A stretch of 57,793 nucleotides of DNA, the filler included, from Sluysia triapertura (lineage: Eukaryota): the NCBI GenBank assembly GCA_046118255.1. It is 4 parts of 4 records of this genome, joined end to end, with 100 filler letters (N's around TTAATTAATTAA, not from the genome) between each part and the next. Parts side by side here need not be neighbours in the genome. Positions count along the whole stretch, not along the records: positions 30,035 to 42,920 come from JBJNIA010074608.1; 3 more parts are not named here. One strand, given 5' to 3'. The notes beneath the pieces are model-generated. The model saw only the letters and a list, made by a program, of their open reading frames with translations, was not told the origin of the DNA and did not search any database. This document shows, piece by piece, positions 1-57,793 of this stretch; the first letter of the stretch is position 1, and every line of letters begins with the position of its first letter. A program made the position numbers and the translations under genes.

Positions 1-333
1 TCATTCCTAAATCGATGGTGTTGATCGATAGCTTTTCAAATCTTTCCAATAATATCGTTATGTTAGACAACAAAGGAGCGATCCATTATACCGGTAATGT
101 CAAGTCGATTAAAGGTTTAAATTTCTACCCACAGAACCAAAAGTTAGTCAACTTGCAACAAAATAAGAACTTATTGCTTCAAGTTTCAATCGAAGAGTTT
201 CCGGTTGTTTTTTGCAGTAATATTATTGATATCGTGAAGAATTATGTAAGTACTAAATTTTCAATTATGTTGATTTCTATTTTAGTTTACTCTAGTCTCA
301 GCTGGATCTGTGAGGAGCTATGCGGTGATCTAG
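1..333 (+). CDS. 3' end of an unidentified protein-coding gene (exons <1..245 and 286..333)
   Basis: The frame is open from the window start. A 40-nt phase-0 intron (246..285, gtaagt...ttttag) is followed by FTLVSAGSVRSYAVI and TAG at 331-333. No family recognised. Confidence 0.6.
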
Positions 334-2799
334 TCACCCAAAGGACTGAAAAACAAAAGAAAGCTAAAAGCAAATTTTTAAAGTTAAATAAAATTGTGTT
401 GTGTATAATCAAATATATAAGTGTCCATGGTATTGTGTTCATTAACAACGTTTTAAAGTTATTTATATTATTATATTATTATTTATATTATTATATTATT
501 ATCAAATAATAAATTTGATAATTGTCACCAAAAATCAAATAAAGTTATAACCAAAATTAATTTTAATAACTTAAAAATCAGTTTTATTAAAACTGAATCT
601 GATAGTGTAAGGATTCATGACCTATTTAAAAATTTCAAAGTTATATTCCTATCGAAAACTATTAGTATGGAAGACATACCAAAGGCTGTTAATAAAGATC
701 TAGACAATCTTTATTCACAATAAGATCTTAACTATAAATTTAAAAAAGATGTAGATATATATATTAGGCTAGCCAAAAGTAAACGTAAATGTAAAAACCG
801 TACATTATTTAAAAAGTGTATTAATAACATATCGTCGACTAACATTCCGAATGTAATTAAATCTAAGCCCTCTAACAAAATAATACAACCAAATTGGTGT
901 ATACAAAAATACCCCATATTGTTATCAACTCTTTACCTATTTACATATTTATTTTTGTTACTCTACCTTTAATTGATTATTTGCACTGACCAATAAAATA
1001 GTAGCATATATTCTTCATTATTCTGAATTTTACATTGCTCTAGTCGCACACAAAAACAGAGACCACTCACTCAAACAATTTTCATGCATCAATTTAACAA
1101 TCCATCACAATATCTTAACCTTAATGTTTTCCTTTCTTACACACAAAGAAACACTAACACATTCTATTTGTATATATAAATTTTAAAAAATTGTTTTATT
1201 TTCTTTTTATTAAGATCAGAATGTTCAATGCCCCAACAATTTACTTATTGTTTTTATTTATTCATTGTATTTTTATTTAAAACAAATATTTCGTGTTATT
1301 TACTTGCTAAATGATTTATTTATTTATGATTAATTTACTTATAAATGATTTTTATTAAAACAATTTACACTTAGTGTTATATTTTAATAATAAATTTAAT
1401 GTTTATAATCAAAAATAATTTTCATGATCATAATTTAATCAATAAGCCAATTTATGGTTCCACTAAAATGTTTAAAATGGCTTCTCTTCATCAATGTTTA
1501 ATATTTCATACGACTTTTTATCATAGTTTTATAATTTGTTACAATACGAGTTTTAAACCAACGCATACCATTTGTGAAACAATTAAATGTCATGGTTGTG
1601 TTGCTCAAAACCAAAAGATTATTTATTGAATAATTAATGAACTGAACAATTTAAATATATACCATCCTACCCATTTTAGTTTATAGGGAAATGAAGGTTC
1701 ATACAATCACTTTACGCGAGATTACAATTTTCATCATGTCAGAAATATTTTGTCTTCCCACAAATCTTGTGTTGCAGAAAATATTCGATTAATAAAAACC
1801 TTGAATTTTTCACTACCAATCTAATGATTCTTTACAATTTTAGAAGATTGTTTAAAAAAATTTACCTTAACGTGAGTTATATGTGTGCCTTAATTTTAGT
1901 ATTATTCATGTTAATAATGTAAATATTTTAATTAAATTATATACGTAATTAATCCAAAGATAGCTATATCATTCCTTTTAATCAAAAGTTCATACAAGTA
2001 ACGGTCCTTAAGACCATTAGATATAATCCATTATATTTAAATTATAAATACTAATTTGTAATAATCGTTTCTTTCTCTTTTTCAATTAATGTAAAATTAA
2101 AATTTAAGATGAAAACTATATTAAGTTACATTCTTAGAAGACAAAAGTTGGATTATCATGAACAACATGATCTTTATGATGTTAAGTGTCAAGCATTTAT
2201 ACGAACAAATAAATTTCTATCTTTATTGTTTGTAACAAATCGATTTAAATACACTATCATTTAAATCACTATCACTACTTGTTATCTACAAACACATAAA
2301 CGTACGCTTTCCAAATTTACATTCAGATGATAAATATCTTCAATTAGGTGATAAATTATCTACAAACTTTTCTACATTTACAAACGACATTAATGTATAT
2401 TACTCTGATTCAATAAAATCTTTTTTAACAAGTTTCTATTCATTTTTTTCACGCAAAACTACGAAAATCGCTCAATTACGTCTATTTGCGACATGTAAAT
2501 CTATTTTCTTAACAAAAATTCAAAATCACAAATTTCATCATTATCAAATATTTGTAAATTACAAAATTTATATAACACATTTAATTTACAAAACTTCTAT
2601 TTTCTACATATACATCTTTCTATCTCTTTCTAAAAGCTTTGATATCTTTACTTCATTTTAACTTTTTAGCTATTTTAACTAGGTAGCCAATTCACATTTG
2701 ATTTGATTTGGCAGCCACTTTTGTTTTTGCACAAGATTTAACATTAGAAATGGTATTATTATTATTAAATAAAAAATAAAAATGCATAAATTTTGTTTA

Positions 2800-4130
2800 C
2801 ACATCTGGTTCTGCTTGCTTGATATTTAAATGCCATCTTTAACACAGTTTCAACATTAGGATATTGTGGTCATTCTTTGTAAATATAAATAATTTTTCGT
2901 ACGATTCTGTTTAGAAATTCTAAAACTATTGAGTTAATGTATTCTAGTATTTCCAGCACATTTTATTTTCATCCAAAGATAATCTTTTTGTAACAATTAA
3001 TTTCAATATAATTTCAAATAAAAAATCTTCTAATAAAGAAACTACCACTGTTAAAATTTTCAGTCCATCTCCTTTGCAATTTGTAATAACTTCCTTCGTT
3101 CGATATGTTTCATAATTTTTAAAATTAAAACATCGAATACACCCTTGAAACCTGACGTTTTTATGAGATTGATATTTTGATGATTCTCTTTTGAATGATG
3201 AATGTCTGAATCGATGTCAGTTATTAAAGATAAAAGCATTTCAGCGGAGCCTTTGTCGAGAAAATAACAATCGAAATATATTGAAGAGAATAGTTCTTTC
3301 GCAGTTATTGATAATTATGATTCAGGAATCGTTTTTTTCAAGTCGAATTTTAAAAATTATAGATAATTAATTACAACTTTTTGATGTGGCTGATTATTGT
3401 CAAAATCTTTATCTGTGCTGTAATTAAAACTTGGAACTAGTAAATGACATGATATTACAGAAATATGTCGAGTCAACCACTCATATATACATTATTTAAT
3501 ACTTTTAATTTATTTACAATATATTCATTTTTCAACCAATCAGATAATGTCCATATAGTTCTAGTTATATCAATGTCACTACCTAATGTTTCATACATGT
3601 AAGTTCATAATTAATTAGATCTGTTACAAAACTATAAATTATCTCAGTGATATTTTGAACCTTATTGTCTGTTTTAATGATAAAAATTATATTGAATTTC
3701 ATCTCGTAAATTTCTTTAAAGGTAACTGAAAGAATACCAATCCCAAATATTGATAGAATAGATTGAAGTTGTACTACAGAACTATCCAGAAATTTCACAT
3801 TAAAGGTTCTGTGATGGCCCGGAACAAGTTTACGGCTTATCATTCGAAAATTAATTAAACAGTAAGGATTGCAATAATCCACTAACAATATGATCCAAAT
3901 ATGCTTAGTTCTTCAGAAGCCCTAGTATTTCTTAGTAACTGCTTGTATAAATGCTTGATATTCATTCTTGAACAAATTATTTGTATCTCTTAAATGTTTA
4001 TGAAAACAACATTGATCAATATTGACCAATTAATAAATAAAGCTTTGGGCACGGATTTTGATTTTTCTTCTGACGATTAGCGTTGTTAATTATTTCCTTT
4101 AAAATTTCTACTGCATTACTTTCATATAAA
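2800..4130 (-). pseudogene. Decayed coding-like sequence of unknown origin
   Basis: Long protein-like frames broken by isolated stops and frameshifts (e.g. EWLTRHISVISCHLLVPSFNY...TAKELFSSIYFDCYFLDKGSAEMLL). Includes ORF 3583..3888. No family recognised. Confidence 0.3.
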
Positions 4131-5149
4131 AGCAAGTGTACATTGAATTTCATATTATTTATTAAATTGCGTAATTTATTTCATTTTGTGTAATATATCT
4201 TAGTGTTCTACACTAGCGTTTTCAATATCAATTTGGTTAATCAAGAGATTTTTTGAACGTAAGAAGAGAAACTATCTCGTAGGTATTAAGTAGTACCTCA
4301 GAATTGCAAAGGTAGTTGATTATATTAAGCACTTTGTGACAAGGACATTAATCGTAAAATCCTATAGGAATGTGTTAAATAAAATAATAATTAACATTTT
4401 GTAAGTCTAGAGAAAGTACTTTCAAAATCAAGTTATTAAATTCTGACTTACAATGTAAAATTTTTAAGGTAATTTAAAGTGATCTTTAAAATCATTTTAT
4501 AAATCAAAATTAACCGTTTCGCGCCAACTTTTTTTATTTATGAAATTTATATTTTAATAAAATTATCCGTTAATACATAATAAAACGATACATCTAAGAA
4601 ATTTTTAATTTTTGGGATTTTAAATAGTGAAGAAAATTCCATAAGAAAATGAATCCAAATCGGTATATAAAATCCACCCGTACACTTTTCTTATGAGTAC
4701 TTACAATTTCAATATTTTTTGAAAACCTAACGGGACATATATAACCCAATAGGCGAGAAATGATTAACATTATAACGTAGATACTTAAATAATTTGAAAA
4801 ATAAAATTTATCTTTGAATTTTGTTTCATGTTACTATTATACGCGAATGACACCAATTATATATGACTCTCATAGCAATGATTGATAAAATCATATATGG
4901 CTGCCCGTCAGATCATAAGACATTCATTATAAACGAATCAAATAATTAGTTACGTTTTGCGTAGCTTAAAATAAGAGAAAACCACAGCATTAAATATATT
5001 AATATTTTAGTTTATAAAGTTGAGAAGATTTCAAATTTGTGTGATTTTAAAATAAAGAAAAGAAAATTTTCTATGGGATAGAACAATCATTACAATCACA
5101 AGATTCTTTAAAGGACATCATATCTAAAGATAAGTTTTCAATAGTTGAC

Positions 5150-7720
5150 AATTTAGAAATGTTAGCATGAGATTTCAATTCTTAAAAAGAATAGGGGATA
5201 AACTACGTTAGCAAACAGGAACCATAAATTGAATAAGAAATGCAACCGTTATTGAAATGCACACAATAAATGGAGTAATAATAATGATAATAATAATTGC
5301 AGAATAATAAAACTTTAGCAATTCCTAACATAATGCAACATAGAATGTTGCAAGGAAATATATTAATGTATATATTTATGAATATGTACAGTAGCGGACA
5401 CAACAAAAATTTTAATACGTACTTAATAAATTTGATATTTCGCTACAGTTAATTTTAATCAATCTGTTCAGTTACCCATACAACATAAGTAACTTAACTA
5501 CAAGAACAATAATTTGGCAATATACATAACAAATTGAGTTGTAACGCAGCAATTAATTTGTTCAACCGGATGTAAGATAAACTTTTGAATTACTGTCAGT
5601 CTACCACATCTATTGAATATTAATTCAATCACTTTTTAACTATTATGTTATCAAGAAATACTATCATGTGCATAAAGTAATGCATAAAAGCAAAGTTATT
5701 TCAGCGACGTTTTATACTAACTAAACTATTTGTACAATAATCAAATATTAAGTCATTACAGAAATGATATCATCTTATTCGTAAACAAAATTGTCTGATC
5801 AATTGTTTAATACAACTAATATAAAAAAATCTAGGTAATGCACAGGCAAACAATATTAGTTTCAATGTTGTTTTTGATTATTTTTTTAACATTTTTTCCA
5901 TTGTTAATATTGTATACATTCATGGATACATCAATCATCTAATCGATACGTATGTTCCAATCCCAATAGTTCATAAACGGCATGGTCAGATATTTGCGTA
6001 TCAATCAATTTTTTAGCCATCCGTAGTTCAATTCTTCAAATCAATTTGACTAACTTCATCATCAAAACTTTTTTCATAAACAAGTCTATCTTCTATTCTC
6101 TGTTTACCATAAAAACATTTTGCTTGACGAGCATACTCAAAGTAAGACATTTTTATAACAATTCATATCTTAATATTTTGTTATTCTCGATTTATCTAAA
6201 ATTCATATTTGTAAAGTTTTAATATAGATTTTATTCGTGTTTATTTTAATTTTAAGCATCATTTAATGCATTGGTTTAGAACTTTTGCAATCATAAACTA
6301 CAAATTTAATATATTTTCAAATTATTTTTCAATTCTAATTAAAATTTTAAGAAAAGATAGTTCTAAAGTTAATACACTTCAATACACCAAAGCAACTTTT
6401 GCGTTTTATTAAGTTTCAAATAGATTAATTTTCGTGACTTTAATACTTAAATTGTGTAGTTTACGTGGGTTTGAGTATTTAGATACAGGATGAACGAGTT
6501 TTGATAAATAGCATTTGAATAGATTAGATTAATAAAATTGAATAGAATGATGTGTGATATGATTTATAAAAGTTTTTAGATGAGGATCATACGAAAATAA
6601 TAAAGTAACAAAAATTGTCCATTAGGTGATGATATTAAGAAAATTAATATTAATATTAAAATATTCATATAAAAATAATAATTTAAAATAATTATGATAT
6701 CATATATTAAGTAGATAATTATTACGTAGTTAAAAGCGACCTTTGTATAGAATATTTACAAAGTTTGTCGAATTTCCTTATTTTGTCGCAACTAAAATTG
6801 CTCACAGAAATCTCATAATTTTGAACATAATGTTAAGCAGAACGAGATTTCATAATTCATGATTAATATTTTACTCGCGCAATTTAACGATTTAAATTTG
6901 ATTATAATTCGATTATTGTTTTACAAATAACTATTCTGTTCGCAAACTCCGGACTACTCAAGATTAATTCGAAATAGAGGATTACGTTAGTTTTTTACTT
7001 CTTAAGTTTTACAGGATTAATTTCATTTTAAATACATTTAAATAGGTTCATGAACTATTTAAAATAACAAAAAATTAATTATCTTATCTTTCGTGTAATA
7101 AAACCTTATTTATAATGATTTTATAACAGTCTCAATAATAATAACAATTATAATAATAACAATAATAATAATAATAATGTAATAATAATAATAATGTAAT
7201 AATAATTATTATTATCATTATCATCATAAAATAATATTACAAATAATTATAAAATAATTTAAAATAATAATAAATCTAGTCTCTTGAATTATATATTCGT
7301 CTTTGTTAAAACTTTATTTAATTTCAGCGAATTTCACGATAAATTTCATACATGTCTGGGCAACTTTAAAGTTTAATCGAATTATGTAGTAGGTTTTTTG
7401 AACGCTTCGCGTAACTTTAAAATACATACGAATCTAGAGCATTTTGTATAATTTTAAATACGTATGAACGCTTTAATATGTATTTGAATTACGTAGTTAG
7501 TCTTTCGTTATCATCATGCAGAGATCAGTATTATTAGATGCAATAATATAAGAATCATCATCCTTTACATCAACATTGGCATTTGTAAATGCTGAGTTCA
7601 TACTATCTTCGTTAATAACAAAACGCCTTTTTTGTTACACTTGTCGAAGGACTCAAGTCAACACTGTCTAAATTCTCTGTTTGACGAGCATCGTCATTCT
7701 TTTTTATTCACATTTAGCTC
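5150..7720 (-). pseudogene. Degenerate multi-pass membrane protein gene, possibly TMC (transmembrane channel-like) family
   Basis: Colinear fragments resemble TMC motifs: MNYWDWNI (WD motif), NCCVTTQFVMYIAKL (cf. CWETxVGQxMYKL) and SENIKF...FLLCPLLY (cf. ENVL...FFCPLLP), plus hydrophobic stretches. Many stops and frameshifts. Confidence 0.35.
7135..7230. repeat. Imperfect (AAT)n/(ATT)n microsatellite
   Basis: Direct reading of the sequence. Confidence 0.85.
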
Positions 7721-8024
7721 ATATAGAATAATAAGCAATAAACTATTAAAACGCAATCATTCTTATGTAAAAATATAAAATTTAACCTAGTTTGCATGAG
7801 ACACACAATAATGGAAATGATGATTTATCAAGATGAATATGATTATGATTATAGTATTCCTTGTGATAACGATGATGATTAAAATAACGTTATGATAAAA
7901 ATTAAGATGACAAAATGATGGCGACCGATAAACAATAAAAAATTTTAAACAAAATTTTTTTATGAAATCAAAAAACATTTCTATTAAATTTTGATCAACA
8001 AAAAACATGTTAATCATTTTAATC

Positions 8025-8520
8025 ACTTTAAAATCATTTTAATGTTAAATATTATAAAAATTATTGAGATCATAATGGATTTATAAAGATCATAATGTTT
8101 TATTTTAAACTGAGATTACATAGAGGTAATATAAAGTCAAAATTTAGTAACAAATAACAATTAAAATCGGGCAGAGTCATCATTTTAAATTGAGGCTGTA
8201 TAAAGATAACATGAAATCAAAATTTATAAACATTAAACTTTACTATACAGTTAATGAAATAAATAAAATCATCATTTTAAATTAGGATTTGACAGAAATA
8301 TGAAATTAAATTTAAGAATATAATATCCGATCAAAATCATCTTAAAAACAGGATTCAGAATATTATGTTAAATAAAATAAAATCATGTTAAGGTAGGATT
8401 AAATAGAGATAATATATAATCGAAATTTAATAACATATTCGAACAAAATTATTTTAAATTAAAAATAGGCAGAAATAGATAGAAACAATATGATATCAAA
8501 ATTTAAAAACATTACAATTA
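8025..8520 (+). repeat. Degenerate ~55-65 bp tandem repeat (aaaatcatcttttaaattgagatt...atatgaaatcaaaattt)
   Basis: About 7-8 recurring units. The same unit recurs at 10430-10680. Confidence 0.75.
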
Positions 8521-9559
8521 ATCAGACTAAAAAACTAATAATAATAATAAAAATAATAATAACTATTTATTTAGTTTATTACTGATATTAATTCTGTTGA
8601 TTATTGTGAACTATTTAATAACTATATATTTATTACATCATGATTCAGTGAAATTTTGAATCTAATTTAAACCAGTGTGGTATAAATTATAATTTGATTT
8701 AGAGAATTTTTTGAATTTAACTAAAACTATAAAATTAAGAAATTTAATTTTGCAATTCAACATGTATTATTTTGTATAAATTATAATTCGATTATTAGAA
8801 TAAATTTTACATATATATCTTATTATTTTATTTGAAAAGGGAGTCAAGAATAAAATCTAATAAAGGACAAAGAAATTAAAGTTTAACAAAGGAAAATAAA
8901 GTATTTACAAGGTGAACTAAAGTTTTTAATGCGGATGTAAAATAAAGTTAAAAACAATTTGTTGCAATAATAAAGCATAGATACTCTAAGACTTGGTACA
9001 ATAAAATAAAGTTGTTGTGAAGTTTACCTTACAAAACAAGATACGGTGCTATAAGATAAACAAAGTATCATAAAGTAAAGTATAGCTTTATCAAATAAAA
9101 AAAATGGTCGAATACGTTTTATAAATTAAGTTCAATTGATTTCCGAATACAATTAGAAATTTAAATCAAGAAAATTTATAAGATAAATTGTTTGTTAAGA
9201 ACAACTGAGACACGTATAATAATTACGACATTACGATATTTCGAACTGAATAGGACTTTGAATAAAGTTCGTATTTGTTACGCATTAAGGACATATAAAG
9301 TAAAAGGATTCGACAATAAATTACGATATTATTAAATATTTAAACTACACACAAATACCCTATGATAATTTTTACATTATCATTAACTATTAATTCATCT
9401 TTTACACTTGAAGTATTTTTATTCATTAATAAACCTTTCATTTACAGAATTTTAATGAATTATTTTAACAATTAATTAATGAATTATTTTAAAAATTGAT
9501 ATTATATTTTACTATTGAAGAGATTTTATAATGACGCAAAAAAATAAATATAAATAGAG

Positions 9560-9760
9560 CATAAATTCCATTAAAAGAACCACAACATTACAAGATGAAA
9601 AAATTTCTCAAATCGCTAACAAAACCTACCGTAGTCATCACTCCAACAATATTTGAACTCGTCAGAGAAAATACCTGCATTCGTGCGTTGGATCATATTC
9701 AAAACAAGTCAAATTCATCTTCGATCAACAATCCATTATAAACGTTTAATTCCATGAATA
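9560..9760 (-). mobile_element. Tc1/mariner transposase remnant
   Basis: Minus-strand translation KRL*WIVDRR...GIFSDEFKYCWSDDYGRFC...VMLW resembles Tc1 RLxWA...VIFSDESKF...DGR...VMVW. Contains stops. Confidence 0.45.
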
Positions 9761-10429
9761 GGAAGATTTATTTATAAGTTTCGTTCTTTTTTAATGGAAG
9801 GATAAAATCTACTTAAATTCATTATTTTGCAACTAGTTTAAAGTTAGTTTTAAACTATCTTCAAAAATCAAATCCTATATTTATTTTTGCGTTATTATAT
9901 TATATCCTTAAGTTCTATCAATCAAATCATCTTAAAGCTTATACAATCTTACTTCTTAAAAATAAAGCTGTATTTGTTAGCTAAGATAAACTTAGCTTTA
10001 AACAATTAATCCATATTATTTTATACATATTTTACTGAATTGTATAGTTTAGCGAATAGTCAATATAATTTCAGTGTTTTAAAGTTATGTACTTAATTCT
10101 AATTACTATTTAAGACCCATACTCGTTTAATAGAGCCTTCCTGTGGATAAGTTTAGAGTAATCCTTCTAAACCACGTACTACAGGCGAACCCAGTGCTTA
10201 TAAATAAATTATTTTATATTTAAGATAAGTAAAAAATCTTAGCAATAGTGATGATATACAAGATGATGTAAATAATATTTAAAATTATAATTCAATGCTA
10301 TTGTGTAAAATAAGAACATAATACTCATAATACTTATAAAAATATTGTAAATAAAGTTGCATATAAATGTTTGATAATGTCTAAGAATACTTTATGGTAC
10401 TGTGACTAAGCTCGAATGTATAAAAATGA

Positions 10430-10680
10430 TAAAATCTTTGAGAATATGAAATCAAAATTAAACTTCAATGAATAAAATCTATTTAAATTGAGATTGTACA
10501 GAATATGAAATATAGGAACATTAATCTCCAATATTACGACAGATATCATTTTAAATTGAGATTGCATGGAAAAAATGTGAAATCAAAATTTATAAACATT
10601 ATTTATTGATTAATAAATAAAATCATCTTAAATTAAGATTGTATAGAAGTAGTATGAAATATAAATTTACAAACGTTAAG
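10430..10680 (+). repeat. Second array of the ~60 bp tandem repeat family
   Basis: Units such as atatgaaatcaaaatt...tttaaattgagattg match those at 8025-8520. Confidence 0.7.
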
Positions 10681-10745
10681 ATTTTAATTATGCAAATATT
10701 CAAAGTACAAAATTTAACTATATTATGACCGATATGTATGTTTGT

Positions 10746-10891
10746 NNNNNNNNNNNNNNNNNNNNNNNNNNNNNNNNNNNNNNNNNNNNNNNNNNNNNNN
10801 NNNNNNNNNNNNNNNNNNNNNNNNNNNNNNNNNNNNNNNNNNNNNNNNNNNNNNNNNNNNNNNNNNNNNNNNNNNNNNNNNNNNNNNNNNN
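10746..10891. other. Assembly gap (N run)
   Basis: Run of N. Confidence 1.
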
Positions 10892-12469
10892 AAATAATTT
10901 AACATTAACTTTAAAACGACAATAATAATATTTTGATATAAGCCGAAAATGAATAATTACTATAAATAATGTGTAAACTTTTATTTGACTATTATGTGAT
11001 ATTATTACTTAGAAATAATTTGTCATTTATTATTTAAAATTATTATTTAAAATTTTGTGACAATTTGTGATATTATATTGAATTGTTTTGTGTTGATGAA
11101 TGTGATGTTTTAGGTGTTATGGATTTATTATCAGTTATTTCTCGTTTAGTTAATTTATGTAATTTATGATATATTATTTTGTTTACATTCAATGGTTTTA
11201 AGTTAAAATGTATGGTGTAAAAGTTTAAATTAAAACATACGGTGTAAGGTTCAAAGGCCAATATTTGAATTTGTCGAAAGATTGTTTTAAAAAGGTCAGG
11301 ATGACGTTGTTATTTAAATGCAATAATACCGAGTAGTTATATGTACATCAAAAATGTGATTTTATTTGATCTAAGAAAGTTATATAATTATGACAATGTT
11401 TGGAGAAATACAGATGTTTTAATAAAGGTTTAAAAATTGTGATTTGTATATAAATGAGTAGTATGAAATATGCTTGAAACAACTATGTAAGTAGGATTTT
11501 TGGTTCAAGTTGTTAAATAACACAATTCGCTGTTAAAGTATGAACTGAATGTAGTTTTAAAAGAAAGCCTAGATCTAATATTAAAACTGTTACTACGAAT
11601 TATATAAACTATATTTGTATGAGTTATGTTTACTTTTATTAACTTTAAAGATGCTTGTAAGTTTTATTAAATTAAAATTTATACAGTTAGAATTTAATTA
11701 TTAGTCAAAATTAAATTTACAAAATTTTAAAAACAGGTAATATTTACAAATTTCGGTTTTAAGGACTGTTTTATTCTTGACAAATAAATTTAATGACTCA
11801 AAAGTCTTAACACAGATTATATATCGATGAACTTAAGATATAAAATTTATAAGCATTATAAAAACAATAAAAGCAGATAAAAATGTCTGGACTATAGTAA
11901 ACAAAGAATTTCTTTGAAATGGAAACGAAGGAAATATTTGTGAATTTTATTCAATGATTAAGTGATCACCTATGTTATAGAAATATAACATTTTTGTTGA
12001 TGTTGAAAATATCTATACAATATTCAATAAATTGACTTAGTTCGCTTAACATAGTAACACTTACTATGACATAAGTAATGTGTGACTTTTTATTTGGTCT
12101 AATTGTTCATAAACGAATTTAATATCAGTGTTTAAATATATATTACTACAAATATAATTAATTGTTTTATCAACGATATTATATAGTTCATAATTCGTAT
12201 TACCATTAACTACATAGTTGTTGATACAAGTATTGAGTAAGGTAATAAAACTAAAATAATACCAAAACAAAAAATTCTAAACTTTACAGGCAGTTACGAA
12301 ATGAATTTTTTATCTAAAATTTACCTTTATTTACATTAAAACGTGGCTTCAATTTTATTGATTTTATTAATCAATATTTATATTTCTAATTTTTAATGTA
12401 CAACAATGAATAAATACAAAATATTGATCTTTATCGAAACCAAAATTATTTTTCGTGAAATAATAAAAA

Positions 12470-12700
12470 TTTTTAAATTTTAATAACAGTTCATCCATGC
12501 TAATTATAAAGTAAATTAACATGTGTCCAACAAAGAACGTCATTAAAGCCATTTTCAATTACATTTGATATTTTTAGAGCTGAAAAATTCAACGATACAG
12601 ATGAACTGATTGAACAATAAATTGTATGAATAATTGAATGTAAATTAGAATTTTTATTATCATTAAGTTGTTGCATGCATTTCTTATAAAGCAACATAAA
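12470..12700 (-). mobile_element. Possible hAT transposase C-terminal (dimerisation domain) remnant
   Basis: IIHTIYCSISSSVSLNFSALK...ISMDELLLKF resembles the hAT motif TIPVSSASxERSFSALK...IDxDEVIxxF. Confidence 0.3.
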
Positions 12701-13536
12701 AGAGGATTTCTTAAACTTTTAAACAATATTTTTAAATTACTTCTCATATTATGTTTTTAAAATGGGTCTGGTAAATTATAGCCATCTAAAATATTTTTTA
12801 AAGTCATCAATGAGTTTTCAAAATTAGTTTTCCATGAGTCATCTTCTACATCTATTTAGACAGTTTCTTAAACCCTCACATTCTTTAAATTCAAATGCTT
12901 GTCCTACAGTAAAAGAAAATGGTTGTCATGATCGAAAACCAGTGTTAATACTTTTATAGTAACTAGATCCTTTAATTTCAGTTTTATGATAAGGAAAATA
13001 TTTTTGGATAAATGGTTACAACCGTTTAATTATATAATTTGTACGTTATATAATTTTTTAATCATAAAAATGTTTAACGCAAACAAAAAGTTTTTAAAAA
13101 ATTGTTCTAACAATAGTCAAACTAAAATATACAAATACTAAATAATTTTCATTTAACTTTAAACAAAAACAGAAAAATGCTTCTACAAATCAAATACGAT
13201 TACTACATGCAATAAATATTGAAAATTTAGTTCATTTCAAAGATAATGTACAAAAACTAATGTACTATACTTAGTTTACATAACACTTAAATATATACAA
13301 TCCAAAGAGTTTTACTTAGATAAAAAAATAGAAACGAAACTTATTACAAAATAATGACAACGCATTAGCATTATGTTACTGCAAATATTAGTATTCGTGA
13401 ATATTTGAATGATAAAAGATTTAATGTTTAATGCATAGAGTTGTGAATGACAAATGTTTGTTCTAAGGTTTACTTTTTATTTTTGTTTATTAGTTACAAA
13501 ATTTCGAATTATTAATTATAAATTATTAATTATTTG

Positions 13537-16500
13537 TTACCTTACATTATATTGTAATCGACGAATATAAATAGAAAGAACGAAAAAGTTTGAAAACACA
13601 AAGTTAAGCACGAAAACAAGGAACACAAGATCATCAACAAAATAAAAAATATAGCCGATAGTAGACCAATTCCTTTTCAACTGATTAATAGTAGATCTAT
13701 CAATTATGAACTCGATTTCAATTTGTTGATTTTCGGCTTAAATTATAAATTTAAACACTTCATTTTAATTGAATAAACTTATTTACAATTTCGAAAATTT
13801 TTGTAAACGATTATAATAACCATGCATATATTTATTTGTCATTTGAATAAAATCTATTATCTGATTAATTAATCTTTTTTGTACCTGTAATAAACTCGGG
13901 AAAAGGATTGAAAATAAAGTCTGAGAAAATAACATTTGAATAAAATCTAAAGGGTGAATAAATAAACTCTGAAATAAAGGCTGAATAAACATAATCGGAA
14001 AAATTAAAGCTTGAACAAATAAAGTCTAAAGGAATAAGTTTATAAACTTAATTAATAAATCAAGCACTTTCATCTCGAACAGCTTAGACAAGTACAGGAC
14101 TCAAGTACAATACAAATATTCATAAAACTAAATTTAATAATCCATAAATTGTATTTAAGTTAAGTGAAACTCTTTATTAAGAAATAGTTCGTATCTGAAA
14201 TTAAGAAAGTTAAGATATAATATCTACAAACACTTAAGCCTTAGAGATAGTAGAGACTAAAAATAAGAGAGTATATCACTGATTGAGAGAATTTACATTA
14301 GACGACAAATGAAAAAATTGTTAATATTCACCTTAGTGAAATAAACTTATAATAAAACGCAGTATTTAATTTTTAATTCTTAATTACTCAATGAAAGTAC
14401 ATCAAAAATAATAATTGAAAGAAAGCAATTTTCACTTAAGAATTATTTTAAATCAGAAATATTTTTACATGAATTATTCGTTTAATTTAACAATATTTAT
14501 CGATTAATCAGTGTCGGCCAAATTTTTACTTTGAAGAACAGTTTAAAGCAATAAAATTGAAATCAAAACACCAAATTTAGTTTAATGGTAAAACTTTTAA
14601 ATTGCGGAAAAGCAACTGGTTTAAATGAAAATCGACCATTACAAAGGGAAAAGTTATAAAATATTCTAGTGAAATATCCAAACTTTTTTTTTGTATAAAA
14701 GCATAACTTAATAATTTTTAAGTACAATAAAAATTAAAAAAATTAACAAAATATACGTAATTTTTTATTCACTGAATTTAAAATAAGAAATCCATGAGTT
14801 AATTTTAATTATAATTTAAGAATCTTAAAAATGAAAAAACACCTCATTTTGATCTTGTAAAACTAATGGTAGGACTTTTGCTAATCGTGCTAAAAGCTGA
14901 CTATTTCGTGGAATAGTTAGATCCATTCGCATTAATCGACGAGCTACTAACACCAAAAGGTACCAGTCTAGAACAGGACAAGGATTTAATAAAAGACGTC
15001 GAGAATCCATGGAAATGTCCGAATTATCATTAACTGGAGAAGTGTGATGAGCAGTATCAATATACCTCCATGGCTGTATAGCACTTAACCACATCTCAAG
15101 TACGATCTTAAATGTCAAATCAGTAGGCCAATCACGAAATAGTTCGACCAAATAAGGAGTGATATTTTTAAGTATTTGACGAGGAAGATTTCTAAATAAT
15201 AATATAAAAATTATTAATGCACCTATTTATTCCTAACAATATATCTTTTACTTTTATCTAATATTTTGGTTTTCAAATTGATATAATTTCATTATCCTAA
15301 CACCACTAACAGAATTTAACACATTACTTACGAAAGAATAAGTAGGATTGGGACTATTTGGCAATCAAATAAATTTAAATTTCGTCAAAAATAATATTGA
15401 ATATGTAAAATTTGGTGACAACATTATCTTTAATATTTTAATTGACTAAAAATTAATTTGTTTTTCTGCTCTCGCTTTACGCAGCTGCAACTGGAAGAAA
15501 AATAGAGTTACACGATTGTTATGAAAAAATTTTTTATTGTTTTTTTCTTTAAACGGTAATAGAAATCTTTCTAAATCTCCGAGACAGTTTTAACTAACTA
15601 TAACATAACTATCATTACTGGAATTAATTTTTAATTCTAATTATAAATTCATTTTCTTTACATTGTTGACAAAGTAGTCAACACAATTTCGAGTATCTTG
15701 ATTCATCATTAAAAAAATTGTTCCTTTAATCTGCTAATTTGGCACACAATCTTTTAACTGTGCAACCTATAGCGGGCTCGCGATATTTTTAAAAAACATA
15801 TACATCCAACTCGCTTCTGCACACTTTTATTTTAAATAACGTACTAACTCGTCTTACCGTTGAGCAATGTTTCATATGTAACGTATCAACTCAGTTAATA
15901 TGTTGATAATTTTACATTCATGTTCACTGCTGTTTTTAAGTCACGTCGCATTAATCTTTCAATAACTACCAGAAGACTTGTTGAAAATAAAAAAAATATA
16001 CAATTTTTACAATTAAATCAATTATATGTTTTAGAAGTGCCTTAGCGCTACAGTTAAATCATACTTGTTAAAAAATTATTTTAAAAATAAGTAAGATTGT
16101 TTTTGTGTATTCACGATTTGTTTATTTTCTACTACATTCTTGAAAATGAAGTAGAGTTTTAAAAAAATCTTTGACATAAATTTCTTCATCTTTAGATAAG
16201 TAATAGTGCATACTATTTCAATAAAGTTATGTAACAATAGATTTTCGGAACATCTTAATATAACAGTTTTGAACTACAAAAATACTTACAAAATTCAATT
16301 ATGTCAAGGATGACGAACAAGTGGCACGTTTGAAAGTTTTGATGGCTCGAACAAAAACAAAATTAAAAACAATTGTTTTTAACGTGAATTTTGTTTCTAG
16401 CATATTGCTTTTTGTAAAACATTGCTTTTATTTGTTTATTTAATTAGACCTAAGTTTAATTTCACTACACTAACATTTCGAATGAAATTTTATTGTGGCA

Positions 16501-17851
16501 CGTTACCTTTTTGTGACATCAAAAAAGATTCGCCATCTCTGACTTATGTGATATAAAACAATTAATAAAATTATCAAAAATAATTTTCAATGGAGTAATC
16601 AATTAGTGTTTGATTATGATTTATAGGGAACATTTGTTGATGTTCTATTAAATTTACTTCGGGAATTTCTGTATCAAATACTGTACGAATTACATTACAA
16701 ATAAATCTTTAATCATAAAACGTACATAGAAAAATAAACTAACTCTCGATATTTTTTTAAATGACTTATAAATTCATAATCCATGTGTGAATTCGGGGGT
16801 AATGAATTAATCAAATTATTATCACCAAACGTTTTACAAAAACTGAAATGGTAAGCCGATTTCAAAAACATTCGACTTAAACAAACATGTGCTATTGACG
16901 GCAATTTAACAACGGACGTAAAGCGTGACATATTGCAAATATTAATTGACTCGCATAAAATAGAATTTCGATTGTTATGTAAGACATTACTCATATTAGA
17001 TTCCATCCATATACTTAATAAAATCTGTACAAATGTATCTGTGTAATACATAGAACTGGTAAAATCAGACGTATTTTGATGAAAACTTTGATTTTGCATA
17101 TTTTGTGAATTGTTGAAAACATTTTGACTGCTATTTCTCCCAATGTAGAAAAACTAAACCAAAGCACAATACATATAATAAAACAAAATTACTTGATTAT
17201 AATTAGAACGCATTTTACTTTGTACCGATGAATGCAAAATTCGAAAACTGTTCGAATTTTTAAAGAAAAAGAAATCAAGATACATTAAAAACAATTTACA
17301 ATAAAGACTATCAGTTGATGATAAAGCATTAGCATCGTGCTTTTTTACGTTGTGTTGATAATTCAAATGATTAAAAAATGAAACAAAATAATACTCAAAT
17401 GAATCTAAAATACTTAAAAAGTAAAATTAAAACATACTCATTGATAAAACATTATTTTGGGTATTATTTAAAGAAGTACAATATCTTAATTTAAAATTTT
17501 CATCAACTGTACCATCATTTATTTTCTTCTGCAAAGCTGAAGGTAAACGCTGAGGTGAGTAGTTATAAAGCAAGCTGCATTTATTTGTAACAGAATTGAA
17601 TATTGCTTGAAATAAAATACCATCAGGTTTCAAAAGTTCAATAATTCTTTGATTTTCGTCTTTAGACTGCACTTTACCAAAAAAGGACCAATTACTATTT
17701 TCATTATAAAATATGTTATCTATTAATTGAGCATAATTAACACAAAATTCCTAAAATTTATAATTTTTAGAAGTATATTTACTTGCGGCGGTTGAATTTG
17801 TATTAATGTCTTTATTTCTTCAAATGAATTTCTATTACTTATATTTGTCAT
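13537..17851 (-). CDS. SMPD4: Sphingomyelin phosphodiesterase 4 (neutral sphingomyelinase 3) homologue, 7 exons
   Basis: Exons 17851-17783, 17750-17438, 17404-17193, 17153-16744, 15191-14843, 13884-~13824 and 13736-13537 have phase-compatible GT-AG introns (32, 33, 39, 1552, 958 and ~70-90 nt). Motifs NSFEYYF, TDTFVQILLSIW, LVELFRDWPTDLTFKIVLEMWLSAIQPWRY and RMDL...RLAKV match SMPD4, and there is a hydrophobic C-terminal tail. The exon 6 donor is uncertain. Confidence 0.9.
13886..14297 (+). mobile_element. LTR-like repeat (solo-LTR-type copy) inside SMPD4 intron 5
   Basis: Begins TGTAA and probably ends TTACA. Colinear with the reverse complement of 44143-44486 (ggattg..taaa.tctgag.aaataa; identical aagcactttcatctcgaacagc). 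No target-site duplication seen. Confidence 0.6.
16303..16330 (+). mobile_element. hAT-like terminal sequence in SMPD4 intron 4
   Basis: caaggatgacgaacaagtggcacg resembles hAT-type ends (CAGTGATGGCGAACCTATGGCACG). No partner end found. Confidence 0.3.
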
Positions 17852-18339
17852 TTATATGAGATATTAATAAAACACTGCATTAAGAGTTACGAATAATGAA
17901 AATTAATTGTAAAACACAATTATTAACAAATTTCACAAGCCATTATTAATATCAAAAAAACCTAAATGCAATAAATAAATAATACAATATAAATTAATAA
18001 AACCACAGAGTAATTATTAAAACACATTTATTTGTATTAATTATTTGTTAAGTCGTTTAATAATATTTTTTTAGTTTTACAAAATAATTATCTTTTCTAT
18101 TTTGTTTGGATTTTCTCTGAAACTAAGGTATAAATATATATATTTTATTTAAATTTACTAATCCTTTAAATTTGTAAAATGTAATCCACTGAACTTTTTC
18201 TAACAATAATTTGTTTATTCTAAACTAAATGTTCACCATATTAATTACTGCACGCAAAAATTTAATAAATTCGCATTTGATTTACTGTAAATAAAACATT
18301 TTAATTTATAAGAACTAGAAAAGCAACAAAAGATCTTCA

Positions 18340-18715
18340 GCAAATTAGACGTTAGTTAGAGAACTGTATTAAAACGTGTGAAGATAACAGAAGATGGATG
18401 AAAATTAGAAGCATATGAAAAACCATTATAAAATGATTAATAGAAATAATAAAATATTGTTGGAATAAGATGAAAACAACTAGAGAAATGTGGAAAACTG
18501 AAGAATACCTTGGCATTCGAAAGACCTATATAAGATGTCGAGACAGTATATTAGAGTACCTTTGAACTTGTGAACCTTTAGATCATCTAAGACTCTGTTA
18601 ATGTTGTGTCTTTTATCACTTTTATTTTCCCAGATTAATAGATTAGAACTCAATAACTAAATAAACTCAAAATCTCGATATATTCGTTATATTATCACAA
18701 AACTACAACTAGAAG
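18340..18715 (+). mobile_element. 3' part of a retroelement family, truncated by a contig end
   Basis: 18390-18575 is homologous to the reverse complement of 37540-37725 (NIVGIR vs NIVGVR; acctatataag.tgtcgagac). 18603-18714 is near-identical to 29194-29305. Confidence 0.65.
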
Positions 18716-18815
18716 NNNNNNNNNNNNNNNNNNNNNNNNNNNNNNNNNNNNNNNNNNNNTTAATTAATTAANNNNNNNNNNNNNNNNNNNNNNNNNNNNN
18801 NNNNNNNNNNNNNNN
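18716..18815. other. Artificial scaffold join N44-TTAATTAATTAA-N44
   Basis: A six-frame stop linker flanked by equal N runs. The same structure occurs three times in the window. Confidence 0.95.
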
Positions 18816-19859
18816 ATATATATATAAAACATATTCGCATCTGCCTAGTTTTCCTTAAACTTTTACAAATCGGGGTATTTTAATGACAAAATATAAAAAT
18901 GTAACTAATAGACCGAAACAGTCACTAACTGAAATATGTGCACTAATTCATTTAAGAACGTGTCACTGTAAAATTATATAATCCCATTATCAGAATTTAT
19001 GAGAATTCTCGATTTCGGTGCGAATGTGTTACAATTTGTTCGTTGCTCTTAAACTTAAGAAACACAATCACTTTCGGAATTTGTTGTGGAATTTTATAAA
19101 ACTTATCATTTATCGTTTTATCACTGACTATTGTAGAGAAATTTTTAACAAACCTGGTCATGATTACAAGTATCTTTCCTGGAAAACACCGTTTTGTATT
19201 AAATCATGTTGTGCGAAACTATCAAAATGAATGGATGAATTTGAAAATATTTTTTTAATTCAATAATTTTATTTAAAATATTAAAAAAACATAGGTAACC
19301 AAAAAATTTCTGTTTTCAGTTAATTCAAGTTCATTTTATTAAATTTATTAATTATTATTCAGCACTGCAGTGGGTTTCGTAATTTTCACATTGTCATTAT
19401 TTGAATTAATTTCGTCTATTATTGTAATAAAATGTATGTGTTTTATTAAGATCCTGCTCAATTTCAAATGCATAATTATATTGAACGAAATGTCTATTGT
19501 ATAAGCAAGCGTAAGAATAATTACAGTATTTAACGAAACGAATATTTCTGCATAACCAGTCTGAATTGCTAAAATTGTTAATTTGTTGTCTAAAACCTAT
19601 AAAACCTATAATATTTACTATAATTTTCTTTTCATACATCAATAAGTGAACATTTTTTTCCTCTAAACTGGGTATATTAATGAGATCAAAAGATCACGTT
19701 CTTGTGATATTTTTAACGAAAAATCTTGTGAACCTCTAGGTCCTTATATTCTTTGGTTGAAATCCTTTTATAATCAGCAACGTAACATGGTGTTTTCGTC
19801 AAAGGTGATTTAGTTTGTGGTGCTTCTACATCTATATTTGTAGTAACTTGAAAATTATT

Positions 19860-20460
19860 CTAGATTGCAAAAATACCCAATACACCTACAACCATGCGAC
19901 ATATACCTTCCATTACTCTAATACCTGACAACAGAATGGGATCTTTATAAAGTGATTTCAAAACTTGGTCCGATTCTCCTATTCCACTTTCATCAATTCT
20001 TAATTAATACAATTATTACTAATATAATTATCTCTAACTACAATATCGTGTGAATGTACAGTTATAATAACACCATCATGCATTAAATTGACTTTATTCT
20101 CTTCAACTTTCTCTTGCAAACCACGATATTGCCGTTCTTTTTGCCAATCGTTCAAAGACACGACAGTTACTACAACTAAAACAACACTCATAATTGCAAC
20201 ACTTTCGATCCAACTAGTTTCGTGTTGGTCAACATTATTTGTGAAACATTTTGGATAAAAGGATAATACTAAAGATAAGAAAGCAGCATTCCAATTGGCA
20301 GTATTCCAATTTCTGAATTTACTTTTAAACTTTTTAATGAAAGGGTAAAACCTCCGAAATTTGAATCTAAACTTTCAATAATATTTGCTCCACGTAATTG
20401 TACTAAAACTTGTAAAGTGTAAAATGTTAAACCAAATGTAAATTGTTCGCTATGTATTAA
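19860..20460 (-). pseudogene. ATP2B: Plasma-membrane Ca2+-ATPase (PMCA, P2B) N-terminal pseudogene fragment
   Basis: Segments FGLTFYTLQVLVQLRG...; AAFLSLVLSFY...WIESVAIMSVVLVVVTVVSLNDWQKERQYRGLQ; [33 protein letters not shown] match PMCA. It has frameshifts, internal deletions, TGES changed to IGES, and a stop at 19860-19862. Confidence 0.85.
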
Positions 20461-21718
20461 AAATTAAATTGATATAGTATTAGTTGTTGATATAATATTA
20501 TAATCGATAAATTGATAAAATTATTATACAATCCAAATAATGATAATTGTAATAACAAAATTACTAATAATAAACATCTGAAGTAATTATGACAAACATT
20601 ATTTCAAGCAAGAAAAAGATCAAGTGTGACGATAGTATTACTTCTGACGATACAAATACAAACGAACACTAATTCAGTAACATGAAAAATTCAGTATTGT
20701 CAAATATATCAGTATAAAAAGTTTAAGTAGAAATATATTCAAATAATTATAAAATTAAGAAGCACAATTAAATAAATAATTGAGCCAGTAAAGGCAAAAT
20801 TAAAATAAAATGATCAACTCTTGATAAGAATGCAGAGTTACATTTATCAATTGAACAGGTATAAATGCATGCACGATATGTTCTAGGATGATCAAGAAAA
20901 TTTATGTACTGACACTGACTAGAAAATCTTGTTACTCTATAAGAGACCCAAAACTCCTGTGACTTTTATACAGAAGTGAGAATTTTCTGTGGTGCAAGTT
21001 TCTGGTTTCATTAGATTCATAAATAAAGTGTTTAAGACAATCAAAATTTACTGTAGAATTGTATCTGAAGTGCATTATTCCATTCGATATTTCAATATAA
21101 GTTCCAAATATAATTACAATTAGAAAGAAAACTATAAAAATGAGATTTTATAACATTAAAATAATAATAATAACAATAACGGGTAAGATTCAACCAGATT
21201 TGATATTGTTAGAACGGTGCTTGTGTTTTATTTGTATTGTATAGTGGTTGGATATGTTGTAGTTTATTTAATAACTTGTTTATGTAAGATGTGTCGATTG
21301 TGTTGATGTTTGCTTGTGAATATTATTGTATTTTGATATTGAATTTACTGCACTCGTATTGAGTGGAGAATTTTTTAGGTCAAACAAAATGATCACTTTT
21401 TAAACCCATTTATTCGACCATTAAACTACATGAAATTAAGATTTGAAATACATTTTATATTGAAATTTTATTCTGTAGTCAAACACTATGACAACATATT
21501 TGACAGCTGTTTAATTCACTAAATTTAGTACTATTAATAATAAGTAAATAATTGTTCCATTTCACTTTTTTTCAATGTTTTTGTTTAAGTAATAAATTAT
21601 AATATATGCGGTCAAACGCATTAATTTTGTAACAATAAATTAAAAGTAATTTATTGAAATTTGAAAATAATTATCTTGATATTGAGTATGAAGTTAAAAA
21701 AGTGAATATTTGATGCAG

Positions 21719-22266
21719 GTTTTAAATAAACAAATAGCTGATGTTCAAACAGAATTGGATCAATTAAGTACATCTGCTCAATTACTGGTTCACAGTATTA
21801 GTGAACATAATAATATGCCTCTGTCATCATCTTCATCTATTTCATCATCTAAATCTAGTCAACAAAGCGAAAAAATTAGTATTAATAAAAAATCAAAGTT
21901 AAAAACTAAATCAGTAGCTAAATTACCCAATCACAATAAAGCGCCACCAATTTCCTCGACATCATCATCAACACATCCCGATGATATTGATATTGATATT
22001 GATGAAGAAATAAAAACGGAAAAACTACCATCTGAAACAACAGCTTCTCATCCAGATAGTATTTTTTCTGCTTCAGCGATTGGTGAAATTAATATCGAAT
22101 CAGAATCATCGAAATCGACTACTAAGAAATCAAAAACAGATGATAGTGAAGATAATAAAGATTTAAGTACCCCAAAAAGCGATAAAATTGAAGAAGTTGA
22201 TACTGCTAGAAGTTTAAAGTTTGTAATTTTATATTTCATTAAATAATTATTTCAATAAAATTGATG

Positions 22267-22319
<53 letters not shown>

Positions 22320-25300
22320 AGTATTGACTGTCATCATAATTAAATGAGATGTTATTTAAATTTAAACTAATTACCGTATTATTTTCCATGTGATTCATAA
22401 AATATTTAAGTCTATTTTGTGTGCACATAAACTAAATTATCTTCGTACAAATAAATTGTAAAATATTTAACCGTGTTTATATGTAAATTATGAAAAACAG
22501 AAAATATAATTTTATCGAAATTTAATTATTTATACGATATAAATCCACTGAACGATCAATTAGTACTTAGTTTTCGAAAAACAGATTGAGAAACTCTGTT
22601 CAGAACATTTGAAATTTCACCAAAGTTTACTAAATTTCTTCATACTTTGTAAAGATTTTCAAGCAATGATTCTCAACATTGTGCTGTCACTACTCATACG
22701 TCAGAAAAGTATGCAATGCTCATGATTAATGCAGCTTTATGTGCGGGCTTATAATAATTTATACTGTTTAAGTCTATTAGTTGACAGATTGAAGTGTGTG
22801 TATGCGGCAACTTGTAATATAGGTACATCAACCAATTAAACGAGTGAAATTTTTTTAATTCATCTTATTGTTATGTTAGTGTGTTATGACAAGTGAGAGT
22901 CATTGTTCTAAAGATTCTATACTTTAATATTTATTTTAATGCATTATTTATGATGATATGTTTGATATTACTATATATAAAGTAGCATTGTTTTTTACTT
23001 TTAATTATAATATAATTTCTGAAGATACTAATATTGTACGTCACGAAAAACTATTTTCATATTTTCACATTCATATTAAGAATGTGAAGAATCGTTTTCC
23101 TTAAATTTTCGGTTGAATCTAATTATGAAAATAATCTGCGGGAAAATATTTTTGTAGACTTCGTTTAAATAAATTCATTAACGCCAACGTCTTCTGCAGA
23201 TTTAATGTTTTATTTAAGTTATCATTGATAAATTTTGTTACAAAACATAACTGATAACTTCCAAGACAATAATAATAACAAAAATGTATTAGGTATCAAA
23301 TTTTAAAATCTTCTCCCGAAAGTAAGGTGAATTAATGTGTCATTGAACTTCTTTGTTATCTCTGGCCAGAGTGGGACTTGTTGGGATAATCGGCCACCAA
23401 AAAATCAGTCTAATTATAATATCTTTTTTATTTATTATTTTAATTACTTGAAATTTTATTATACATTTTTTAACTACTTTACAAAATTATATATTTTTCT
23501 TATTAAACTCTATCCGTACTAAAATTATAATATTTTAAGAAAAGTTCTAAACTTGTTTTTCTTTGAAAAGATATAAATTAAAACAAATAGAAAAACCAAA
23601 GATATTTCTGTCTTAGAAGATCTTCAAACAATTTCTAATTACAAATAACGTCAAATTTGCACATTTACTCAGGCAAGTTTTACTTTTATTACGTTCGTTA
23701 TTAAATTATGAGTAAGGCTTTTCTTCACGATTCATTAATTTCATTTTTGAAGGATCATTGATCCAGAGTAAAAATTATGCGTATGAGTATATCCTATTTG
23801 GATAAATCACAGTAGTCAATTAACACTTAAGTGCAATGTATTAATCTCATACTGAGGTTGATGCCTAATTGATCACATCAACCTTACGCCAGGTAAGTAT
23901 GAAATTTAATATTTCTCATTAAAATTACCAGTATAATTTAAAAAAATCTATTATTTAATTATTTTCAATTACATTTATAATGTCATTTAATATGTGTGTT
24001 ATTGTGTAATAATAAAAAACTAATTCATTTTATATTGCTTCTAAAAGTACATATTAAATATATTACATCATATCATAAAATCAATCTTTTCGTTACAAAT
24101 GACCACACCCAAATTTGATACATTCGACAACTAATAATAATCATTATGGTACATTTTTTCATTTGTTCTAATATCCTGAAATATTCATGTTTTAATTGCT
24201 TTGGATTATTAAAAAATTTTCAGCAGCAACAAATAAATTTTTCATGTTGTTATCCATTCAGACAACTACAGTTTGTTGACATTAATGAAGAATATAGTGC
24301 ATCAGAGCGAGACGATGATGATCTTGATTTGTCAGATAAAATAAATGTGGTTTCCAAAGATATTGGATCAGAACATAAATATCCGGTTCTCAAACTAGCT
24401 ACCAAAGTTGATCTTGGAAGTAGTGGCTCACAGGAAGATGAACAGCATCAGCCATATAGTGCTCGCACTATTCATTCAGATATTTCAGAAATACCTGAAG
24501 AATGTCCTCCTGATGATAATGCGAATGCTTATTTAACAGAATATACTGAAGATTTTTCAGATGTAACTGGAACTAATTCATTAAAAAGTTCTGCTAGATC
24601 AGAAAATGTTGATAAAAGTGAATCATCACAATCATCGTCTTCAACAGTAACTGTTACCAATAAAACAGAAACGGCAGATCAACCAGAAATACCACCGAGA
24701 AAGAAATCTTCAATAACAACTAATATTAAATTATCTCCTAGAAGTGAAAATGAAAAATATGAAGAATACGAAGATGAAGATAAAAATAAAACTAATGATA
24801 ATTCGGAAATTCTAGAAGAAATTACAACAGAGCCAGAAATTTCTATTACTGGAATAGTGGATACTATAACCGATCATGTTTTTTATCTTTCTGTAAATGA
24901 CGTAGCTAAAACAATAGAAGATAAAAATATTTTCAATTCAATAAAAGAATTTAAGGTTATTATTATTGTTGATAATTATATCAATCACTTATTTTTAGGA
25001 GAATCAATTATTAACAACGTAAATATAAGCTGTGAAAATCTTATCTATTAGATTTTTGTATCTATTGATTTCGTCGTATTTTATTTCGTTCTAAGAATAA
25101 TCTTATTTAAGTTTAACTTGTCTTTATGAAAATGAAATATATAATTTATAATATATAATTATATTATATTATATAATTTATAATATATAATTATATTATA
25201 TTATATAATTATATAATATATAATTTTGCATATCATAATAGTATGTTCAATTGAAATGATCATTGAATATTTAAACAATACAAAAAACGAAATCTATTCA

Positions 25301-28300
25301 CTATACCAGTGTTTCTAAAAGTAGACTTCGCGTATCATAGAAATCAGATTCACTTTTTGTTTTTTTTTCTTAAAAATATCTCAGAAAAATGATTAAAATT
25401 ATATATTTCGGAACTTTGTTTATTATTGTTTAAATGGTGAATAATATAATTTATCATTGGACTATCACTAATTGAGAAAAGTTTGGGTCTGTGATCTAAA
25501 CAAATAAATGTTCATGTTTTTTAGTTACATTTTCTTCAGAAATCCGATGATATTAACGATGAAGTGTCAACAGAGGAAGAAGACGAAGATTATGATGAAG
25601 ATGACGAGGAAGAAGGAGAAGAACCGAAAGAAATTAAGAATTTCTTGCAAAAGAATCAAGTTCCTAAACTAAATTTACCAAAAGAAAATGATGATAATGA
25701 TCAAAAAACAACCGATCAAAATGTGTATGATGAAGAAGAAATGATAAAAGTCACTAATTCACAAAAAGTTCTTTTAACAAGAACTTTAGTTGAAGTAAAA
25801 GATGATGAAATATTAGTTTTGGTAAAATCAGCAGTAAAACATTTCTTTGAAGTGCGACAAAGTAATAAAGCAAAAATGATAAGTCAACGTAAAACCACTT
25901 GTCAAGCATTAGATGAATTTATTAATTTAGAACAATTACCATTGCTATTTATGAAAGAAAATGATGAAAATCAATGTCAAGGTAAGTGATAAGATAACTT
26001 GTATTCCTTTTTGATTTCACTGTGAGTTACTTATATCAACCTAATTTCTTTTGCAGGAAAATATGTTTGTTTCTGATACATGAAGAAACACTTAATTTAA
26101 CCCATTTTTGGAACAAATTTTTTCTTTTAATAACTGCATCTTCTAAATAAAATAGTCATTAAAATATAAGATCATATCACGGATTCCATGAAAGTATTAA
26201 AAACAACAATTATGTTAAAAATAGTTCCAGTTAACGTTAAATTTAATAAAAAATTTAGTAAATGCATTTAGTAAAAATATTTTTGTTTAACAATTAATTA
26301 AGAAGTAGTTGCATAATTCATAAAAATGTATGTTTTAATTTGTGAATAATCATTCTATATAATCATGAATTTTATAGAACATTTATCAAAAAAGGTACAA
26401 TTTGATTATTAACTATTGTCTAAAATTATTAAAAAATATAATATTCTTAAACAACGTCATAATAGAAACCTAACCGATTTAAGATTCACTAAATTAAAAC
26501 ATTAAAATAGTTTTAATTTCAATTATTTTAAGTCAAGTACATTTTAGAAAACTTTAAACAAACCTTTATACATTAATAAATACAGATATATAGATAGATA
26601 TAAAATGTGCAATATAATAGATATATGCATAAACATATAAAGTATAGATAAAATGTAAAATTCGAAATAATTATTCAAGTTTCAGCCACTCAATTCTTCC
26701 TTATATTTTACCACTACCAATATGTAACAACTACCAAAATGGACTCCTTGCAAAAGATAAAAGATGTTCCACAAAAAATCAAAACGCATAATATTTAAAA
26801 AATAATAATAAATTTTAATTTTAGGAAGTGTGCGTTTATTATCTTATTTGTGCGTCTCGATAGTTACTTTACTATTGATATTCTTATGTAAAATGTACAT
26901 TTAGTATTTTAGTTTTTTACCAAATACTAAACTTCATACGATTCTTGACGATCCTAAATTTTTACGAACTTTTGATAAATTATTATACTCTTCCATTCTA
27001 CTTCGTTATTTTTATTTAATTTTATTTGATAATACTCTTGATAGACAGCATGAATCTTTGTAATTATTTCATTTGTGTGTAATAGCAAAATACTTTATAA
27101 TATTTTCAAATAAAACATGTATTATTCTTTTATACAATTGTTTGACTTATAAAAATGTGAAGATTGTATAATAAATACTCAACCATATATCAAATATTTA
27201 ATATGTTAATACTAGTTTGTTTGTTAGATATATGTTCTCAATGTACAAATCAATTCAATAATTCCAATCGTAATTTGGAACGACCCAGATTCATATCACG
27301 TATATTGATTTATAGATTAGTTTATGATATTGTCAAAAACGTATACGAATTGGAGAACGACTTAAACACTACGGATCAAAATAATCAGTCTTTGCCTGTA
27401 TTGCTTGGCTTGAAAAAGAAATCCGATTTTAGTAATAAAAGAAATAAGTTTAAATTGTGGTGTGACATTAAAGAGTTTGTTTAATTTTATTTTGATAATA
27501 TTAAGTATTGTAGTAAACAATTTTATTATATGACTTAGTTAATCATCATTTAAGATTAAAATTATTAGTATTGAAAATATTTACATTAATAAAAATATAT
27601 TTTCTTTAAATACTTTAACTAAGGACGTTGAAATTTAAATATTTTTTTATTTGTGTTTATTAATTAATTATTTAATTCTTTAAATATAATAAAAAATTGA
27701 TATTGTGATGTAATTGATAAGTATTAATAAATTATCTTAGTGAATCTATATATAAAATTCCATAAGATATCTTTCATTCGTTTAATGACTTAATTTTTTT
27801 ATAAAATGGCATTATTTCGAGACAATTTTTATTTAAATAATCTAAAATTAGTTACAAATATTCGAATAAAATGAAATTTAAAATTGGTCCACTATTATAA
27901 TTATTGTAATTCGATCTTTATCAACTATTGAAGGCAAATAATTATTTACTTAGAAGGAATTTTCACAATTTTGATTATCTTAAGAAAGTTCGCAAAAACA
28001 ATGAATAATAAATGATTCAATAGCCATCAAAGTATTTATATTAATATTTTAAATAATTAATCACTAAGAACATTGACATTAATTGTATCAAGACGTTAAA
28101 CTAATATTCGAACTCGGTATTTTTCAATCAGTGATTTTAAAAATATTTTATCGTAACTATTGAATTAGATATTATTAACTTTTGCTATAAATTGTAAGAG
28201 TGTTTTAATTTAGACCTGATACAGTTGAAAAGCTTCAAAATATAGTACATGATGAATTATGCAACTTGTTTTTACTGTCAACCAATCACGATGGGTCACC

Positions 28301-28532
28301 ACGAAAACAAACCCATAATCGAACTCGTATGCAAACATGGTGCATAAATCAACATCAAACTGATTTTATAGATCAGTTGTTAGTGGATGAAATATTTCGT
28401 GAAGATTCGAACTGGTATCAGTATGAATTTTATGAAGATGAAGTTCGAAATCAAATGGCACAACAAATTTCTGAAGATTTAGCAATAAATATTATAGATA
28501 ATATTAGTACTGATATCATTGAAGATAATTAA
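21719..28532 (+). CDS. CEP350: CEP350-like centrosomal protein, C-terminal part (exons 21719-22218, 24262-24955, 25540-25981, 27228-~27447, 28214-28532)
   Basis: Phase-compatible GT-AG exons encode a Ser/acidic low-complexity body. YRLVYDIVKNVY and DFIDQLLVDEIFREDSNWYQYEFYEDEVRNQMAQQISEDL match the CEP350/DUF4378-type C-terminus. The 5' end was not found. Confidence 0.75.
22268..22316. repeat. (AAT)n microsatellite
   Basis: Direct reading of the sequence. Confidence 0.95.
23748..23900 (-). ncRNA. RNU1: U1 spliceosomal snRNA
   Basis: Starts ATACTTACCTGG. Helix H is GCGTA/TACGC. SL1 is AGGTTGATGT-GATCAATTAG-GCATCAACCT. The SL2 loop carries ATTGCAC (U1A site). SL3, an Sm-like ATAATTTTTA and a short SL4 (GGATC-AAT-GATCC) follow. 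The 3' end is approximate. Confidence 0.93.
25137..25222. repeat. AT-only tandem repeat (~31 bp unit)
   Basis: tatataatttataatatataattatattata repeated about 2.5 times. Confidence 0.8.
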
Positions 28533-29193
28533 AAGCATTTGTTAAGTTTATAGATAGTCTTATTATTTATTGTATCTGATTCCAATATAACTTGTTTACC
28601 AATGTTATGATATTTTTATTTGTTTTTAACGTAAAGAACTGTAAGGATCTAAAGCTAAATCGTTATATATAAAAGTATTAAGTCTATTTCATGTAAACAT
28701 AATTATCGTAGGACTATGAATGAATCTCTGATGTAAACCTGAATAAAAAATCAGATTTTCACATGTGAACTTAAAATTTACTTTATAATACTTATTTAAA
28801 TGTTCAATTTTTTTGAAAATTAAAACAATTTGAATAAAATTACACTGCACTTTAAAAGACAAAAATATCCATAATCATTTACTTTGTATCACGAAATTAC
28901 TAAAAGTGCATTTAAAGTACCTAAGAAATATTTTCATAAGCATCAGAAAGTGCTCAGAAGCATACATAAAAAACAAGATGAAGGTTGGAAAGTTAGCAAA
29001 CAGACAATAAAGGAAGAAAAGCAAGTACTAAATGCAAATGCCAATGAAACAGAAAATCCTCTAAAAAGTGAATACTAATAAAAACTATAAATACAATATA
29101 ATTGACTAGAGTTAAAATACAAATTACAATACTTAGAGTAAATACATTACTAAAACGATAATTAAATAGTATTTAGAGGGAGCTGCCTCTATA

Positions 29194-29305
29194 GTTGTGT
29201 CTTTTATCACTTTTATTTTCCCAGATTATTAAATTAAAACTCAATAACTAAATAAACTCAAAATCTCGATATATTTATTATATTATCGCAAAACTACAAC
29301 TAGAA
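29194..29305 (+). repeat. Dispersed repeat, copy of 18603-18714
   Basis: gttgtgtcttttatcacttttattttcccagatt...aaaactacaactagaa with only a few substitutions. Confidence 0.9.
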
Positions 29306-29854
29306 TATATAAAAATTATGACAATATAAATTATTCTTTAAAGAAAAATTATAACCAGGGGTGACACAACTTATTTAAACTTTAGCATCCGTATAAATGC
29401 AAATTATAAACAGTAAGAAATATATCACTAACTCTTGCTTTGAAAATGTAAAGAATAATTGTAAAGAATAAAATCCAATCTGTAAATAAATTAATTGTAA
29501 ATAATTATAGTTTTTGTAATAATAAAAGATTATAATTTTATTATCCTAATAATAAGTTTTATAAAAATTTATATTTTGTAATTTAATAATAAATTAATAA
29601 ACATAAAAAATTTTAAAAAATATCAAAAGGATATTATTCATCATTTATGTAAAAACGGATGTACAAAAAATTAGAATATTTATATTATAATTTATAAATA
29701 ATTATTTTATTTAATAACAAAAAAGGATATTGTGATTAAAAACTAAACGGATATTTATAATAATTATTTAATCATCAATAAACATAAAAAAGGTATTTAA
29801 GACTCATATAAACTGTTAATAAGTCAGTAGTGAAAAAACGAAAACAAGAGTTAA

Positions 29855-29934
29855 TCAATTTTGGTAAAGATATTTCAATTTTGGTAAAGATATTTCAATT
29901 TTGGTAAAGATATTTCAATTTTGGTAAAGATATT
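29855..29934. repeat. Perfect 20-bp tandem repeat x4 (tcaattttggtaaagatatt) running into a contig end
   Basis: Direct reading of the sequence. Confidence 0.95.
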
Positions 29935-30034
29935 NNNNNNNNNNNNNNNNNNNNNNNNNNNNNNNNNNNNNNNNNNNNTTAATTAATTAANNNNNNNNNN
30001 NNNNNNNNNNNNNNNNNNNNNNNNNNNNNNNNNN
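29935..30034. other. Artificial scaffold join N44-TTAATTAATTAA-N44
   Basis: Linker at 29979-29990. Confidence 0.95.
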
Positions 30035-30089
30035 TATTACAAAATATTTAATATAGTATTATCGTGTTATCGCCCTTAAATGAACTTGT

Positions 30090-30140
30090 ATTCACCACCG
30101 CCCCCTGGATCCTTGCAGCGCCCACTTTGGGAATCCATGA
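30090..30140 (+). mobile_element. hAT (Charlie-like) right terminal region
   Basis: accgccccctgg...gcgcccactttgggaatccatg resembles the reverse complement of CAGTGGTTCCCAAAGTGGGCG-type hAT/MITE ends. Confidence 0.5.
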
Positions 30141-30260
30141 ATTATACAATTAAAATTTTTTTAAAAATCCATATAAAAAGATTCTACAAATAAATTATAT
30201 TTGGCACTTAAATATAAATCTATGTATATGATATATAACTATAACTTTTTTAATATCCAG

Positions 30261-30352
30261 ATTTCTGTGCTGAAAACAAGATGTTCAGATTTACAATCGA
30301 TTCTTACGAAACTCTTATTGACAGTATTTTGGCTTGTCAAGCTTATTATTCG
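30261..30352 (+). CDS. Possible internal exon upstream of the SH3 exon
   Basis: Bounded by tttttaatatccag| and |gtaatg, and open in two frames. No homology recognised. Confidence 0.3.
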
Positions 30353-30879
30353 GTAATGATCGGGATATTCATCAAATACGCACATTATTTCAAAAATCAA
30401 AATATACTTCTGATAAAAGGTTAATATTATTTACATTTATTAGTTCATTATTAAGTATGAATAATAATTTACATCCAAAATAATATTAAACTAAAAAAAT
30501 AGCTCAATATCTATATTTAAATATCTATTTTTAAATACGAGTTTAAAATTATAGTCATAATTATTTTAACTATATGTCACAATCTAATCTCATAAGATTT
30601 AAAATGTAATTAAAAATTTTTGTTTTGTTCCTACATAATTTGACTAAAGATTGATCATACGAAATGAGAAATTCTAGAAGTCTTACTATGTGGTTAACAA
30701 TAATCAGTGCTCTAAAGCTTTTAAAACGATTATGGAACCATAGTTTTACTGTTCTGAAATTGCAAAAGTCATTGATTTAATTCTAATTAACTCTACATAT
30801 TGTTTAACAGATAATCGTTTTCTTTCTTCACAATCATACTCTACATTGATAATAACAAATTGAGTGTATTAAATGCAGG

Positions 30880-32160
30880 ATGTATCTGACTCATTTATGT
30901 AATCCTAGTAGCTGGAAAATTGCTTTCAATTGAAGTAGGCGAATTAAACATTTGGGTTACTGATTCGTGCTGACTAACACGATATATATAAAGAAATATT
31001 GCTAAACGACACTTGGACGTTTCAGAACTAAAAAACGTTCATTATTAACTGTTAATTGAGCACTACTGGTAAAACATCTTCAAACAAGATTCAGTGCAAA
31101 TTTTAAAATATTCACATGATTGAATGATATCTTCATTATCAATTTGGTCTGATCAAAATTGAGTACTTTTATACATGTTTATTTTAAGGCTTTAAAATTT
31201 ACAATAATAAATATAATAAAAAGGTAGTGTTGTAGTGATGATGAGTTGGCAACAGACATTACATATAAAGAGATGTTAATAAAAGGGATTTTATTGAAAA
31301 GATTTAATAAAATGATTTTATTATACGTTTGTCAATCGCCCGGAGAAAAAAATGTGATACTACAGATATTGTAAACGTATTTTATTTTGATATGGTTTTT
31401 GTTTGTGATGAGGTTTATGTGGTTGATGGTGATAGTGAATGAGATGTGTGTTATATGTTGTAGAGTGACACCACACCAACATACTTAAATACTTGAATTT
31501 CATTGCAAGGCATTGTTCTGTGGATCAAGACGATATTTAGATAACTGACTTTTTTGTTCACATAGTTTTAGACACTGAAATACTTGAATTGACTTTTAAG
31601 ATATCGGTAGCATTCTTAAATTGTAACAAAAATGAATTCAATTCAATATTGTTTATTTTATCTAGGTCAAAAAGTAATTGTTTTTCGCTTAATTTGCATG
31701 AACTCAATGTGTAAATTTATTTTTTCAAGTGAACTTTATTTCTTATTGATAAAGTTAACTCGTTTTGATTAACGACCATTGCCAGAAAAAAATCATTATG
31801 AGTAGTAATATCCTTCAGCCACCTTATAAATTGTTTTTTAAAATTTTACTTTTCGCATGCTATTTTCTTTTATAATTTGGCGGATTCTTGTCCGAATATA
31901 TTGATTGCTCTGCAGCGATTTTGACTTGCTGAATTGACATTTGTTTCACTTTATTTATGTTTGTTCACATCATATTTGCTTCTTAATTTGTCATTTTTTT
32001 CCCTAACTACACTTGAAAATCTTAAACGTTGCAGACTTCTCCGAATATTAAAAGCGTGTCAGTATTCTTTATCCACATAACACATTTTTCTTTAAGTTGA
32101 ATTTTTCCTTTTATTTATACTTCCCGTTTTGGGTGGATATGCTTTTTGGAAAAAAAATTT
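30880..32160 (-). mobile_element. Highly decayed integrase-like (gypsy/Ginger) remnant
   Basis: Fragments KAYPPKTGSINKKEK and IYRVSQHESVTQMF (cf. AYRTSxHESTxxTPF). Many stops. Confidence 0.3.
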
Positions 32161-32599
32161 TAACTTTAACTTTTTTTCTGCATAAATTAAACAATTCTTA
32201 TTAAATAATTTCTTTACTAGTTAATTAAATTTTCTGTATTTGACTATTGTATTTATTTTTACGGAAACATGTGAAAACTTATGTTCATTAAATTTAAAAA
32301 ACATGCATACTAAAATAACTGATTATTTATTAGATTATTGAGCACCACCGTGAAAACATATTCGAATAATTACACAATATTATTAGTTATGATGGTGGAC
32401 ATGTAACCAAAAATAAATTTTTTGCAGAATCTTTTTAATGCATACACAAACAAAATTAGATGTGTTTTAAATTTTGGATATACTTTGCAACACTACTTAT
32501 TTAAATTAATTTGTTCTATTTTATATAATAAATTTACATAATTTTATTTACGTATATTTATTAAACAAATAATTAATCTTAATCTGTTTTATAAATAAG

Positions 32600-32913
32600 A
32601 TCTGACATCGGTAAATCAACATAACACTCACAAATCACATTCGTCGTTGAGACTAACACATGAGATCTCGCAACAAGAACAACAGTATTATCCACAACAA
32701 ATATTAGGTACAGTAGTTGTCATGTTTGATTACAAAGCTGAGAATCCAGATGAATTAAATTTAGAAATCGGTGAATTGATTAAAGTACTTGATAAAAATC
32801 TGATTGATGACGGTTGGTGGAAAGGTATTAAGAAAACTGGTGAAGTCGGTATATTTCCTAGTAACTTTGTAGAACCTGTTATCGACAGTATTATGTCTAA
32901 TTCGATGAATAAA
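32600..32913 (+). CDS. SH3-domain exon, CD2AP/SH3KBP1(CIN85)-like
   Basis: VVVMFDYKAENPDELNLEIGELIKVLDKNLIDDGWWKGIKKTGEVGIFPSNFVE is a canonical SH3 domain. Bounded by aataag| and |gtatgt. Confidence 0.88.
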
Positions 32914-33690
32914 GTATGTTTGATTATAAATTTAATATCTAAATTAAAATAAGTGTTTATATAAATAATGTTTCCATGAAATAATTAATTTATTTAATAT
33001 ATCAAAATATAAATTGATTTGATGCAAAACAATATGTGCGCTGCGAGATTTCCTAATTTTATTCTTCAAATTACATTAAATAATCCTTTTTACCACATAT
33101 CATTTACACTTAATTACATTGTCATAAATGTATTTAAATAATTAATATTTATCAAAATTAGTCAACTAACCCTAATAAATTTTGGTAAAGAATAAAATTT
33201 ATATTTATTAATTTAAAACATTTTTATTAAATTCTAAACGTAGTTAAAATGGTACGTTATATAGTTTTTCTGTACTTTAAGTGATTGTAGTGTTCAACTC
33301 ATTCATGAACCTCTAACAAACTCAACCACAAATATTCAATACACAGTGCACTTTTGCAACATCTTGCACACATAACAACACCTAAAATATAACACACTTC
33401 AAACATATTACATTAATATATCTTAACTTAAATAGAATATAACATATTCAGATTATGATGATTTATCATTTAACATTACTTCAATCCGCCGATATCGCTC
33501 CACCCAACTACATCAACACTGTGTGTGAATTTCCATATCTTCCTTTTATTATTGCTATTATTATTTTCTTTAGTATTGTTAACACCAAAATTGATTGTTA
33601 AAATGCACTAAGTTTGCATAATAATTACTAAATAAACTTGTCCAAAAACAATGAAACATTTAATGATAGACAATTTAAATCCTCAATGAG

Positions 33691-33860
33691 ATGGACAGAA
33701 GTGAATTATTTAAAACCTCCAGAAAAGTAAAACATAATTTGGATATCAGTGAAAAAGCCATAAGTCAAATTACAGTTCAATTATGTTTTATCCTTGCTAC
33801 TATTGTTGGTTACAAAACGTACGTAACAAAACCAATGAGTTGTTACATAACTACACCATC
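33691..33860 (+). pseudogene. Innexin 5' fragment (N-terminus, TM1 and first loop Cys)
   Basis: MDRSELFK...SEKAISQITVQLCFILATIVGYKTYVTKPMSCY resembles innexin TM1 plus the YxGxPIxC motif. It ends abruptly. Confidence 0.6.
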
Positions 33861-33862
33861 AT

Positions 33863-34382
33863 GTGGCTGGTGGTTGTAATTCCAAATATAAAGATATTGC
33901 TATTGAGCAACTGAAATGTTGGGTTCAGAAGTTCTACGATCTTCAAATAGATAGAAATTTATTAAAGATATATTGTTTACTGTCCCGGTCAGCTGAGTTT
34001 AACATTGTCAGATAGTAGCAATATTTATGTTTTAGATGCAAAAGATTGATGGCAAGCAAATGGTTGTTATATGTGGTATATTCAACCTTATACGACCAAT
34101 TTAAAAAGTATCATTGAAAGGTATGAGGAAGAATGTAAATACGAGAGTCATATTCCAAAACTTGTACCTATTGGCGCATCAGTTCAACAATGTGAATATA
34201 AAGATATTTGCTTTCATTTAATCAAATTGTACATAGATAATACATATCAATCATGTGATTTGATATCAGATCCTCGCAATATTAGTAATGATTCACAGCA
34301 TCGCTTGGTATGGAATTGGTTCGAATCTTGGCATTGTGCAATATTATTGACTAGTCTTGGTTATACCGTGGAAAGCACTTAA
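33863..34382 (+). pseudogene. NUP98: Nup96 (C-terminal product of NUP98-96) internal fragment
   Basis: KDIAIEQLKCW...LLKIYCLLS/GQ...D*WQANGCYMWYIQP...KDICFHLIKLY...DPRNI...SWHCAILLTSLGY matches Nup96. Frameshift near 33985 and TGA at 34047-34049. Confidence 0.8.
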
Positions 34383-34399
34383 CCTTACTCATAAACTGA

Positions 34400-34705
34400 C
34401 TAATTATAATAGTTTATATATGAATGATTCAAACGATGATGATAAACAAAATTTGAAACAAATTAAGTCTTCGGAATTTGAAAACATTGATAATAGAATT
34501 AACAAATTTAAAAATACAGTCAACAATTTACAAGATATTTCAGAAGTTTTTGTTGTCAAAAATCAAGAACAAAGATTTTGTAAGAAAAGAATTGGAAATA
34601 ACATGTAGATTTAAGTCAGAATCTAAAACTGTGAAGAGTTTGCCTAAAGATAGAAAAAAAATGAGCAGTGAATTCAAAAAATTGAATAATACAATGTTAC
34701 CTTGA
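34400..34705 (+). pseudogene. Frameshifted coiled-coil C-terminal fragment of unknown source
   Basis: ORFs 34357..34608 and 34478..34705 join into one heptad-like sequence through a single frameshift near 34570. Confidence 0.35.
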
Positions 34706-35276
34706 GTTTTAATTCTACGTTGTTATATATTGATTTTTTAAATATAAAGAATTTTTATTTTATTTAAACGAGAAAAATATGCTATTTATATCCGTAAATA
34801 GACAGTGTCGTGTTAAAAAATAAAATAATCATTTTGTTTTAAATTGTAACATTTTAAACTAAATTTGATACCATTTGAATCAGAACTAAAAATCAAATAT
34901 TTATATGCATGTGTTTAGAGAAGTTCGCACTAACTTTAGATTTAATATAATTTTGTTTTAATGCAATAGCTTTATTTATAATTATTAGTTAATTATTATT
35001 TATAAAGTACGGATCATTTTTAATATGTATAGCAATTTAATTTGAAATTTAATGATAAAAATATAAATTCCTTATTTTATTCATATTACTATATCTCTAT
35101 TTTAATTTCGGTTACAAGTGATTCTAATTGATTTCATATATATGTAGTACTATATGTTGGTTTTTAATAAAATTAATTAATTCATTTTTCAAAAAAGAAG
35201 AAGGTCTCAATACATTTTGAATTTTCAAAAGTTTTAAAACGAATTCGACTTCTAATTGATTATTCCATATTTTAAA

Positions 35277-35850
35277 ATGTCCGAACACCGAAAATTCGAG
35301 TATGGAGATGATCTTAAAGAATTTATTGCTAGAAGAGAGTTTGTTGCGGTTACTGTTTGCGAACCCAAAACAATTAAGATTCGATATGCCGCGAAAGTCA
35401 CAACGACGAAGAGTACTCTTAAGTCAAGACGACGAATTCTAAAAGAAAGTATTGATATGGAATTTGTAGTTCTGAAGACTCTGAAACATCCAGATATGAT
35501 CATAACTTACGATATATCCGAAACATTAAATAATGTCATTTTAGTATTAGTGCATGCACACGAATGAGAACTTTTTGAAGTTATTTCAATTGAAAAAATT
35601 AATGAAGATGAAATATCTATGTTTGTTAATCAAATTTTTCTTTCTGTTTCTACAGAAATTGATTTGTCGGAAATGCGTGATAATCTTACTGTTGAATTTA
35701 AAGATATTAAAGTATATTGTGTTCACGATATTTTTATCGTTAATATTGAATACATTTGTGTTTATTGTTATAGCTTATTAGATGATTTTAATTCACAACG
35801 TTGCCACAGTCATAAGGACCTTAAGTCCATTTTTCTAATTTTAAATCTGT
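35277..35850 (+). pseudogene. DAPK: Death-associated protein kinase (DAPK family) N-lobe fragment
   Basis: YAAKVTTTKSTLKSRRRILKESIDMEFVVLKTLKHPDMIITYDISETLNNVILVLVHAHE*ELFE...MFVNQI matches the DAPK basic loop and GGELF. The Gly-rich loop is lost, there is an in-frame TGA at 35565-35567, and a degenerate HKDLKS follows. Confidence 0.8.
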
Positions 35851-36539
35851 AATTGCTAATTTCGAAATTAATAAAAATATACCGCGGCCATCACAATGAT
35901 ATTTACTATTATTTATTTTAAATTTTGAATCTATTTCCAAGTTATTTATTTTAGATAAAAACAATAAAATCTATATTTCGCTAATATTTACTATAAAATA
36001 AGTACTTGAAAAAATATTTCTCAAATAGAAAGAACTTTGCTTTTTTCTTAAATATTTAAATCTTCCAGTAATTTAACAGTTTCAAGTAGCTGGTTATATA
36101 TTTTGAAGCAAATGTCACGTGACTTAGTATCCTTGTAAATTCTGTTATATCTTAATTGTTTTATTTCCAAGATGTATTCAGGGCTTACTTAATGTAAGTG
36201 TGAGATAATTTATAACTTGAGGGTTACACATTTACTGAGATTGTGGGGCGCGCAATAGAATTTTGATTATAATTTATTTTACAATTTGCTCCTATAAATA
36301 AATTGTCGCATCTCTTTAATGGATTCTAATGAATCTGTAGAATAACACCCAAAATCAGTTATAACCTCTTTAACATGAGCAAGCAAGAATGCATAATGGC
36401 TCGTTTTACATCATGTGTATAATTTTATATCTATGTAAAATTCAAAGAAATATTATAGCAAATTAACTCTTTCGAATAATTCTGTACTATATGCATTGTG
36501 TAGAAACATAAACTTGTTTATGTATTTCTAATATGTAAA

Positions 36540-36730
36540 TATTAATTTTGTAAATATAATTTTGAAAATTTATAATAATTTTGTATTCATATTTTTGTAA
36601 ATTATTTTTATAATTTCGAAAACTTATTTATTAATTAGAATTTTGTAAATTTATTTAATCTATATTTTTGAAAATTTGGAAATTTATTTAATTTAAATTT
36701 TTGAAAATTAATTTATATTTCTGAAAAACC
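36540..36730. repeat. Degenerate tandem repeat of ttttg(t/a)aaat units
   Basis: About 8 recurrences. Confidence 0.6.
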
Positions 36731-37399
36731 TTTTTTGCGGATTTAATAATTTTATTATGTATTTAAATCAGGAATAAAATATAAATAAAATTATTTAATT
36801 GTCTTGAAAGAAAGAAGTAATATAAAAACAGAACATTCACAGAAGATAAATTCACAACACTAATTTTTACCAGAATTTGGAAATTAGTTTCGGTGACTCG
36901 AAAGTAACAAATTTTCATTTACATAGTTTCAATTTCGAATGGAAATTTCGTAATTAACCTCTAATTTTTATTGTCATTCGGTGGACTTTAATACAAATAT
37001 ATATTTTTATTTTTGTATTTTAATAATATATATTCGATTTTAGAATTGTTGTTATATAGATTGAGAAGATAAGTTAAATGTATTAAGTTGAATGAAAAAG
37101 AATTATATACAAATAATAAGGATTTCTGATTACAGAAATTAGTTAAGGGATTTTGAGGAATTCAATTTAATGGTATACAAAGAACCTTTACATATTAATA
37201 ATACGAATATTGTATACGAATTCTTATTTAAGTAATTAATATTCAAGAAACTGATTAGTTTTATAGTTAGTGCAACGTATTATTATCACTAAGGCAATAT
37301 TAAAGACCCTCCATAATAGTATTAAAAATTATTATTGTATAACCAAGTGTAGGAAATTTTTCGTATCACTTTTGTTGCGTCTTTAAAACTTGTTAATTA

Positions 37400-48800: not shown

Positions 48801-51800
48801 AATCATAATGAATCATATCAATTATCAAAAAGTAAAATTAGTTCTACAAATATAAAAAAGTTTGAGTAACGATAATTATTTGACTTCAATTTTATGGAAG
48901 TGATAATATCTCATCACCAATTGATTTTATCGATAAAACATGTGAACTTAATGAAAACATCAAATGTGAAATCAGTACAAAAAGCAATTTTTATGATATA
49001 TTATACTAATTGTGGTCAGCTTAATTTATTACTCAAAGTCAGCATAATTAATTAGATTACATAATTAATCAAAGTCATTTAATTGTTATTTTAATAATAA
49101 AGGTGTTTGAACATTAACTGTTGTACTCGTTATAAATTCAGTTCCTTTAATTTTCATAGCCAAAATTGATTACGTTTCACCAGGCCTTAAGCCGGCAACG
49201 AATTTTAATTTAAAAATTATTTTTAAAACATTTAATTTGTAGAAACCAAAAGTAATCATAATTTAGACTACCAAATTTTATATATCGATAATAGAAGCAT
49301 TGAACTCTTTCTCGTCTGCTCGAGATTTCTTAATTTCTTTACTACCTCTTTAAATGATTGATTATCTATTAATGTTATCTTTTTTTCGGAATTTTCATTC
49401 TGGTCACTAAACTCTTAAGTGCATATGCAAATTCAACTACTGTTTCAAGTAGTCTTTGTTTTCTAATGCTTAATATTTTGGTAGGTTTTTTTGTGGCAAA
49501 AGAAGAAAGTGCTTATCTTAAACTTAACTTACCATTAAATTGAAATCTTATACTATCATTAACTAGAGGTGTGGCTTCTTGAAGTTGTGCTATAAAACTT
49601 ATATTGTTTTGGGGATGCAAATCGATGATTGTTGAATGTTTTCAATAATTTTAAAATGTTCTAGTAGATTATATTTCCGCTGCTACAGTAAGGTTAAAGA
49701 AGATTTATAACATAAACCTAATTTGCAACTTCTGTAATTGATTTATTTTCTGCTTTGCAAAGAGAATAATATAAATATGATTTTACTTTCAGTCTCCTTT
49801 AAACGAGACCTTCACAAAAATAATAAGTTTACAAATTGATCTTAAAAACCGAAAGTTAAATTGATATAATAAGTTTAACAAATTTAAAACTGTGTAATTT
49901 AAATTAATTTGTCAGCGATTCGAGTTAAAAGGATCGGCAAAAAATATAATTGAATTTTAAAAACTACTGGACTAATTTAGGAATGAATAATTTGTCTGGG
50001 ATCCGAGTTAAAAATGATTGGAAGAAAACTTAGAAAATTCTCTTATTCAAATTACTTCGATTTTTTACTGTTGAATTTATCAAATATGTTTAGAAAGTCA
50101 CAATACCTTTACAATAATTCATTTAAATAAGGATGATAACAATTTACCAAATTATTATTTGATAACATTCCAGAGTGTTGTAATTTTATTGAAATTTTAA
50201 GAAATATGAAATTAAACGGTTTCAAAAAGTTTAAATTATAAAAGTTTAAGTATAATATTATTACATGTGTAAATCGCGAACACTTATATTCTTGTAAACT
50301 AACGTTTATATGATTAAATTTTAAATTAAAATGATTAAATTAAAATTAATATTAATCGCTTGAATAAAAACCACATAATAATTAATTGCTTGAGCCAATA
50401 AATCAGTATTTAAATCGTCAGCTACAGCATTATAAAATTGTTTAAAAACAATCACTGAGAATATGTTAACATACAGTAGTTCTACACTACTATTTATATG
50501 TATTTCGGTAATTGACCTTAAAAGTAAGGTCTTAAAACTAACATTGTATTAAAGGTCATTAATCTTAAAATTTAAAGTGTTTAATATATTATTATTATTG
50601 TGAGAATTTGCATTGAAAAATAATATATTTTAATTTATAAATAAGTGAGCCCTCCATGACACCGGGTTTACACACTCAAGGGCCGATGCATATATTAAGA
50701 GATCTTTCAAATTACATTTAATGTGATTATGATAAACAATTTAGCTTTTATTGGATTTTATTGATTTTATAATTATATAAATTAATAATTGACGAAAGGA
50801 TTACCTTAAGTTTGTCGTAAAAATATAACGTAACACTTGAAAGTTGTAAAATTATATTTACTAACAACTTCTTAACAGAGATATGAATATATTTAATAGA
50901 AAAATTAATAAAATTGTTAAGTATACAAACATAATAATAAAATAAATTGAGTACAACTGTAAATGTTAAATAAATTAAGTTTATAAATTAATTAAACAAC
51001 ATAAACGGTTGTAATGATAAGATAACACAAGTTTATTAATTAATATACAAATATAAGTTTAATATACAAACGTAATCGTTACAAAATCAATTATATAAAT
51101 GTCATATGTTATGAAAATCGTAGTAATTGTTGGAAATTTGAAAAGAAATTTATTAATGACAAAAATAATAATGCTAATATGAATTAATACAATAATAATA
51201 ATTATTATTATTATAATTATAATCATTTTTCTTCATAAAATAAATATAATACTTTAATAATTATAATTATAATTATATTTAAAAATTTTGTATTTACTTT
51301 ACATTATTATTATTATTATACTAAAATTAAATATTTGAAATATTAATTAAAAATTACGACTTAAAATTTTAGTAATCGTCAGTTTATTTTTGAATAATTA
51401 AATTTATAAATGATTTAATCTTTTTGAATAATATATAATTATTCAAATATATAATCAAACATAAAAAGTCACCTAAAAAGATAAAACGTGCACTTGACAT
51501 TTTGAATAATATTTTTAAATGCCATCTTAATCAATTTCCTCAATAAATGCATTGTCGCATTAAGGTCTTTATTGTAATATTAACACTAAGATTTTTATGA
51601 TGATTTTATAACTAGCATAAGCTAACTTAGAAATTATGTAGCAAAAGTTAATCCTACAAGAATAAATTTAGTGGAAATAACAATTTTCCACTATCTTTAA
51701 AAATTTTTAGTCACAGTCTGTCTTTTTCGATTAGCAGAAATCCTCAATAATATTGAAATTAACTATATTTCGTAAACTTGAATCTTGTTAGAATGTATCT

Positions 51801-53299
51801 AACTCGGTTATATTAATAAGCGTTACGTATATACCAAGCTTGCATGTACGTTACTGAAATAAAATTTTTATTCAAATTTTTTTTTATTATTAAAAAATGC
51901 TACTATTAAGTAATAAATTAAAATTCAAAGTTTTCAACGTGACAGAATGTACCTTGACAATATTGCTCCTATCATAATGGCATACAAGTTACTTCCAATA
52001 AAGGTTATTTAAATAAGTTCAAACTGTATATTATATGTAATATAATAAGTGATATTTTAACCTTTTAAAGACGAACGTGTAGTATAAATAAAATCTCGAG
52101 TTATATTCCAATTTAATTATGAGTTTGAAGCGAGTTAAATGTTTAACACGATTTTATTCAAGATTTCATACTCAGTTTTAAACTACAAAACTATTTGAGG
52201 CACGGAATTTTAGAAAATATTTTCATTTTCTTTTCAATTGAACACAGCTTATTTTTATTAATAAAAGAATTACATAAAAGGTTATAATTCAATAAAGCTT
52301 TTTGTTATAGGATGGGATAAATGATAAACAGTTCTAGGAGTAAATTTACTGTATAAAATATTTTTGTTTTTATTATGATGTATGAATTGAAATTACATTT
52401 AACAATTTTATGTTTTAAAACAATACAATTATTTTTGAGATAGTACAAAAAGGGTAAATGATTAAAATAAATAATTGACAAAGTAAATTTATATTTAATA
52501 TTATTTTGTCGAATTTTTCTTTTGAACTTTTTATTTGAGGTTCCTGCAAAAGCAGCATTTGATACTGTGGTGGCCAGCCTTTTCATTGAAAATTTAAAAT
52601 CATTTTTTATCACATTTAATAACATTTTCTCAGACTTGCTAAAACTTTTCAACATATTCAATACTTCTCAAATTCACAATCTTCATCCAAACCATCAATA
52701 TACATTTCAAATTTCATTCAAAACAAATTTAACTCACGATTTTACATCATTCTAATCACACTCTACATCTTAAATTATCACTGAAGACGTTAAAATTAAT
52801 CTAACACATTTCAAGTTCACAATCCTTAACATTCAATCATTAACACCTTCGAAAAACATTATTCTTAATCATTTTTTAACATTTACGTCAATAAAACTCT
52901 ATTTAAGTTAAATTCATTTTCGTAATATGTTAAGAAATAAGAGAAAGAAAAGAAAGATCGTAGAAAGAATTTTAAAGAGTTTATGCACTTTAATCTTAAT
53001 TTTATTTGTACTAATTTTGATTTATCACTAGTTTTATTTTATTCAAGCCATTAATATTATCATTGTCATTCTCCTTATCTTAGTTGCCGTGTAATTTTAA
53101 TTAAAATAACTGTCAATTTATTAAAATTACTCTGATCGTAACACGCCTCAATGACATACATAGTGGGAAATGAATATTGATAATTGGTGGATTAAAAATT
53201 TCTAAATTTAAATGTACCTATTAATAATTTAATATAATGGTTAAAAAACATACTATTGATTATTAGTAATAATTCTGATTTGTATATACATATACAGTC

Positions 53300-54070
53300 A
53301 TGCAGACTCTTATGTCAAAAAAATGTCTACTACCTTGGGATAACGAAGTCTTCATCCAATAACGTTCCAAGAAATAACTTCAGTATCACTCAAGTTCTGC
53401 TTGATAAAATATTAAAAAAAGAATAGAAAATAATCAACATTTTTTTGTTACTGTACGTATGCGAGATAATAGTCGTGTGTTACGTTCTCTAGAACTGCCC
53501 TTTCTTAATAAATTGCCTGCGTTTATTAATTGTACTGTTTAATATTCGCGTGCATTGAAACGAAATTCTTCTAATTTACTACATTTGCTTATTCAAAGAC
53601 GTAAGAAATATAAAAATAAATCCGTTAATTTTGGATACAAAATCTTGGCTTATTGCACTATTAATTTAGCTCAAGTATTACAACGTAAAATTGAAAATAG
53701 AATGTCAGATTTTTGTGAAGAATATTCGGGTAAACATAGTTCTACCGTATAAAAATAATCACTTTTCTCTCTCACCGCGAATAATACCATACTTATTTGG
53801 TTCACGATGAAAACACAATAAATTATCTAATAAAGATTCAGTTTTCTAGACCTAATATATATATTCAATCAACAAGTCACTTGTCGCAAGCTATTATACT
53901 CCTCCCATAATTGCATTTCTTACCGACGTCATTTCTCATCCACAACAATATAATCTATTCCTGTCAGAACAATATCAATACCAATTAAAAATTTTTAGTG
54001 AGTGTCACAATTCAGTATCATCGTGTCGATATTTTCACAATAATCAATAAACAAGTTCTGTTTCTCAAGA
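53300..54070 (+). pseudogene. PACS: PACS (phosphofurin acidic cluster sorting protein) pseudogene
   Basis: TKSSSNNVPR; FFVTVRMRDNSRVLRSLE; TV*YSRALKRNSSNLLHLLIQRRKKYKNKSVNFGYKILAYCTINLAQVLQ (cf. [36 protein letters not shown]). Frameshifts, TAA at 53540-53542, and no introns visible. Confidence 0.85.
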
Positions 54071-54799
54071 CAATTATGTAATACGTATTAACAATTCATT
54101 AGTACCTATATACACTAGTAAAGTTCCTCAGAATAGTACAGTTAGAAAGAATTCGAATGTATATAAAAGCGCTACTGATTACATCTACTCTAGGAACATG
54201 CTGGAAATAAAAGTTACATTATTGTGTTTATTTTTATTTTAGGAATTAACATCCTCTGATAGCGTATTTGTCCTTTAATGCAGACCGCACGTTCTATTAA
54301 TTTTAGTTATTATGAATCGTGTAATTTAAAAACATTCGAAAATAAAATTATATTCGTTTTATTAGTTCTATTGTTCCTAAAAATGTTAAGTGAATGTAAT
54401 TATTTGAAGTTCAACCCATTTGAAACCTTACATCTTCATAATGAAATTTTTGATATAGTTACAATTAATTCAAATATGATAGTAATAATTCTAGGCGAAA
54501 TTAAAGTATTACGAAATATTTTAGTTATAATTAAATATTCAAACTATAATAACAACCCAAAGATAGCATTCTAAATATTTCACAATTTTTATATGTAGAG
54601 ATAATATTAACTTCAAGTGATGATTATATTATGTCGATAATTTCAAATAACGTAAAACAAAATAAATAAATAGAAAAGTATCTAAATCCTAAGAGATGAC
54701 AAATGCATTTGAAGTGTCTCGTTAATGTAGCCATTGATGATGCAATATTTCAACTCACTTGTTTCGGGTTGATTTTCAATTTTACTCTAAATTTACTTA

Positions 54800-54876
<77 letters not shown>
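54800..54876. repeat. (TTA)n microsatellite
   Basis: Direct reading of the sequence. Confidence 0.95.
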
Positions 54877-54881
<5 letters not shown>

Positions 54882-56466
54882 ATGCAATTTAAATAATTTA
54901 GCGGAAAACAAAAACAAAACATTAGAAGATGAAAATAGTAGTTAGTTTTTTCGTATTAATTTTAATTATATGTATAATTATGTTTGTTTCGAATATCAAA
55001 CATAATACATTATTGGACAAAAGCGAGGAATATATTTTTAGGTGCAGAATAATGTTACATTGAAGAAAATATTAAGTACGAATTTCACAAAATTAGTATC
55101 ATAGGTTAAATAAGTTTTGTTATTCAAAATATAAGCATATTACATCTAAGTAATTTAATACTACACCATTACTGTCGTTCATTAAATCAAATCTTAAGCA
55201 AAATTCTACATCATTATGAGTTAACAATCACAATTAGTACTCGGTGAAAAACAAAAGATATAAAAAGCAAATTTTACATAGAACGGAACACAGTAGTACA
55301 TATAGTATTAAAATATAAGTTCATTTGTTTTGAATATATAATGTAGTTGAAATTTCAGTCTGGTTTAGATTTTGCAAAGTGACCAGATTTTTCCACAACC
55401 TTTTAAATATTTCAAGGATTTATTTAGTAGAGAAAGTGCTGCTACTGAATTAGAAGAGCGTTAAACCAAGTATTCCAATTGAAACAGAAATACATTTAGA
55501 AATGAGTAATGATAAAGTGCTATTAGTTTATTTATTTTGGTGAGCCACTAATGAAAAAGAAAAAAAGTAACAAAAAATTCTAATTTTAGTTACATATTTT
55601 AATTTATTAACTTATAATTGGATAATAGAAACCAATGAATCTAACGTGTAGTCATCGATGTATAGGGCTAGACAATACAGGAGCATTACGCTAGTCCGTG
55701 AACATGTTGGGATAAACACAATATATGAAAACCAAATACATATTAAATAGTAAATATGAACAACTAAACTATTCTTTGTATTAAGAAATAAACGAAAGTG
55801 GGTTTTGTGTTTAGGATGTAATAAACAGTGATTTTAGAAGTCACACTTCCTAAAACCGATATTCATTTTAATTTATTTCTTCTAGTTACAGCACTTCTTA
55901 CGTAAGACATACTGTTAATTTATTTTTACATTTTATTATATTATACTTTATTAACTTCTGTAGAATTTGGTGTAAAGATAATAGTGAAGAAAAATATATT
56001 TTTACAAAAGACTATTTCTCAAGAAACTTTTCAAATGACTAATATACACTAAATTTCTTTATTTAACAAATACTAAATAAATGTACATGAAATTATGTCC
56101 AATTTACTATCGTTTTGTTTACGTTAAACCTACTTGAAATGATGTTAGATTAAATTATAATTTAATTCTCTTGAAACACAAATAAGATTTTAGAATCAAT
56201 AAAATAACCGTATTTGATTGAGGGTTTAAATATGCTTAGAAATGTGTTACAATATTATAATTATTTATTTTTTAATATGTTAAAATTTTTGATATTAAAT
56301 TTAAAGTCTAAATTGACCTAATAAAGATAAAAAACCAACAAGAACAAATATAAAATATCAATTTTTGTGTCAGGAGAACAATGCTTCGGTAGGGGGAATT
56401 GATCCAAGGATAATTGTTTTAACTTTCATAATTTCCTTTTAATTAAATTTTACCATAACGATAGCA

Positions 56467-56467
<1 letters not shown>

Positions 56468-56513
<46 letters not shown>
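56468..56513. repeat. (TAA)n microsatellite
   Basis: Direct reading of the sequence. Confidence 0.95.
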
Positions 56514-56515
<2 letters not shown>

Positions 56516-56559
56516 TGAGATTTAATTTGCATGGCATTATATAAACTGGAATTTTATAT

Positions 56560-56880
56560 TGCCTATATAATTATCCAATAGATTTCTTTATCCTATTTTC
56601 TATAATATAGTTTTGTGCTGTATTCTCTTTGTTTCTTCAGTGCACGTGTTTTATAACCAATATACATATCTTATTTGTTCTACAATGTAGTCGGCTACTA
56701 TGGTCTCAATCTTTTTCTCTTTGATACAGTAAAGTTCATTCATTATCTTTTATTATAGTCAGTATTTCTTGCTTACACATTCTTGGTTATAATGGTTTTT
56801 GTTTGATACCGTTTATATGGTGATGTGTTGCCGATATTTATGTAGTTATTACCATTACCAGTTTTAATCTTATGACATTT
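56560..56880 (-). mobile_element. Possible RLE-type (R2/R4/NeSL-like) non-LTR retrotransposon C-terminal remnant
   Basis: PRMCKQEILTI...YQRE...KHV...KEN resembles the CRxCxxxxETIxH...YKxRHD...HxPExVxEN region. Confidence 0.3.
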
Positions 56881-57122
56881 ATTTTCTTGATACAATGCTA
56901 TTTACAAATTATAGTAAACCGAAAATTAATATGTCACATTACAATGGGTAACTTCTATTAAAATATCGAATTTTCCCGTATAAATGTTTAAATATGACGT
57001 GATTTTCAGTTTGCTTTGAATACAGTCATTACTTATTTTAGCTGTGCAAATGCAAAACAGAAATGAATTATTAACTCAAACAATTAGAACAAAACAATAA
57101 TTTGAAATGTTTTTGTATTCAG

Positions 57123-57535
57123 AGAAAAAAGAAGCAATTGAAAGAATGAAAACAAAGATTGTTAATATTGGTCAAAGTAGTAATGCTACGGATTTAAATA
57201 AACTGCAAAATGAAAATAAATCTTTAAAGATGGAGTTGGATCAATATACTATAAAATTGGAGGAATATAAAAAGAATTATTTGTTAATTTTTATTATATA
57301 AATTTATTAATTTATTAAACATCTTCAATTGTTTTTGTGTTTGAAAAAAGTTTCTTTCAGAAAAGCAGCTGAAGATTTGGAAAAAGAAAGAGGACAGAAG
57401 AATAAACTGAAAGCAGATTATGATAGTTTAAGAACACTCATTGAAGAATCCTCTACAGTGCCACAATCACTACCATCTTATGAGGTTTCTTCAGTTTCAT
57501 TATTGTACACTTTTTAGATTAAACTCTCATTATAA
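57123..57535 (+). CDS. Terminal coiled-coil exons (57123-57282, 57361-57484, 57518-57535), CD2AP/SH3KBP1-like C-terminus
   Basis: Phase-compatible introns of 78 and 33 nt give LNKLQNENKSLKMELDQYTIKLEEYKKNYLKAAEDLEKERGQKNKLKADYDSLRTLIEE...LPSYEIKLSL*. Confidence 0.75.
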
Positions 57536-57719
57536 CTACAATTTATTAAAATTATAGTAATAATAGTAGTAATGATAATAATAATATTTGAAAATATAAA
57601 ATGGAAATAACGTTGAAAAATAGATATTGTGCATTTTTTATTGGATGACATTAATTCTTGGGATTGATAATTGAAATGTTTGATTAAAGAAAGTTGCTTT
57701 TAGAAAGTGTAATATGAAG

Positions 57720-57721
<2 letters not shown>

Positions 57722-57793
<72 letters not shown>
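57722..57793. repeat. (TAA)n microsatellite running to the window end
   Basis: Direct reading of the sequence. Confidence 0.95.

Follow-up and report, generated by a model that had tools for sequence, protein, structure and literature searches.

Two decayed gene copies, of Nup96 and of a DAPK-type kinase, and an innexin-like reading frame in Sluysia triapertura

Results

A cluster of pseudogene debris on one strand. Positions 33691-35850 of the window are non-functional pseudogene debris, comprising two certain relics (one of Nup96, one of a DAPK-type kinase) and one doubtful, innexin-like piece. The window is the whole stretch of DNA analyzed, 57,793 nucleotides of the Sluysia triapertura assembly GCA_046118255.1 including filler, and the cluster lies in the part that comes from record JBJNIA010074608.1 (positions 30035-42920, hereafter the piece). 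An earlier note had described the cluster as a chimeric cassette of four same-strand coding fragments within 2.2 kb: an innexin 5′ end, a Nup96 middle, a coiled-coil 3′ end and a DAPK N-lobe. The shared strand and the coding-like character of the fragments are borne out, but the second and third fragments belong to one and the same Nup96 copy, and what remains of the "four-gene chimera" is a pair of clear pseudogenes and a single doubtful piece. The earlier note also regarded the cassette as its best candidate for an undescribed system, whereas the data agree with modes of pseudogene formation that are already known.

The piece contains no N and has 26% G+C by composition count. It holds 10 stop-free ORFs of at least 80 codons, compared with 1.4 in composition-matched shuffles, with 9/10 of these falling within 32.6-35.85 kb, on the plus strand or antisense to it. 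The region singled out in the earlier note is a real island of coding-like sequence. Its features, with the evidence for each in brackets, are as follows.

32599-32952, plus strand: intact SH3 ORF, comprising an SH2 end, a linker and the C-terminal SH3 (Pfam SH3_2, E 2.8e-15)
33691-33879, plus strand: innexin-like ORF of 62 codons, Met to TAA, frame 1 (sub-threshold Pfam match)
33890-33985, plus strand: Nup96 segment A, frame 2 (Pfam profile positions 36-72; KDIAIEQLKCWVQ against relatives; P0001 residues 7-22)
33987-34364, plus strand: Nup96 segment B, frame 3, past a +1 frameshift and containing a TGA (tblastn, Pfam, human Nup96)
34351-34608, plus strand: Nup96 segment C, frame 1, C-terminal tail (LVLVIPWKALNLTHKLTNYN against P0001 residues 309-328)
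34609-35276, no strand assigned: AT-rich spacer of ~20% G+C, from the Nup96 stop to the DAPK start (composition)
35277-35567, plus strand: DAPK N-lobe, Met to TGA (phmmer, DAPK1)
35568-35852, plus strand: same-frame continuation of the DAPK ORF, 94 codons to a TAA at 35850-35852 (ORF reading)

The neighboring SH3 ORF, which ends in a stop codon at 32950-32952, finds its best PDB match in GRB2 residues 135-216 (over query residues 11-97, E 1.2e-15), and this resemblance makes it the probable final coding exon of a GRB2/drk-like gene. In GRB2/drk proteins the C-terminal SH3 domain closes the chain. Because this domain is terminal, the cluster is more likely to lie downstream of the SH3 gene than within one of its introns, where the earlier note thought it probably lay. 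A search for an SH2 exon 5′ of the SH3 exon gained no support from Pfam or PDB. By eye, the ORF at 31228-31371 bears a faint likeness to the FLIRES...PG part of SH2 (ILLYVCQSPGE), which would suit an upstream exon of a GRB2-like gene; Pfam and PDB give it no backing.

Other parts of the piece are also unusual in composition. A lone GC-rich island at 30080-30140 (caccaccgccccctggatccttgcagcgccc...) sits amid DNA of 25% G+C, and AT-rich tandem arrays occur at 36534-36727 (period 33), 39161-39223 (period 21) and 42293-42546 (11-48 nt), the last being a region where G+C falls to 10-13%. On the minus strand of 37300-39140, G+C rises to as much as 0.30-0.32 with strong strand skew, and there are several ORFs (e.g., 38662-38838 and 38819-38965), none with a Pfam match, as well as an internal repeat of ~303 nt (37967 / 38270); this stretch may be a further decayed gene or element. 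An Rfam search of the piece matched no family.

One disabled Nup96 copy accounts for two of the four fragments. The assignment to Nup96 made in the earlier note holds up by several routes. Pfam Nup96 (PF12110) matches 34071-34379 over profile positions 108-200 with 36.4 bits (cut-off 25) and, in a different frame, 33863-34012 over profile positions 36-72 (E 0.012), and human Nup96 residues 549-651 match the copy with E 1.5e-6. We queried 1.8 billion representatives exhaustively with the Nup96 piece in HMMER; among the 6 hits, the best relatives are P0001 (from a Logan contig, 38% identity) and P0002 (from an ENA metagenome contig, 44%). Two ape NUP98 fragments among the six were left out of further comparison, and P0003 proved to be spurious, an ankyrin protein. 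In tblastn, P0001 residues 23-152 match 33987-34361 with E 3.4e-20, and a frameshift-aware protein-to-DNA alignment places P0001 residues 7-152 on 33938-34361 with one shift and one stop. The shift is +1 and stems from one surplus C in the run CCC at 33984-33986; the stop is an in-frame TGA at 34047-34049. We considered tiny introns as a means of frame repair and rejected them, since the alignment is residue-for-residue continuous over the shift.

The copy begins in mid-domain. Nup96 homology reaches its 5′ limit at ~33890 with everything before Pfam position 36 missing, and none was found 5′ of that point; a candidate extension into the innexin-like region in another frame gave no significant alignment. 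A complete, uninterrupted Nup96 domain in a full-length nucleoporin is thus not what 33890-34608 contains, and the copy as read is disabled and cannot act as a nucleoporin. We also observed an exact 14-nt repeat (AATATAAAGATATT, encoding KYKDI / EYKDI) at 33885-33898 and 34195-34208, one copy at the 5′ margin of the Nup96 homology, the other within it. Chance alone would give ~0.4 pairs of this kind in 3.4 kb, and the repeat could be chance or junction microhomology.

The third fragment, previously described as the coiled-coil 3′ end of a separate gene, is the tail of the same copy. The first 20 residues of segment C, LVLVIPWKALNLTHKLTNYN, match P0001 residues 309-328 (BLASTP E 7e-4) with a score of 48 that was reached by 0/2000 and 0/1000 shuffles. 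Segment C ends in a TAG at 34606-34608, and the distance from motif to stop is similar in all three proteins (segment C, P0001 and P0002). Conversely, no counterpart of P0001 residues 153-308, a stretch ~50% or more identical to P0002, was found anywhere in the piece. The tail match and the missing conserved middle together imply that the second and third fragments belong to a single Nup96 copy that has lost ~156 codons internally, and that the deletion junction falls at 34351-34365. An alternative in which the third fragment is collinear with P0002 residues 103-151 was discarded because its score is no better than those of shuffles.

The Nup96 copy is continuous across an intron site shared by its relatives. 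We compared two metagenomic Nup96 relatives, L002 (region 540-1000, ~45% G+C) and L003 (region 230-470, much higher in G+C by eye), exon by exon, with exons never joined into a spliced model. Both have a phase-0 intron right after the residues W-L-Q-S-R. In the window, KDIAIEQLKCWVQ aligns with the last residues of exon 1 in L002 and L003 (p ~0.0007), P0001 residues 7-22 align downstream of the intron site, and the copy is uninterrupted there (tgg gtt cag aag ttc / tac, 33934/33935). A second intron of L002 is missing from L003 and from the copy in the window. The earlier note had remarked on the lack of short introns, and indeed none interrupts the Nup96 pieces or the ~570 nt of the DAPK ORF. 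Continuity over the shared site, the sole positive indication of an RNA route, would favor a cDNA origin, the relatives compared being only 38-44% identical. The Nup96 copy, P0001 and P0002 also have in common a 6-residue insertion (W-x-W-x-x-S before WH) that vertebrate Nup96 is without. The shared WLQSR intron and the insertion, as seen in L002/L003, appear to mark an unsampled lineage related to the organism in the window.

A truncated copy of a DAPK-type kinase lies downstream. The ORF at 35256-35564 matches the DAPK1 N-lobe with E 2e-11 (phmmer, over 35310-35549), followed by DAPK2 and DAPK3 (1e-9 to 3e-8), while CaMKII reaches just 2e-4. The N-lobe is therefore closest to DAPK1-3 rather than to other CAMKs, as the earlier note had it; Pfam Pkinase gives 18 bits on this piece, under its cut-off of 31.7. 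The start Met at 35277 sits at the position of the native N-terminus and the beta3 Lys (YAAK) is retained, but the glycine loop is without glycine (IARREF for GSGQF), and the frame meets a TGA at 35565-35567. Of the 94 codons that follow in the same frame, only the first ~25 residues look DAPK-like by eye (ELFEVISIEKINEDEISMFVNQIF). This continuation contains neither HRD nor DFG and yielded no PDB match at E up to 10 and no Pfam kinase match, the two ORF pieces having been searched separately rather than as read-through sequence. Recognizable kinase homology is thus lost after ~125 codons. An AATAAA lies at 35870, 3′ of the continuation. To judge from these lesions, the DAPK copy is truncated and disabled and cannot act as a kinase.

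Between the two relics, the spacer at 34609-35276 holds the sole A-run of at least 7 nt in 33000-36400, an A8 at 34654-34661. It could be 3′UTR, 5′UTR or intergenic DNA.

The innexin-like ORF is doubtful. Pfam Innexin (PF00876) profile positions 3-39 match residues 19-55 of this ORF (33745-33855) with 16.2-16.5 bits against a cut-off of 25 (E 0.005-0.006), and an unrelated ORF in the same Pfam screen scored E 0.0024, which places the innexin score near noise level. The innexin-like ORF has no PDB match (E up to 10) and no match in the protein database or the atlas, and no other innexin motif (YYQW in TM2, paired EL cysteines) occurs in the whole piece of genome, the fragment itself being too short for the absence of motifs to exclude a true N-terminal piece. 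An innexin origin of 33691-33879 is on these grounds somewhat probable, its identity remaining doubtful. From the end of the Pfam match (33855) to the first supported Nup96 residue (33890) the gap is at most 34 nt; the join without spacer reported at ~33860 is therefore short but not strictly zero. The earlier note had named HMM searches as a check on its assignments; these recovered Nup96 over the Pfam cut-off and DAPK by phmmer, but left innexin, which lacks any independent match, below it.

The disabling appears recent. Over 495 codons, the homologous Nup96 and DAPK frames contain only 2 stops, compared with ~44 expected from base composition. A stop would result from ~6% of possible point changes, which puts the divergence since the loss of constraint at K ~0.02 substitutions per site, and the scarcity of stops suggests recent disabling, on the order of 2% neutral divergence. 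The changes in the DAPK glycine loop are too many for neutral decay of 2%, suggesting either that the DAPK copy diverged while constrained or that the age estimate is too low.

Lesions this recent imply that a surviving parent copy should be nearly identical. Exact look-up of 19 ORF products of the piece in a collection of 15 billion proteins, and of one in a contig index, found none recorded; word-based protein searches, queried with P0001 and with the kinase and innexin pieces, returned nothing but P0001; and a metagenome scan with the Nup96 piece returned nothing. The same kind of scan with the SH3 exon recovered relatives at ≤51% identity only. Hence neither a parent gene nor a second copy of either relic was found in the protein, contig and metagenome collections searched, and since a near-identical parent is expected, the genome appears to be absent from those collections.

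Hallmarks of mobile elements and retrocopies are absent around the cluster. No ORF of at least 45 aa encodes a transposase, RT or Rep/helicase domain, no LTRs were found in the piece, and no retroelement lies near the cluster. A scan for GC-containing hairpins found no Helitron hairpin with a CTRR-T end near the cluster, the sole hairpin in the piece being at 40921. A search for TIRs in the piece gave only low-complexity AT-rich inverted matches (50 pairs). One of these pairs, 33115-33151 / 36536-36572, brackets the cluster (37 nt, 81% complementary); its right arm lies inside a tandem-repeat array. No poly(A) tail follows the Nup96 stop, only the A8 46 nt past it, and no target-site duplication stands out above chance, direct repeats occurring at the level expected by chance for AT-rich DNA.

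Discussion

We lean slightly toward an origin of the relics as cDNA copies made by reverse transcription with template jumps. Spliced Nup96 and DAPK mRNAs would have been reverse-transcribed into intron-free copies, template jumps of the enzyme would have produced the 5′ truncation and internal deletion of Nup96, and, if the innexin piece is real, a further jump would have fused the innexin head to the Nup96 middle. Both relics would now be inert, doing nothing. The earlier note had likewise entertained an RNA route, and the part of that idea that stands is the lack, in the Nup96 copy, of the intron common to L002 and L003. Target-primed reverse transcription normally leaves the 3′ part of a transcript. 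The cDNA route is weakened because the DAPK piece is instead a 5′ part, and because poly(A), target-site duplication and a nearby retroelement are all missing. Double template jumps during LINE reverse transcription that give rise to chimeric pseudogenes have been documented (PMC2104539; review PMC5470649).

The main rival to the cDNA route is DNA duplication followed by deletions, which we consider unlikely. On this view, innexin, Nup98-96 and DAPK genes would have stood in a tandem row on the same strand of a chromosomal segment that had been duplicated or was decaying locally, and deletions would then have removed the innexin 3′ and Nup96 5′ parts together, the middle of Nup96 and the catalytic core of DAPK. 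All pieces do lie on the same strand, the innexin-like and DAPK pieces each have a start Met and their own upstream AT-rich or CA-rich DNA, a 668-nt intergenic-like spacer separates the Nup96 stop from the DAPK start, and the missing poly(A) tail and target-site duplication are what a DNA-level origin would leave; moreover, a single deletion between same-strand neighbors yields a fusion of 5′-A to 3′-B without reverse transcriptase. However, at least three large deletions would be required within ~2% divergence, the parent Nup96 would have to be without the intron common to both relatives and DAPK intron-free over 570 nt, and we saw no retained intron remnants. Fairly unlikely, too, is the absence of any chimera, with the innexin-like ORF arising by chance or being the true first exon of a live innexin whose intron or surroundings took in two independent pseudogenes. 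Its Pfam score is within the noise of the screen, stop-free ORFs of 66 codons are not rare (shuffles give ~9 of at least 60 aa), a donor-like GTAATT lies at the end of the ORF (33875), and the two homologies may be up to 34 nt apart. Yet no further innexin exon or hallmark motif occurs in the 9 kb downstream, the Pfam match begins at profile position 3, a natural distance past the Met, and by reading, a hydrophobic helix is followed by K-x-Y-V-x-x-P-x-x-C as is typical of innexin TM1/EL1; the direct abutment with the start of Nup96 would also have to be coincidence.

Capture of the fragments as cargo of a Helitron, Pack-MULE or similar nonautonomous element, which the earlier note had proposed, is very improbable. 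Several gene pieces in one orientation within 2.2 kb are the typical look of such cargo (PMC4224331, PMC6544945), and an inverted pair does bracket the cluster, but that pair, with one arm in a tandem array, belongs to a set of 50 AT-rich matches of a similar kind, hairpin-CTRR ends, credible TIRs and the enzymatic domains searched for are absent, and DNA-level capture normally keeps introns, whereas the conserved intron site is continuous here. Still harder to credit are live genes whose frameshift and stops are assembly or sequencing errors or recoding. In favor, the frameshift coincides with a run of CCC, stops are remarkably scarce in the frames, and both nonsense codons are TGA; against this, the Nup96 copy is missing the entire N-terminal part along with 156 conserved codons of its center, and the kinase is without glycine loop, HRD and DFG. 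We rejected TGA recoding because the two codons align with different residues (Ser, Gly) in relatives.

It is quite improbable that the cluster is one product of a fragment-joining process recently active in this genome that left many young mosaics. Such a process, itself a long shot, might be RT template switching without poly(A)/TSD or an unrecognized capture element, and would, just as speculatively, stitch 5′ ends to the 3′ parts of other genes (innexin-Nup96, DAPK-unknown). Should many mosaics of similar youth turn up across the genome, they would indicate that exon shuffling has an active source in an animal lineage that is AT-rich, fast-evolving and poorly sampled, a claim that one locus by itself cannot justify. 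For annotation, the consequence is that ORFs at 33691-35852 should not be recorded as innexin, Nup96 or kinase genes.

Compared with the families from which they derive, Nup96 (PF12110) and the DAPK family of CAMK kinases, the two copies show clear sequence homology but are truncated and disabled. They resemble Helitron and Pack-MULE captures (PMC4224331, PMC6544945) in that several gene pieces share one orientation within a few kb, and differ in that the diagnostic termini (TC...hairpin-CTRR; long TIRs with a 9-bp TSD) were sought and not found, introns are absent and no second copy is known. The likeness to 5′-truncated processed pseudogenes, i.e., LINE retrocopies (PMC5470649), is that the Nup96 copy is intron-free where relatives are split, starts in the middle of the CDS, runs to the native stop and carries a frameshift and a nonsense codon. 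Unlike such retrocopies, the cluster has no poly(A), target-site duplication or LINE, the Nup96 copy has a large internal deletion, and the DAPK piece is the 5′ rather than the 3′ part. Finally, template-switch chimeric retrogenes, such as the tripartite chimera of Magnaporthe (PMC2104539) and U6-L1 chimeras (PMC4476161), generally contain a retroelement or small-RNA module and end in poly(A), and the innexin 5′ partner is unproven here; like the cluster, however, they join the 5′ portion of a transcript directly to the 3′ portion of a different one, both on the same strand and nearly or wholly without spacer, and an internal jump of this kind could account for the deletion in Nup96.
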